Source: Thecamonas trahens ATCC 50062 (Eukaryota > Protista > Apusomonadida). From it: a stretch of DNA of 64,000 bases. Each line of letters opens with the position of its first letter. Within the stretch, counting starts at the first letter, position 1. The notes beneath the pieces were generated by a model that did no database searches, was not told the origin of the DNA, and was given only the letters and a program-made list of their open reading frames with translations. Position numbers and translations under genes: made by a program. The stretch lies in the NCBI RefSeq assembly GCF_000142905.1, contig NW_013657676.1:248001-312000 (forward strand), written 5' to 3'. This document shows, piece by piece, positions 1-64,000 of the stretch.

Positions 1-3000
1 GACGGTCGCAGGCCAAGGACCGCAAGCCCGGCAAGCACCTCGGGAGAGCTAAACTCAGGTCCAGGCACCTGACTCTTGGCGTCCAAAAACGGCGCAGCCA
101 TCCTGGCATCAGGGTGGTACAGCTCGGCAGCAGTGACCAGCGTGCCACTCCGCGTCGCCACCAGCGGTGTTCTCCGCAGCTGCTCAACAAGAGGAGCCTC
201 TTCCACCAGCGACGGCAGCCGTGCCAGAAGCACCCGCATTTGCTCCGAACGCACAAGCTCCGGAGCTAGGACCGATTGGCTGCTGCTCGCCAGCTGCGGG
301 AGGAAGACTTCGCGATAGAACCGTGTCTCATTGAGGATGGTCACACCCAGCGCGCCGAGCGCGCCGCGCTCGGCCGCGCTCCGTGCCACCACAAAGACTC
401 GCGGCCGCGACCCCGACGGTGTTGCCAAAGAGTCAGCGTTGAGCGAGCCAAGCAACGTGGCATCACATACCGAGGCAGGCGGGAGGACCGCATCGACACC
501 GCACAGCGCCACCCGCTGCACAACTCCGTCAGCCCCGTAGATCGTCACCAGCGGCATCCGCGTGACAAGCGCCGAAAGCGCGGCGCTGCCAGCAAGTGTC
601 TTGGCACCGACTGGTAACGCCAGCGCCGACAAAAGATACTCAGCTACCACCTCGAGTGCAGCCTCACGCTTAGGCGAGGCCTGCCAGTCGCTCTCGGCCC
701 AGCCTGCAGTCACGGCATCAAGCGCTGTGGCAATCGACCCCAGCTCGCACGACGCCATGTGGCCCGACATCCATCCGTGGGCGGCAAGGAGGCCTGGCTC
801 GGCAAACGTAAGCCCAAGCACACGCAGAGCGTCGCAAACATCTTCATCCATCCCTGAACCATCGCAGAGACCCGGTTGAGCCATGGCAACCAGCCGGAGC
901 CCGTCGTGGGCAATGACCAGCGGAAGGTCAAAGAGCACGCTGCGCGAGGCAAATACCGCGTCTTCGACACCACACCACACCGCATCCACCCACGCGCGAG
1001 AGAGCCACGGCTCGCTTCCCAGCTGCGGGCAATCACCAGCAGTGTCTAGCCCACGGGCGAGCACATACCGCAGCTGCTCGGCATTCTCGGCCCAGACCAG
1101 GTTTGCAGCCTGCGGTTCAAGCGCCGCAAGCCAGGCCAGTACGTCGTGGAGTTGAGGCGGCACCACAGACGCATCGACCACGCCAATGCCCCCGGCCGCT
1201 GCCGCTCGCTCAATCGCGAGACGCAGACTCGGTACAGACACTGCCACCACCGTGGTAGGCGGCGGCGCAATCGTCTCCACCCGTCCATCAAGCAGTTGCA
1301 GCAGCGGAAGACCCATGAGCTCGGGCAGCGCGACAAGATCCAGCGGAATGAGATCCGACATCAAGTACCCCACCAACTCGTCGGTCTCGGACATCTCGCC
1401 AACAAGTGCGCCAGCGACGCGCTTGGAGCCGTGCTCGCGAAGCATGGCCCGAACCAGACCTGGCGAAAGCGCGTTGGCGGTCGGCCCCAGCGAGGCCAAG
1501 ACAGCAGACGGTATCGGTACAAGAGTGTAGCCGAGGCTGGCTACGACGCGGGCCACACGCGAGTTGGACACTGCCTCGAACGCTTCTGATTCGACAAGGA
1601 CAAACGACGGATGCAATATCGAACGATCGTCGCCGAAAAGTGGCAGCACCGGTAGCAAATCGACGTACATCGCGTCAATCATCGGTGCAAAGGCCTCGCT
1701 CGCCAGGTTCAGCCGGTGTGGCCAGCGGGCCACAATGTCGCCAGGCAGTGGATTGGGTCCCATGCTCAAGACCACCCCCACAAGCGCTAGTGAGGCGGTA
1801 AACGGAAGCAGCCCGCGGAGAAGAGCGGCGTTCCAGGCAGCGCGCTGGGCAGCTACACCTTGCTCGGTTTGGGATGCACTCCACAGCTCGCGTCGATTGG
1901 ACGAGACCTCAAACGATGCCGACATCCACAGCGGAAGACCCGAGTGGAGCGGGAGCGGAAGGCCTACAAAGACTCGCGAGCAAGCTTCGGTCACCTCGTT
2001 GCCACTGCTCGCGAGCGGGATGGCGACTTGCGCAAACGGCACCAGTCGAACAACACCGCGCTGCTTGGCGTTTGCCTGCTCAACCGCGAGCCGCGTCGCC
2101 TCGACACCTCCCACTGCTGACGCGACAGCAAACGCGGTGGTGGATCCCGATGGCGCGTGTACGAGCGACATGGTGGCAAGCGAGTGAGCAAGAATACCCG
2201 CCGCCGCTGCATGCCCAGCGAGCATGCTGTGTCCCGGCTGCTGCTCGATCGTCTGCAGCCAGCGCGCAAACGCGGCCCTCGACGCGCGCGCAGGCGGCGG
2301 CACCACGAGTGAACCTCCTGGCGCAAGCACAGTGCCCGGCGCTGAGAGCGGCGACGCCTTGAGAGCGGCACGCGAAAACGCAAACAGCTCGCCCGCACCA
2401 TGGAGGTCGGCATGAGGAAAACCAGCAGCCACCACAAGTGCCTGCTGGGCTTGGCTCGGCAGCGGGGCGTCGGCGAAAACGCGAAAGCTGAGACGAGAGA
2501 CAGAGGAGAGGAAGAGCAGAGAGCCGGCGGCGTCGGGCGCAGCTTCAAACGCCGCGAAAAGATCAAGGATGGCACGCGGCGAGACTTGCCCACCAAATGC
2601 CGAGTCACGCGCCTGGACCGAGGTTCGCAGCGGGAGCCGGAACAGCGTGCCGTCGAGCGGTGCATCCAGCCGGTGACCCAGGACACAGAACGGCGCAAAC
2701 TGGTCCGGAAACATGCTTGCCAACCCCGGATCCAGCCGCAGGCGGATGCCGGCCGACGCCGACGGAAGGTGCCTTCCGTGTGGATCAAAGACCACCAGCG
2801 ATGAGCCCGAGACAAAGGTGAGCGTGTCGGTGACGTGGTAGGTGGCACATACACCGAGGCCAAACTTGCCAGTCGCTGCCGCATCCGCCGCCTTGGCGCC
2901 CTGTCCTATAGACGCAATGGCGGCGTAGTCTGCATCTGTGAACGGGGCGTCGTTGTAGACGAGCAGCGCTGGTCCCTGAAGTTCAGCCATCGAGTCGGCG

Positions 3001-6000
3001 AGGAGCTTGTCGCGTGGATGGTTGCGAAGGTCAAGGCAAAATACAACCTCGGACGCACCGGCATCGTTTGCGTTCTGCACCAGCTCGTGGAGGAGACCGA
3101 GGCCGAATGGATAGAGATCGAGCACACCGGAGATGGTGTGGGTGAGCGACTGGGACTGCGAAAACTCCTCCGCGTTAACAGCGGCTAGCGCCATGTGATC
3201 CGACGCCCGCGCCCAGAGCAGCGCCCGTAGCGACTTTGCGCCGAGCGCAAGCGCAACCGACGTGGCTAGCCCGTCGTGAACATACACCACATCAGCGGCC
3301 CCTACGCCGTCTGGCAGTGCCCCGCTGCCTGACTCGACCCACTGCGCGTCGTTGGCGGTGAGGCTTGCGGCTGGCACCAGTCGCCGCCGGGTATCCGGCA
3401 GCAGAACAGCGCCGCGCTCGTCGGGCGTGAGCGTGTGAACAATCGAGGCGAGATGAATCAGAATGGCGGTCACCCGCTCGAGCGAGATCGGCCAGGCTGT
3501 CGGCCCCGCGCTCGCCACCTCCGCGAGCACCTCGAGATAGACCCGGGGTGGAAACGCGGGAGGCACCCCGGCGGCGACAAAGAGCGGGCCAAACGGAACC
3601 ATGTCTGCAGGCACGACATACCGCAGCGGGCGGAGGTCAGTGACCGCCGAAAACGCCACCACGCCGGCTTCAACAAACGCCGAGCCCTGGAAAATCCACC
3701 GGATGCCCGGCCTACAGAGACGCTCCATCCAGTCAGGGCGCGGAGCCGAGGCTTCACCAAGCGCCGATGCAAGTAGCGCGTACACATGCGGAACAATGCG
3801 AGCCAGTGCGGCACCGGCGTGGGCGAGATCAGGCGCTTGCAGTTGACCAAGCGCCACCAGCTGGGCAACTACCAGCTCAGAATCAAGGTCCTCAGCACCA
3901 CCTGGCCAGCCAAGAGCATCGACAACGTGGCGCGGCCAGGCGAGCGAACGATGGCTATCGAGCACAAATCGGGAGACCGAAGCGTATGCAGCCAACTGCG
4001 GAGGAACGACATCTCTTGGGGCAGCGGTCGGTCGAGCTTCCTCGGCTCCGCGCCAGGGGAGCCATGGCAGGTCATTCGGTGGGCAGCCGGCAACCGGAAG
4101 CCACGGCGTCGAGCGGAGAGCGGTAAGCTGGTGTTCGGTGAGCGACGACACCAGTCGCGGCTGAACGGCAAGGTACTCGAGGAGCAAGCTGCCGCGGTCG
4201 CAGGCTTGATCTGCAGCGGCGCTTTTTGCAGCTGCCACAACTGCATCGGGTGTGAGCCGACTACGCAGACCGAGGCGCCGCAGCGCATGCAGAGGGATCG
4301 GAGCCGTGTAGCCCTCGGCCGGAAAGTGGTTTGGCGGGAGGAGGACTGCAAGCTGAGACTCATCGCTTTGAGGATCATACAGCTCATTGGCACGGGCGCG
4401 GGCGCAGCTGTCGCCGCCGGCCCGGAGCACAAACGGAAGCGAAGCAAGGATGTCAACCGCTACGGGATATTCGTCGCGGAGCGCGTCGACGTTCTCTAGC
4501 GCCAATCGGATGCCGACATCGATGTGACCCGGGAGTGGCACAGCCTCGTCGGCAGAGAGCAAGTCTGCAAGCCATGGCACAAAGGCGCGGGCAATGACTC
4601 CAATGCTGTCGAGCTGCTCGACGAACGGCGCGAGCCAGACAGCAAGCCCATGGACAGACGCTGGCAGCGGCGCAAGACATGACGGCGCCAGCAGCGCACT
4701 CGGTGTGGCCGGCGGGACAAGAAAGTGGGCACCGAGAGAGCCGAGCTGAGTCCCGCCTCCGCACGCAATGTGCGGCCACATCGGAGCTGCAATTAGGCTC
4801 GCTGCAAAGTCAGCAGTGTGCGGCGAGTCGAGGTTGGCGTGGGTGCTGGTCTTGAGGTCAGCAAGCAGAGAGCGTAGTGTGTTCGCATCACTAGCAGAGA
4901 GTGTGCTGATGGCAGCCGCAAAGTCTGACGGAGCGACCGAGGCTGCGCGCGCCAGGCCGTCAAAGGAGAACTCGTGCGCAAGACCTGTGAGCCCGCTGCG
5001 CGTCGCCGCCACAGGAAGCCCAAGCGAGAGCAACAGCCGCGGAAGGTCGGCTTGGTTGGCCAGGAGCGAGGCGGCGTGCGGCGGCAGAACAAGTCGCGAC
5101 GTCGCAAGCGACGATGGGACCGGGTATCTGTCAGTGGCGGCGAGAACAGGGACCACTTGCGCTCCAGCAAGCTTCGTCGCGCTGCCTTTGCGCACTTTCA
5201 TGTAGGCGAGTACGGCGTCTGGCGACGCCGACGCCACGGCGACAAGGTCGCGTTGTGGAAGGTCACCCGGCCCAGCTACGACAACAAGACGATGCCCAAG
5301 CCGGTCTGGCGTTAGCGAAGTGAGCATGTCGAAGACATCGGTACCCTCGACAGCAGAAGCCACGCTGCGCTCGGGGAGAAGCGCAGCAAGAAGCAGCGCC
5401 TCGGGAGAGTTTGGGGCAGCAATGTAGGCGCCCTGCGCAGGAAGCGGGGAAAACTCTCCAGAAGCGAGCGGGAAGAGCGGGCCGTCCCCGCTGAGATCTA
5501 GTCCGGGGGTAGCTGCTAGCCAGGCGAGCAGCGCAACGCCAGGCTCGCTCACCGGGTAGCGCGGTCGGAGAGGCAGAACGCTGGCAGTAATCCATGCAGG
5601 TGCAATAGTGGCCTTCTCTATCGCCGCTGATGTCGCTGGCGAGCATGCCAGTAATCGAAGGAGATGAGGCGGCGACGTCGTTACCATGTGGGCGGGATCG
5701 TCGACGCAATGAGCAATGGCGAGTGCCAGCGGCGAGTCGGCTGGCACCGACGGTGGTAAGAGACGGGCGTCGGGAAGTGCAACAAGACCCGCGTCAGGGT
5801 TGTCGGGAACAAAGAGCGGAAGCGGTGGATCCAGAGTAGAGGATGCAAGCGGCGCAAGCAGCGAAGACCAAGGCGGGTGGACGGAAGTTGGCTCCGGGAG
5901 CAGATCGGCAGGCAAAAGGCGATGGGCGGAGAGACCAGGCCGGGAGACGAGCGCGAGGCCAAGGCTGAGGAGCGGCGGGATGCCCTCGGTGATGAGGGCA

Positions 6001-7289
6001 TTGTTCCAGTCGGCACGGGTCTTACCAAGGCCGGTCAAGTCAAGGCCATGCCAGATGTCGCGCCGGTTGGACGAGAGCTCAAAGGCACCGTTGATGTGAA
6101 AGGCGAGCCCGGTGTGGGTCGGAAGCGGGAGGGTGCAAAAGGCTCGACCGAGGCAGCCGCGATGAAGTGGGAGCGCGAGGCCGACAAGCGGCAGAAAGGT
6201 GAAACCAAATTCGATGAGCGTCTCGTCAGTGGCGAGGGCGAGCGGCTGCCCGCCTGTCAGGCCCTGAAGAATCAGGAGCGATGTCGTGACATCAGGCGAG
6301 CCGCTGCGAGCAACGGTTACATCGAGGACGTAGGCGACGGTTGTAGACGCGGCCGAGGCCTCGATCCAAGCGGTTGGCGTCGAACCTACAACTTGGTTGA
6401 GAAGCGACCGCGGCGAGGCTGACGGCGGCAGCAACGTGAGCGGGTGCCGTGGCAGCGGGAGCTCCGGCGGCAGAGATCGGGTGGCGGCGGTGAGAGAGAC
6501 AAGCAGAGAGGGAGCGCTAGCACCGGCCTCCCACACTAACAGGTTGACACAGGCGACGTGCTTGAGAAAAAGGAGCATGTTGTGGGCGTCGTGCGCAAAG
6601 TCGTCGAATAGCTGCAGTATATCGTCAGAGGTAAAGGCCTCCTTGGAGAGCTCGGACGCCGCTGCCTGGTCTTCAGTCCGGAGGGGAAGCCGGAAGAGGG
6701 TGCCATCAAAGTTGGAACCGGCAAGCGGATCATAATCGGCCTGGCCGGGCGCAAGAGCTCCTGCCGGCAGCGCATACGGCGCAAACTGCGATGCGTGCGA
6801 CGAGAGCGCATCGGCGACGCCAGGGTCGGTCATGTCGATGGCGGTGCCCGGATCGGCGGCGGAGACCCGAGGAAGCGAGCGCAGCGACGGGTCAAAGTAT
6901 ACAAGCTTTGAGCGCGAGACAAACGAAGGAACTTCGGTGAGGTGGTAGACAGCACAGAAGCCGATGCCGAAGCGGCCGGTCTTGGTCCGCAAACTCGCCT
7001 TGCCCGAGTCGCCGACGCGCTGGATCGACTCAAAGTCGGCATCCGAGAACACAGCGTCGTTGTACGCCAGCAGCGCTGGACCCTGAAACGGGGCGAGTCC
7101 CGGAAAGGCCAGCGAGTCTGTGTCAAACTCTCGCTTGTCGAGGCAGAGCGCGAGTGTCGCCGCACCGGCATCGTCTGCGTTCTGCAGCAGCTCCCGGAGG
7201 ACCGAGACGCCAGCGGGGTAGATGGCAAGGATCTCCCTCAGGCGGGTGGTAAGCTTGAGCTTGGGCCCAAACGACGACCCGAGCTCCAT
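1..7289 (-). CDS. SACS: Sacsin-like giant protein (repeated HSP90/GHKL-like SRR domains), 3' end beyond window
   Basis: Manual translation from ATG at 7289(-): MELGSSFGPKLKLTTRLREILAIYPAGVSVLRELLQNADDAGA...FQGPALLAYNDAVFSDADF...KTGRFGIGFCAVYHLTEVPSFVS, the sacsin repeat signature. A second copy in the same frame starts near 3170 (EEFSQSQSLTHTISGVLDLYPFGLGLLHELVQNANDAGA...GKFGLG..YHVTD). No stop-terminated ORF is listed in this frame, so it appears open to position 1. Confidence 0.93.
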   Translation of the reverse strand, partial: MELGSSFGPKLKLTTRLREILAIYPAGVSVLRELLQNADDAGAATLALCLDKREFDTDSLAFPGLAPFQGPALLAYNDAVFSDADFESIQRVGDSGKASLRTKTGRFGIGFCAVYHLTEVPSFVSRSKLVYFDPSLRSLPRVSAADPGTAIDMTDPGVADALSSHASQFAPYALPAGALAPGQADYDPLAGSNFDGTLFRLPLRTEDQAAASELSKEAFTSDDILQLFDDFAHDAHNMLLFLKHVACVNLLVWEAGASAPSLLVSLTAATRSLPPELPLPRHPLTLLPPSASPRSLLNQVVGSTPTAWIEASAASTTVAYVLDVTVARSGSPDVTTSLLILQGLTGGQPLALATDETLIEFGFTFLPLVGLALPLHRGCLGRAFCTLPLPTHTGLAFHINGAFELSSNRRDIWHGLDLTGLGKTRADWNNALITEGIPPLLSLGLALVSRPGLSAHRLLPADLLPEPTSVHPPWSSLLAPLASSTLDPPLPLFVPDNPDAGLVALPDARLLPPSVPADSPLALAIAHCVDDPAHMVTTSPPHLLRLLACSPATSAAIEKATIAPAWITASVLPLRPRYPVSEPGVALLAWLAATPGLDLSGDGPLFPLASGEFSPLPAQGAYIAAPNSPEALLLAALLPERSVASAVEGTDVFDMLTSLTPDRLGHRLVVVAGPGDLPQRDLVAVASASPDAVLAYMKVRKGSATKLAGAQVVPVLAATDRYPVPSSLATSRLVLPPHAASLLANQADLPRLLLSLGLPVAATRSGLTGLAHEFSFDGLARAASVAPSDFAAAISTLSASDANTLRSLLADLKTSTHANLDSPHTADFAASLIAAPMWPHIACGGGTQLGSLGAHFLVPPATPSALLAPSCLAPLPASVHGLAVWLAPFVEQLDSIGVIARAFVPWLADLLSADEAVPLPGHIDVGIRLALENVDALRDEYPVAVDILASLPFVLRAGGDSCARARANELYDPQSDESQLAVLLPPNHFPAEGYTAPIPLHALRRLGLRSRLTPDAVVAAAKSAAADQACDRGSLLLEYLAVQPRLVSSLTEHQLTALRSTPWLPVAGCPPNDLPWLPWRGAEEARPTAAPRDVVPPQLAAYASVSRFVLDSHRSLAWPRHVVDALGWPGGAEDLDSELVVAQLVALGQLQAPDLAHAGAALARIVPHVYALLASALGEASAPRPDWMERLCRPGIRWIFQGSAFVEAGVVAFSAVTDLRPLRYVVPADMVPFGPLFVAAGVPPAFPPRVYLEVLAEVASAGPTAWPISLERVTAILIHLASIVHTLTPDERGAVLLPDTRRRLVPAASLTANDAQWVESGSGALPDGVGAADVVYVHDGLATSVALALGAKSLRALLWARASDHMALAAVNAEEFSQSQSLTHTISGVLDLYPFGLGLLHELVQNANDAGASEVVFCLDLRNHPRDKLLADSMAELQGPALLVYNDAPFTDADYAAIASIGQGAKAADAAATGKFGLGVCATYHVTDTLTFVSGSSLVVFDPHGRHLPSASAGIRLRLDPGLASMFPDQFAPFCVLGHRLDAPLDGTLFRLPLRTSVQARDSAFGGQVSPRAILDLFAAFEAAPDAAGSLLFLSSVSRLSFRVFADAPLPSQAQQALVVAAGFPHADLHGAGELFAFSRAALKASPLSAPGTVLAPGGSLVVPPPARASRAAFARWLQTIEQQPGHSMLAGHAAAAGILAHSLATMSLVHAPSGSTTAFAVASAVGGVEATRLAVEQANAKQRGVVRLVPFAQVAIPLASSGNEVTEACSRVFVGLPLPLHSGLPLWMSASFEVSSNRRELWSASQTEQGVAAQRAAWNAALLRGLLPFTASLALVGVVLSMGPNPLPGDIVARWPHRLNLASEAFAPMIDAMYVDLLPVLPLFGDDRSILHPSFVLVESEAFEAVSNSRVARVVASLGYTLVPIPSAVLASLGPTANALSPGLVRAMLREHGSKRVAGALVGEMSETDELVGYLMSDLIPLDLVALPELMGLPLLQLLDGRVETIAPPPTTVVAVSVPSLRLAIERAAAAGGIGVVDASVVPPQLHDVLAWLAALEPQAANLVWAENAEQLRYVLARGLDTAGDCPQLGSEPWLSRAWVDAVWCGVEDAVFASRSVLFDLPLVIAHDGLRLVAMAQPGLCDGSGMDEDVCDALRVLGLTFAEPGLLAAHGWMSGHMASCELGSIATALDAVTAGWAESDWQASPKREAALEVVAEYLLSALALPVGAKTLAGSAALSALVTRMPLVTIYGADGVVQRVALCGVDAVLPPASVCDATLLGSLNADSLATPSGSRPRVFVVARSAAERGALGALGVTILNETRFYREVFLPQLASSSQSVLAPELVRSEQMRVLLARLPSLVEEAPLVEQLRRTPLVATRSGTLVTAAELYHPDARMAAPFLDAKSQVPGPEFSSPEVLAGLAVLGLRP

Positions 7290-7519
7290 TATGTCTGAAT
7301 ATACGTGCCACTTGCAAGCGAGTCTAATGTGGTGCGCTTGGTGCGGCTGAAGGGCAGGTCGTCGTCGGCGTGGCTGCCTGAGCCGAGTGTGACACTCGGC
7401 GGTCGTGGAAGGCGAAGGCGGACTCCTCACTCGTGTCGGCTGGCAACCAACAAGAGGGGGGGGGCAGTCTAACGGGTCACACACTGGTGTGGTGGCAAGA
7501 CTTCTCGCCACGCATTGAG

Positions 7520-8865
7520 ATGTTCAACAAGCTGCGCAGCCTGGTATCCAAGAAGAAGCGGAGACTTTGTGAGGATGGCTTTGACTTGGACATGACGTAC
7601 ATCGAGGTATGCCGGAAGCCGTTGGCAACGGCGGCGTGAAGGGGTGACAGGGGGGGGAGGGGGGGGGGGAGGGGGAGGGGGAGGGGAAGGCAAGGAGAGC
7701 AATGGGCAGGGAACTGACGAGGACGAGGTATGTGGGGCGCGTGTGTGCATGTGCGCGTGTGGGAGCAGCCGAACGTGTTGGCTATGGGGTATCCGTCGAC
7801 AGGAGTTGAGGGGCTGTACCGCAACCCGCGGGCGCACGTGGTCTCGTTCCTCCATCTCAAGCACGGAGCACACTTTCGGGTCTTCAACCTCTGCTCGGAG
7901 CGGCGGTATCCGCTGGATGTGTTTGGGCCTGATGTCAAGGTGGTAGAGCTTCCGTTTGATGACCACAACCCGTGTCCGATGTGGATGATTCTGGAGTTTG
8001 TGGCCGAGGCGCTGACGTATCTAGAGGCGGACCCGGACAATGTGGTTGCCGTCCACTGCAAGGCCGGCAAAGGCCGGACAGGGCTCCTCATCTGCTGCCT
8101 GCTCATTGCACTCGGCAAGTACCCGACCGCGAGCGCGGCGCTGGAGTACTACGGCAACGCGCGGACAAAGAACGGCAAGGGGTTACGATTCCATCACAGG
8201 CGCGGTATGTGCGGTACTACGAGACGGTGGCGGTCGAGGGCGGGCTGCGCGACGCAGTCGATGTGCAGCTGACGAGTGTGAAGCTGTACGGGCCGATGCC
8301 ACGGTTAGGCGGCGGCGGGATTCGAGCCTCGGTCTCGGTTTACGTCGACGGCAAGGTTGTGGGGAGAAGCAAGGGCGATCCGGTGGTGGCGACCGGGACG
8401 GTGCTTGCGGATGTGCCGGTGGAGCTGGCGCTGGAGAGTGTGGCTGGCGGGGAGCTTGTGGTTACCGGCGATGCCAAGGTTGTGGTCCACCACACACGGG
8501 CGGTGCGGGGCAAGACCAAAGCGCTGCAGTTCTGGTTCTACACCTCGTATCTGCCAACGTGCGGCGAGCTTGTACTGAGCAAGGCCGGACTGGACAAGGC
8601 GTGCAAGTCGTCAAAGTATGCCGACGGCTTCCGCGCGGTGCTGGCGTACGACGCAAGCAACATCAAAGAGGCCGATGCGCCACGCAAGCCAAGTGAGACG
8701 TCGGCGCCTGCCACGCCGAGCGGGCGCAAGGCGTCACGGACCGAGCCGCTGCGGGCCGACGCATCGCCGCTTGCGCCGCGGGCGGCGCTGGTTGAGGACG
8801 TGTCCGCGTCCGAGACAGTGTACACCTACGAGTACGAGTACGATTATTCCGACTTTTGGACATGA
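7520..8865 (+). CDS. PTEN: PTEN-like PI(3,4,5)P3 phosphatase (phosphatase + C2); intron 7607-7768; apparent 1-nt frameshift at 8179-8182
   Basis: Exon 1 MFNKLRSLVSKKKRRLCEDGFDLDMTYIE|GTATGC...CAG|PNVLAMGYP; PFDDHN, HCKAGKGRTG catalytic motif, VTIPSQARYVRYY, C2 motif FWFYT. Confidence 0.93.
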
Positions 8866-8892
8866 ACGAGCACGCGAAGCGATTGCATGGCC

Positions 8893-10755
8893 TCACTTGC
8901 GCTTCTTGCCGCGGCCGCGGCCGCCGCCTCCGCCCTTGCCCTTGCGCTTGTCGACCAGCGTGACGGCCTTGCCGGGCACACCCCACTCGCTGGCGAGGTA
9001 GCCGATAACGTCATCGACCTTGTCACCCTGTACAACAAGGTCGTTGTCGCGAACAGTGGCTGAGGCGGCGCAAGCTGTCGAGAGGTCGCCAGCGAGCGAT
9101 GCGGCGTCGAGCTGCAGCGCCGCGAGATTGGAGACAACTGTGGTGGCCTTGCGCCGATTGCCGCCACGATTGGCGACGGTAACCACAAGCTTGGGCGGCT
9201 CGCCGCGAAGCAAGAGCTGGGTACCGTACGGCGGATTAAACTCGGTCACCTTTTTGACAGCGTTGGCGGCGAGCAAAGCGCGAACGAGATCCTTTCGGGC
9301 AATGCGTCCGTCGTCGCCCACAAACGCGGCGCGGGCCTTGGCGGTGAGGGCAGAGTCAAGGTTTGCGTCGAGGGCGGTAGCGGCACCCGAGCCCAGCTCG
9401 CGCTCGCGGACATAGTTGGCGAGCGCCTTGGTGAGCTTTCCCTGCGGGATCGGAGCATCCTTGCTCGGGTCTAGGCCAAGTGCAAGGAAGAGCGACTCGG
9501 CGCGGCGGGCCGGTGCGACGAGCTCGCGGAAGAATGGGAGGGCAGAGGCGCGGGCTTGCGCAGCCTGAGCCGCGGCGCGGCGCTCAGCCTTGGCCGCCGC
9601 CGCGGCGTCGTTCTCATACACGGTCCGCGACGCAACGTGGCTTGCGAGGGCCGGGTGCGACGCCGACGCCACGCTCACCACAAACATAACACCGGCCTTG
9701 TCCTTGATCGAGATGAGGCCGTCGGCCGCTTGCGACTTGAGGAACTTGGTCAGGTTCTTGAATGACGAAGCCTTGATGGAGACGGTCTCGCCAACAGCAC
9801 GCGATGGGACGACATATGCCGACATGAAGGTCGACGTTTCGAGAGGGAGCGCGGCCCGAAGATCGGCGCCGCGGGTCTTGAGCGCGTTGAGAAAGGCGTG
9901 ACGTAGACTGGCGTCGGCCTCGTCGCGCGAGGTGGGTGCGGCCGAAGGGCCAGCCTCGTCGGGAGCGTCAACACGGACTGGATCAGCCGTGTCGGACTCT
10001 GCACCCGGGTCGGGCTGAGACTCAGGCTCGGGCCCGGCGGCAGCAGCAGGAGCGGCAGGTCCGGCGAGGTGCGGAAGAGAGCAAACGCCCAGCGGCCAAA
10101 GCTGCGAGAGCTCGTCCAGCCATACATGCAGGATCTCGACGGCCTTACCGACCATACCGTAGTGGAGGACATGATCGGCGTCGACGAGGCAGGCACCGAC
10201 AGCGATGGCGGCCGAGCCTTCAGTAAGAGTGACGGCTACGAGCTCGCCAACGCGCCAGGAGCGGATCTCATCCTGAGTGGCGACGACGCCCGGAAGCATC
10301 AGATCGGCACCACCTCGCAGGCGGTCGAGAACCGGGCGATGCGTTCGCATGACCGGAATCGCAGTCGGTGCCATCCACAGGAGGTACACGCTCGGAACGA
10401 CGTCGGCCAGCTTCCCATTGCTGCGATCAAAGACGAGCGGAATGGAGGCTTCCGAGAAAGCGACAGCCTCGGCCGCCACGTCCGAGTCCGGGCACTCGCG
10501 CAAGGCATCCAGAACCTTGTTCAGTGGATGCTCATCGTCACACTTGTTTGCGGTGGAGACGACAGCCTCGTAGATGACCACCCCCTTGGGCTCGCGGATC
10601 TTGACCTCGGTCACGGGCGTCTTCTTGTGCAACACAAGGCCGGCAACAGCCGCGGGAAGACCCGGGACTACAGCCTGGAGGGCGGCACGGACCTTCTTGA
10701 CCACAGCGCCTTTGACCCGGGCCCGGCCGGATGTCTCCAGTGACTTGCGGAACAT
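8893..10755 (-). CDS. EIF2D: eIF2D/ligatin (PUA, SWIB-like, SUI1 domains)
   Basis: MFRK start; PSVYLLW, GGADLMLPGV and GKAVEILH PUA motifs; IKASSFKNLTKFLK; C-terminal SUI1 (CAASATV...VVQGD). Confidence 0.9.
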   Translation of the reverse strand: MFRKSLETSGRARVKGAVVKKVRAALQAVVPGLPAAVAGLVLHKKTPVTEVKIREPKGVVIYEAVVSTANKCDDEHPLNKVLDALRECPDSDVAAEAVAFSEASIPLVFDRSNGKLADVVPSVYLLWMAPTAIPVMRTHRPVLDRLRGGADLMLPGVVATQDEIRSWRVGELVAVTLTEGSAAIAVGACLVDADHVLHYGMVGKAVEILHVWLDELSQLWPLGVCSLPHLAGPAAPAAAAGPEPESQPDPGAESDTADPVRVDAPDEAGPSAAPTSRDEADASLRHAFLNALKTRGADLRAALPLETSTFMSAYVVPSRAVGETVSIKASSFKNLTKFLKSQAADGLISIKDKAGVMFVVSVASASHPALASHVASRTVYENDAAAAAKAERRAAAQAAQARASALPFFRELVAPARRAESLFLALGLDPSKDAPIPQGKLTKALANYVRERELGSGAATALDANLDSALTAKARAAFVGDDGRIARKDLVRALLAANAVKKVTEFNPPYGTQLLLRGEPPKLVVTVANRGGNRRKATTVVSNLAALQLDAASLAGDLSTACAASATVRDNDLVVQGDKVDDVIGYLASEWGVPGKAVTLVDKRKGKGGGGGRGRGKKRK

Positions 10756-10997
10756 GGGCAAGAGTGGCGGGGTGGTGAGTGGAGAGGTGTTGCGGGGATC
10801 GATCCGATTCGACGAGGCTGGGGGGGGGGGGAGGGGGGGGGGGAGGGGGGGAGAGGGCATGCGCGTGCATATATGTGTGTGCGTGTGTTTGACGCTACTC
10901 TTCCGTATCTATTGGCTTGTGGCTTGATAGACAGTCCGATGGAAGACCCAGAGCGAGTGGCGCTGATGGACGGCGCAGCGGCTGGGACTGGCGTCGA

Positions 10998-11436
10998 CTA
11001 AGCCTCCTCGAGCTCGACAAGGATGCCGCCGCAGTCCTTGGGATGGAGGAAGACGACCGGCTTGCCGTGGGCGCCGATCTTCGAGTGCTCGGAGAGGGTG
11101 CGGATGCCCTTGGCGCGGACGTCGGCCATGGCGGCGTCAATGGCATCGACTTCGAAGCAGATGTGGTGGATGCCCCCGGACGGGTTGCGGTCCAGAAAGT
11201 TGGCGATGGGCGAGGCGTCGCCGAGCGGATGAATGAGCTCGACCTTGGCGCCCTCGCCGGGCATCTCGACAAAGACCGTGTACACGCCGTGCTCCTCCTG
11301 CGGCTCCGGCTGCGAGACTTGCGCCCCGAGCACATCGCGGTACATGGCGCACGCGGCATCCAGATCTGGCACCGCAATGGCAACATGGTTGAGTCGGCCA
11401 AGCCCACCCCAGCCCTGCGGACCCGCTGCACCCGCC
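10998..11436 (-). CDS. MCEE: Methylmalonyl-CoA epimerase (5' part lost in gap)
   Basis: LGRLNHVAIAVPDL...EHGVYTVFV...KVELIHPLG.SPIANFLDRNPSGGIHHICFEV...IGAHGKPVVFLHPKDCGGILVELEE. Confidence 0.95.
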
Positions 11437-11866
11437 NNNNNNNNNNNNNNNNNNNNNNNNNNNNNNNNNNNNNNNNNNNNNNNNNNNNNNNNNNNNNNNN
11501 NNNNNNNNNNNNNNNNNNNNNNNNNNNNNNNNNNNNNNNNNNNNNNNNNNNNNNNNNNNNNNNNNNNNNNNNNNNNNNNNNNNNNNNNNNNNNNNNNNNN
11601 NNNNNNNNNNNNNNNNNNNNNNNNNNNNNNNNNNNNNNNNNNNNNNNNNNNNNNNNNNNNNNNNNNNNNNNNNNNNNNNNNNNNNNNNNNNNNNNNNNNN
11701 NNNNNNNNNGGGGGGGGCAGTGATCGATCGCGGCGGGTTGTCCACGGGCACCTCGCGCCACGGCAAGCCCTTTGCCCCACCGACAGCGACCAGAGACGGG
11801 CACAGCCGAGTCAGCAGTGATTGCACCCCTCTCGCGTGCCTCCCACCCCACCACCATCTCAAAGCC

Positions 11867-14063
11867 ATGCCACACGTACGCTTCCGCCCCCTGCACCCGA
11901 ACCACCACCCCCCTCCTCCGCCCCCCCCCCCCTCCCCTCCTGCTCCCTCATCCCTTACTCATGCCACCACCCACCGACCCACCCACAGGTCCCGGCCCTC
12001 AAGGGCCCGTCTGGCACGCGCGCATGGATTCGAACGGCGGTTGCCATGTGGAGCAGCGGTACGCAGCGGTGAAGGAGCGCAAGTTGTCGCTGTACAAGGA
12101 GCTGGCAGCCTTCATCCCCTTTGCGGTCGTCCACCTCGACTCGGTCAACACCATTGTGGCCGGCTCGGCGACGGTGGCGGCAGCGTCGTTGCCGGCGTCG
12201 CTCCGTGCGCTGCCGGCCAAGCTGCTGCACAAAGCACTCTCTGTTGAGCAAGTATTCTCCAAGTCGACGGTCCTTGTCTTTGACTCGGAGGACGAGCGTG
12301 ATCGCTGGGCCGCCGGCCTCCGGGCCTGGCACACAGCCATGGCCACGCCACAGAAGAAGGCCTCCGAGGTTGATCTGGTCACGCGGTTCCTCAACGACAA
12401 GTCTGCGCCTGTTCACGCGCTCTCGCCCGAGAAGCAGGCCATGGTGAAGCAGGCGTCGCGCGAGTCGTTGCGCGAGGCTTCGGCATCCAAGGCCGAGCGC
12501 TCGCGGTCGGCCAAGGGTTCGCGCCGCCGGCACTCATCGCGAAAGCGCACGCCGAGCTCACGCTCGCACAAGCCGGCGTCATCGACGCCCAAGCATATGT
12601 CGTTCGACGACCACGACTCGTCGTGGACCAGCAGCGTCGCCGACGAGCAGGCCTCGTCGCGCAAGCGCCGCCGCCGCCGCCGCCGCCACACAGCGCATAC
12701 CGACCACACCACCTCAGCCTCGCCGCCGCCAGCAAGCGACGGCTTTGTCGCTGGCGCCGTGCTGGTACCCGAGCCCGAGCCCGGGCTCCTCCCCGCGGCC
12801 TCTGATTCGGTCCTGAACCCTGCCAGCGATGTGGACGCACCAGGCTCCACCCGTCGCCGCCGTCGCCGATCGTCGCGGAAGCTGCGCCGCTCACGCTCGG
12901 CGTCAATCTCGCCGCCGGTCACTCCTGCTGCCGCCGACACCCCCTCGCGTCGCCGTCACCGTCGCCGTTCGTCCCGCAAGCCCCNNNNNNNNNNNNNNNN
13001 NNNNNNNNNNNNNNNNNNNNNNNNNNNNNNNNNNNNNNNNNNNNNNNNNNNNNNNNNNNNNNNNNNNNNNNNNNNNNNNNNNNNNNNNNNNNNNNNNNNN
13101 NNNNNNNNNNNNNNNNNNNNNNNNNNNNNNNNNNNNNNNNNNNNNNNNNNNNNNNNNNNNNNNNNNNNNNNNNNNNNNNNNNNNNNNNNNNNNNNNNNNN
13201 NNNNNNNNNNNNNNNNNNNNNNNNNNNNNNNNNNNNNNNNNNNNNNNNNNNNNNNNNNNNNNNNNNNNNNNNNNNNNNNNNNNNNNNNNNNNNNNNNNNN
13301 NNNNNNNNNNNNNNNNNNNNNNNNNNNNNNNNNNNNNNNNNNNNNNNNNNNNNNNNNNNNNNNNNNNNNNNNNNNNNNNNNCCGCAAACGGTCGCCGTCG
13401 CTGGCTGCCGAGCCCGAGCCTGAGCCATCTGCAGCCGACACACCGTCGCGCCGCAAGCGGTCGCGCAAGCGGTCGCCGTCGCCGGCTGCCGAGCCCGAGC
13501 CCGAGCTGTCTGCAGCTTCCAAGGTTGCGACGCCCATCACGCCCTCGGGCATCATCCGCAAGGCTGTTACTTTTACGCCTTCAGGATCTGACTCGGAATT
13601 GTCTGCTCCAGCACCCGAAACCGCGCCGCCCGCTGCGGACGAGACCGTTGTCGCGCTTGTTCACGCCATCAATGAGCTCCAGGGCGAGATGGACGTGCTG
13701 AAGGAGTCGTTATCTGCGTCCGAGGCCAAGTCACGCGGCCACCAGGACGAGCTCAACGACGTGCTCGAGTCACTAACGTCGTTTATGGCCACCGCGCGCG
13801 GCAGCGCCGACTCTCCGTCGCCCGAAGTGGAGCCTATGCCTCCGCCGGTCCCTGTGGCCGTACCCGCCGCTGCCCACGCAGCCGATGCCGTCACCCCGGC
13901 TGCTGACGCCCCGGCATCCCTCAGCCCAAAGCCGACTGCTGCCGACACGTCGATCTTCGACCCGTTCCGCAACCCTGCTGTCGTGCGGATGCTTCTGGGC
14001 CTGGTCGCCTTTGGCGTCGTCGCATACGCACTCGATCTGGATGGTCGGTTTAACTCCACCTAG
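11867..14063 (+). CDS. PH-domain protein with Arg/Ser-rich repeats, coiled coil and C-terminal TM anchor; internal gap
   Basis: PH-like QRYAAVKERKLSLYK...LVFDSEDERDRWAAGLRAW; hydrophobic tail VVRMLLGLVAFGVVAYAL. Inferred exon 1 ATGCCACAC, intron 11876-11988, requiring one extra C at 12006-12008, so the start is uncertain. Confidence 0.65.
13382..13520 (+). repeat. ~66-bp coding tandem repeat (RKRSPS.AAEPEPE.SAA) next to the gap
   Basis: Two near-identical units right of the gap and a related AADTPSRR unit left of it. The gap 12985-13381 probably hides more copies. Confidence 0.6.
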
Positions 14064-14986
14064 GTGGCGACGCTGACGGCAGCCTCGCGCTTGGCGTCCT
14101 GCAGCGTGTGGCCCTGGGAGCGGTAGTATTGATGGGCGCGGACCATGAGGTAGATGGCAGAGCACCCGTCAAAGAGCCAAACAAAGGCAGAGATGAGACA
14201 AAACGCACCACTTGCCGTCGCCTTGTCATTGAACGCCTTGATGGCAATGATAAAGCCGGCAGCGCCGGTGCCCGGAACACCTAGCGCGTAGAAGAGGCAG
14301 CCCAGGATGTGGATGAAGAAGCAGACAAAGAAGATGAGGAAGAGCGAGGCCTTGGCTTGGCGCGTTGCGTTGTACAGCGACCAGTACCAGGTGTAAAACG
14401 CGAGGAGCGGCGAGAGAAGCGCAAAGAGGAGAGCAAGTGCAAACGGGCCAACGCCAGTCACATCCTCAATCAGCGCCGTCATGATGGCAGCCAGATTGAC
14501 GACAAGCATGATGTACGTGAGTATCCACAGCCGGTACACGTTGGTCACCACGCTCTGCGCCTCGGCCGGGATCTCCTCCACAATGTCCATGTGCACAATC
14601 GGCTTACACGGCGGCCAGTTCGCCGGACGTGCACCCAGCGCCTCGCGCTCCCGCTGCTCAATCGTCTTTTCACGATAGTTGAGCTCGTCCTCCAGCCGGT
14701 CAAGCTCGGCCCGCTTCTCGGCCAGCGAGATCGGGTCAGCGGCGACCTTGGCCCGCGCCGACTTGGTTCCCGCACCGGCCCGCCCGCCAGCATCCTCGCC
14801 CGAGCCACCCGACCGATCATGCGAGTCCTACACGCCGTCTCCCACCCCATGGAAGCCCACCACATACACACCCATGCTCCTCCGGTGAATCCCCTTTCGC
14901 ATACCACCAGCCGGCTGGTCGTGCAAGCGCATGCGCCATGACCCCGCTCCGCCCATGCCACCCCCCGCTCCGCCTCCCCCCCCCCT

Positions 14987-15024
<38 letters not shown>

Positions 15025-15084
15025 ACATACAAATGGGTTGCCGCCGTCGCTGCTGTACTCGTCGAACGGGTTGTCGTCGACCAT
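14060..15084 (-). CDS. SCAMP: Secretory carrier membrane protein; intron 15030-14828
   Basis: Exon 1 MVDDNPFDEYSSDGGNPF (two NPF motifs)|GTATGT...TAG| in frame into a coiled coil, NWPP, HMDIVEEIP, four TM helices and WYWSLYNA. Confidence 0.92.
14988..15022. repeat. (CA)n microsatellite in SCAMP intron
   Basis: Direct (CA) run. Similar runs occur near 29881-29915, 37640-37690, 44020-44100 and 48965-49035. Confidence 0.9.
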
Positions 15085-15345
15085 GGCCCCTTCCCGCGCA
15101 GACGACTGTGCCGAGCAGGCGTGCTCGGCAACGTCGCCGTCTACGTCCTCCCCGCCGGCCAGCCGCCCCATGTTTTCTGTTGTGGCCCACCCCCCCACCA
15201 ATGGCCACAGCAGCCATCAGCACATGGTACTACTCTTTTACCGCGATTGATGGATGTTGCGACGTCTGTGGAGCGTCGCGGAGCGCGGCTTGCGCGATGG
15301 ACAAGTTTGTCCATTCCGTACTGTAGAGGGTTAAGCAGCCCCAGA

Positions 15346-16214
15346 CTACGGCCCAAGCCGCCGATGTGGCGGTCCGCCCAGCGGCGGGTACTGCCGGCCG
15401 CCGGGTCCGCCGCGCATGCCCGGGCCCGAGCCTGGGCCAGGTCCACCGCCACGATCGCGGTCGCGAGGCGGCCCACCCGGTCCACCCGGCCCGCGATCGC
15501 GATAGCTGTCGTATGCCGGCGGCGGATAATCGCGCGGCGGCCCACTGCGGTACCGCCCACCGCCAGGCGGCCCGCCGCGATGGCTGCCTAGAGGCGGATA
15601 CCCGTTCTGTGGCGTACCAGCAAACGCCGGTCGAGGGCCACGAGCGGTGTGCAGGCCTGGGCCTCCAAATGGCGTCGGCGTTCCGGGCGCAGAGCCTTGT
15701 GCGGTGGCAGGGTGCATGGCGGCCTGCGCGGCGGCAGCAGCCTGAGCAGCAGCCTGAGCAGCGGCGGCCTGCGCGGCGGCAGCAGCAGCCTCGGCGGCAG
15801 CAGCCTCTTTACGGCGCTGCTCGTCAGCAAGGAGCACGGTCTTGAGCAAGAGGAACAGCTTGCGCTTTTGTGCCTTCAACTCGGCCAGGCGGGAGCGTGT
15901 GGCGGTGACGGCGTCCTCAGTAGCAGCAACTGGGCAATGGAGGTGAGTGGGTTGCGGCTGGTGGTGGTGGGGGAGGGGGGGGGGGGGGGGGGGGATGGGG
16001 ATAGGGCCGATGGCCCGGAAGGGCCTGATGGCGTACCTTGCGCTTGCAGGCGGGCGTGGTAGAGCGCTGTCTCATGTGTCCGCTCGTGCTCCTCCTCGGC
16101 ATCCTTGCGGGTCCGGGCGTGGACCATGCGCCGTATGGCGGCCGCCCTGGGCGAGGCCGGCCGCAACAAGCGCTTGGGCGCATACACCCGGGTCGGGGGC
16201 GGAGCGCCGCTCAT
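15346..16214 (-). CDS. GPS2-like coiled-coil protein with Gly/Pro/Arg-rich tail; intron 16036-15930
   Basis: Spliced product ...RPASPRAAAIRRMVHARTRKDAEEE...RLAELKAQKRKLFLLLKTVLLADEQRRKE resembles the GPS2 N-terminal coiled coil. Donor GTACGC, acceptor CAG, frame preserved. Confidence 0.55.
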
Positions 16215-16490
16215 GCCTGATGTGTACAAGACCGACAGCGGTGAGGGTGGAGGGATGGAGTGGGGTGGGCGTGGGGTGGGAGTGGGGTGGCTGCTTCCCT
16301 TGCCCTTGGCGGCGGTGGCACGGCCCGGCATGGGCGACTCGACGGCTGGCGACGACGTCACACAGGCAGTGTGTCTGGCTGCCCTCGCCCTCGCTCACGC
16401 TCCCAAACGCTCAGTATGCCCACTGCACTCGCTTGTTCCCTTCGGTCTCAACCTCGGCCACCCCACTCCCGCCTATTCTGCTACTTTGGC

Positions 16491-19283
16491 ATGGCGGCAT
16501 CAAGCTCGTGGGAGCCGCTGCGCGCTGCTGTCCTCGACACCCTGAAGACCACCTGGGGCTACCACCAGCCGCATGTCTGGCAGCTCCATGTCCTCCGTGC
16601 CCTCCTGGCTGACCGTCGCGATGCGGTTGTGGTCCAAGCTACAGGCTCCGGCAAGTCGATGGTCTACCAGCTGCCATCGCTTGTCCTTGCCGCCACCCCG
16701 CCGCCGTATCTGTCTGACGCCGCCGCCGCCGCCCCACTCACCATCGTCATCTCGCCGCTCATCGCCCTCATGGCCGACCAGACTGCCCGCCTCTCTTCGC
16801 TAGGCATCTCGTCCACATTTATGGGCTCCGGTAATCCCGGCTCGTCTGCCATTCGCAGCGGCCTTATTTCCGGCGATCAGGACGCCCTCGCGCTCCGCAT
16901 CGTCTACATGTCGCCCGAGTATGCGTCGTCAATGCTGACCACGTCTGCCCTCGCTGCCGCCCCCGCTTTTGCCTCGCGCATTGTTCTGCTTGCCATCGAT
17001 GAGGCACACTGCATTTCCAAGTGGGGCCACGACTTTCGCCAGGCATACTTGGACCTTCCGGGCCGCGTCGCCGATGTCAAGGCTGCCACCGGAGCGCCCG
17101 TCGTCGCCCTCACCGCCACCGCCACCAGCCGTGTGGTTGAGGAGCTCGCCCAGTCGATGCAGCTGACTAACCCTCTGGTCTCGGTCGGCTCGTTCAACAG
17201 GCCCAACCTCCACCTCTCGTTTGGCGTCATCGATTCTGTCGACTCGCAGGTCGTCCCGCTGCTGACCGGGAAAGACTCGGCCGCCCGCAAGCCATCTATC
17301 GTCTACTGTCGGACCCGCAAGGCCACCGAACGGATTGCAGCAAAGCTGAAGTCGAGTCGCGCCGGCCGCGTCGAAGCCTACCACGCCGGGCTTGGCGCGC
17401 AGCGCAAGGGCATCCAGGATCGATTCACCGCAGGCCAACTCGACGTGGTCGTCTGCACCATCGCCTTTGGCATGGGCATCGACAAGGCCAACATCCGCTC
17501 GGTCATCCACGCTCACGCCCCGTCGTCAATAGAGTCGTACTATCAGCAGATCGGCCGCGGTGGCCGTGATGGCGACCTCTGCGAGTGCTACTGCTTCTGG
17601 CTCGCAAGCGACTTTGAGGTCGACAAGAACTCTGACGCTGCCGTTTATGCCCAGCGCCTTGCATCGGCGTCCGCGCTCAAGGCGCTAGTCAGCACGGCAA
17701 AGACTTGCCGCAAGCAAAGCCTGGTCGCCTACTTTGGTGAGTCCATATTGCCGTGTCATGCATGCGACATCTGTGACCTTGGCGACGCCCCGCTCATCGA
17801 CTTTTCCTGCGACGCCTTTCTCCTCCTTGGCGCGCTGCAAGTGTGCGGCGAGACCGCTGGCCCGTCCAAGGCAATCAAGCTTCTGCACGGAACCAAGCCG
17901 CCCGGCAACCTTCCGGTCAACTTTAGCACCTTCCTCAACGCCGGAAGCCACCACTCCCCTGGCTGGTGGAGCGCGCTCGGCTTTCGCCTCATCAAAGTCG
18001 GCATGATTGTCTCAACGCATATTGCTGTCCGTGGTCGCTCTCGCGGCTTCGACAAGTGGTCCCTCACCCGCGAGGCAAAAGAGTATGTTGCCGCCGGCAA
18101 GCCGCAGATCGCATGCGACAAGCTTGTGTTTCACCCCGGCCCCGAGCTGCTCGTCGACTGCAGCCCAAAGTCGAGTCGTCCGGCCCTACAAGGCCTTCTG
18201 CAGCGCGCACCGAGCTCGTCGCTCATCATCAACTCACGCTCGGCGCTTCGTTCTGCACTCTTGTCGATCGAGCCCTCGTTGTCGGCCACTGTTGTGGACG
18301 ACATCGTCGACCACGTCCCGGCTTCTCTCTCCGAGCTCACCGCCATTAATGGGATCTCGTCGCGTGTTGTTGGTAATGTCGGCACCGCGCTCCTCGCCGC
18401 AGTCAAACCTTACGTCCCCCTTGCCAAGGCGTTTCGGGCCGAAGCCATTGCCAGTGCCAAGCAGTCGCTCGCCCTTTTCCAGGATCGTGGCCTCGCGCTC
18501 CAGTCAGTAGCAACTGCCCGAGGCAAGTCAGTCAACACCATTCTTCGCCAGCTCATGCTCTGCGTCTCCAACGGAGACTCGTTCAACGGTTCGCTCCTCG
18601 GCTGGTCCAAGGCATCCGTCGAGCTCGCGTATGCCTCATTCGTCTCTCTGCTCGACGCGCCCGTGGCAGACGACGTGCTTTCCGGCTCGATGCCGTCGAC
18701 GCCCTCCGCCGTCGACGAGAACATTGTTAACTTTATTCGCGCGTTTGTGGCCTTCTACGCCAAAGCCAAGCCCCACGCCGGCATGCCCGACGTCACGACG
18801 GTAACGGCCGCCCTACTCTCATCGTCTGGCACTTTAGCGGCCGCCGCCATCTCGCCAACCAAGCGCGTCTTTGACTCGTCGACAGAGCTCGCCATCAAGT
18901 CGTCAAAGTCGACGCCGGCTGCCTCCATCAAGCCCGTTCGCCACTCTGGTAATCGGCTCAAGCGCAAGCGGTCGTTCAAGGCCAAACCTGCGGCAGTCAG
19001 CAATGCCACGTGTGTCGCCGCCACACATGTGGCTCCGCCGCCACCGACATCGGCCTCGACGTTCGCCGTCGACGAGCCGCCTCCGCTGCCTCCATCCAGC
19101 CAGACGTCACCACCCGTACCATTGTGGCTGCAGCATGCTCGCGGGTCCCAGCCGTCTCGGCCTCGGCCTCCGCCAGCACAAAGCCAGACTACTGACTACT
19201 TTGCCGGACTCGATGACGCGGCCCTCGCCGAGGCGTTTGGTGACATTGAGCCGCTGGCTAAGCGGCCGAAGACGCTCTCATAG
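16491..19283 (+). CDS. RecQ-family (WRN-like) DNA helicase with Zn-binding, RQC, HRDC and HTH regions
   Basis: ATGSGKS, ISPLIALMADQ, DEAHCISKWGHDFR, TATAT, FNRPNL, TIAFGMGIDK, YYQQIGRGGRDG, CR..L..YFGE...C..CDIC. Confidence 0.93.
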   Translation: MAASSSWEPLRAAVLDTLKTTWGYHQPHVWQLHVLRALLADRRDAVVVQATGSGKSMVYQLPSLVLAATPPPYLSDAAAAAPLTIVISPLIALMADQTARLSSLGISSTFMGSGNPGSSAIRSGLISGDQDALALRIVYMSPEYASSMLTTSALAAAPAFASRIVLLAIDEAHCISKWGHDFRQAYLDLPGRVADVKAATGAPVVALTATATSRVVEELAQSMQLTNPLVSVGSFNRPNLHLSFGVIDSVDSQVVPLLTGKDSAARKPSIVYCRTRKATERIAAKLKSSRAGRVEAYHAGLGAQRKGIQDRFTAGQLDVVVCTIAFGMGIDKANIRSVIHAHAPSSIESYYQQIGRGGRDGDLCECYCFWLASDFEVDKNSDAAVYAQRLASASALKALVSTAKTCRKQSLVAYFGESILPCHACDICDLGDAPLIDFSCDAFLLLGALQVCGETAGPSKAIKLLHGTKPPGNLPVNFSTFLNAGSHHSPGWWSALGFRLIKVGMIVSTHIAVRGRSRGFDKWSLTREAKEYVAAGKPQIACDKLVFHPGPELLVDCSPKSSRPALQGLLQRAPSSSLIINSRSALRSALLSIEPSLSATVVDDIVDHVPASLSELTAINGISSRVVGNVGTALLAAVKPYVPLAKAFRAEAIASAKQSLALFQDRGLALQSVATARGKSVNTILRQLMLCVSNGDSFNGSLLGWSKASVELAYASFVSLLDAPVADDVLSGSMPSTPSAVDENIVNFIRAFVAFYAKAKPHAGMPDVTTVTAALLSSSGTLAAAAISPTKRVFDSSTELAIKSSKSTPAASIKPVRHSGNRLKRKRSFKAKPAAVSNATCVAATHVAPPPPTSASTFAVDEPPPLPPSSQTSPPVPLWLQHARGSQPSRPRPPPAQSQTTDYFAGLDDAALAEAFGDIEPLAKRPKTLS

Positions 19284-20360
19284 CGCGGCTGCAAGACGCG
19301 TCTCGAGCTCGGCGCGCACGGCGGCGAGCTCAGGGCTCATCGGCAGAAACGAGGCGTCGAGCGCAGTGATATTGGCCTGGATGACCTCGGCACGTGTGAG
19401 GCCACACTTGTGGATGGCCGTGACAAGCTCGCCCGAGAGCGTGATGTCAAACAGGCCCGGATCATCGGTGTTGAGACAAATCGGAAGGCCGGCGTCGAGC
19501 ATGGCCCGGACCGGGTGGCTCTCGAGCGACGCGACGGCGTTGATGAGGTAGTTGGACGACGGTGAGATCTCAAAGACGGTACCTGCGCTGCGGACGACGG
19601 CGACGGCGTCGTCGGCGTCCATGACGTGGATGCCGTGGCCAATCCGGACCGCACCCTGCTCTTTCACTGCGCGCACCACCCAGCCGGCCGAGAGCGGCGA
19701 GTCGACCTCGCCAGCATGGACTGTGACCTTGAGGCCATGGGCAGCAGCATGCGCAAAGGCTTCAGGAAAGACCGAGTCGCAAAACGCAGCCTCGTCGTTG
19801 GCCAGATCGACGCCGATAAAGTCACCGGCATCCACAAAGAACTTTGCGATGGTCAGCGCTTCTGCCGGCGTCTGGAACCGATCGATGATGCCGATGAGAC
19901 CTAGACCGACCAGGCCTGCTGCGTCAGGATGGTTGCGGCCATCCGCCACGCCCTTGCGCACCGCGTCGTGGACGGCGGCGTAGTCCAGGCCGCAGGCCAT
20001 GCCGATGTAGCCTGGCGAGTATCGGAGCTCGAGAAGAGCGATACCGTCGCGGGCGGAGTCGATCACCACCTCGGCCGTCAGCCTCGCAATGACTTCGGCG
20101 TCTGTAAACACCGCCTGCAGCCGACCGAATCGGTCCATACACTCTGTAAGCGAAGTCACCGGCGTGGTAATGCAGTAGTACGCTCGCGCCGCCGTCATCC
20201 GGTCGCCACCGCTCGCCGCCAGCGTCGCCGCCGCCGCCTCGTCGCGCTCCACAGGCAGGAGGGCAGCAAGGCTCTCCAGCCGCAACGAGCCCTCGAGGTG
20301 CCGATGGAGCTCGACCTTGGGCAGCGCCCGCATCTCTGCGCAAACCTCTGTGGCGTCCAT
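19278..20360 (-). CDS. ADA: Adenosine deaminase
   Basis: LPKVELHRHLEGS, ELRYSP, TVHAGE, RIGHG, NTDDP motifs. Confidence 0.93.
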   Translation of the reverse strand: MDATEVCAEMRALPKVELHRHLEGSLRLESLAALLPVERDEAAAATLAASGGDRMTAARAYYCITTPVTSLTECMDRFGRLQAVFTDAEVIARLTAEVVIDSARDGIALLELRYSPGYIGMACGLDYAAVHDAVRKGVADGRNHPDAAGLVGLGLIGIIDRFQTPAEALTIAKFFVDAGDFIGVDLANDEAAFCDSVFPEAFAHAAAHGLKVTVHAGEVDSPLSAGWVVRAVKEQGAVRIGHGIHVMDADDAVAVVRSAGTVFEISPSSNYLINAVASLESHPVRAMLDAGLPICLNTDDPGLFDITLSGELVTAIHKCGLTRAEVIQANITALDASFLPMSPELAAVRAELETRLAAAL

Positions 20361-20389
20361 GGTCGACGTTGTGGACGGAAGTGAAGTCT

Positions 20390-21775
20390 TTACGCAGACC
20401 GGGCAGTGCTATGCTCGGGCGGAGGAGGGGCGTTGGTGGGGGCAGCCGGACCGCGCCCGCCGCGACGCCCGCTGCTACTCTTGTGATCACGCGAGTGTGA
20501 GCAAAGGTGGGTGGTGACTGGCGATTGCGCGAGGTCTACACTGTCGCGGACACGTGCTTCGACTTTGCGCACCGCGGCGTCGAGCGTTGAGGTCGGGAGG
20601 CCGAGCGCAGCAGCAAACGAGTCGGGTGGTCGTGAGGTGATCGCCAGGTTGATGCTCGGCAGCGCAATAGCCGAGGCATGGAGCATGAGCCGAGGGACAT
20701 GCGGCCGCTGGCCGGTCCGAGCGTCGTAGACCATGTCGCCAACGAGCGGCATGTCGAGCCCGTAGGCGGCGTGGGCTCGGATCTGGTGCTTGCGCCCAGT
20801 AGAGGGGAAGAAGGCCACGAGCGTGCTGCCGTTGCCAAGCTCGGCAATGGCTTCGGCATAGGTCACAGCAGCCTTGGCGCCGGCGGCATCGGTCCCGCAT
20901 GGCGAGACGCGATGGCCGTCGGTTCGCAGCGCGAGGTTGATGGTGTGCGTCGAACCCGGCTCGAGTACGCCGGTGACGACGCCGAGGTAGCCCTTGCTCA
21001 CGGTTTGGCCCGCAAACGAGTGCGCAAGGTCGGCGGCAACAGATCGCGTCCGCGCTAGCACCATCAGGCCTGACGTGCATCGGTCCAAGCGATGCACCAG
21101 CCGTGGGCGGACAAAGGCGAGTCTGTCTGGGCCGGGCAGCTCGCCGCGCTCGGCCGCGTGGGTCAGCAGCGCGTCGACCGAGCTGTGCATGTCGGCGGGT
21201 GAGCCGCCTTGTGCGGCCATGCCCACTGGCTTGTCGACAACAAGCACCTCGGGCGTGGCAAACTGGATGAGCTCGTTGACCCCGAGCTCGGCATCGTGTG
21301 GAAGATTGACCTTGGTCTGCATTCGCCATCGCTCGCCGTCTCGACCTGCCTGCCGCTCCACAGCGAGCATGCGTGTGGCAGCCGGGGCAGCAGTGACCAG
21401 CGAACCGGTAGGGAGCCGGAGCGAGTGCGCCCGTCGCTTGTTGGCACACCCATGGGAGCCCTCGGCGGGAGCGCCAGGTGCCGGCCGCGGGAGCACCACC
21501 CGGACGTCACCCTCGCGAAGGAGGCGGAAGAGAGCCGTCCGCGAGACATGCGGTGCAAGCGCAGCCAAGATGCGAATCGTCCGTCCGCCCGACTCGTGGT
21601 CGCTCACCTCGTGCACAACAGCGTGTCGTGGATGAATGGGCGCCGGAGGGCGGGCGGCGGCTGCTACGGCCGCGGCCGTGGCGGCAGTCGGCCCCGCACT
21701 CATGGGCGCCACCTGGACCACGGCTCGGATGCTACACGCGGCGCGTTCTGTGCACACCCGCGCTAATGAGAGCAT
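20390..21775 (-). CDS. RluA/RluC-family RNA pseudouridine synthase (possibly mitochondrial)
   Basis: VVDKPVG, LVHRLDRCTSGLMV with catalytic Asp, TGRKHQIRAH, PLVGDMVY, LMLHA; Arg/Ala-rich N-terminus. Confidence 0.9.
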   Translation of the reverse strand: MLSLARVCTERAACSIRAVVQVAPMSAGPTAATAAAVAAAARPPAPIHPRHAVVHEVSDHESGGRTIRILAALAPHVSRTALFRLLREGDVRVVLPRPAPGAPAEGSHGCANKRRAHSLRLPTGSLVTAAPAATRMLAVERQAGRDGERWRMQTKVNLPHDAELGVNELIQFATPEVLVVDKPVGMAAQGGSPADMHSSVDALLTHAAERGELPGPDRLAFVRPRLVHRLDRCTSGLMVLARTRSVAADLAHSFAGQTVSKGYLGVVTGVLEPGSTHTINLALRTDGHRVSPCGTDAAGAKAAVTYAEAIAELGNGSTLVAFFPSTGRKHQIRAHAAYGLDMPLVGDMVYDARTGQRPHVPRLMLHASAIALPSINLAITSRPPDSFAAALGLPTSTLDAAVRKVEARVRDSVDLAQSPVTTHLCSHSRDHKSSSGRRGGRGPAAPTNAPPPPEHSTARSA

Positions 21776-21976
21776 ACTGGTGTTCTGCGTGGGGGGGGGG
21801 GGGGGGGTTCGGCTCGACGAGAGGTGCGAGTCGAGTGGTCCCCACCAGGAACACGACGAACACGCGCGCCGCGCGTTGGTCGGCAAGATAGGGCCGGGCC
21901 GCCGCAGAGCATCCCGCAAGAGTTCCAGAGGGGCCGGCTAGAGGGGAAATTACACGGTGGCAATGTAATGGGCATG

Positions 21977-23418
21977 CTATGTGGCGGCTGGGGAGCTGTC
22001 TGGCGAGCTTAGCGCGGCCTCAAAGGCGTGAGCGGCGTCGGACGGATCAGACCCGGGCGCGCACGGCGTCCCGGTCTCGGCCAACGCCGCGTTCTGGGCA
22101 CGAAGATCAGCCAGTTGGGCCTGGAGCGTTTCCCTCTCGCGACGGACGGCGCCGCGACGGGCGGCAGCCTGATGCGGTGTCTCGTTGCCTGTTGCGGAGC
22201 GGACAGCGGCGGCAAGGCGTGTTCCAGCTTCGACCGCGAGCGACCCGACAAGGGCAGCCCTCCGCTCGATGCGCAGAGTCGAGGCGTACGTTGCCACCAA
22301 CATCTTCATGTGGGCAACCACAGGTGATGCCTGAAGTGCACCCAGTGACTCGTTGGTGGCGAGCCGGTCTCGGATGGTGGCGAGCGAGGCCTTGGCAGCC
22401 TCGTACGCCTCCGACGGCTGGAAACCCTCGATCTGCCGGCGCATGGCAGCAAGCGACGCGAGGAGGATTGCGCCAGAAGCTGCCATTGCCGCGCGCACGC
22501 CAGCCGCACGCGTCGCACTCTCTGTGGCATCCTCGCTCGTCAGCGGTGACGTGCTTGCGGCCGGCAGGTTACCTGCAGGCACGACCGCACCTCGCACGCC
22601 ACGAGCCTTGGCCTCGGCGATCAGTCGTGCACGCTCGGCGGCGCGTGCAGCTTGCATCAGATGCGCTTGGCTGTGGGCCTTGGCCTTGGCGGCTGCTGTC
22701 GCGCCCTTGGGGATGGCAACACCGTGCGAGCTCGACGGGGGCGGCGAGTGTATGGGTGTCGGGCCCGAAGCAGGCTCCACCTCTGCGGCAAACGCTTCAA
22801 AGCGGGACTTGGAAAAGTCAAAGGCCGAGGCAAAGGCAAGCAGGCCGTTGAGGTCTGAGACCAGGATCTGGCCGCACATCATGGCCAGCATCGGGTCGGT
22901 CGTCCCAGCGAGAACGCCGACCAGAACCTGCGGCGAGAGAGTGACCACAGTCGGCGGCAGCCATGCGGAGGCATCACAATCATCGTCCTCGCCCTCGGTC
23001 TCGACAGTCACCAAGCCGTCGACAACCCGGACCACCACCGTGTGCACAGTCGCCTCGGCGCCGGTCCCGTCCTTGACCACGAACACCGCCTGCGGGGTGG
23101 AGGTTCGGCACCGATGGCAGTCGTTGGGAATAGCCACATCGCCACCATCACCAGCAGCAGCACCAGCACCAGCACCAGCAACATATGATTATCAGTCCCG
23201 ATGACAACCTGGGTGAGTGAGGGCTACTCTGGTGACTGGGGGGGGGGGGGGGGGGGGGAAGGAGGCCGGCATCTTCCGTTGCGCAACACACAGCCCCTCC
23301 CACCGCAAGCACGTACCCCGCCACTGTATCGAGACTCAGGCCCCTTGTAGGCATACGGAATAAACGCCAGGGCGGCGGCCAAGGCTTGCTGCGCGTCCAC
23401 GTCGCTCTCCGAGGCCAT
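21977..23418 (-). CDS. SCP2 sterol/lipid-binding domain protein with helical C-terminus; intron ~23316-23090
   Basis: Exon 1 MASESD...YSGG|GTACGT...CCCCGCAG|AVFVVKDG; VTLSPQVLVGVLAGTTDPMLAMMCGQILVSD matches the SCP2 C-terminal pattern. Confidence 0.65.
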
Positions 23419-23621
23419 GGCTGAGAGAAGGAGTCGTGTGTGGTGCGCAACGTGGACGTGGTGGCTGGTGGGCGGCAGGCGGTGGTCAGCAGGCGGTGGT
23501 CAGCATGTGATGGCCAGTGGTGGGCGTGGCTGGATCACGTCGGATGGATGTGTGTTTTGCTTGCGGTCGACCTCTAGCGTACCAGACTCACGCTCCAGTT
23601 GGAGACCGGTGCGTCGGTCAT

Positions 23622-26600
23622 TTACTGCCTGGCCTTTCCCTTGACCACAGCCACAATCCGCGGAACGACCATTGCGCCGACTGCAAGGGCGCATGAAGCC
23701 GCGACAGCATACCCGGCGTAATGGGCCCAGCTCGCTGCCGCCCGCGCGTGACGGAGGGCGCGGGCGCTCCCTGCCCGCGGCACAACGCCTGGTACAACGA
23801 GCGGTGCCGGTCTCAGGATCTCAAAGGGTGTGGGCCGTGGCCGGAGCGGCGATGACGGCACAGCGCCAGGCGAGTCGGGCATCGGAGCGAGGAGCGCGTC
23901 GACCCGCTCGAGCTCGTCTTCGAGCTTGGTGGTGTACGCTGCCGCCTGTGCGGCATAGAGACAGTCGAGGGCAGAGCGGATGCGTGCTGCAGAAAAGGCC
24001 GAGAGCTCGGCAGGGCTCGGCCGTGGCTCGGTCCGCGCCACGTGCTTGAGCCATGACGAGTAGTACCGGAGGAGCGCCTTGATGGCGCGGACGGCGCGCG
24101 GATGCTCCACGCCGAACTTGGCGCATGCAAGCGAGACCGCCTCCTGGACGTATGGCTCGCCAGTGGCATAATCGTGGCGTGTAGCGTAGACGGTCTGCAG
24201 TGCCGAAAGATTGTGGAGGACGTTGCGGTGTGAGGCGCCGAGTGAGAGCTTGTTGATCCGCAGCGCCTCGAGGAGCGCGGCCTCGGCGGCGGGGAGATCC
24301 TTGCGGTGGAGCCAGTACGAGCCGAGCGCCGAATGGTCCGAAGCAACCTCGGGATGGTTCGGCCCGAGCAGCGTCGAGCGGACTTCGAGTGCGCGCCCGA
24401 GGAGATTGTGCGCTAGATCGTACTCTCGGAGATAGAGGTGGAGCATGCCAACGTTGTGGAGCGTCCGTGCAGTCTCGGGGTGCATCTCGCCAAACCGCTG
24501 TGTGCGGATAGCGAGTGCCGCGTTGAGGTACCGCTTGGCCTCGTCAAAGTCCTTCAGTCGGCGATGAACGTTGCCGAGATTGTTGAGCACCGCCGCCACC
24601 AGCGGGTGGTTTTCATCAAAGAGAGCCGTCCGGATGTCGAGCGCCTGGTGAAGGAGCGCTGACGCAGTGTCGTACTCGTGACGATACGAGGCGATGAGTG
24701 CCATGTCATTGATGATTGCTGCGTACTCGGCGTGATGCGTTCCAACCGATGCCAAAACTATGTCGCGCGCCTGCTCGTAGAGCGACTCGGCACGCTCGTA
24801 GTCGTCAAACGAGTAAAAGTTGAGAAAGGCGAGATGCCGGAGCGTGTTGGCCACCAGCGGGTGGTCGTGGCCAAAGAGGTCGCGGCGGATGGCGAGCGCC
24901 TGCTCGAGCTCGTCCTCAGACGCGTTGTAGTTGGACTCGGCGCCATAGACACTGGCAAGGAGCATGCGGGTAGCAGCGACGCCAGCAGACTCGGGGCCGG
25001 CCAACTCAGCCTTGATCGCAAGCGCCCGGGTGAGCGCCCGTCGAGCCTGGCCGTAGCGGCCCTGCGCCTGACGCAGCTGGCCGACAAGGTCGAGGCACGC
25101 CGCACGGACATCTGCCACGCCAGACGTCGCCCGCCCGTGGTCAGGCGCTTCCATGGCCTCCAGCACCTCAAGAGCATGTCGGAGCAACGCGTCCGCCTTG
25201 GCGTACTGCGCCATCTCGCGGCAAACCGAGGCGAGGCCGAGCTCAACTCGCGCTTGGACCAGTGAGCCCTCGTCCGAGCTCCCCAGCTCGGCAGCCTCGG
25301 CAAGGAGCGCGTGTGCGCCGTGGTAGTGGCACGCCTGCAGCTGCGCCATGCCGTACTCGTACAGACTCTCCGTCAAAACAGGAACGATGGCCGGCAGCCG
25401 CTTTGCGAGCCTGCGCCGTAGCTTGAGCGCAGCTTCAAAGGCCTCGGACGCCGGCGCGATCTGCCCGTCGCTGGCGTACGCCACTCCAAGCTCGTGGTGG
25501 ACAGCCGCGAGCTTGGAGTCTGTGGCATCGTGCGCCCACATGCGAGGCGAGAATAGCCGCGCGAGCGACGCCACCGGCGAGTCGATGCTCTCTGGATCGG
25601 CAGCGAGAAGCACCTTGCGAAGCGAGAGGACGAGTCCGATGTAGGTGGCTGGAGGGAAGCGTGCCCGCAGCAGCCGTCCGCCGGAAATGATCATCTGCGC
25701 CATCAGGTCCTCGGGCGGCGCCACGCCGCGAACAACTCGGAGCGCATCGAGCGAAGCCTGGACCTCGGCTGGCATCCACTGCGGCTGAGCCTGCGGTGGG
25801 GGCTGGTGCAGAGGCGCAAGCCCGACGCGAGGCTCGGGTCCTGCTGCCTCTAGCTCACACGGAAGCCGCGAGTACCGCACGCACTCTTCCAGCGCGTGCA
25901 TGATGCTCGCTTCGAGGTCGACAAACGCCCGAAAGGCGGCTGCAAAGTCAGGCAGCTCGGCGAGCTCGACCACTTTGTCCGCGCAATACTCGATGAACCG
26001 GGCCCGAAAGTACATGCCCGGCGCCTTTGGCCAGGCAGTAGCTTGTGGCTCCAAGGCGTCCGAGACGTGACCGACATCGCTACCGCGGGCCGGCACCGCA
26101 ATCCGTGGGCGATTTTCATGCGAGGGCCGCGGTCGGGCCGGCGACGGCGCAGCGGGCTGGGAGAGCTCGACGCGCGTCTCGGGCCCCGGCACTGAACCGG
26201 CGCCAAGGGCGGCGAGCTCGTGGACCACAAACTTGCGAACGAGTGGATGAAGCGAGTAGCGCCCAGTGCTTGGCGCGTAGCGGACGAGGAAGATGTGGTG
26301 AAGCTCGGCGAGAAGCTCCGACGCAGCATCGTGGTCAAGGCAGAGGACATGGGAAGCGGCGTCGACGTCAAAGTCTGCGTGGAACGTGGCGAGGCCTACA
26401 AAGTGCAGCTGCTGGGTGTGCGAGAGGGTGGCGAGCGAGGCAACAAGCGCAGCACCAAGCGACGAATCGGAGAGCGCAAAGAGATCGACGTTATTGAGAC
26501 GGTCAAGGAGCGGTTCGAGCGGGAGGTGAGCCCGCTTGCGGAGGAGTGCCGAGATGACTGTGAGCGCAAGCGGGAAGCCGCCCGCGAGGACGGCGACCGA

Positions 26601-28346
26601 CGACGCCTGGTCCGGCGAGAGCTCCGGATTGGCGTGCCGCAGAAAAGCAACCGAGTCGCTGTGGTCGAGCGGATCGAGGCGGACGTCGACGGCTGGGACA
26701 TCAGTGACAGCAATGGGCACCGCGGCGGTGACCACGACGCAGCAGGCCGATGACGGCAAGAGTTCGTGGACAAGCTTTGCCGACGGCGCGTCTTCGAGAA
26801 GCAGCAGCGATGGCTCGCCGTGGAAGCACGAGAGGTACAGGCCGTCGAGCTCGGCTGCGTGGACGGGCAGCGATCCGAGGTTGGGGTAAAAGGCGCGGAC
26901 GACAAAGGCGCGCGCTTCGGCAGGCGTGAGGTAGGTCGTCGGCGTGACCCGGAGCGAGATGGAAAACTGTCGCGGGTAGTCGTCGGAGAGACCGGCGACA
27001 AGCTGGCGGGCAAACGAGGCTTTGCCAATGCCGGGCGGTCCGGCGACAACAACAGCCTTGATGGGCGAGGCCTCGGACCGGATGTCGTCAAGGGTGGCAC
27101 CCACGAGCCCATCGCGGGCCGACGGGACCGAGCCGTGGGTGATGATCTTGTACTGTGAGGTGTTGAGGCGCGAGGTCGGGCCAGACGGCTGGGGCGGCGC
27201 ACCGAGGGCGGCAGCCGTGCCCGGTGGAGCGTTCATGCGCTCGAGAATGAGCTGCATCGGCATGACGTAGGTCGACGAGTCACGGCGAATGTATGCCGTC
27301 GGCTTGTTGCGGCCAATGAGATAGACCGGAGCCGGGCCGCGGGCAATGTGGAACTCGACAACAAAGGTGGGGTAGGCCGGTGCGTTGAGAACCGGGACAA
27401 AGCGAATGGCGATGAGCGACGAGTCAACAGGCGGCCACATGTCGTGAAGGACGCGGTCAGTGGCGAGGCGAAGGTCGTCGCGATTGGAGCGATTGAGGAC
27501 AACGCCCTTGATGACTCCGTCGTCGGTGACGCCAAAGTACACGCACCCGCCGTTGGTGTTGATGAGCGAGTTGAGGTACTTGGAGAGGTAGTCAGAAATG
27601 CGACGGACCGGAGTCCGCGCTCGCTGGACAGCCTTGAACTCGTGCATGCGGTCTTCGTCGTAGCCAATGATCGCGTCGTAGAGGTACGGATCCGGCGGTG
27701 TGTCCGACGACGGCAGAACGTGCTCGGGGACGCAAGCTGCGGCAGCAATGGCAAACTCGTCCGGCGCCGGGGACGGCGCACGCGAGCCAGCGGGTGTCGT
27801 CCGCGGCGGCGGGCCGCCAATGTCGTCGTACTCGACCACATTGAGCTCGTTGCCGCCGGGCTCGCCAGTCTCAGCACGACCCTCGTCCGCAGACAACACG
27901 GGCTTGGGCATGGCCGTCTCAACACCTGGCAAGCGCTGCGCCTCGCCTGCAAGGTCGCGGAGGACGGTGACAAAGGCTTGATCCGGATCGTCAGGCTCCG
28001 AGTCAGCGACGGGATGTGGCGAGTCCGGATCGTCGCCCGTGCCGCCGGCTGAGAACACAACGTCGGCCATCGAGCCGGTGGAGAAAGCCCCGCGCGGGGT
28101 GCCGTACGTCGACGGCGGGCCCGAGGCCGAGCCCGATCCTGGCGAGACCACGAGCGTGCCGGCCGGCGAAGACGATGGCGGGACGATCGTGAGCGACGGG
28201 ATGCGGCGGCGAGTGTGCGGGGTGTTAGCGGCGGTGGCAGGGCCAGGCGACGGCGAGGCTGGTGCAGGCGAAGGAGGCGTTGGCAAGTCGTGGTTGACCA
28301 CCGCGTCGTCGTCGTCGTCCCTGTGAATGGACGAGACACCACCCAT
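23622..28346 (-). CDS. NLR-like protein: Schlafen/AlbA_2 RNase + STAND NB-ARC ATPase + TPR repeats + C-terminal TM
   Basis: MGGVSS start; EDRMHEFK, LINTNGGCVYFGVTDDG, YIRRDSST (Schlafen core); GPPGIGKAS, LLLLEDA, GGFPLAL, YSLHPLVR (NB-ARC); about eight or more 42-aa TPRs (HPLVA..LNNLG, HPETARTLHNVG); hydrophobic tail YAGYAVAASCALAVGAMVV. Confidence 0.9.
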   Translation of the reverse strand: MGGVSSIHRDDDDDAVVNHDLPTPPSPAPASPSPGPATAANTPHTRRRIPSLTIVPPSSSPAGTLVVSPGSGSASGPPSTYGTPRGAFSTGSMADVVFSAGGTGDDPDSPHPVADSEPDDPDQAFVTVLRDLAGEAQRLPGVETAMPKPVLSADEGRAETGEPGGNELNVVEYDDIGGPPPRTTPAGSRAPSPAPDEFAIAAAACVPEHVLPSSDTPPDPYLYDAIIGYDEDRMHEFKAVQRARTPVRRISDYLSKYLNSLINTNGGCVYFGVTDDGVIKGVVLNRSNRDDLRLATDRVLHDMWPPVDSSLIAIRFVPVLNAPAYPTFVVEFHIARGPAPVYLIGRNKPTAYIRRDSSTYVMPMQLILERMNAPPGTAAALGAPPQPSGPTSRLNTSQYKIITHGSVPSARDGLVGATLDDIRSEASPIKAVVVAGPPGIGKASFARQLVAGLSDDYPRQFSISLRVTPTTYLTPAEARAFVVRAFYPNLGSLPVHAAELDGLYLSCFHGEPSLLLLEDAPSAKLVHELLPSSACCVVVTAAVPIAVTDVPAVDVRLDPLDHSDSVAFLRHANPELSPDQASSVAVLAGGFPLALTVISALLRKRAHLPLEPLLDRLNNVDLFALSDSSLGAALVASLATLSHTQQLHFVGLATFHADFDVDAASHVLCLDHDAASELLAELHHIFLVRYAPSTGRYSLHPLVRKFVVHELAALGAGSVPGPETRVELSQPAAPSPARPRPSHENRPRIAVPARGSDVGHVSDALEPQATAWPKAPGMYFRARFIEYCADKVVELAELPDFAAAFRAFVDLEASIMHALEECVRYSRLPCELEAAGPEPRVGLAPLHQPPPQAQPQWMPAEVQASLDALRVVRGVAPPEDLMAQMIISGGRLLRARFPPATYIGLVLSLRKVLLAADPESIDSPVASLARLFSPRMWAHDATDSKLAAVHHELGVAYASDGQIAPASEAFEAALKLRRRLAKRLPAIVPVLTESLYEYGMAQLQACHYHGAHALLAEAAELGSSDEGSLVQARVELGLASVCREMAQYAKADALLRHALEVLEAMEAPDHGRATSGVADVRAACLDLVGQLRQAQGRYGQARRALTRALAIKAELAGPESAGVAATRMLLASVYGAESNYNASEDELEQALAIRRDLFGHDHPLVANTLRHLAFLNFYSFDDYERAESLYEQARDIVLASVGTHHAEYAAIINDMALIASYRHEYDTASALLHQALDIRTALFDENHPLVAAVLNNLGNVHRRLKDFDEAKRYLNAALAIRTQRFGEMHPETARTLHNVGMLHLYLREYDLAHNLLGRALEVRSTLLGPNHPEVASDHSALGSYWLHRKDLPAAEAALLEALRINKLSLGASHRNVLHNLSALQTVYATRHDYATGEPYVQEAVSLACAKFGVEHPRAVRAIKALLRYYSSWLKHVARTEPRPSPAELSAFSAARIRSALDCLYAAQAAAYTTKLEDELERVDALLAPMPDSPGAVPSSPLRPRPTPFEILRPAPLVVPGVVPRAGSARALRHARAAASWAHYAGYAVAASCALAVGAMVVPRIVAVVKGKARQ

Positions 28347-28662
28347 GACTTGGGTATGATTGTAGAGTGGAGGTGGCAGCATTCGGCGAGTGGCGGCACA
28401 AGCACAAGCAGGTGCAGCTGGTGCTGGCAGGTGAGAGACAGACCGAACTGCCGTCACTTCCGCGTCCGAAACTAACCCAAACATCGACGCGGGTTTGGGT
28501 CACACGGACAGCCACGGCACGGGCCCCTCGGCTCCACGCAAACAAACAAGCACCGATACCCATCTCCCGGCCGACACAGTCCCACCCAGCTCGAGCCTCA
28601 CACACACACATCTTTTCTCCCACCTCAACCTCAAGTCCCCCGCTTTGAGAAACTGGTGCATT

Positions 28663-29772
28663 ATGGGCCAGGGCCATGCCAAGGAGGCAGAGATGCGGAC
28701 GCTTGCGGCGGCGCAGGAGGACACCCACTTTACCCTCTCCGAGGTCAAGCATCTGCGCAAGCATTACGAGCGGGTGTGCGGCGGATCGGAGCTGACTCGC
28801 GATCAGTTTGGCGAGCTTGTGGACGAGCTGCATCTTCCGGGACTCTCGGACTCGCGCGAGATGCTGGACGAGGTCTTTACCCTCTTTGACATCGACGAGT
28901 CGGACAGCGTCAACTTTAAGGATCTTCTCTCGGCGCTTTCCATCTGCGCACGCGGCTCGCTGGAGGAACGCATTCTGCTGGCCTTCCACATGTTTGGCGC
29001 CACGTCAGGCGGCGTGGTGTCGCGGGCATCGATGCTCAAGGTGCTGACCCACCTCGCGCCGCTCATCCGGTCGTCGGGCGAGGGCGTGCCGGGAGTGCTG
29101 CCTTCCGACGCCAGCAGCTCGATCAACAGTGCAGGTGTTGCCGACGCCGGCGTTGACATCGACGCCTTGTCGCAGTTTGTCGACACCATCTTTGCCGAGT
29201 GCGATCTTGATGCCGACGGCGCACTCAACATCCCCGAGTTTACGCGGGCCGTGCGTGCGACGCCGCAGCTGCTTGCCTTCATGGGCAACTTTGTGACGGC
29301 CGACACCGCCGCCAACCGGCCGCGCCGCTACCTAGTGGCGGTCGATGGTGGCGAATCATGCCACCGCGCGTTCCAGCACGTTCTCACTGACCTGCAGGGC
29401 CGTGAGCACTCCCTCCACCTCGTCGTCGTTGTCCGCAAGCTCGACCCGCGCCACAAGCCGCCGCTCATGTCCTCGGCCAAATTTGAGGCCGAGTTTGCTG
29501 CCCGCCACGATGCCATGCTCGCCACCATGCAGTCGTTTGAGGAGCTGGCTCACGAGGCCGGTGTCGCCCGCGTCGAGACCGAGGTCGTCCGCGACGTCGC
29601 CGAGGTCGGCCCGGCTATCATCGACGTCGCCCACCGCATCGACGCCGACGTCCTTGCCATGGGCTTTGAGGGCCAGTCTGGCCGCCAGCACAACTCTGCG
29701 GACGTCCATCTCGGCTATGTCGCCTCGTACTGCATCCAGCATGCCCACTGCTCGGTCCTCATCATCAAGTAA
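28663..29772 (+). CDS. Neuronal-calcium-sensor/calcineurin-B-like EF-hand protein fused to a universal stress protein domain
   Basis: MGQGHAK, THFTLSEV, EF loops DIDESDSVNFKD and DLDADGALNIPE, RGSLEERILLAF; USP YLVAVDGGE...DVLAMG...LGYVASYCIQHAHCSVLIIK. Confidence 0.85.
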   Translation: MGQGHAKEAEMRTLAAAQEDTHFTLSEVKHLRKHYERVCGGSELTRDQFGELVDELHLPGLSDSREMLDEVFTLFDIDESDSVNFKDLLSALSICARGSLEERILLAFHMFGATSGGVVSRASMLKVLTHLAPLIRSSGEGVPGVLPSDASSSINSAGVADAGVDIDALSQFVDTIFAECDLDADGALNIPEFTRAVRATPQLLAFMGNFVTADTAANRPRRYLVAVDGGESCHRAFQHVLTDLQGREHSLHLVVVVRKLDPRHKPPLMSSAKFEAEFAARHDAMLATMQSFEELAHEAGVARVETEVVRDVAEVGPAIIDVAHRIDADVLAMGFEGQSGRQHNSADVHLGYVASYCIQHAHCSVLIIK

Positions 29773-29932
29773 CTGCTTCCCCCCCTGATCCCCCTCCTCC
29801 CAAGCCCCTCACGCGCTACGAGCCATACGACAGCAACACCTCACCCACGCCATTCCCTTCCCCACCCTCCTCACCCCTCCACACATACACACACACACAC
29901 ACACACACATACACACGTATATACATACAACC

Positions 29933-30965
29933 ATGGTTCGTCACCCCACTCCCCTTCCCCCTCCTCCCACCCGTCCACCCCGTCCATCCTGCGCTCCCAT
30001 CCATCCTCCTCCTCTTCCCTCCCTCACTCCCCCCCACCCCCACTCACTCCCTCCACCCCCCACCCCCACCCACACGCACATAGATCCGCCGCAACATCCG
30101 GCTGCGCAAGGACTACATCTACCAGAAGAGCCAAGAGGCCAAGGAGCGGGCCAAGGCCGAGAAGAAGGAGCGGCTGCGCAAGGCGCTCGATGAGGGCCGC
30201 ATGATCGACCCGCAGCTGCGGCGGGATGTGGCCGAACTGGCGGCAGAGATGGAGATGGACGATGCTGGTGGCGAGGGCTCTGCAGCGGCGCTGCAGGCCG
30301 AGCTGATGGACAACGAGTATGCAAACGCGGGAGTGTTCGACCCGCGGGTGGTGGTGACGACCTCCCGCGAGCCGTCGGTCCTCCTCAAGCAGTTTGCCAA
30401 GGAGATCCGCTTGCTCTTCCCCAACGCGCAGCGGATCAACCGCGGCGGGTACCGGACCAAGGACCTGATGGATGCCTGCCGTGAGAACAACGTCACCGAT
30501 CTGGTCGTCGTCCAGGAGCACCGCGGCATTCCGGACGGCCTGGTTGTCTGCCACTTTCCCTTTGGTCCCACGGCGTACTTTACCCTGGCCAACGTAGTCA
30601 CCCGCCACGAGATCAAGGCTGCCACCAAGGTCTCCGAGGCCTATCCGCACCTCATCTTCCACGGCTTTACCACCCGCCTCGGCCAGCGCGTCGCAGACAT
30701 CCTCAAGTACCTGTTCCCGGTTCCCAAGGACGAGTCCAAGCGCGTCATGTCCTTCATCAACGAGGCCGACTACATCTCCTTCCGCCACCACGTCTACGAG
30801 CAGCACGGCCACACGCCTGACGACGTCGAACTCGTCGAGGTCGGGCCGCGTTTCGAGCTCCGCCCCTACAAGATCGTCCTCGGCACCCTCGAGCAGCGCG
30901 AGGCAGACTCGGAATGGGAACTCCGTCCCTACCACAACACCGCCAAGAAGCGCCGAAAGCTGTAG
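29933..30965 (+). CDS. IMP4: U3 snoRNP protein IMP4 (Brix); ATG-only first coding exon, intron 29936-30083
   Basis: ATG|GTTCGT...TAG|IRRNIRLRKDYIYQKS; TTSREPS..L.QFAKE, EHRGIPDGL, GPTAYF, EVGPRFELRPY, EWELRPY.NTAKKR. Confidence 0.95.
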
Positions 30966-31113
30966 CTCTGCCCTTCTCACATCAGAGCCGTATCCCTTTG
31001 CCCATCCAGTGGCCATCAAATACGTCTCACCATTCCCCCCCCCCCCCGACTCACACGCACCGCTCACCCAAAGCCACCGCTCGCGCCCACCCCACCCACC
31101 ACCCATCTCCACC

Positions 31114-34100
31114 ATGCTCCAGTACAGCGGTACGCCCCTCCCTTCCTCTCCTCCCCTGCCCACACCCCCTTCTCCTCATTCCTTTGCTTGCTCTTTCCCC
31201 GTCACTCACCCCTCCCCCCTCTCCCCCTCCTCCGGCCGCAATCGACGATTCTACGACCTTTTCCAGGCGGAGCCAGCGGCGGGTCGTCGTCGTCGACGGC
31301 AGCGTCCGGACTCGTGGCCTACATCCGCAGCCTTCCGCCCAAGCCGGACAACACATTGCGCCTCTTCTCTCGCAAAGACTACTGGACAGTGGCTGGCGAT
31401 GACGCCCTGTTTGTGGCCATGGAGTACTACAAGACCAAAGCCGTCGTCCGCCACCTTGGCGGCGACGCCAGCTCGCCCGACGCCATCCCTCACGTCTCCC
31501 TCTCGCGCGGCATGTTCCAGGACACCGTCCGCGACCTGCTCATGAACCGTAGGCTCAAGGTCGAGGTACATGCCCGCCGGAGCGGTAAGTGGGCGCTGAC
31601 CGACACGGCATCGCCGGGCAACCTCAAGTGCTTTGAGGATCTGGTGTTCAAGGCCGCCGGCGCCAGCGCCGAGGCCGGCGAAGCATCGACGACCGCCGGT
31701 GCCAGCGCCATCGTCGCCGTCAAGGTCACGTCAGGACCGGCAGGCTCGGCCATTCTGGCGGCGGCCGCCGTCGACATTGCCGCTCGCCGCCTCCGTCTCG
31801 CGGAAATGCCGGAGAACGACCAGTTTACCAACTTTGAGGCGCTCCTCATCCAAACCGGTGCCTCGGAAGTCATTCTTCCGGCCAACCTCCCGCCGCAGAC
31901 CTCCAAGCGGCTGCTTGGCATCGCCCAAGCTGCTGGCGTCCTTGCCACCACCAAGTCGGCCTCGTCATTCTCGGCCAACAGCATCGAGCAGGACGTCCGC
32001 CGGCTCACCGGGCTTGACGCCGACAAGCCGCTCGCCGAGCTCGACGCGCGCGCCGCTGCCTCTGCTCTCGGTGCCCTCCTCAAGTACCTCGAGCTGCTGG
32101 ACGACCCCTCGCTGTACGGCAAGTACAAGCTCTCGGCGCTCAACCTCGCCGAGTACATGCGCCTCGACGCCGCTGCCCTTGCCGCCCTCCATCTCTTCGA
32201 GACCGGGCCCGGCGCGTCGTCGGCCTCGACCGGCGGCGGCTCGCTCTTCTCGCTCCTCAACAGGTGCAAGACCCCGCAGGGCTCGCGCAAGCTCCACCAG
32301 TGGATCAAGCAGCCGCTGCTGGACATTGTCAAGATCAACCGTCGCCTCGACCTTGTCGCCCTCTTTGTCGACGCAGTCGCCGTCCGCACCTCGCTCCACT
32401 CGGAGCTGCTCAAGACCGTCCCGGATCTCTTCCGTCTCGCCTCCAAGTTCCTCAAGTCGCGCGCCTCGCTCGAGGACATGGTCCGGCTCTACCAGGTCGC
32501 CGCCAAGCTCCCGGCCATCGTCGAGACGCTCAACTCATGGACGGGGCCGGGCGCGGAGCTCCTAGCCTCGGCCTTTGCCGTCCCGCTCGCCGAAGTCGCC
32601 ACAGACCTCAAGCCCTTCCAGCAGCTCGTCGAGTCCACCATCGACCTCGCCCGCGCAGACGCCCACGACTTTGTCATCCTCCGCTCCGTCGACGCCCAGC
32701 TCGACAAGCTCGCCACCGCCCGCGATGCCCTCATCGCCCGCATCGAGGCCATTCACGGCGACGTCAACGCCCGCCTCGCTGCAAAGGCCAAGGCCAAGTC
32801 GTCCGCCGCTTTTGTCAAGCTCGAGGTCAACGACCAGCACGGCTACTACATGCGCATCGCCCGCTCCAAGGAGAAGATCCTCCGCGGCGACGCCCGCTAC
32901 ACCACCCTCGAGACCCGCAAGGACGGTGTCAAGTTTGCCACCCCGACCTGCTCAAGCTCTCCGCCTCGTACCGCACCACCGTCAAGGCCTACGCCGCCCA
33001 GCAGGCCGAGATCGAAGCCAAGGTCCTCGGCATCGGCGCCACCTACACCGCCGTGTTTGAGGACCTCAACGACATCGTTGCCTCGCTCGACGTCCTCGTC
33101 GCCCTCGCAGAAGCCTCGCTCTCCGCGCCCATCCCCTACATCCGCCCCACCCTCGTTCCGCACGGCACCGCCGGCCTCTCGCTCATCGACTCGCGCCACC
33201 CGTGCCTCGAGGCCATGCCCGACATTCAGTTTATCCCCAACAACGTCGAGCTTGGCCCGCCCGGCGACAAGCGCCTCCTCCTCATGACCGGGCCCAACAT
33301 GGGCGGCAAGTCGACGTACATCCGCCAGGTCGGCGTCATCGTCCTCATGGCACAAATCGGCTGCTTCGTCCCCGCATCCTCCGCCACCATCCCGCTCGTC
33401 GACTGCATCCTCGCTCGCGTCGGCGCCGGCGACTCGCAGCTCCGCGGCGTCTCCACCTTTATGGCAGAGATGCTCGAGACCGCCTCCATCCTCGCCACCG
33501 CCTCGCCGGCCTCGCTCATCATCATCGACGAGCTCGGCCGCGGCACCTCGACCTACGACGGATACGGCCTCGCCTACGCCATCGCCGAGCACATTGCCAA
33601 GGACCTCGGCTCGCTCTGCCTCTTTGCCACACACTTTCATGAGCTCACCCAGCTCGAGTCGCTCCTCCCTAGGGCCGTCACCAACGTCCACGTCACTGCC
33701 CACACCGCAGACGATGCCCTCACCCTCCTCTACAAGGTCCGCCCTGGCCCGTGCGACCGCTCCTTTGGCATTCACGTCGCACGCCTCGCCCACTTTCCGC
33801 CGCGCGTCATCAACATGGCCAAGCGCAAGGCTGAAGCCCTCGAAGACTTTGACTCGATGGCCGCGGGCCTCGAGTCGGGTGACTTGCCGGCGCCCAAGCG
33901 CGCAAAGAACCTTTCCGCAGACATTGTCGCCGCCGGCGAAGCCGCCATCAAGGACTTTCTCGCCGCAGCCAAGACCCAGCTGGCGGGCACGGTCCAGCTC
34001 GACGACGCCCTGGCCGCAGAGCTCTCCGATGCCGACCGCTCCGCCCTCTCTCCGCTCATTGCCAAGCTCCGCAACTCGTCCAACCCATACGTCGTCTCGC

Positions 34101-34129
34101 TCCTCGACTCGTTTGCCGTGCAAAGCTGA
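31114..34129 (+). CDS. MSH2: DNA mismatch repair protein MSH2; intron ~31130-31266; apparent 1-nt frameshift at 32941-32944
   Basis: LRLFSRKDYWTVAGDDA, ASPGNL..FED, YMRLDAAA, CKTPQGSR..QWIKQPL, TGPNMGGKSTYIRQ, GVSTFMAEMLET, DELGRGTSTYDG, SFGIHVA. Confidence 0.97.
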
Positions 34130-34131
34130 GC

Positions 34132-36654
34132 TCAGCACGATGCCGCGCTGGCGCCGGCGGTGTCGACAACGGTGTAGGCCGCAAGCTCCACCTCGCGCGC
34201 GCTCGCCTCCCACTGCAGCATCCCGCCCATAAACTCCAGCAGCCACTGCTCGTTGCTCGCCGACCTTGTGCTCCACTCGAGTCGAGACCGCAGTTCGGCT
34301 ACAACCTCGTCCCGCGAGCGAGGGGCAGGGCTCGACTCGCTCGCCGGCGCAAGCAGCGCCTCGTACCGCAGCGCCTTGTCAGGGCACTCGGCAGCGGCAC
34401 GCGCCAGCCAGCTCGTCGGCGGTGGCCCCAGGAGCTCGACCATGCCCGCCAGCGCCTGCGCCTCGTTGGCAACGTTGAACAGCGGCTTTCCGCCAGATGC
34501 AACCTCGAACGCCACGCACGCCAGCGACCACCCGTCGGTCCCGCTCCCGTACGCGCCCGTGTACCCGACCACAGCCTCGGGCGACCGGTACAGCAGCGTT
34601 TGCAGGTGCGAGACCCGCTGCGCATCAGCAATCCGAAACGACGAGCCGTAGTCGGTCAGTCGGAACCGCTCCGCCTCTCCATCGGTGCACACAACCAAGA
34701 TGTTCTCCGGCTTGACGTCGCCATGAACGAGCCCGGCGAGCCCGTGAAGCGCCAGTGCCTCACAGCCATCGCGGACCACGCCGCACGCCGTCGCGGCCCG
34801 CGCACCAGCCTCCGCCGCTTTGAGTGAGCTCCGCATGTAGTGTAGCAGGTCGCAAGCACACCACTCCAGCAGAATGCACATGTGCGCCTTGGCCTCAAAC
34901 GACTCCAGCGGGAGCAGGATCGGGAGCGCTGCGAGTGAGTCCCGCTCAAAGCCGGAAGCTTCCAGCGCGCCCGACAAGTGGTCCAGCATGTCGAGCTCGT
35001 GCCAGCCGAGTGCCGCCATGTCCGCCGATGCGTGAAGGACCTTGAGTGCCCGCACCGGCGTGCCGGCCACAGCGTGGTCGCGCACCGTCGCCACCGCGCC
35101 CGACACGCCCTCGCCGGCCATGCCCAGCACCTCAAACCGAAACGCAATGCTCGCGCCGGCAGGAAGAACCTCGACCTGTGCCGCCTCATCGCTTGGCCAG
35201 ACCGGATCACGCCCTGTCCCGACGTAATACACCCGCGCCACGTTCCACATGGCGTCGCGGAGCCGCGGCGGCAACCGCTCGCCGTGCGCGGCAATGGCCG
35301 AGGCCGGCGAGAGGCCCAACGTTGCTGACTCGCCGCCACTGCCACTTGCTGGCCGCTCGTGCGGCGCCGCCACTAGCGTGGCCACCGCAAGCTGCGGCGA
35401 CGAGTCGGGCGAAGTGACCGGCGAGCTCGGTGCGGTTCCGGGCGCACTACCCACAAAGCCGAGCGCCGACGCCGAGACAAGGGCAGCGGCGGCGGCGTAC
35501 GCATCGCCCCACCACCGACCGCTCACAAGTTGGCCGTCACTCACGACATAGCCAGCCGCGTCCGGCACAAGCGCGGTCCCGGGCTTGCCCAGCAGTAGAG
35601 GGCCCGGCATCAACGACACGCCGGCGACCCGCTCAAGCTGCGCCGCAAATGTGCCGGCGTCTGACACCGCATACTGCGAGCCGCGGATGAGGCGCGTCTT
35701 GCGCTGCGCGCTACCGGGCAGTGTCGTCACCGCACGCCCGTCCAGCAGCGATGATGTCGAGCCGGGCACGGTGACCTTGGACAGAACCAGCACCGCGCCG
35801 CCAACAGTGGCGATCGGGAGTCCGGCAGCCCAAAACTGCGCCACAGCCAGTGCCACCTCGCGGCTCTCCAGCATCGCAGCTTGGTACTCGACGCTGAGTC
35901 CTGATGGTAAGTAAAGGCCTGCGTATGCGTCCGGATGCGCGTCGCACACGTCCAGCGGCTCGCAGAAGGTCGAGGCCTCCATAAGCTGCGCGGCCTCAAA
36001 CTGGACGTCACGAGGTGCGGCGCTGAGCAGCGCCTCGTCGGCAACAGGCACTGCTCCGCGCGGTGTGGCAAACACAACATCAACTGCAGCCTCGGAAAGG
36101 ACCCGCCACGCGCTGGCCACGTCTGCGAGGTCGACGCCGCGGTCCGGGAGCACCACCAAGACCCGGCCGGTCGGTGCGAGCACGTGTGTGCCAATGTCCA
36201 GAAAGGCACGGACAACAGGGAGCGAGCGGACAATCTCGTGCGAGCACACAACATCGAGGAGGAGATCAAAGGCGGCCCGACGCGCGGCGACGACGGCCGG
36301 CGCCCGCGACCGCGAGCGCAGACCCCACGTCTTGGCCGGCATCTGTGGCAGATCAGGCAAGCCTACGACCTCGTGCCGGAGCGCCTCGGTCAGCGCAGTG
36401 TGAAAGGCGTCAAACTGTGAGTACGTACGGTGAACCCGCCAGCTCGCCGGCGCCGCGCCGTCTGCGTCGGCCGTCACCGTCACCGCCACCTCGTAGCGCA
36501 TGCAGCGCGCGCCCGGCGCCCATGGCGGCGCATCGTCCACAGCCTCGGCCACTTCAGCTTCAACCCAGGCCTCGTCCAGCTCGCTCCGCGATAGACTGCG
36601 CCACGGGCCGGCATGCGAGACCGGCTTGGCCCATGGGTGCGGCACCGCATACAT
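34132..36654 (-). CDS. PX domain + DJ-1/PfpI-like domain + CMGC (DYRK/HIPK-like) protein kinase fusion; 5' end may extend upstream
   Basis: PX: VHRTYSQFDAFH...LPQMPAK...ARRAAF...VRAFL; PfpI: VLVVLPDRG..VVFATPRG..VVSDGQLVSGRWWGDAY; kinase: GEGVSG, ALKV, HGDVKPENIL, DYGSS, QTLLYRSPE, DGWSLAC. Confidence 0.85.
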   Translation of the reverse strand: MYAVPHPWAKPVSHAGPWRSLSRSELDEAWVEAEVAEAVDDAPPWAPGARCMRYEVAVTVTADADGAAPASWRVHRTYSQFDAFHTALTEALRHEVVGLPDLPQMPAKTWGLRSRSRAPAVVAARRAAFDLLLDVVCSHEIVRSLPVVRAFLDIGTHVLAPTGRVLVVLPDRGVDLADVASAWRVLSEAAVDVVFATPRGAVPVADEALLSAAPRDVQFEAAQLMEASTFCEPLDVCDAHPDAYAGLYLPSGLSVEYQAAMLESREVALAVAQFWAAGLPIATVGGAVLVLSKVTVPGSTSSLLDGRAVTTLPGSAQRKTRLIRGSQYAVSDAGTFAAQLERVAGVSLMPGPLLLGKPGTALVPDAAGYVVSDGQLVSGRWWGDAYAAAAALVSASALGFVGSAPGTAPSSPVTSPDSSPQLAVATLVAAPHERPASGSGGESATLGLSPASAIAAHGERLPPRLRDAMWNVARVYYVGTGRDPVWPSDEAAQVEVLPAGASIAFRFEVLGMAGEGVSGAVATVRDHAVAGTPVRALKVLHASADMAALGWHELDMLDHLSGALEASGFERDSLAALPILLPLESFEAKAHMCILLEWCACDLLHYMRSSLKAAEAGARAATACGVVRDGCEALALHGLAGLVHGDVKPENILVVCTDGEAERFRLTDYGSSFRIADAQRVSHLQTLLYRSPEAVVGYTGAYGSGTDGWSLACVAFEVASGGKPLFNVANEAQALAGMVELLGPPPTSWLARAAAECPDKALRYEALLAPASESSPAPRSRDEVVAELRSRLEWSTRSASNEQWLLEFMGGMLQWEASAREVELAAYTVVDTAGASAASC

Positions 36655-37837
36655 GGCTCCTGTCCCAGCTGTAGGAAGGATGCCCCTCCCCTATCTCCAG
36701 CCCTTGCCCTTTGCGGAGCTAGCGCGGCACGCGGCACGGGACACGCTCGTGATACGAACGCAAGTTGGCGGCCGCGGGGGGAGGGGAAGAGGGTGGTAGT
36801 GGGAAGGGAAGCGTTGCTGGCTGGGACTCGGTGCAGCTGCCGAGAGAGGTTGAAGAGAACGGGAGGGGGGGGGGNNNNNNNNNNNNNNNNNNNNNNNNNN
36901 NNNNNNNNNNNNNNNNNNNNNNNNNNNNNNNNNNNNNNNNNNNNNNNNNNNNNNNNNNNNNNNNNNNNNNNNNNNNNNNNNNNNNNNNNNNNNNNNNNNN
37001 NNNNNNNNNNNNNNNNNNNNNNNNNNNNNNNNNNNNNNNNNNNNNNNNNNNNNNNNNNNNNNNNNNNNNNNNNNNNNNNNNNNNNNNNNNNNNNNNNNNN
37101 NNNNNNNNNNNNNNNNNNNNNNNNNNNNNNNNNNNNNNNNNNNNNNNNNNNNNNNNNNNNNNNNNNNNNNNNNNNNNNNNNNNNNNNNNNNNNNNNNNNN
37201 NNNNNNNNNNNNNNNNNNNNNNNNNNNNNNNNNNNNNNNNNNNNNNNNNNNNNNNNNNNNNNNNNNNNNNNNNNNNNNNNNNNNNNNNNNNNNNNNNNNN
37301 NNNNNNNNNNNNNNNNNNNNNNNNNNNNNNNNNNNNNNNNNNNNNNNNNNNNNNNNNNNNNNNNNNNNNNNNNNNNNNNNNNNNNNNNNNNNNNNNNNNN
37401 NNNNNNNNNNNNNNNNNNNNNNNNNNNNNNNNNNNNNNNNNNNNNNNNNNNNNNNNNNNNNNNNNNNNNNNNNNNNNNNNNNNNNNNNNNNNNNNNNNNN
37501 NNNNNNNNNNNNNNNNNNNNNNNNNNNNNNNNNNNNNNACCCCCCACCCACCCACCCACCAGCCCAACCCACGCCTGTTCGACCTCGACCCGCACGTCCA
37601 CCAGCCCGGTCCACCCTCGCCGCTCATGCACTGTCCCCACACACACACACCACTCCCACACTACACACACACACACACACACGCACACGCTACCCTCTAG
37701 CTCCACCCTCCTCACTCCTCCTCTCCACTCCCTCCATCCCCTCCCCTTCGCCGCATTGCCTCCGTTCCAAAGTACGCCCACCAACCCTCACCTCCCCCCT
37801 CCTCCTCCCTGCCCCACCTTTAACTCACAAATCTACA

Positions 37838-40800
37838 GTGGCCGACCGCATCGACACCAACCGCGGGACGATCGCCGACTCGCTGGAGCGTGACATCGAC
37901 CAGGCCACGTTCTGGAGGCTGACGCTCTACCTTGGCCTGCCATGCGTCCTCTTTACCGTCCTGGCTTGGCTCTTCCAGCACTGGGTCGTCCACTACCGGC
38001 CCAACAGGGCGAAGGCTACCCTCGCCAAGCTCTGGGCCTCGCGTGGATGGGGTAGCCGCAGCTTTACCGTGGGCAAGCACGTCATGACCTTTGCCACCGT
38101 TGCCATCGTCTCGTGGCCCTTTGCCTACCTCCTCGCCTGGGCTGCCGCCGTCTCGGATCGCGTCGTCAACGTCCTTGGCGTCGCCATCCTACTCGGCGGT
38201 ACCTACCTGCTCTTCACCGGCTTTGCGCTCTTCAACTGGGCGGCAACCGCGTGGCGGCTCACCATCTGGCCGGTCCTCTCTTTCATGACCATCTCTTGCA
38301 CCTTTGTCGTCTTTATGGTCTACATCGCCTTTACCACCGAGCCGTACACCTTTATCGGCGTGACCCAGGTCTGGCTCTCGCTCAACTCGTACCCGCTCAT
38401 TGTCGCTGGCTTTATCGAGTACACTGGCTCGATCTTTGGCGACTTTCGGGCACTTGCCGCCACCCACTACTCGCGCTCGCTGCGCCTCTTCTCGTGGTCG
38501 GGCAACAAGCGGTCGTGGGCCTCGTTCATCCTCACCATCGTCTCGTACCACGCGCTCGTCGGCTACATCGTCACCGCCTGGCGTCTCGAGCACGACGGCC
38601 AGTGCTCGGCTGACGAGTCGTGCTCGCAGTTTACCCGCATCGCCGTCGCAAACTCGCTCCTCCTCGTCGTTCTCGACGCCGTCCTCGTCATGTACAACCT
38701 CTCGCGCAAGTCCAAGCTCCCGGCCTCGGTCAACGCTCTCTTTCTCATCGCCTCGCGCTCGTCCATGATCTTCTACGGTGAGTCTTACTGGTTCTTTGCG
38801 CACGCCACTACCTACGCTGTCTCGGCCACCGCCCTCGGCATCCATATCGTCAACAAGAAGCTCCCGGTCCCGGTCTCGATGCTCCACTCCAAGGCCGCCC
38901 TCATCAAGTCGCTCGTCGGCGCCTCGCCCAAGACCTCCGCCTCGGGCTCGGCCATCTCGGCCTCGGCCACCTCGGTCTCGGCGGCTGTCTCCGACTCGGG
39001 TGACATGTTCCTGGAGCGGACTCGCATCGTTCAGTTGTTCCCCTGGCTCCGCTCCAAGACCCTTGCCTTTGTCGTCCTTGTCGCCGCCTTTGGCCTCGAC
39101 ATCGCCATTGTCGCCGGTGCCGACCTCGCCGAAAAAGTCACCGTCCGTGGCGTCTCGTTTGAGCAGTGGATCGTCGGCTTTGCCGCCCTCCTCCTCTCAT
39201 TTGTCCTTCCGGCCCTCTGGGCCGTCTACCGCGTCTACCAGCGCTCGGCATACCGGGTCTCGTGGCAGCTTGCCGCTGCAAGCCTCCTTGTGGAGGCCGT
39301 ATCGGTCGGCGCTGGCCTTCTCTTCTACACTGCCACCGAGTCGGTAGTCACGCTTTGCGTCGCCATCTTTGCGCCGCCCTACTTTGTGGCTGGCCTAATC
39401 GCCTTTTTCGACTGGCCGACAAACCCCATGTACGCGCACTACCACAAGGCCAACGAGTCGCACTGGGTCTTTGCCGCTGCCGCTTCCTCCATGCTGGCTA
39501 TCCTCCTCGCCGCCACTTTTGTCATCGCCAGCGTCAACTCACCGGCATGGCACGGATTCGTTGTCACCGGCATCACTGCCATCGTCACCCTCACCGCCAT
39601 TGCGCTCTACCGCTTCTACCACACACTCCGCGCCTGGGACCCGGTTGTCGTCACTTCTCTGGTGGTCATCCTTGTTATCCTCTGGGGCGCCGGTGCCGCG
39701 CTCTGGGACTCGGAGCTCGACGCGGAGATCAACAAGAGCTCGTTTGGCCTCATCCTCGGCGGCGTCATGTATCCGACTCTCATCGCGCTAGCCATGGCCC
39801 TCATCCAGTGGCGCGATCGCGGCTACCGCGTCTCGCTCTTCCTCGGCCTCGCGCTCGTCCTCACAGCTGTCCTTTTCATCGTCTTTGCCGCCCTCCTCAC
39901 CGCCATCGTCTCGGTCGTCGCCGGCACCATCGTCGCCGCCGTTGTCCTCTTCGGCTGCGCCGGTATCGCCACAGCGCTCTACTGGGCGCACAACGACTTT
40001 TTCCTGCCGCGCCTCTTCCGCATCGGTGGTCTTGCCCTCCTTGTCGTCTGCGCTGCCGTCGGTGTCATCATCGGCTTTGTCGCCGCGCCGTTTGTCGGCT
40101 TCTCCATTGGCTGGGCCTGCCTCTTTGTCTTTACCGCCTCGCGCGCCCTCCAACGCATCTCGACCGTCTACTGGTCATCGTCATCATCGCCCATTTTCTA
40201 CGGCCGCTTCCTCTTCCCGGTCTTCCAGTATTCCAAGACCCGCAAGGTCATGGTCTCGGTGACATCGACAGTCCTCCTTGTCTACGCCGCCCTTCTCACC
40301 GTGGTCGCCTGGGGCGTGGTTGCCACGCTCTTCCTCAACCCGCCGTGGGTCGGCCTCGTCACCTCCTCGCTCACGCTCTCAATCATGCTCGCGTACACGC
40401 TGTACCTGCTCAACACTCGGGCATCGTCGTTCCTCTCTGCCGCCCGCGCCACGCCGTCAGCCGCCGTCGAGACGCTCCGGGCTTCGGCTGCCACCCAGTA
40501 CCTCCAGTCGGTCCGCCCGTCGTCGACCATCCTCTCGGACGTCTTCCACGCGGCACGGACCGCCAAGACGGTCGACGAGTACCTCGAGCTCAACAAGCTT
40601 GACGCAGAGCTCAACGCGAGCTGGACTGCCGAGCAAAAGTTTGCCGCCGCCCTCTGCATGCTCATCGGCGACCACCGCGCGCAAGCTGTCCGCGACGAGA
40701 TGGCCGCCATCGAGTGGACCCTCCGCGACATGAAGTATCCTGGTGAGGCCGCCGAGACCTACGCCGACCTCACCGACCGCGACATTGCCCGCTGGAGCGA

Positions 40801-43399
40801 GGCTGACATCGAGACCTTTGTCTCGGCGTACTACGCACAGATGGCCCGCCGCAACTCTCGTGAGCGCGCCCGCCGCAAGGCACTCCAGCAGGACACCGCT
40901 GGCGCCGCCCGCCGCAAGCAGGCTCAAGGTCGGTACAAGGCCCCGATCCCGGTCTCGGTCGCCGATGCCGGCGACAACGCTGGCGTCGAAGCTGGTGGCG
41001 TTTATGGGGCGGAAAAGGCCAAGTCGGTGTTTGCCGCTGCCAAGGCCAAGCTCGCTGGTGCGCTGGGCTCGGGCTCAAGCTCGGGCTCGGGCTCGTACAC
41101 CGAAGAGGAAGAGTACTCGGCAGTCGAGGGCAGCTACAAGCTCTCAGCCCGCTACAATGCCTCGTCGTACGGATCTGATGTCGAGGTGTGGGAGGAGGAA
41201 GAGGGCTCGTCGTACTCGGCGTCGTACTCGATGTCGATGCTGTCGATCTCGGCCAACGACAGGATGGCAGAGCTTGCCGGCAACATGCCGGTCATTGGCG
41301 GTGCCACGCTCGAGGGCCGCATGGGCGCGGATGAGGCCGATCTCTTTGGCCTCGCCCACAACGAGGAACTGTCGGCCGAGGACTTTGGCGAGCCGGGCCT
41401 GGTCGACCACCGCTCAAACGTGGTCCAAGCTTCAGCAGCGACTAAGAACCGGGCCAAGGCCAAGGCGTTCCGCAGCAGCAACGTGACAGCGCTCAAGACC
41501 CCGCTCCGGCCGCTCACCTCGCGCCGGTACAAGGAGGCGCTCAAGGCCGCGTCCGAGTACTCGTCGGGCTGGGACGACTCGGACATTTCCGAGTCGTCGT
41601 GGTCGCGTCTGGGCGCCGACCTGTTCAAGGGCGGCGCCGACGCCGGTGACATTGCGCAGGGCGCGCTCGGCGACTGCTGGTTCCTGGCCTCGATTGCCGC
41701 CGCGGCTGCGCACCAGAGCGGCGGCATCATTCCCACCACCTTTGGCAAGTCGAACCCGTCCGGTGAGCGTGGGGTGTACGCAGCGCGGTTTTACAAGGAT
41801 GGCGTGTGGCGTGAAGTCCTTGTCAACGACAAGGTGCCCAGGGCCGGCGGCGAGCCGCTGTTTGCGCGGTCGACAGACCCCAACGAAGCATGGGTCTCGG
41901 TCATCGAGAAGGCGTACGCCAAGCTCCACGGCGGGTACCAGGCGCTCGAGGGTGGGTTCATCCACGAGGGTCTCGCCGACCTCACTGGCGGCGTGCCGTC
42001 GGCATACTGGTTCTCGGTCCCCTCGGTCCAGCAAAAGGTGGCGTCGGGTGAGCTCTTCCAGGACCTCCTCCGCTGGAACTCGGAGGGCCATCTGCTCGGT
42101 GCAGGCTCGCAGGCCGGAACCGACACCCAGGTCATCGACGGCATTGTGCAGGGCCATGCATACTCGATCCTGGACGTCGCCGAGGTCGACGGCTTTTCGC
42201 TGCTCAAGCTCCGCAACCCGTGGGCCAAAACCGAGTGGGAAGGCCCGTGGTCTGACGCCGACACCAAGAACTGGACTCCGCGCCGCAAGGCCAAGGTCGG
42301 CTTTGTGGCCGGTGACGACGGCGAGTTCTGGATGGCCTTTGAGGACTTCCGCAAGCAGTTCTCGTCGCTCTTTGTCTGCCGCCTCTTCAATGGACCCGAG
42401 TGGCACCGCTACCGTGCCGCCGGTGCGTGGTCGGGCAAGGACGAGAACCACACCGTGTCATACTCGGTCACGTTCTCGCGCCCGACTCACGCATGCGTCA
42501 TCCTCTCGCAGTACGATACCCGCGGCTCTGAGACCGAGCCCATCGCCATGCTCACCACCGTCTCCGACTCGTCCGGCAACATTGTGTACCCCAACGCCGA
42601 CTCGAACTTCTCCTACGACCGCGACGTCGTCATCGACAAGGAGTTTGACGCCGGCACCTACACCATTGCTGCACGCGCCTATCCCGACCATCTGGACGCT
42701 GCTGCCGCCCCGGTCAAGTTCTTTGTCACGCTCCTCGCCCACTCGTACCCGGCCAAGGTCGACAAACCGTTTGTGACCGTCGAGACCGGCAACAACCTCG
42801 TGGCAGTCGCCACTGCGCCCGCGCCTGCACCCGCCGTTGCCGTAGCCTCGAGCGTCAGCAGCGCGTCGGGCGACCATGATTTGCTCGGCTCAGACGACTC
42901 GGACGCTGTCGGCGTTGCGCCCGCGCCCAAGGCTGATCCCGCTGACGACGGTGGCGACGAGACAACAGACGCTTACACCTTTGTGACTGCCTCGGGCACC
43001 GACAGCGGTGATGATTCGGCCGAAGCCGAGGCCGAGGCCGAAGCCGAAGCCGAAGCGAAGGGCTCGAGCTCTGTCTCGGAATCGTCCTCGGGTTCGGCCT
43101 CGGGTTCGGCCTCGGGTTCGGCCTCGGGTTCGGCCTCGGGTTCGGCCTCGGGTTCGGCCTCGGGTTCGGCCTCGGGTTCGGCCTCGGGTTCGGCCTCGGG
43201 TTCGGCCTCGGGTTCGGCCTCGGGTTCGGCCTCGGGTTCGGCTTCAGGTTCAGCCTCGGCCTCGGCCTCGGGCTCAGCCTCGGGTTCGGCCTCGGGTTCG
43301 GCCTCGGGTTCGGCCTCGGGTTCGGCCTCGGGTTCAGCCTCGGGTTCGGCCTCGGGCTCGGGCTCAGCCTCGGGCTCATCGTATTCCTCAACATCGTAA
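37838..43399 (+). CDS. DEK1-like multi-transmembrane calpain (TM region-CysPc-C2L) with Ser/Gly/Ala tail; first exon upstream or in gap
   Basis: About 20 hydrophobic segments over 37900-40420; catalytic triad motifs [24 protein letters not shown]; [21 protein letters not shown]; probable splice acceptor TCTACAG at ~37838. Confidence 0.92.
43088..43378 (+). repeat. 12-bp coding minisatellite (TCGGGTTCGGCC)n encoding (SGSA)n, about 24 units
   Basis: Near-perfect tandem array visible directly inside the calpain C-terminus. Confidence 0.97.
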
Positions 43400-43436
43400 C
43401 AAGCCCAGCACTCTCTTTTTACTCATCTTGGTGGCG

Positions 43437-44314
43437 TCAGCAGCCGCAGCCCTTGTTCTTGTACTCGATGTCAAGCTTGACGGGAGCAAAGGTGTCACCG
43501 TCGTTGTGCGACGAGAGGCGGTGCGCCTTGACCGACATCCGCATAAAGGCCTCGGTCACGCCCACATCGTCCTTGGCCGATGTCTCAAAATGGTCCTCGG
43601 CGTCGATGCCCACGCTCGCCATCCAGTCGAGCGCGTCGGCAACGGCCACCTGCCGCTCGGCCGGATCAAAGTCGGTCTTGTTGCCCACAATAACAAACGG
43701 AAAGTCGCGCGCTTCGGCCGAGTTGGCGTCAGAGAACCGATTCCGCAGGAACTCATCGCGCCAAAGAGTCAGTCGCTCCAACGTCGACTTGATGTTAACG
43801 TCGTAGACCAGGAGGCAGCAGTCTGCACCACGATAGTATGCCGAAGCCAACGACTGGAACCGCTCCTGTCCGGCAGTATCCCACAGCTGCACCGTCACCT
43901 GAGCATCATCCACGATCACCTCCTTGGACATAAAGTCGGCGCCTATCACCATGCCCCGTCCCATTCACGTCCCATTCCGGTCAGAAGCCGTGCACCACCA
44001 CCACCGCAGACCACACACGCCAGCACACACACGCCAGCACACACCGCAAGCACACACGCGCAAGCACATACACATACACATACACATACACGTACACACA
44101 TGCGTAAGTCCTCCGCCCCCACCTCCCCCCCCCCCCCCCCCCATTCCCTCCTCCTCCTCCTCCTTCCCCACGTACCAATGGTGGCCTTGTAATGGGTGGA
44201 GAACGTCCGGTTGACGTAACGATGCAGAAGGGCAGTCTTGCCCACGCCCGAGTCACCCAGCACCACAGCCTTCAGCAGCTGCTTCCGCCGCAGTCCGCCC
44301 GATGAAGACATCAT
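43437..44314 (-). CDS. Rab7-like small GTPase; intron 44175-43943
   Basis: [15 protein letters not shown]...YKATIG|[39 protein letters not shown]-terminal GCGC prenylation motif. Confidence 0.92.
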
Positions 44315-44491
44315 CCTTTGCACTCGCTGCAGTCGGGTACTGTACCGTGCCGTACCTCGTCTGCCGTCTCACTTCCGCACGTGCCTGCCAGGCCGGTGTC
44401 GCTGCCTGCAGGCACCCGCATGGAAGCCGACGTCGATCGCCGCGCAGGCACACACAACACGCACTGACCTCGCTACTATTTACTGCACGAC

Positions 44492-45586
44492 TTAGAGGCT
44501 TTCGACAAGTGCACGGAGGGCATTGAGCTCGGTGGCTAGGGCATCGATCTTGGCAACGACGGCGGCCTTGGCCGAGGCGTCGGCGCCTGCTGGCGCGGGC
44601 GGGGCGAGGCCAGGCACAACCGACGCAATGTGGACCAGGATGTTGTGGCGCATCTGGAACATCTCGCGCTTGGACTCGGAGACATCTGGCGACTGGATGA
44701 GCTGCCCGATGCGGGCCATCTGCTTGGTCACAAACTCGTCGCCGTTCTTGATCATGCCCCGGAGAACAGTGGCGTAGAACTCGGCGGCGCCGGGCTCGCC
44801 GCCCTTGATCCGCGATGCCAACTTCTCCACCGCCGCGTTCTTGGCAGCCTCGTCGCTGGCCTTGGCGAACGACTTGACGTAGCGTGCGGCCGAGGCAAGG
44901 ACGCCAAAGGTGGTGTCAACAGCCGGCGCAGCCTCGCCAAACACCCGCTTGTGGCCGGTCTTCTTGTTGATAAACTCGGTGAGCGCCTCGCCCGAGCGCC
45001 CGCCAGCGTACTTTTCGCCATCGCTTCCTGCGCCCTTACCATAGAACATCATGGTGGGGTAGCCCGAGACGCCAGCCTTGCGCGCGGCACCCGAATGAAC
45101 GGTGGCGTCGAGCTTGGCGATGACCACGTCCTTCACCCCGGCAAAGGTCGTGCCCAGTTTGGCGTACGTCGGTGCCAGGTTCTTGCAATGGCCGCACCAT
45201 GGCGCGTAGAACTCAACAAAGACAGCCTTGCCCGGATCGTTGACTACGGCGTCAAAGGTGGCATCGGTGAGGACCTTGACGTCGCCGTCGTCGACAGCCG
45301 CTGCAGCGTTCCCGTTCCCGCCCGCGCTCGCTCCGCCTGCTCCGCCCTTGGGAAAGGCCTTGTACGCCTCACCCTCCCCGCACTGCTTGTTGGCAAAGCC
45401 GCCGCAGATGCGCTTGATGGGGCACCATCCGTAGCCTGCCGCCACGCACGCCTTGCAGTCGGTCCACTGCGAGAAGTCGACCCGTCCGCCGGCCACGGGC
45501 GCCGCCAGGGCCGCCACCACTGCTGCCAGCACCACTGCCGCCACCACTACCGCTGAGGGCATTCGCCAATGCCGAGTATGCGCCAT
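44492..45586 (-). CDS. Protein disulfide isomerase: signal peptide, PSI-like Cys module, one thioredoxin domain, ERp29c-like helical domain
   Basis: Hydrophobic N-terminus; DCKACVAAGYGWCPIKRICGG; FVEFYAPWCGHCKNLAP; FYATVLRGMIKNGDEFVTKQMARI...RHNIL. Start may be 45562. Confidence 0.88.
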   Translation of the reverse strand: MAHTRHWRMPSAVVVAAVVLAAVVAALAAPVAGGRVDFSQWTDCKACVAAGYGWCPIKRICGGFANKQCGEGEAYKAFPKGGAGGASAGGNGNAAAAVDDGDVKVLTDATFDAVVNDPGKAVFVEFYAPWCGHCKNLAPTYAKLGTTFAGVKDVVIAKLDATVHSGAARKAGVSGYPTMMFYGKGAGSDGEKYAGGRSGEALTEFINKKTGHKRVFGEAAPAVDTTFGVLASAARYVKSFAKASDEAAKNAAVEKLASRIKGGEPGAAEFYATVLRGMIKNGDEFVTKQMARIGQLIQSPDVSESKREMFQMRHNILVHIASVVPGLAPPAPAGADASAKAAVVAKIDALATELNALRALVESL

Positions 45587-45780
45587 GTGTCCAGTCTGCT
45601 GGTGTTTTCTTGCGAGAGAAGTGCGCCCTGCCCTGCAACTGCCTGTGGTGGTGTCGGCCGGGTGCAGCCATGGCCAGTCAGTCGGCCTGCTGTTTACGCC
45701 CAAGGAGGATGCTGTCTCATCCGGAGCGATAGATACAGAAGCATGAAGTCCGGGGGGCAGTGGCGGCGTCCGCCATTGGC

Positions 45781-48774
45781 TCAGCGACGACGACGCGCAC
45801 GGCCAGATCGGCCACGCTTGGGTCGCTCAAGCTTGGCCAGCTCGAGCTCGCGCCGCAGCCGCTTCGCCTCGGGCGATCGAAGGTGGTTGAGCACTCGTCG
45901 CCGCTCCGACGCCGCCGACGAGCCGCCGGCAGTCATCGACGCGTGGAGCTCGACGTCGGTGGCCGACATGAAGCCCTGTGGAACAGACTTGAGGTGCGCG
46001 ATCCGCGAGCCCGGTGAGGTCTTGGTCGGGGAAACGCTGGCGCTCATGCGGCCGCCTCGCGGCGGACTGCCTCGAGGCGGACTGCCACGCCCGCGTCCGC
46101 GCCCGCGCCAGCGCCCACGCCCGCGTCCGCGTCCGCGTCCGCGGACAATCGTCACCGGCGCAGTCCGCGAAGAAAATATCGGTTGAGACCGGTGCAGCGA
46201 CGGCTGCGACGACGAGAGATCCGAGAGGGCGGCGTGCGCACGCGAGTTCGAGGCAATGAGCTCGGTGACAGACTTCAGGAGCAGCTTATTCTGCTCGCGC
46301 AGCTCACGCATTTCGCGCTCCATCCGTGCCTCCCAACGTGAATAAGCCGGATCGTTGCCCGGTGGCGTCTCGTCCTGCGCCGCAGCAAGGTTCATCGCAG
46401 TCGCCTGCTCGGCAAGCTCCAGGTCCCACTGCAGCGTGTCCGATGTTTTGCCCGAGTCGTCGAGTTGTCGCTCGAGGACCGCAAGCTGGCGGGAGAGTGA
46501 CGCGATCTGCTTGTCGCGCTCACACAGCTGCGCCCGGAGCTCAACCACTGCCGGTGCATCCGACACCATCGACCGGGTCTCCAGGTCTGCCCGCCTGCGC
46601 GAGTTGGTCCGCCGCGGTCCGCGTGCCACGGCGAGCCCGCTAGCCTCTTCGCGATGCTTCGCGTCATTAAGTTGCTGCAACTTGTGCCGCTGCAGTTCGC
46701 GAAACTGTGGGCTCGGTGTTGCACCCGCCTCTTGGCCTCTGTCGGCCATGGACACGTCGATGTTGATGGTGGTTGGTGCACCCGACGACGACCGCCGCCG
46801 CGCCCTCGACCGCAGGTGGGGAGTCATCTCCGCCCGCTCCCGCGGCCGCTGTGGGCCAGGTGAGACCGGCGGTGGTGAGCCGCCTATGACGAGCTCGTCG
46901 CCGCCCTCCTGCTCGCGATCAAGGTCGATGATCTCCACGTATGACGCCTCTTGGCGCGTCGACGTGTCGTACACCTTGGAGCTCGGCGACCGCTCGACCG
47001 CGTGCGTGCCACGACGCTCGGCCATGAGCACGGAGAGCTCGTCAACGTCGGCCGACTGCATGGCGTGCTCGGCAAAGATGGCGTCAAGCGTATTGCCCAT
47101 CGGCGCCTCGGCCGCCGCCGCCGCGTCCCGCGGCGCCTCGTCATCCTCGTACTCGTACTCGTAGCCGTCAAGGGAGTCGAGTTTCACATCCAGATCCAGG
47201 CCGTGAACGTCCTCGTGGTGAGCTTCAGGTGGAGTCGAGACGCCGCCCGCTAGTTGTTCGGAGGTGGCTTGCGCCAATCGCGGAAGCGGCGGTGGGAGTG
47301 GGAGATTGATCGCAGGCCCGGGCTTGCGGGCATCCCACTCAAGAACTTCGGCCGGCGAGGCGCGGGCAAGCATGTCATACGCTGCACGCGACGACGCGAC
47401 GTCGAGCGCACCGACTGTCCCAGTTGGCAGCTGAACAGTCACGCTCGGATCAGCACCTTCTTCGATCAGAGTGGCGAGGACCTTGAGCGCATCGCCGCCC
47501 CAGTGCGCCTGGTACGCTGCAACCATGAGCGGCGTCCAGCCGCGGGCCGGGTCGGCGGCGACAATGGGAAAGTCCAGCTCGGCGCCCGCAAGTGAGAGGG
47601 CAGACACGACGCCCGGTGCGGCGGCAACGACAGCCCAGTCAAGCGGCGCGAGCCCAGCGTCGTCACGGACCTCAGGATCGGCGCCCAGCTCAAGCATGGT
47701 GTCGACAACCTGGGCGTGGCCGTGCGCGGCGGCGGCGGCGAGTGGCGTAAGCCCCAGAGGGCCGCGAGCGTCCGGATTCGCCCTCGAGTCCATGAAGAAT
47801 TTGCACGCGCGGACCGAGCCCGAGCAGGCTGCCAACCAAAGTGGCTCGACAGAGAGTGCCGTGGGTGCGGCTGCCGATCGTGGAGCACCCCACCGCGGCG
47901 GGACGTCAAAGACGACACCGTCGGCGGCTGCCGAGTCGGCACCGGCCACGGCAAGGTCGATGACGGCGGCGTCCGCGCCAGCAGCAGCCGCCGCCAGCAG
48001 CGGCGTCAACCCGATGTTGTCGCGCAGTCCAAGACCAAGGTCGACGGCCGGAAGATGCTTGACCAGCCATGCCACACCCTGGGCGTAGCCGGCGGCGGCG
48101 GCCGTGTGGAGAGGGGTGCGGCCAAGAGCGTTGACGGCGGTTGCTGACGCACCCGACTCGACCAGCACGTCCAACGTGTGTGTCAGCGGTGCCTGCGGTG
48201 TGCATCCGAGCCCGCGAGCCGCAAGATGCAACGCTGTATTGCCGCTGCTGTCGGGCGCGTCGATGCCGAAGCGGGCCGAAGCCACAATGGCCTTCCGCAG
48301 CTCGGCCTCGGGCAGGTGGCGCTCCGCGGCGCGCCGGAGCTCAAAGCCCGGCAGCGCCCGGTCGCGGGAGCGGCGTTCGGCATGCCCGCGCCACACGCCC
48401 TGCAGCGTCGTCGCCGCCGCCCGCTCGCGCTTGGCCTGAACCCGGGCGGCCCGCCCGCGCCACGCGGCCTGCAGCACCGCGGCAGCCTCGTTCTCATCGC
48501 CGCCTCCATCGCTCCGCCCGCCGTCGTCGTCGCCGTCGTCGTCGTCGTGCCCGCCAGCCCCATCGTAGTATCCATACTCGTAGTCATACTCGTCGTCGTA
48601 CCCGTCGTCGTCCTGCTGGTCGTGGCTGGCCGTAGGTGTGGCCGATGGCCGCCGCGAGCCGGGCAGAGCCGGCATGCCTGGCGGGAGTGGGGCGCCCGGC
48701 GGCAGGCCATGCGAGGTCCGGCGGGAGGGCCCGGGCAGACCGCCACGAGGAGGAAAGGGAGGGAGGCCAGCCAT
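45781..48774 (-). CDS. IQ-motif + ankyrin-repeat + coiled-coil protein
   Basis: Two IQ-like motifs (LQAAWRGRAAR, LQGVWRGHAER); ankyrin repeats GNTALHLAA, GRTPLHTAA, GLTPLAAAA, GWTPLMVAA; C-terminal heptads. Confidence 0.85.
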   Translation of the reverse strand: MAGLPPFPPRGGLPGPSRRTSHGLPPGAPLPPGMPALPGSRRPSATPTASHDQQDDDGYDDEYDYEYGYYDGAGGHDDDDGDDDGGRSDGGGDENEAAAVLQAAWRGRAARVQAKRERAAATTLQGVWRGHAERRSRDRALPGFELRRAAERHLPEAELRKAIVASARFGIDAPDSSGNTALHLAARGLGCTPQAPLTHTLDVLVESGASATAVNALGRTPLHTAAAAGYAQGVAWLVKHLPAVDLGLGLRDNIGLTPLLAAAAAGADAAVIDLAVAGADSAAADGVVFDVPPRWGAPRSAAAPTALSVEPLWLAACSGSVRACKFFMDSRANPDARGPLGLTPLAAAAAHGHAQVVDTMLELGADPEVRDDAGLAPLDWAVVAAAPGVVSALSLAGAELDFPIVAADPARGWTPLMVAAYQAHWGGDALKVLATLIEEGADPSVTVQLPTGTVGALDVASSRAAYDMLARASPAEVLEWDARKPGPAINLPLPPPLPRLAQATSEQLAGGVSTPPEAHHEDVHGLDLDVKLDSLDGYEYEYEDDEAPRDAAAAAEAPMGNTLDAIFAEHAMQSADVDELSVLMAERRGTHAVERSPSSKVYDTSTRQEASYVEIIDLDREQEGGDELVIGGSPPPVSPGPQRPRERAEMTPHLRSRARRRSSSGAPTTINIDVSMADRGQEAGATPSPQFRELQRHKLQQLNDAKHREEASGLAVARGPRRTNSRRRADLETRSMVSDAPAVVELRAQLCERDKQIASLSRQLAVLERQLDDSGKTSDTLQWDLELAEQATAMNLAAAQDETPPGNDPAYSRWEARMEREMRELREQNKLLLKSVTELIASNSRAHAALSDLSSSQPSLHRSQPIFSSRTAPVTIVRGRGRGRGRGRWRGRGRGRGSPPRGSPPRGGRMSASVSPTKTSPGSRIAHLKSVPQGFMSATDVELHASMTAGGSSAASERRRVLNHLRSPEAKRLRRELELAKLERPKRGRSGRARRRR

Positions 48775-49326
48775 GCACCACCGTAGCCGAAGAAGGGGAT
48801 GGGCGCAAAGTGGAGTGGGAAAGGGATGGCTGCGAGTGTGGCCGCACAGACTTGCGCCGAGTCGGTGGCGACGGCAGTGAACGGCAGTGGAAGTTGGGCC
48901 CCGCCTGGCACACACGATGCGTGGCCCATGGCAGGCGAAAAGGCGCGATCTGATGAGTACCCCCCCACACACACACACACAAACAGATATGTATATACAC
49001 GTACGCACACACGCACATCAAACACACACACAAGCAAACGCACATGCGCTCACTCGCTCGATCTGCGCCCATTGCCGCAATCGGTGGCACGAGAAGCCAA
49101 CTCATCAGGCGGCCAGCTTGCCGAGCCACCCAACCACACGTCGGCCAACTGCCAACCACCCCCCCCCCCACTGCCAGCCATGCAAGCCCCACATGCGAGA
49201 ATTCCAATTTCCTATCAACCTGTTTTCCGCAAACCCTCGCTCCCCCCCCCCCCTCCCTTCCCGTCCCACCCCTTCCGTGCTGCATACCTCACCCGACCAT
49301 CTTCTCAAGGTCGGGCGACGGTGTTC

Positions 49327-51666
49327 ATGGCCGGATACGGCACCGCAGGCATGGGTGTGCTGTATGACCCGTTGTGTGCCGCCGTAGCAAGGGGGCCTCG
49401 TGCTCGCTCGCCTCGCCCGACACACGCGCCAGACTCGCCGCCTGTTACGGTGGCTGGGCCGTTCAAGCACATGTTGCCGGATGCTGGCCCTGCTGGTAGC
49501 AGAAGCGCGGGTGGGAGCAAAAGCGCCGCAGCTGTGCGTGACTCGACGTCGTCCAGCAGATCCCAGGTCTCGGGTGAGCGAAGCGCGATATCTGGCGTGT
49601 CTAGAAAGGCAGGGGGAGGGAGGAGGGCATCGCTCGGCAGCAGCAGCAGCAGTAGCGGTGGCAAGGCGAGAGGCAAGGGCAAAGTCAGATTGGCGTCGAA
49701 GAAGAAACCAAAGCCAGACAAGGGCAAGAGCCCGTTGTCGCATCGCGGGTCGGAGAAGAGCAGACGTGACGCGACGAGGCCGCGTTGGTCGTTTAATGTG
49801 GCCCGGGCGCTGGTGGCGTGTACCACGCCGCAGCTGGAGCCTGTGCGGGCGCACGCGCTCCTTGCCGAAGCCGTGCCGCTTCTTTCGGTCCCGATGTTTG
49901 TGTACTCGTCGGCCGAGGCCGCACGCAACGGGCGCAAGTCGCTGCTCGCGCTGTGGGAGTGGTTGCTGACGCCGGCAGGCGAGGCCGTGGCCACAAAGTC
50001 TGCCGCGCGGTCCGAATCCATTGGCGAGAACACTCGGTTCACGGCGCTTGCGAGTCTTATGCACCGCGGCGAGTGGTCGCTCAAAACGCTGCAGTTCTCC
50101 AAGACGCTGCGGCCCATGGCGTCCAAGATCGACATCGCCCTGGCGGTTCGCTACCGCGACGCACTCGTCGCCACGCTTCGCGTGGCGCTCGACGCGCTGG
50201 CAGGCACCTTTGGCACACGGCTGTCGTCGGCCAAGGCCACATTCTGCGCACGAGTCCTTGCTGTCGCCTATTTTTCCGTGCCCGGTGTGTGTGGCCACAT
50301 TGTGCTCGCCACCGACCCGCCACTGACAGACGCCGGGTCGCCCGAGACGGGCGCATGCAACGCCAACGACGCCAGCGACTCCGAACGCTCGCCGTCGACG
50401 CCGCGGTGGGCCGGTGGTGCCGGCGACGACGAGGTCGTCGAAGACGCCGGCGAGGACCATGACAAGGCAAGGTCTCGCATCGAGCGCGAGACAAAAGCCC
50501 GCGAGGCCACCCACGCCGAGCTCGCCGACCTCTGTGTCTCGGACAAGATGCTTTCGGCTCAGCTCGGCATCGAGCTGCCGCCAGACCTTGTGGTCTATCC
50601 GTACCTCTTTCGCGGCCTCCCGCAGTCGGCCTCGTCCGAGTTTGAGGTCGATCCGGATGCCCGCTGGCTCTCTGTCCTTGCCAAGCGGTGCAAGATGTTC
50701 ATGCTCTTCATTCGCGAGCTTGTGCTCCACGTCCGACGCGTGTTTCGGCTCTCCAGCGGCGGCGCGCAGTCTGTCGTACCGTGGATGCTTGTGCCTGGTT
50801 TCCAGGCTCTCGTTGAGGCGCTCTGCTTTGAGGTCCGTGTCCGCAACGCAGCAAGCGGGCATGACTCGGCGTTTATCGAGGCCACGCAGTTTGTGCTCCT
50901 CAATCCATACCTGATCTCGGTCCTTGTCCGCGACCTGCTCTCGAACATCTCGCTGCACGACGTGGAGCAAGTCGGTGCCGGCCTCGATCGGGTTGCGCGA
51001 TGGCTCGCCTTTGCTGGCCGGGTCCACTCGCGCGCCACGCTGTACAACACTTTTGATCCCTCGTTCCTCATCCAAGTTCTCGACCTGCTCCTGGGCGTCG
51101 AACGCTACTCACTCACCGCCAAGGCGCTCGCGTTCATCTCGGACCACGAGACCGTGTTCCAGGGCGAGGCCCGCATTGCACTCATGGGCAACATCCTCCT
51201 CCGCAAGTACTTCTTCCATCTCTTTCTACACTGGTCGACTGCCGTCCGCAAGCTCTTCCACGCCGTTGTCATCTACCACGTGGTTCCTATCGATGCCGCC
51301 GACGCCGTCGCGGCGTCGGTCCATATCTCCGACAATGCCCCGCACTGGGAAGTGTATCTCTCGTGCGAGACCAATGTCGAGGGTCCCGAGCAGGCCGTAG
51401 ACCTTGTTCTTGCCTCCAAACTCCACGGCTATCTCACCATGCTCCGCGACGCCGCCGTCCCGCCGCACCTCGCTGTGTACCTGCCCAAGGCGCTCGGCGA
51501 GTTTGACGAGGCCTTTATGGCCTACCTGGATTGGCGATCGATGTCACGCAAGGTTGCACCCGACGAACCCGGCCGCGCTCCGCCGGCCATCTCCTTTGAT
51601 CTCACAGTCCATCTGCCCAGGGACGGCTATCATGCCGCACTCGGCGCCGCAGCTCAAGATGGATAA
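49327..51666 (+). CDS. DUF1765-like helical protein (start uncertain)
   Basis: Long ORF with coding-like codon usage; LLRKYFFHLFLHWSTAVRKLF and FCARVLAVAYFSVP recall DUF1765 motifs. Confidence 0.6.
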   Translation: MAGYGTAGMGVLYDPLCAAVARGPRARSPRPTHAPDSPPVTVAGPFKHMLPDAGPAGSRSAGGSKSAAAVRDSTSSSRSQVSGERSAISGVSRKAGGGRRASLGSSSSSSGGKARGKGKVRLASKKKPKPDKGKSPLSHRGSEKSRRDATRPRWSFNVARALVACTTPQLEPVRAHALLAEAVPLLSVPMFVYSSAEAARNGRKSLLALWEWLLTPAGEAVATKSAARSESIGENTRFTALASLMHRGEWSLKTLQFSKTLRPMASKIDIALAVRYRDALVATLRVALDALAGTFGTRLSSAKATFCARVLAVAYFSVPGVCGHIVLATDPPLTDAGSPETGACNANDASDSERSPSTPRWAGGAGDDEVVEDAGEDHDKARSRIERETKAREATHAELADLCVSDKMLSAQLGIELPPDLVVYPYLFRGLPQSASSEFEVDPDARWLSVLAKRCKMFMLFIRELVLHVRRVFRLSSGGAQSVVPWMLVPGFQALVEALCFEVRVRNAASGHDSAFIEATQFVLLNPYLISVLVRDLLSNISLHDVEQVGAGLDRVARWLAFAGRVHSRATLYNTFDPSFLIQVLDLLLGVERYSLTAKALAFISDHETVFQGEARIALMGNILLRKYFFHLFLHWSTAVRKLFHAVVIYHVVPIDAADAVAASVHISDNAPHWEVYLSCETNVEGPEQAVDLVLASKLHGYLTMLRDAAVPPHLAVYLPKALGEFDEAFMAYLDWRSMSRKVAPDEPGRAPPAISFDLTVHLPRDGYHAALGAAAQDG

Positions 51667-51684
51667 ACACTGTCGTGGCTGCCG

Positions 51685-52668
51685 CTACGAGCTAGAGTCC
51701 GAGTCCGAATCGCCGTAGCCCGCGAGCAACGATACAGGCGCAGGCGTCGGTGCAGGCGCGGGGGCAGCCGCAGACACAGGCGCGGGGGTGGCTTTGGGGT
51801 TGAGCTTTGCCCGCTTCACCGCACGCACCACGACGCTGCCTCGCGGCCGCGGTCGCTTGCCCACCGCCGAGCCCCCCACCGCTGTGCGAACGTTAACAGG
51901 GTTCGCATCGGGCGTAGCAGCTGGGCCAAGACCGAGGCTGGGCTCACCGGCGTCGCCGACAGGAGGTGAACGGTCGTCGAGGCGGATGACCCGCGCGGCG
52001 CGGGCGGCAAAGATCTCGCGCATCCGCTGCTCGTCAGCCTCGTCGAGTGTGTCTGAGGCAGCGGCAGCAGCAAGGGCCTCGGCATCTGCAGCGCGTGCGG
52101 CAAGGAGTGCCATGGGGTCAACGTCGTTGAGCTGGGCGTTAATGGCGCGCAGATCCTCCAGTCGCTCGAGGTCTTCCATCTCGCGGCGGGTGTCTGCGGC
52201 GCGCTGTTCGAGAGCGGCCATGGGATCGCCGCCGCCGTCGCCATCGCCGCCGCCGTCGGCGTCATCGTCGACCATCTCGCGCAGCGGCTTGACAGCAGTG
52301 GCGGCGGTGGCGGCCTCGTGCAGCCGCTTGACGCGGTGCTCGGCGACGTAGCTCGCGGTCTTGGGATCCGTCTTGATGGTAAACTCGGAGGCGCACTCGG
52401 GACACTTGCAATAGAACCGGTGGACGGGGACGCCGAGGTAGTCCTCGCCGATCACCGTCTCTTTGCGGGCGATGAACCGCTTGTTAAAGCCGATGAGCGA
52501 GCCGCACGCGCCACAGAGCGCCGTAAAGGGCATGGCGAGTCGGACCTTGGTCTGCTTGGGCCGCTTCGCCCCACGCCCGCCCCGTCGGCCCTTGGTCTTC
52601 TCGCGCGGCACATTAGCCGGGTCCATCCCCGGCGGAAAGTAGAACGACTGCTCCTTGCGTGAGCCCAT
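51685..52668 (-). CDS. YJU2: Splicing factor YJU2/CCDC94 family
   Basis: MGSRK..SFYFPP.DP, VRLAMPF..CGAC, RFIARKE, YLGVPVHRFYCKCPEC..EFTIKTDPK, DPMAALE. Confidence 0.92.
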   Translation of the reverse strand: MGSRKEQSFYFPPGMDPANVPREKTKGRRGGRGAKRPKQTKVRLAMPFTALCGACGSLIGFNKRFIARKETVIGEDYLGVPVHRFYCKCPECASEFTIKTDPKTASYVAEHRVKRLHEAATAATAVKPLREMVDDDADGGGDGDGGGDPMAALEQRAADTRREMEDLERLEDLRAINAQLNDVDPMALLAARAADAEALAAAAASDTLDEADEQRMREIFAARAARVIRLDDRSPPVGDAGEPSLGLGPAATPDANPVNVRTAVGGSAVGKRPRPRGSVVVRAVKRAKLNPKATPAPVSAAAPAPAPTPAPVSLLAGYGDSDSDSSS

Positions 52669-53172
52669 GGTGGTGGTGGCGGGTGTGGAGTGACGTGGCG
52701 ACGGCAGTGGCGGCGGGAGAAGGGAGAGGAAGTGGCTGCGGTGTCGCGCCGAGTCGCCGACGGCAAAAGGCCCAGCTGCCGACAGAAGGGCCGCTGATGC
52801 GAGCTGTGATTGCGATGGTGGCAGAGGGCATCATTGGCGGACTGTTACCCACTCGGGGATGGTCAGGAGGTGTGGTGGTGTGGCGGGGGGCGCGGGGCGA
52901 GGGGCGGGGAGTGATAGCCCTTGCTGGGCGTTTACATGACTGACCGGATGGGGGGGAGGTGGAGGGATGAGGTGCAGCCCCGACGCGTGATCACTTGTTT
53001 TCGCACTCGCCGAAAGCCGTCACACGCACACACACGCGTGCAGAAGCAACGACGGGATGGATCACGGCCAGCAGGGTAGTAGTGCAGCGGTAGAGACGAT
53101 CGCGGGTAGGGGACCATGCGGCAAACGGCGTGTAGAGTCAGTGCCGTGTTTACGGATCGCTATCTCTCAATA

Positions 53173-54225
53173 CTAGGCCGACAGATGGGTGGCAACAAGC
53201 TTGACGCCCGAGACGCCGCCGGCAAGCTGGGCGATGCCGTTGGCAAGATCGGCCCAAGACGAGCCAAGCTCGAGCACGTTCTGCGCCTGGATAGGGATGG
53301 CCTGGAGCGCGGAAGCGATGGTATCGTACGCACCGGCAGCCCACTGGCCAAGCTCGGACTCGGGGTTGAACTCGACGACGATGGTGAAGATGTGGGTGAC
53401 GTTGTCTGGGAAGGTGGCGTCCTCGATGCCCTGGTTGATCGAGGTGATGTAGCTGGGCTGCGACGAGTCAAGCAGCGCCGCGGCCTTGAGCGTTGTGTCG
53501 GGCGAGATGGTGTCAAAGGCGAGGGTGAGCGGCTCGCCGTTGAGAGCAGCAGCGACCTGGTCAGCGTAGTCGGCGTCGTGGTAGTCGATGACGGCGGCGG
53601 CACCGAGGGCAGTCAGCCGCTCGGTGTGCTTGGCCGATGCAAGGGTGATGACCCGGAAGCCGGCGTAGTTGGCGAGCTGGATGGCGACGTGGCCAACCGA
53701 CGACGCGCCGCCCCAGATCAGCAGCGGCCGGCCGGCGCCGGAGCCGGGCGCCAGCGCCAGATCCGCACCAAGGCTTGGCAGCTGCTTGAAGAGCGCGACA
53801 GCAGCGGTAAAGATGGCGAGCGGAACCGTCGCCGCGTCGGCGTGCGAAAGCGCCTCGGGCTTGGGGAAGACTGTGTACCACGGCGTGTCGACAGCTTCCT
53901 GGAACGCGCCGTTGGCATCGGCAATGGGCGTGTACGCGTACACCTCGTCGCCGACCTTGACGTTGGTCACGCCCTCGCCCACCGCCGTCACCTTGCCGGA
54001 CGCGTCGTTGCCGAGCACCTGCGCCGGCAGCTTGGACAGGAGGAAGTTGTACTGGACCATCTTCCAGTCGACCGGGTTGACAGCCGCAGCGTCGACCGCC
54101 ACCCGCACATAGCCGGGCGCGGGCGTGCCAGTCGGCGCAGGCACCTGGACCACAGCCACGTTGGCCGCGATGTCGTCGCCGGCTCCCGTGGCGACCACTC
54201 CGATCTGGGTTGTCTTGGCGCTCAT
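53173..54225 (-). CDS. MDR-family zinc-independent oxidoreductase (enoyl reductase/quinone reductase-like)
   Basis: AAVNPVDWK, LGNDASGKV..VG..V...KVGDEV, LIWGGASSVG..AIQLA, LGAAAVIDY. Confidence 0.9.
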   Translation of the reverse strand: MSAKTTQIGVVATGAGDDIAANVAVVQVPAPTGTPAPGYVRVAVDAAAVNPVDWKMVQYNFLLSKLPAQVLGNDASGKVTAVGEGVTNVKVGDEVYAYTPIADANGAFQEAVDTPWYTVFPKPEALSHADAATVPLAIFTAAVALFKQLPSLGADLALAPGSGAGRPLLIWGGASSVGHVAIQLANYAGFRVITLASAKHTERLTALGAAAVIDYHDADYADQVAAALNGEPLTLAFDTISPDTTLKAAALLDSSQPSYITSINQGIEDATFPDNVTHIFTIVVEFNPESELGQWAAGAYDTIASALQAIPIQAQNVLELGSSWADLANGIAQLAGGVSGVKLVATHLSA

Positions 54226-54927
54226 AATGATGATGTTGTTGCTACTGTTGTTGCGTCTGAGTGTGTGGAGAAATAAAAACCCAATACCGGCAGCTGGAAA
54301 AGGCTGCGGTTTTGTCTCTGCAACGTGTTTGGCCATCAGCCGCCACAACCAACTTGACGTCAACAGCACAAAACCAAACACAACGCTCCGCCACATTCCC
54401 TTCTTTTTTTTTGGCCAATGCGGGCCATCGAGAAAATAGAACAGGTTCGCTGCTTCAAACTCAACCTGTTGCCACTTCCCCTCTTCCCCATGCCCTCCTA
54501 CTGTTGGCTGGTGGCGAAAGAAACCAAAGTGGCCGGGAGGAGGAGGGGGGGGGGGGGGAGGAAGGGGGAGCCACAGCACATACACACGCACACATACACA
54601 CACTTCACGTTACTTGTACCCCCCTCCCCGGANNNNNNNNNNNNNNNNNNNNNNNNNNNNNNNNNNNNNNNNNNNNNNNNNNNNNNNNNNNNNNNNNNNN
54701 NNNNNNNNNNNNNNNNNNNNNNNNNNNNNNNNNNNNNNNNNNNNNNNNNNNNNNNNNNNNNNNNNNNNNNNNNNNNNNNNNNNNNNNNNNNNNNNNNNNN
54801 NNNNNNNNNNNNNNNNNNNNNNNNNNNNNNNNNNNNNNNNNNNNNNNNNNNNNNNNNNNNNNNNNNNNNNNNNNNNNCATTGGAGTTACGCATTTCATAG
54901 CTCCATCTCGCTCCCCTGACTGGAATA

Positions 54928-57155
54928 ATGCGTGCTGTGGTGGTCTGCATGGTGCTGGTGGCGCTGGCGAGCCTGTGGGCGGTGCCTGCTGCGGCGGTGG
55001 CGTACGAGGCAAAGGTGTCTCGCGGCGTGTTCTCGGTGACGGCAGACGGAGCCGAGGTGGTCCCCGCGACGGCTGCAGGGAGTGCTGGCCTGCGCGGCGG
55101 CATGCAGTTTACGCTGCGGTCGACGGCTGTGACGGTGACCGGGGCCGAGGCCACGTACGCGGCCATGGCTGCGGCGGTGCCGGCAGCAACGCTGAGCGGG
55201 CTGACGGCGGCATCGTGTGCCGAGGTCATCCAGTTCCTGCCCTCGCTCTTCCTCTGCCGCTACGCCGACAACCTGCCGGCTGGTCGCTTTGTCCTGGGCT
55301 CGACCTCGGATGGATTTTCCTGCGAGGCCCTGCTCTCGGCGCCTGTCGAGAGCCTGGCCTGCAACCACAGCTCGGACACGAGCCGGAGCGTGAGTATGGT
55401 GCTGACGGCGGCGGATGCCGGTGTCGGGCAAGCGGCGTTTAGCCTCGACGCGGCGACGGCCGGCGCGCACGAGACCTCGTTTGTTGCGCTCGCCGGCGTC
55501 AAGGTCAAGGCCGGCGCTGTTGTATCGAGTGAGGCTACGGCCATTCGCAAGGCCAACGAGGACCGCCGCGACGAATCACGCCTCGCGGTTGTCTTCCTCT
55601 ACCTCTTCATTGCCGCCGCCATGACGGTCCTCGCCGTTCTCTGCGCCGTCTGGCAGGGCTGGCTCTACCCGGTCTTCCCTGCCCACGCCGAGTTCTGGTG
55701 GTTTGCGATTTTCTTCACCCTCATCCACCTCGTCTCGTGGGTGGGCGGCCTCGCCGGCTGGATTTGCATCCTCTCGCTTGTTGGCCTCTACATCCTGCTC
55801 ATGCCGGTTGTCTACCTCTGCATCCGCTGGCAGCACCGGCGGCTGCTCCGGCGCGCCGGCGTCACCGAGTACGAGCTCATCCGCAAGTACGGCGAGCAGG
55901 AGGAGTCCGAGACCGACGATGATGACTACGACTACGACGAGTCATCGTCCCAGACCGAGGCGGCAACTGCAAGTGCAACTGCAAGTGCAAGTGGAACTGC
56001 AACTGAGACCGAGGCCGAGACCGAGACCGAGACCGAGACGACCAACGCCACCGGCCGCGGAGCCGGCTCGGCGACGCCAGCGGAGCGCCTCGGCGAACCG
56101 CGGGCTGTCGGCTTTACTCAGCAGCCGGCCAAGCTCGGGCGGGCGCAGGGCTGGTGGCTCCTTTCGGCGACGCTCGCGTTTTCCTCTGCGGCGTCATGTG
56201 TGTCATCATCTTCTTCACCTGGTCGATCGACGACTACTACGTGTGGGACCGGCACGCATCGGCGCGGGTGGTTGAGTTTCAGCCCAAGTTGGTGGCCAAG
56301 ACCATCGGGGTTATCTACGCGTACGACACGTTTGCGACGGTGATGCGGATGGACTGGCTGCTGCAGGCGCAGACCAAGGCGTGTGGCGTGCTCTTCAAGC
56401 GGACGCTCAGCTCAGACTCGGAGAAGAAGAAGAAAATCCAGGACGCGTTCATCGACAAGTACTCGATCGACATGTCGATTTTTGATCGGCCGTCGTATAC
56501 CCAGTACTCTTCGGTCAACGACTGGTTCACCCGGTCGCTGGCTGCCGGCGCTCGGCCGGTTGTTGGCTCGCCCGGCGACGACATTGTCGCGTCGTCCGCT
56601 GATTGCCGCGCCGTGGTCTACGAGAGCGTGCCGGAGAACCTCAAGATCTGGCTTAAGGGTGAGGAGTTTACGGCAAAGGAGTTGCTGCACTACACGTCGG
56701 CGTCGCAGGACTTTGCCGGCGGGCCCATCGCCATCCTCCGCCTCGCGCCGGCCGACTACCACCGGACCCACGCCCCGATCTCAGGCACCATTACCAACCA
56801 GTACGCCGTCAAGTCGACGATTTACAGCGTCGGCGCCGACGCCATGCGCTCCAACAACGGCGCCATCTACAACACCCGCACTATCTCCATCATCGACTCG
56901 GGTCGCCCCGGCCGCAAGGTCGGCTTTGTGGCTATTGGCGCCACCTGCGTCGGCTCGGTCGTCATGCTCAAGGGCACCGGCGCGACGGTGACCAAGGGCG
57001 AGGACTTTTCCTACTTTCAGTTTGGCGGCTCGACCGTCGTCCTCACCTTCCCGCCCAACTCGATTGCCTTTGACGCCGACCTGCTCTACAACTCGCGCAA
57101 CGGCGTCGAGACGCTCATCACCATGGGCTCGCGCCTTGGGACGTGGACCAACTAG
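54928..57155 (+). CDS. Phosphatidylserine decarboxylase (GGST type) fused to signal peptide, ectodomain and ~4 TM helices; apparent frameshift at 56179-56182
   Basis: C-terminal YSSVNDWFTRSL..GARP, SSADCR, RLAPADYHRTH, AIGATCVGS, FQFGGSTVV. One added T joins the frames into a TM helix WWLLSATLAFFLCGVMCVIIFFTW. Confidence 0.85.
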
Positions 57156-57169
57156 TCGTTCGTCGCGCA

Positions 57170-58297
57170 TCACTGCTTAAAGTTGATCGAGTAGCCGCCC
57201 GTCGCAGGATCCTGCACCATCTGAAAGTTGTCAAGCGACATGCCAAACTTGCCGAGGATGGTGTTGCCCAGGTCCTTGAGCTTGCCCAGCGCCTCGGCCT
57301 TCTGGCGCTCCTCCTGCTCGGCCACAAGCGGCGGCAGACTGCGGAGCTTGGCCACCGCAGTCGGATTCTTGGGCTGCCGCTTGGCGACCTCGGTCCAGTC
57401 GTCGAGCGCTCCACGCAGCCTGTCGAGCGCCTCGCGGCACTTGGCCCGCCGCACGTATGCCTTGACGTACTCGGGATCGATCTTGAGTGCTGAGCTGCAG
57501 TCAGCCACGGCCTCCTCGTGGCGCTCCTGCAAGAGGTAGCACGCTGCGCGGTTGGAAAAGTACACCGCAGTCGCGGCCGAGCCCGGAGGCGCCGCCGCAA
57601 CCGCCTTGGTGTACCGATCAACCGCGTCGTCGAGCGCGCCAGCGCGGAACAGCTCGTTGCCCTCTTCTTTTAGCGCCAGCGCACGCTCCTCGGCCATCCG
57701 CGCTGCCTCGGGTGTCCAAACCTCCTCCACCTCGGCATTCGATCCCGCATCGCTATCATCGTTGTCAGCAAACGGATCTGGGCCGGACGGAGGCGGTGCA
57801 GGAGTGGTAGGGGATCCAGACGCAGGTGCAGCAGCGGTGGGTTCAGCCCCATCGGCCACAGCGTTCTCCGCATCTGCGCCACTGGCCAGTGTCCCCACCG
57901 TAGCGGCATCAGCCTCAGCATCCGTCGCGGAGACATCGGCCTCCAACTCGGTCGTAGCGGCATCGCAACAAGCATCCTCGGCCTCGGCCGCCTCGGCGGC
58001 ATCGACCACAGCATCCTCGGCCTCGGCCGCCTCGGCGGCATCGACCACAGCATCCTCGACCTCAGCGCCATCGACCACAGCATCCTCGACCTCAGCCCCA
58101 TCGACCACAGCATCCTCGACCTCGGCCCCATCGACCACAGCATTCTCGACCTCGGCGCCATCGACCACAGCATCCTCCACCTGGTCCGCCTCGTCTTCGT
58201 GAAGCTCGACGGCGTCATAGAAGACGTCATCGCCAGACGACTCCCCGTCAGACGACGACGGAAGGAGCTCAAACACGCCCTCGCGCTCCTTGTCCAT
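57170..58297 (-). CDS. TTC1: Tetratricopeptide repeat protein 1 with acidic repeat N-terminus
   Basis: LKEEGNELFRAG, YFSNRAAC, YVKAYVRRA, and LGKLKDLGNTILGKFGMSLDNFQMVQDPATGGYSINF C-terminus. Confidence 0.92.
   Translation of the reverse strand: MDKEREGVFELLPSSSDGESSGDDVFYDAVELHEDEADQVEDAVVDGAEVENAVVDGAEVEDAVVDGAEVEDAVVDGAEVEDAVVDAAEAAEAEDAVVDAAEAAEAEDACCDAATTELEADVSATDAEADAATVGTLASGADAENAVADGAEPTAAAPASGSPTTPAPPPSGPDPFADNDDSDAGSNAEVEEVWTPEAARMAEERALALKEEGNELFRAGALDDAVDRYTKAVAAAPPGSAATAVYFSNRAACYLLQERHEEAVADCSSALKIDPEYVKAYVRRAKCREALDRLRGALDDWTEVAKRQPKNPTAVAKLRSLPPLVAEQEERQKAEALGKLKDLGNTILGKFGMSLDNFQMVQDPATGGYSINFKQ
57970..58180 (-). repeat. 30/39-bp coding tandem repeats (AEVEDAVVDG / AEAAEAEDAVVD)
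   Basis: Repeated ccatcgaccacagcatcctcgacctc units on the + strand. Confidence 0.9.
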
Positions 58298-58537
58298 ACT
58301 CCCCCTTGTACGTATCAGACAAGTGTGACGGGGAAAATGGTGTGGGTCTGTGTCTGTATCGGCATCCGGAAGGGGGGGGGGGCCCGTTGCTGACGTCGAC
58401 GACAGGGCGATGGGGCCGAGGGGAGCACGGGTGGGAGGGGAGGGGCAAGGGGGAGAGTGAGGGGGCAAGACTCAACGCAGGCAGTGGATGGCGGGCGGAA
58501 GAGGCAAGAGCACAGCAGGAACAGTGGTGGCGGGAGC

Positions 58538-59667
58538 ATGGTCAAGGTGGTGCAGCTTGCTGTCGCCATCTACGTGGCTTATCTCGTCTACGGTGTGGCC
58601 CAGGAGCGGATCTACAAGACGCCGCGCGGCGACGATGGCGCCCGCTTCTCATACACCCTCTTTGTCGTCCTTGTCCAGTGCATCTTCAACGCATGCGTGG
58701 CGGCTGTGAGTACGTGGCTGCGGGGTGGGATGGGGAGGGGGGATCGGGAGGGGCAGTCGGCGAGGAGGTGGGGGGGGTGGGGGGGCGTTGGTGACGGGCA
58801 GGCGACTCAACTCACACGCCTCAACGGGTTGAATGCTCGGCTCGGGCACTGGGCGGCAGTGATGTGGTGGACGGATACGCCGGCAAACACGACGCCGCTG
58901 TACAAGTATGCGGCAATCGGCTTTACCTACATCGGGGCCATGTTCTGCTCCATCAACTCGCTCGTCTACGTCGACATGGTGACCCAGGTCGTGGCCAAGT
59001 GCTGCAAGCCGATTCCGGTCCTTCTCCTCGGCCTTGTCCTGTTTGGCAAGCGGTACACGGCGGAGCGGCTGGTGTGCGTGGTCATGCTCTGTGTCGGCAT
59101 TGCGTTTTTATGCTCTCCGACGCCAAGACCCAGTCCAAGATGGAGGCCAAGGGCAAGATCGTCTCGACCTGGACCGGCTGGCTCCTCCTCGGCATGTCGC
59201 TCTTCCTCGACGGGCTCACCGGCAACATCCAAGAGCGCGTCCGCGCAGCTCACAAGTGCACCACCTTTCAACTCATGTTCTACACCAACGTCATGGCGCT
59301 GGTCTACATCTGCATGGGGCTGGCGGTGACCCAGGACGCCGACGACGCCGTCGCCTTTATCATCGAGCACCCAGACACTGTCATCGACCTGCTAATCTTC
59401 TCGACGGCCTCGGCACTCGGCCAGATCGCCATCTTCCTCGCCCTCACCTCCCTCGGCGCCCTCCTCCTCACCATCATCACCACCACCCGCAAGTTCTTCA
59501 CCATCCTCCTCTCGCTCGTCTGGTTTGGCCACTCGCTTGCCTTTGGCCAGTGGATCGGCATTGCCGTCGTCTTCTCCGCCCTCGCCATTGACATTGCCGC
59601 CTCCAAGTTTGACTTTCGCATCACAGAGGTCCTCGGCCTCACCAAGCGCCGGATAAAGGCCGAGTAG
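58538..59667 (+). CDS. SLC35B1: SLC35B1/HUT1-type ER nucleotide(-sugar) transporter; intron 58710-58859; apparent frameshift at 59105-59109
   Basis: YGVAQERIYK, TQVVAKCCKPIPV, SLFLDGLTGNIQE, SALGQ..IF, IITTTRKFFTILLS, QWIG..VF. Confidence 0.9.
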
Positions 59668-59775
59668 TTGCGGCGCGGGGAGAAGGAGGAGAGGGGGAGG
59701 GGATGGGGTTGGTCGGTTTATCGGTCTCGAAGGTACCGCAGCCGCCATGAGCGAGCTGCCGATGCAAATCTGCAT

Positions 59776-60332
59776 CTAATCTTGGGCCTCTGGTTGGGCG
59801 ATGCCGCGGGCGCGGATGATGTCGTTGATGTCTGTGTCGCGGTGGGGTGGGCTGCGTGAGTGGGAGGGTGTGGGGGTGTGTGGGGGGGAGGAGGCGTAGC
59901 AAAGAGGGAGGCACAAGGTAGACATACTGGCAACGGGCTCAGGGCGGTTGGTAAAAGTCGAGTTGAGGGCGAGCGGGATGGCGATGCCTGTGTGCGTGAG
60001 GGTGAGGGTGAGTTGGCGAGGATGGGGAGGGGGGGGAGGCGGGACAGGGTGGAGGAGACGGACCGGGTGGCGGGGAAGGGAGAGACGGACAAAGGAGGGG
60101 AAGGGGGAGGGGAAGATGAGCATGGCTAGGGCACACACAGTGACAAGAGGGGGAGGGGAGGCAAGGCAGGCAGGGGGCGGGCGGGGAGGGAGGGAAGGGA
60201 GGGGGGGAGGGGGGGGGGAGGGGCCCAGCACGACGTACCCACAGCACCAAGGATGCAAGACCACATGACCACAGGCTCCTGCTGGAAGCCGACCTTCATA
60301 AAGTGCATAAAGCCTTGGGCACGCGCAGCCAT
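59776..60332 (-). CDS. Complex I accessory subunit NDUFA3/B9-like, 3 exons (60332-60239, 59987-59928, 59831-59776)
   Basis: Spliced ~69 aa product MAARAQGFMHFMKVGFQQEPVVMWSCILGAVGIAIPLALNSTFTNRPEPVANINDIIRARGIAQPEAQD; EPV..WS..LG.VG..IP single-TM pattern; canonical GT/AG sites in frame. Confidence 0.7.
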
Positions 60333-61029
60333 GTTGTCCTTTGTATGTGTGTGAAGAGAGGCGATACCCCTCCTCCTCCCCTTGCCCTCCCCGCCGCCGG
60401 TCGGTGGCTGGCGACCTGCCAACCACGCCAGCAACCCCCCTCCCTCNNNNNNNNNNNNNNNNNNNNNNNNNNNNNNNNNNNNNNNNNNNNNNNNNNNNNN
60501 NNNNNNNNNNNNNNNNNNNNNNNNNNNNNNNNNNNNNNNNNNNNNNNNNNNNNNNNNNNNNNNNNNNNNNNNNNNNNNNNNNNNNNNNNNNNNNNNNNNN
60601 NNNNNNNNNNNNNNNNNNNNNNNNNNNNNNNNNNNNNNNNNNNNNNNNNNNNNNNNNNNNNNNNNNNNNNNNNNNNNNNNNNNNNNNNNNNNNNNNNNNN
60701 NNNNNNNNNNNNNNNNNNNNNNNNNNNNNNNNNNNNNNNNNNNNNNNNNNNNNNNNNNNNNNNNNNNNNNNNNNNNNNNNNNNNNNNNNNNNNNNNNNNN
60801 NNNNNNNNNNNNNNNNNNNNNNNNNNNNNNNNNNNNNNNNNNNNNNNNNNNNNNNNNNNNNNNNNNNNNNNNNNNNNNNNNNNNNNNNNNNNNNNNNNNN
60901 NNNNNNNNNNNNNNNNNNNNNNNNNNNNNNNNNNNNNNNNNNNNNNNNNNNNNNNNNNNNNNNNNNNNNNNNNNNNNNGGGGGGGGGGGGGGAAGAGGGG
61001 ACACTCGACGCGCGTGGGCAGACCATACC

Positions 61030-61919
61030 ATGGGCAACAAATTGGTGAAGCAGCTGGACAAGGCCAAGAAGAAGGGCGAGAGGGTCATTGACTTGCATGG
61101 CAAGGGCATCTCCGACTTGCCTGACGAAGTCGGCCAGCTCGACGAGGTCCTCCTCCTCAACGTCTCCGCAAACTCGCTGAAGGATCTCCCGGACATGCTC
61201 GGCAACATGTCCTCGCTCACCTCGCTCAACGTCTCCCTCAACAAGATCACAGAGCTGCCCTCCACCATCACCCGCCTTCGCAACCTCGCCCGCCTCAACG
61301 TCGCGTATGCTCACTGCCGTACTCGCCCCCCCCCCCCTCCCACTCCCCCTCCACGCTCTCCCCCCAGCGCAGCTCGTTGCCTGCGGAGAGCTCCTTTTTG
61401 AAGCCATGGCGGCTTGCACACCACCCACTCACTCTCGATTGCTTGACTCTACAGATGCAACATGCTGCCGACGCTTCCTCGCGGATTTGGCGGCATGAAC
61501 GCCCTTGTCTTCCTTGATCTCTCCTGCAACAAGCTGACCGAGATCTCCAACCAGATCGGCCTGCTCAACACCCTGCACGAGCTCTACCTCTCCGACAACC
61601 TGCTTGAGGAGCTTCCCGAGGACATCGGCCGGCTGGAGAACCTGGAGATTCTCTACGTCACCAACAACCAGCTGACCTCGGTCCCGAGCACCATTGGCAA
61701 CCTCTCGCAGCTGCACGACCTCTCGCTGATGCAGAACGATCTCGTCGTCGTCCCCGCCGAGATCGGCTCACTCTCACAGCTCACCCTCCTCCGCCTCGGC
61801 GGCAACCCGCTCATCGACGAGATCAAGGAAAGTACATCGAGGGCGTCGAGGTCTTCAAGGAGTATCTCCAGTCCGACGCGTACGTTGAGGACGCCCGCGC
61901 CCATCTCGATGACTCGTGA
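61030..61919 (+). CDS. RSU1: Ras suppressor protein 1-like LRR protein; intron 61305-61454; apparent frameshift at 61829-61831
   Basis: LRRs including LPTLPRGFG and LYLSDN. The corrected C-cap NPLIDEIKEKYIEGVEVFKEYLQSDAY parallels the RSU1 C-terminal cap. Confidence 0.75.
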
Positions 61920-62028
61920 TGGCTTAGCCCTCTCTCTCTGCTTCTCTCTCTCTCCCCTCCTCTGCCACTCCAGGCGTACATACACAACAGCCCCTCCTCC
62001 CACTTTCTCTCTCTCTTACATTGCACGT

Positions 62029-63147
62029 TCACTGTGGCGCCCCAAAGAACGCACTCAGCTTCTTCACCCCTTCAGGTTCGTTTGCGACAGCCGCTTCTGC
62101 GCCGGTGTCATCTTGGACGCAGCCGACGCGGTCGAGCTCGACTTTTTGAATCCCTTGGAGTAGTCCTCCAGCGGTGCAATGTCGGCATCGGTTGCCGCCC
62201 CGCTGCTCGCGCTTGTCTTGGCCTTCTTGGCTGCTGCTGCCCGGTCGCCGCTCGTCGTCACCCCGGTCACTGCCTCGCTCAGCTTGGCAGCCCACGTCTC
62301 CGACACGTAGTCTGAGACCAGCGCGACGGCAAAGCCTGCAAGCTCGTCGCTCCGCTTGCGCTTCTTGTTGCGCGCCGACGACGAGCGGAAGCCTGAGACC
62401 GCCGCCGCAGACACCAACGCCATCTCGCTCGCCCCGAGTCATCGTCGTCGCCCTGCGCGCTCACCGCCGCCACCACCGCCTCGACCTTGGTCTTGAGCCA
62501 TGCGACCACACGCGCCTCGTCCAGCCGCCAAAGCGAGCTGTCATCGCCCACCGCCTCCTTGCCCTTGCGCTCGCACAGCGGGCTAAAGTCCGCCACCAGC
62601 GCCCCGAGCGTCCGCCCGAGCGCCGGGCACGACTCGCAACTGAGGATCTGGTCCCGTCGATGGAACGATGTCTCAATGCTCGGACACCGCTCCAGCACCG
62701 CCAGCATCAGAAACAGCGGATCAAATGGCGTTGCAGCATACATCTTGCCATCTACACCCTCCCCATGTCAGCCCCCGATGCCCCATGTCAGCCCCCAATG
62801 TCCCTCCCCTCTCCCGTCAGTCAGCCCGACGCAATGAATCTACACACATACACCGCCTCCACCCCCCCCTTCCTCCCCCCCCCTCCCCCATCCTCCCCTA
62901 CACCCTTGAACCGCCGCATACCTGTATGAACACGATCATTAACAAACCACGAGGCCTTGTCCTTGTGGGCCATGTACGCGTTGACCTCCATCAGCCGCGT
63001 TCCCCGCAGCAGGTAGTACACCAGGCGGTCATAAGCTCGCGGGTGAGGGAGCCGCAGCAGATGGCCTTGGCTGCTTCCTCCACTGGGCACCACCCACACC
63101 CGTCCGGATGGCAGCGGTGGTGTCGAGCTCACCACAGGGCCGGGCAT
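62029..63147 (-). CDS. RNASEH2B: Ribonuclease H2 subunit B; intron 62921-62752; two apparent 1-nt frameshifts (62432-62435, 62067-62070)
   Basis: LRLPHPR, SWFVND..DGKMYAATPFDPLFL, RLDEARVVAWLKTKV, C-terminal PIP box GVKKLSAFF. Confidence 0.9.
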
Positions 63148-63571
63148 GGTCGTCTCGACTCAGTGTCGGTGTCGTCTCGAGTGGGGTGCTCCGTGTGATG
63201 GGGCGGGGGGGGGGGGGCGAANNNNNNNNNNNNNNNNNNNNNNNNNNNNNNNNNNNNNNNNNNNNNNNNNNNNNNNNNNNNNNNNNNNNNNNNNNNNNNN
63301 NNNNNNNNNNNNNNNNNNNNNNNNNNNNNNNNNNNNNNNNNNNNNNNNNNNNNNNNNNNNNNNNNNNNNNNNNNNNNNNNNNNNNNNNNNNNNNNNNNNN
63401 NNNATCGTCCTCCTCCTCCCTCCCCCCCCCCCGCCCACCGCCCTGCGGATGGAAGTCCTTCGAATGACTCGTCCTGCCCGCCGCAAAATACCGGCCCGCC
63501 GCAAAATACCGCCTCCGCCCAATACGTTTGACAAGCGGACATCGTGGGTCACTCAACCACGGAAATTGGCC

Positions 63572-64000
63572 ATGGCTGGTCCTGCTCCTGGCCTCCCTCT
63601 CCCGGTCCCTGTTCCCACCACCTCCGCCCTTGCATCCTCCACCACCATCACAGACACTATGCTTGCCACTGCTGATGCCTCCTCGTCGGCATGCCCTTCC
63701 TCTGCCGAGCCCACTCCGCCGCTCCCGGCTCCTGTCCCTGCACATGATCCTGTCGGTGAGGACGGCCTGGCGCCATCCATGGCCGAGCCATGCCGGCAAC
63801 CGCTGGCGCCGCTGCCAGCACTGTGCTGCGTGGTTGCCTATTCGGATGTAGCGCCTCGCTTCCAGGCGGGCGTGCTCGATCAGGTCCGTGCCGCCTCGCT
63901 CGACGTCTTCTTCGAGTCCAAGTATGTCGACGAGGTGCCCACCCGTACCTCCGGCGCCTCCCGTTTCGCATGGCGCCTCGACCTTGTCTTTGACGCCGCC
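63572..64000 (+). CDS. Hypothetical protein, 5' part (runs off window)
   Basis: Frame from ATG 63572 is open to the window end (MAGPAPG...VRAASLDVFFESKYVDEV...AWRLDLVFDAA) and diverges from RNASEH2B. Confidence 0.55.
   Translation, partial: MAGPAPGLPLPVPVPTTSALASSTTITDTMLATADASSSACPSSAEPTPPLPAPVPAHDPVGEDGLAPSMAEPCRQPLAPLPALCCVVAYSDVAPRFQAGVLDQVRAASLDVFFESKYVDEVPTRTSGASRFAWRLDLVFDAA

Follow-up and report, generated by a model that had tools for sequence, protein, structure and literature searches.

Schlafen/AlbA_2 domains serve as effectors of STAND proteins, a role that has been proven in animals and predicted in bacteria (PMC12680541; bioRxiv 10.1101/2022.07.19.500537). Among eukaryotes, SAMD9 and SAMD9L are characterized tRNases with an AlbA_2–STAND–TPR layout, and Avs9 and bNACHT34 are their bacterial counterparts (PMC12680541; bioRxiv 10.1101/2022.07.19.500537). 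SAMD9/9L and Avs9 function in antiviral tRNA cleavage or cell killing (PMC12680541), bNACHT34 is a STAND NTPase with a Schlafen domain at its head (bioRxiv 10.1101/2022.07.19.500537), and the bacterial pSlfn protein RorSlfn5 is an oligomeric, trigger-activated tRNase (PMC13056530). The Ex4ExK motif, defined in PMC13056530, and the acidic site are needed for tRNA cleavage by SLFN11, RorSlfn5, SAMD9 and Avs9 (PMC13056530, PMC12680541). The authors of PMC12680541, the most recent survey, reported no SAMD9/Avs9-like matches in protozoa, algae, fungi or plants.

The protein described here, from the apusomonad Thecamonas trahens, joins a Schlafen domain to an NB-ARC-type NOD and a TPR array. A sequence-only reading of the locus had held that no characterized eukaryotic protein of this kind is known. 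Literature searches on Schlafen with NB-ARC, protists or Thecamonas gave no account of the architecture (PMC7685563, Burroughs & Aravind 2020, may mention it). The claim of novelty is weakened by SAMD9/9L, Avs9 and bNACHT34, with which the Schlafen plus STAND design is not unprecedented, and by uncharacterized Schlafen–NB-ARC proteins that exist in protists and bacteria.

The gene and its features

The window, that is, the whole stretch of DNA analyzed, is 64,000 nucleotides long. On its minus strand, positions 23622-28484 form a single uninterrupted ORF, and the public gene model (P0001, 1574 aa) matches a start at MGGVSS, position 28346. The earlier in-frame ATG at 28484 was considered as the start codon and dropped, because GC3 is 0.43 in the 28347-28484 extension as against 0.72-0.79 across every segment of the ORF, and because +8/-6 indels at 28382-28396 break the frame in a near-identical strain. 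These features argue that the gene most likely starts at 28346, with the extension as 5' UTR. Contigs from RNA libraries are 100% identical to parts of the gene and lack splice joints; these are metatranscriptome contigs, which cannot prove transcription, and transcription of the gene is considered possible. The initial description of the locus as one intronless ORF in NLR order (effector, NOD, repeats) is borne out by the ORF itself, by P0001, by the domain matches, and by P0002, a full-length relative that is 46% identical and has the same architecture (alignment A1). The features are collected in Table 1.

Table 1. Features of the T. trahens gene and protein, with positions in the window
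Feature	Residues	Position	Strand	Basis
In-frame upstream extension to earlier ATG; most likely 5' UTR, non-coding		28347..28484	-	GC3; indels
CDS, complete, 1574 codons + stop, no intron needed		23622..28346	-	ORF list; P0001; GC3 0.77 throughout; no splice joints in contigs
Disordered Pro/Ala/Ser/Gly/Asp-rich region; begins MGGVSS	1-219	27690..28346	-	Composition; alignment A1
Schlafen/AlbA_2 domain, single-lobe	220-385	27192..27689	-	Pfam PF04326; AF2; Foldseek; family profile
EDRMHEFK, Ex4ExK catalytic motif	E231, E236, K238	27633..27656	-	Aligns to SLFN13/14/11/12 motif
GVTDDG, downstream catalytic Asp	D275-D276	27519..27524	-	D275 aligns with SLFN14 D249 and SLFN13 Asp of GVDD
Divergent NB-ARC-type NOD (NBD-HD1-WHD)	419-715	26202..27092	-	AF2; Foldseek; profile; relatives
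Walker A GPPGIGKA; Ala in place of Ser/Thr, Lys retained	436-443	27018..27041	-	Alignment A3
Walker B LLLLED	514-519 (E518, D519)	26790..26807	-	Alignment A3
RNBS-B/sensor-I position; TAA replaces TSR		26721..26729	-	Alignment A3
GGFPLAL (GLPL motif)	589-595	26562..26582	-	Alignment A3
LHP, MHD-equivalent; His kept, Asp replaced by Pro	699-701	26244..26252	-	Alignment A3
Pro-rich disordered insert between WHD and arm	716-788	25983..26201	-	Model pLDDT <50; poorly conserved in A1
Helical arm + TPR_12/TPR_10 array, ~10-11 repeats	789-1425	24072..25982	-	Pfam; NCBIfam; profile
Helical C-terminal extension + Pro-rich linker	1426-1539	23730..24071	-	Alignment A1
C-terminal hydrophobic helix then basic tail (…PRIVAVVKGKARQ); predicted tail anchor	1540-1574	23625..23729	-	Hydropathy

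Domains and their active sites

The disordered N-terminus shares two short motifs with P0002, Y-x-TPRGA and GGPPPRT (alignment A1). A myristoylation start of the MGxxxS type had been proposed, and MGGVSS is indeed present; the Gly2 start appears not to be conserved: P0002, the closest relative, has an in-frame start at MSDSDSEE and P0007 begins directly at its Schlafen domain with MTTNFYY.

Pfam places SLFN_AlbA_2 (PF04326) at residues 231-362 (window 27261-27656; E 1.1e-9; score 39.2 bits, cut-off 25.3; 45.3 bits in a whole-genome scan), in agreement with the Schlafen core that the sequence-only reading had placed at about 27670-27270. The AF2 model of the domain (pLDDT 90.2) confirms the fold, with Foldseek matches to SLFN12, SLFN11, SLFN5, SLFN14 and SLFN13 and to the SAMD9 tRNase domain (E 1e-8 to 1e-6, probability 1.00), the last of which gives the best TM-score (TMq 0.68). 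The family profile likewise matches the SLFN C-lobe (best E 5e-13). The assignment of EDRMHEFK and GVTDD as the SLFN catalytic residues holds in the alignments, where the second Glu of the motif, E236, lines up with the Ala at the mutated position in the SLFN14-E211A structure. Within the family alignment (A4) the two Glu and the Lys of the motif (E12, E17 and K19) are invariant and the D275 position is nearly so.

The following module had been read as a STAND NB-ARC with Walker A, Walker B, GxPLAL and MHD-like motifs. The motifs are all present and the fold is of the NB-ARC kind, but the Pfam NB-ARC match is sub-threshold (12.2 vs 23.5 bits) and a single-sequence phmmer search of the NOD plus arm against the PDB gave nothing significant, so the assignment needs profile and fold. 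NACHT scored 12 bits in Pfam. Five relatives (P0008, P0010, P0012, P0017 and P0024) pass the Pfam NB-ARC threshold. With the family profile, AfsR (8k60) scores E 1.8e-111, aligned across profile positions 111-753, and the plant NLRs ADR2, NRC4 and Roq1 score E 1e-17 to 1e-18. The AF2 model of the NOD (pLDDT 84.8) retrieves Apaf-1, NRC3/NRC4, WRR4A, Roq1, ZAR1 and CED-4 with Foldseek (E about 1e-12 to 1e-9, TMq up to 0.67). Judged from its relatives, its family profile and its predicted fold, the NOD belongs to the NB-ARC type.

The nucleotide site of this NOD is unusual. The Walker A Lys, the Walker B Glu-Asp pair, GLPL and the MHD His are retained; three nearly invariant positions are degenerate, both in the T. 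trahens protein (GKA, TAA and LHP) and in P0002. The anomaly in Walker A that was noted at the outset is thus real and extends to three positions rather than one. In alignment A3, the GK[ST] column holds Thr in 44, Ser in 15, Ala in 3 and Gly in 1 of 64 sequences, with Gly in P0002 and Thr in P0007; the sensor-I Arg, present in 57/64, is Ala in T. trahens and Ser in P0002; and the MHD Asp, present in 51/64, is Thr in P0002. With substitutions at all three positions (Walker A Ser/Thr, sensor-I Arg and MHD Asp), a classical ATP-hydrolyzing switch is doubtful. The switch in the T. trahens lineage probably does not hydrolyze ATP, and the NOD may act as a nucleotide-binding-only or nucleotide-independent oligomerizer.

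The TPR array predicted earlier is confirmed over residues ~940-1420, with Pfam matches to TPR_12 (E 2.7e-51), TPR_10 (E 3.3e-40) and TPR_NPHP3 (E 9e-37) and an NCBIfam match to FxSxx_TPR (E 9e-33), and the family profile aligns through the AfsR arm and TPR. The terminal transmembrane helix, also predicted, is there as well, and P0002 and P0007 share it. Over the last 60 residues, the highest Kyte-Doolittle score of any 19-residue window is 2.08 in T. trahens, 1.99 in P0002 and 1.46 in P0007, and an Arg/Lys basic tail follows the hydrophobic helix in all three. The N-terminus of the T. trahens protein is hydrophilic, and its single hydrophobic helix lies no more than ~35 residues from the C-terminus. 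By hydropathy and alignment, the helix is a conserved predicted tail anchor in the three proteins.

Relatives in protists and bacteria

A word-indexed protein search returned one full-length relative only, and an exhaustive HMMER search revealed the family: about 30 uncharacterized Schlafen–NB-ARC proteins in public data, from Amoebozoa, Metamonada, Ichthyosporea and marine metagenomes. The protist members (Mastigamoeba, Pelomyxa, Mastigella, Cavostelium, Arcella, Endostelium, Creolimax, Barthelona and others) match the two-domain core over ~480 residues (E 1e-36 to 1e-51) and share the ED.xHEFK motif with T. trahens. In a tree of the NODs, a branch with SH-aLRT 99 groups 20 of 21 Schlafen-fused NODs, that of T. 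trahens included, on the same side, arguing that the eukaryotic Schlafen–NB-ARC NODs are a coherent clade that holds the T. trahens protein. Unlike that protein, most of the protist relatives are 630-860 aa long and have no detected TPR array and no C-terminal TM helix, and these protist proteins keep GK[ST] and TSR; with most amoebozoan relatives devoid of a TPR array, the sensor module is not family-wide. Other fusions also occur. In P0014 the fusion partner of the Schlafen-NTPase module carries the annotation GCN2-like eIF2-alpha kinase, and some relatives join the Schlafen domain to a cold-shock domain.

A bacterial protein, P0030, has the same three Pfam domains in the order SLFN–NB-ARC–TPR and sits in a bacterial gene context; its NOD falls outside the eukaryotic group in the NOD tree. 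A scan of bacterial genomes with P0030 returned solely an actinobacterial NB-ARC–TPR relative that has no Schlafen domain. An Atlas cluster of bacterial (Pseudomonadota) SLFN_AlbA_2 plus NB-ARC proteins is recorded as a lead only.

Within T. trahens the gene is single copy. The genome holds a second PF04326 match, on contig C76, which was rejected as a paralogue and judged to be on a bacterial-type contig. The same genome has a modular NLR-like repertoire of at least 21 further NB-ARC genes, whose heads are TIR or kinase domains and whose tails are WD40, and this makes an NLR-like role for the Schlafen-headed protein plausible. A single copy and a 46%-identical full-length relative are not what would be expected of a fast-diversifying, expanded receptor family. 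Among the PADLOC defense models only a generic TPR model matched the protein (E 8e-9), and none matched its Schlafen plus NOD part.

Proposed function and known systems

The domains, folds, conserved catalytic residues, family membership and conserved tail anchor are established, and the best explanation for them is a tail-anchored STAND protein in which the Schlafen RNase would be the output, the NB-ARC NOD would oligomerize, and the arm plus TPR array would provide input or autoinhibition. This explanation is given an even chance of being right. The RNA target, trigger, oligomerization and immune role of the T. trahens protein can be modeled as follows. At rest, the protein would sit on the cytosolic side of an organelle membrane, its NOD kept closed by the TPR array and arm. 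Binding of a ligand to the TPR array, perhaps a protein from a virus or parasite or a molecule that arises under stress, would free the NOD to multimerize, and the Schlafen lobes brought together in this way would form an active Mn/Mg-dependent nuclease. The nuclease would then cut tRNA or rRNA, so that translation stops locally or cell-wide. Pathogen sensing, tRNA cleavage and an abortive-infection-like shutdown, as put forward in the sequence-only reading, are inferences here too.

A less probable model, though one with real weight, takes the protein for a regulated housekeeping or stress RNase on the organelle surface, where an endogenous cue (nutrient, redox or translation stress) would lead to trimming or cleavage of tRNA or rRNA and the NOD-TPR part would be a scaffold or interaction platform. 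Single copy number fits this model, as does the full-length conservation of architecture and tail anchor in P0002; the degenerate NTPase site looks more like that of a scaffold than of a switch, and the fusions to the GCN2-like kinase, a translation-stress sensor, and to cold-shock domains point in the same direction. Against these stand the precedents, since all Schlafen/AlbA_2–STAND combinations characterized to date are defense or cell-death factors (PMC12680541, PMC13056530), and the TIR heads on other T. trahens NB-ARC genes, which are typical of immune or cell-death systems.

It is decidedly improbable that the Schlafen domain is instead a non-cleaving nucleic-acid binder, in the manner of SLFN5 or of the SAMD9 AlbA_2 domain as a dsDNA/RNA binder, with the protein sensing or tethering nucleic acid at the membrane and producing its output through partners recruited by the NOD or TPR. 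The three or four acidic residues and the Lys, kept here and throughout the family, are hard to explain without catalysis, and a tail anchor makes a role as transcription factor unlikely. A binder would nonetheless accord with the Foldseek matches to a human SAMD9 DNA-binding-domain structure with DNA (7ksp) and to SLFN5 structures (one titled for both DNA binding and ssRNA cleaving), with the DNA-binding N-terminal domain of the homologous AfsR architecture, and with the degenerate NOD, which would suit an adaptor.

An annotation or assembly artifact (a chance GC-rich ORF, a pseudogene, contaminating bacterial DNA, or two neighboring genes mistaken for one) is already effectively refuted and retains a vanishingly small probability: GC-rich DNA does contain numerous long spurious ORFs, several of which overlap this gene in the ORF list, and in the assembly at least one contig that looks bacterial bears an AlbA_2 gene (C76), but the full-length, 46%-identical P0002 of shared architecture rules out a chance ORF and lies on a different contig that also bears eukaryote-type genes (thioredoxin/ERp29), coding GC3 is uniform over the ORF, the gene itself sits on a 664-kb contig amid eukaryotic genes such as MSH2, eIF2D and RecQ, and P0007 adjoins a Tctex-1 dynein gene. 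The window and the P0002 contig have no synteny, the upstream neighbors being unrelated.

To return to the tail-anchored Schlafen–STAND RNase, a broader and more tentative proposal, itself rather unlikely, is that the protein belongs to an undescribed eukaryote-wide family (Apusomonadida, Ichthyosporea, Amoebozoa and Metamonada), a third independent AlbA_2–STAND assembly beside SAMD9/9L and Avs9, whose apusomonad branch gained the TPR sensor and organelle tail anchor and lost ATP hydrolysis. If true, the protein would be a MAVS-like tRNase immune platform, resident in a membrane and independent of nucleotides, in a unicellular organism closely related to animals and fungi. Thecamonas is a member of the lineage sister to the opisthokonts, and this position, along with its TIR- and kinase-headed NB-ARC genes, makes it useful for studying the pre-animal arrangement of NLR-like immunity and Schlafen effectors. 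The degenerate site raises the question of whether an NB-ARC NOD can function without hydrolysis, and the conserved tail anchor that of which organelle hosts the protein.

SAMD9/SAMD9L and Avs9 share with the T. trahens protein the order of N-terminal AlbA_2/Schlafen nuclease, STAND P-loop NTPase and TPR, and the conserved acidic site. Their full architecture is AlbA_2 – SIR2 – SAMD9-type P-loop NTPase – TPR – OB fold, to which the animal proteins add SAM, whereas SIR2, SAM and OB fold gave no Pfam match in the T. trahens protein, in which the linker of only ~33 residues between Schlafen domain and NOD leaves no room for SIR2. The T. trahens protein further differs from SAMD9/Avs9 in its tail anchor, in a Schlafen domain that by sequence matches SLFN11-14 rather than SAMD9, and in a NOD that by profile and fold is of the NB-ARC/AfsR type as opposed to the SAMD9 NTPase.

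Mammalian SLFN11/12/13/14 have a homologous catalytic C-lobe, matched by the profile at E 5e-13 to 1e-10 with both Ex4ExK and the Asp of GVDD in register. The mammalian proteins combine an N-lobe and a C-lobe in a horseshoe, with a SWADL/linker region and, in group III, a helicase; the sole AlbA_2 unit of the T. trahens protein corresponds in the alignments to the C-lobe, at chain residues ~190-290, rather than to the N-lobe, the SWADL/linker and helicase are absent, and no helicase Pfam match was found. The NB-ARC–TPR module would replace the mammalian mode of Schlafen regulation. Bacterial Schlafen defense proteins also fuse a single-lobe Schlafen effector to a sensor, and the T. trahens protein differs from them in being eukaryotic, in having no NACHT, and in its additional disordered N-terminus and tail anchor.

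The NOD-arm-TPR module is homologous as a whole to that of AfsR/SARP-type proteins and fungal and bacterial NB-ARC–TPR NLRs, more than 100 NB-ARC–TPR representatives of which match at E 1e-22 to 1e-30 (HMMER). The head of AfsR is a SARP DNA-binding domain, and in its place T. trahens has a Schlafen domain, along with the degenerate nucleotide site. The pairing of a Schlafen/AlbA_2 tRNase with a STAND switch, antiviral in animals (SAMD9/9L) and cell-killing in bacteria (Avs9), has a comparable design in unicellular eukaryotes, one that the T. trahens gene and its protist clade build on a different STAND clade, NB-ARC.

The gene, its start and its Schlafen domain

The Schlafen–NB-ARC–TPR gene is genuine and its domains are soundly assigned; what the sequence-only reading had observed is confirmed. 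Translation starts at the MGGVSS codon, as that reading proposed, and not at the upstream ATG of the single unbroken ORF. The public gene model encoded here (P0001) has the corresponding length of 1574 aa, GC3 stays at 0.72-0.79 in each segment from this codon to the stop and falls to 0.43 in the upstream extension, and the contigs of a near-identical strain carry two indels that would break the reading frame if the extension were coding. The fall in GC3 and the indels both speak against a coding extension, which is most likely 5' UTR. The gene is present in single copy in the 28.7-Mb T. trahens assembly, and 316 bp separate it from a divergent, head-to-head neighbour whose product also begins with Met-Gly. 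Short metatranscriptome contigs and two small "organism A" runs match parts of the gene, and no splice joint was found within it among the RNA-library contigs of any run; these contigs give no strand, and the matches hint at transcription and cannot prove it. Elsewhere in the window, MSH2 is split between two overlapping ORFs in different frames that a single public model covers, implying an intron or frame change in an otherwise intron-poor stretch.

Locations of the features discussed (window positions unless a residue, contig or locus is named)
Feature	Location	Strand	Detail
Schlafen gene	23622-28346	-	1574 codons
Unbroken ORF	23622-28484	-	
Upstream extension	28347-28484	-	46 codons
Strain indels	28382-28396		8-base insertion, 6-base deletion
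Metatranscriptome contigs	23934-25466; 28157-28293		151-228 nt, 100% identical; two runs, one study
"Organism A" runs	24207-26387; 27447-28700		
Neighbour gene	28663-29772	+	EF-hand plus USP-like; starts MGQGHAK
MSH2	31188-34129	+	ORFs 31188-33287 and 32264-34129; public model 949 aa
Short N-terminal motifs	residues ~81-87, 177-183		Y-x-TPRGA, GGPPPRT
SLFN_AlbA_2	residues 231-362		Pfam
NOD	residues 419-715		NBD-HD1-WHD
TPR array	residues ~940-1420		TPR_12, TPR_10, TPR_NPHP3
Second SLFN_AlbA_2 match	G000:C76:9271-9624		L003, ORF 1375-2622
Other NB-ARC loci	L011-L022		contigs C97, C64, C59, C22, C17, C70, C30, C53, C11, C15, C67
P0030 gene	L023:335-3373		bacterial context

The Schlafen domain scores 39.2 bits in Pfam against a cut-off of 25.3, and its AlphaFold2 model (residues 220-405, mean pLDDT 90.2) bears out the fold, matching SLFN12, SLFN11, SLFN5, SLFN14, SLFN13 and the SAMD9 tRNase domain with a Foldseek probability of 1.00 (top TM-score 0.68, to SAMD9). 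Mammalian Schlafens have a two-lobe core, whereas this domain has one lobe. A Schlafen-family profile aligns with the catalytic C-lobe of SLFN13, 14, 11 and 12 (E 5e-13 to 1e-10), and in these alignments the catalytic residues proposed from EDRMHEFK and GVTDD all fall into place: E231, E236 and K238 occupy the Ex4ExK columns, E236 at the exact position of the Ala in the deposited SLFN14-E211A mutant, and D275 takes the column of the GVDD Asp, SLFN14 D249. SLFN11, RorSlfn5, SAMD9/9L and Avs9 all depend on the Ex4ExK motif and the acidic cluster to cleave tRNA or to kill (PMC13056530; PMC12680541).

A divergent NOD, the TPR array and the protein ends

The NB-ARC assignment stands at the level of predicted fold and family profile, but not of Pfam, where NB-ARC, NACHT and nSTAND3 all score below threshold on the window protein. 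The NOD model (residues 415-770, pLDDT 84.8, with a disordered tail past ~720) matches Apaf-1, CED-4 and the NRC3, NRC4, WRR4A, Roq1 and ZAR1 resistosomes (Foldseek E 1e-12 to 1e-9), and a profile of the relatives matches the AfsR NOD-arm-TPR region (E 1.8e-111) and plant NLR NB-ARC domains (~1e-17). The NOD sequence alone finds no match in the PDB, which together with the fold and profile matches marks it as a divergent NB-ARC. In the AF2 NOD model (mc675a3026055), rmsd is 4-5 Å to open oligomeric NB-ARC states (active apoptosome, resistosomes) and ~16 Å, a far poorer superposition, to closed ADP-bound Apaf-1 or NRC2; this open-state resemblance could stem from a bias of the modelling or from the degenerate MHD/ADP site.

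The Walker A GKA anomaly already pointed out is real but is not the sole change. In a 64-sequence NOD alignment, the window protein retains the Walker A Lys, Walker B LLLLED, GLPL (as GGFPLAL) and the MHD His, and departs from the consensus at three positions that hardly vary otherwise. The Walker A Thr or Ser (59/64) is Ala, the Arg of the RNBS-B/sensor-I TSR (57/64) is Ala, and the Asp of the MHD motif LHD (51/64) is Pro; the corresponding residues are Gly, Ser and Thr in P0002, the nearest full-length relative, and Thr, His and Asp in P0007, a second relative. Since GK[ST] and TSR persist in most of the amoebozoan relatives, the triple loss is specific to the window/P0002 lineage. The established roles of these sites in NB-ARC proteins are Mg2+ binding for the Walker A hydroxyl, contact with the gamma-phosphate for the sensor-I Arg and retention of ADP for the MHD motif. 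With all three contacts replaced, ATP hydrolysis has probably been lost, and nucleotide binding may be retained.

The TPR array proposed earlier gives very strong Pfam matches. The C-terminal hydrophobic helix is likewise as first described; it leads into a basic tail (…AVGAMVVPRIVAVVKGKARQ), an arrangement that recurs in P0002 and P0007 and fits a predicted tail anchor. A helix of moderate hydrophobicity before a basic tail is usually linked to mitochondrial outer-membrane or peroxisomal tail-anchored proteins. The MGGVSS start does fit the myristoylation consensus, but this is not conserved, the P0002 locus starting MSDSDSEE and P0007 directly at its Schlafen domain. Pro, Ala, Ser, Gly and Asp abound in the disordered N-terminal 219 residues (27690-28346, minus strand), where only two short motifs are shared with P0002; these may be linear motifs such as a proline-directed phosphosite or SH3/WW ligand.

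Relatives and the NLR-like repertoire of T. trahens

A word-indexed search brought up P0002 as the sole full-length relative; this protein of 1448 aa, 46% identical to the window protein, is encoded on a marine metagenome contig of Tara Oceans that has no synteny with the window. An exhaustive HMMER search with residues 220-770 gave 9082 matches, of which ~30 representatives cover the Schlafen as well as the NTPase part. Those with a named source come from Amoebozoa (Cavostelium, Mastigamoeba, Pelomyxa with two proteins, Mastigella, Arcella, Endostelium), Ichthyosporea (Creolimax), Metamonada (Barthelona, and Paratrimastix with an added domain annotated as GCN2-like kinase) and the unplaced "Eukaryota sp. 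GEM-RC1"; Monocercomonoides and Dysnectes are weaker cases, with a Schlafen match and a P-loop but no match to the NTPase query. Several relatives pass the Pfam NB-ARC cut-off, and their annotations, all automatic, read "SARP family", "nb-arc domain containing" or hypothetical. The core is combined with both a TPR array and a tail anchor in three proteins only: the window protein, P0002 and P0007, the last encoded next to a Tctex-1 gene on a eukaryotic contig. The same Schlafen subtype also occurs in other fusions: P0014 of Paratrimastix pyriformis (2478 aa, annotated GCN2-like eIF2-alpha kinase, Schlafen plus NTPase at 1694-2268), and P0032, P0036 and P0006, among which are proteins with a cold-shock domain before the Schlafen domain and one 2337-aa protein with ~18 repeated Schlafen fragments.

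In a maximum-likelihood tree of 129 NODs (quick search, LG+G4, several rows odd in composition), a branch with SH-aLRT 99 separates 20 of 21 Schlafen-fused NODs, including that of the window protein, from 105 NB-ARC–TPR proteins of AfsR/SARP type; the tree is no more than indicative of a eukaryotic Schlafen–NB-ARC clade. Judged by domain matches, bacteria too possess the tripartite design: P0030 combines SLFN_AlbA_2, NB-ARC and TPR_12, and its NOD nests in an NB-ARC–TPR group containing named bacterial proteins. A mostly pseudomonadotal ESM Atlas cluster with SLFN_AlbA_2 and NB-ARC is a lead only. Such bacterial proteins, in compact gene context, may be Avs-like defence genes.

At least 21 other NB-ARC matches exceed the Pfam cut-off in the T. 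trahens genome. Among eleven long ORFs scanned for domains, five are TIR_2–NB-ARC–WD40, one (L013) has NB-ARC and WD40 with no TIR match, four are kinase-headed (two kinase–NB-ARC–WD40, one kinase–NB-ARC–RWD, one kinase–NB-ARC truncated at the edge of the scanned stretch), and the C70 frame, which may span more than one gene, has WD40, NB-ARC and TIR in a different order. This variation points to a modular NLR-like repertoire with a variable head domain in this apusomonad, and the single-copy Schlafen gene is its divergent outlier. The second SLFN_AlbA_2 match in the assembly was rejected as a paralogue: it adjoins bacterial-looking mobile-element ORFs (judged by eye, a DUF736-like protein among them), and its contig has the look of bacterial contamination or of a recent insertion.

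Proposed mechanism and comparison with known systems

In the most likely mechanism, to which we give about an even chance, a tail-anchored STAND platform would activate its Schlafen RNase by induced proximity. The platform would sit at the membrane via its tail anchor, its NOD would probably no longer hydrolyse ATP, and induced proximity would switch on the RNase. The main rival, a regulated RNase acting outside immunity, is given a distinctly lower chance. The NB-ARC repertoire makes a conflict or cell-death role more plausible, without proving it. The gene offers a concrete, testable entry point to the Schlafen-armed NLR-like proteins of unicellular eukaryotes.

The Schlafen–NB-ARC–TPR design is less unprecedented than first supposed. 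SAMD9/9L proteins are SAM–AlbA_2–SIR2–STAND–TPR–OB with AlbA_2 as the active nuclease, and Avs9, their bacterial mirror, kills E. coli via the same site (PMC12680541); bNACHT34 bears a Schlafen head (bioRxiv 10.1101/2022.07.19.500537), and bacterial Schlafens are tRNases activated by a trigger (PMC13056530). The claim that no characterised eukaryotic precedent exists is therefore weakened by these similar designs. The window protein itself falls outside the SAMD9/Avs9 family: SIR2, SAM and OB domains are all missing from it, the NOD belongs to the NB-ARC type and the Schlafen sequence is nearer to SLFN11-14 than to SAMD9. A literature search found no description of a protist Schlafen–NB-ARC architecture. 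As SAMD9/Avs9-like matches are reported to be absent from protozoa, algae, fungi and plants (PMC12680541), the protist Schlafen–NB-ARC clade is apparently an undescribed parallel solution to SAMD9/Avs9.
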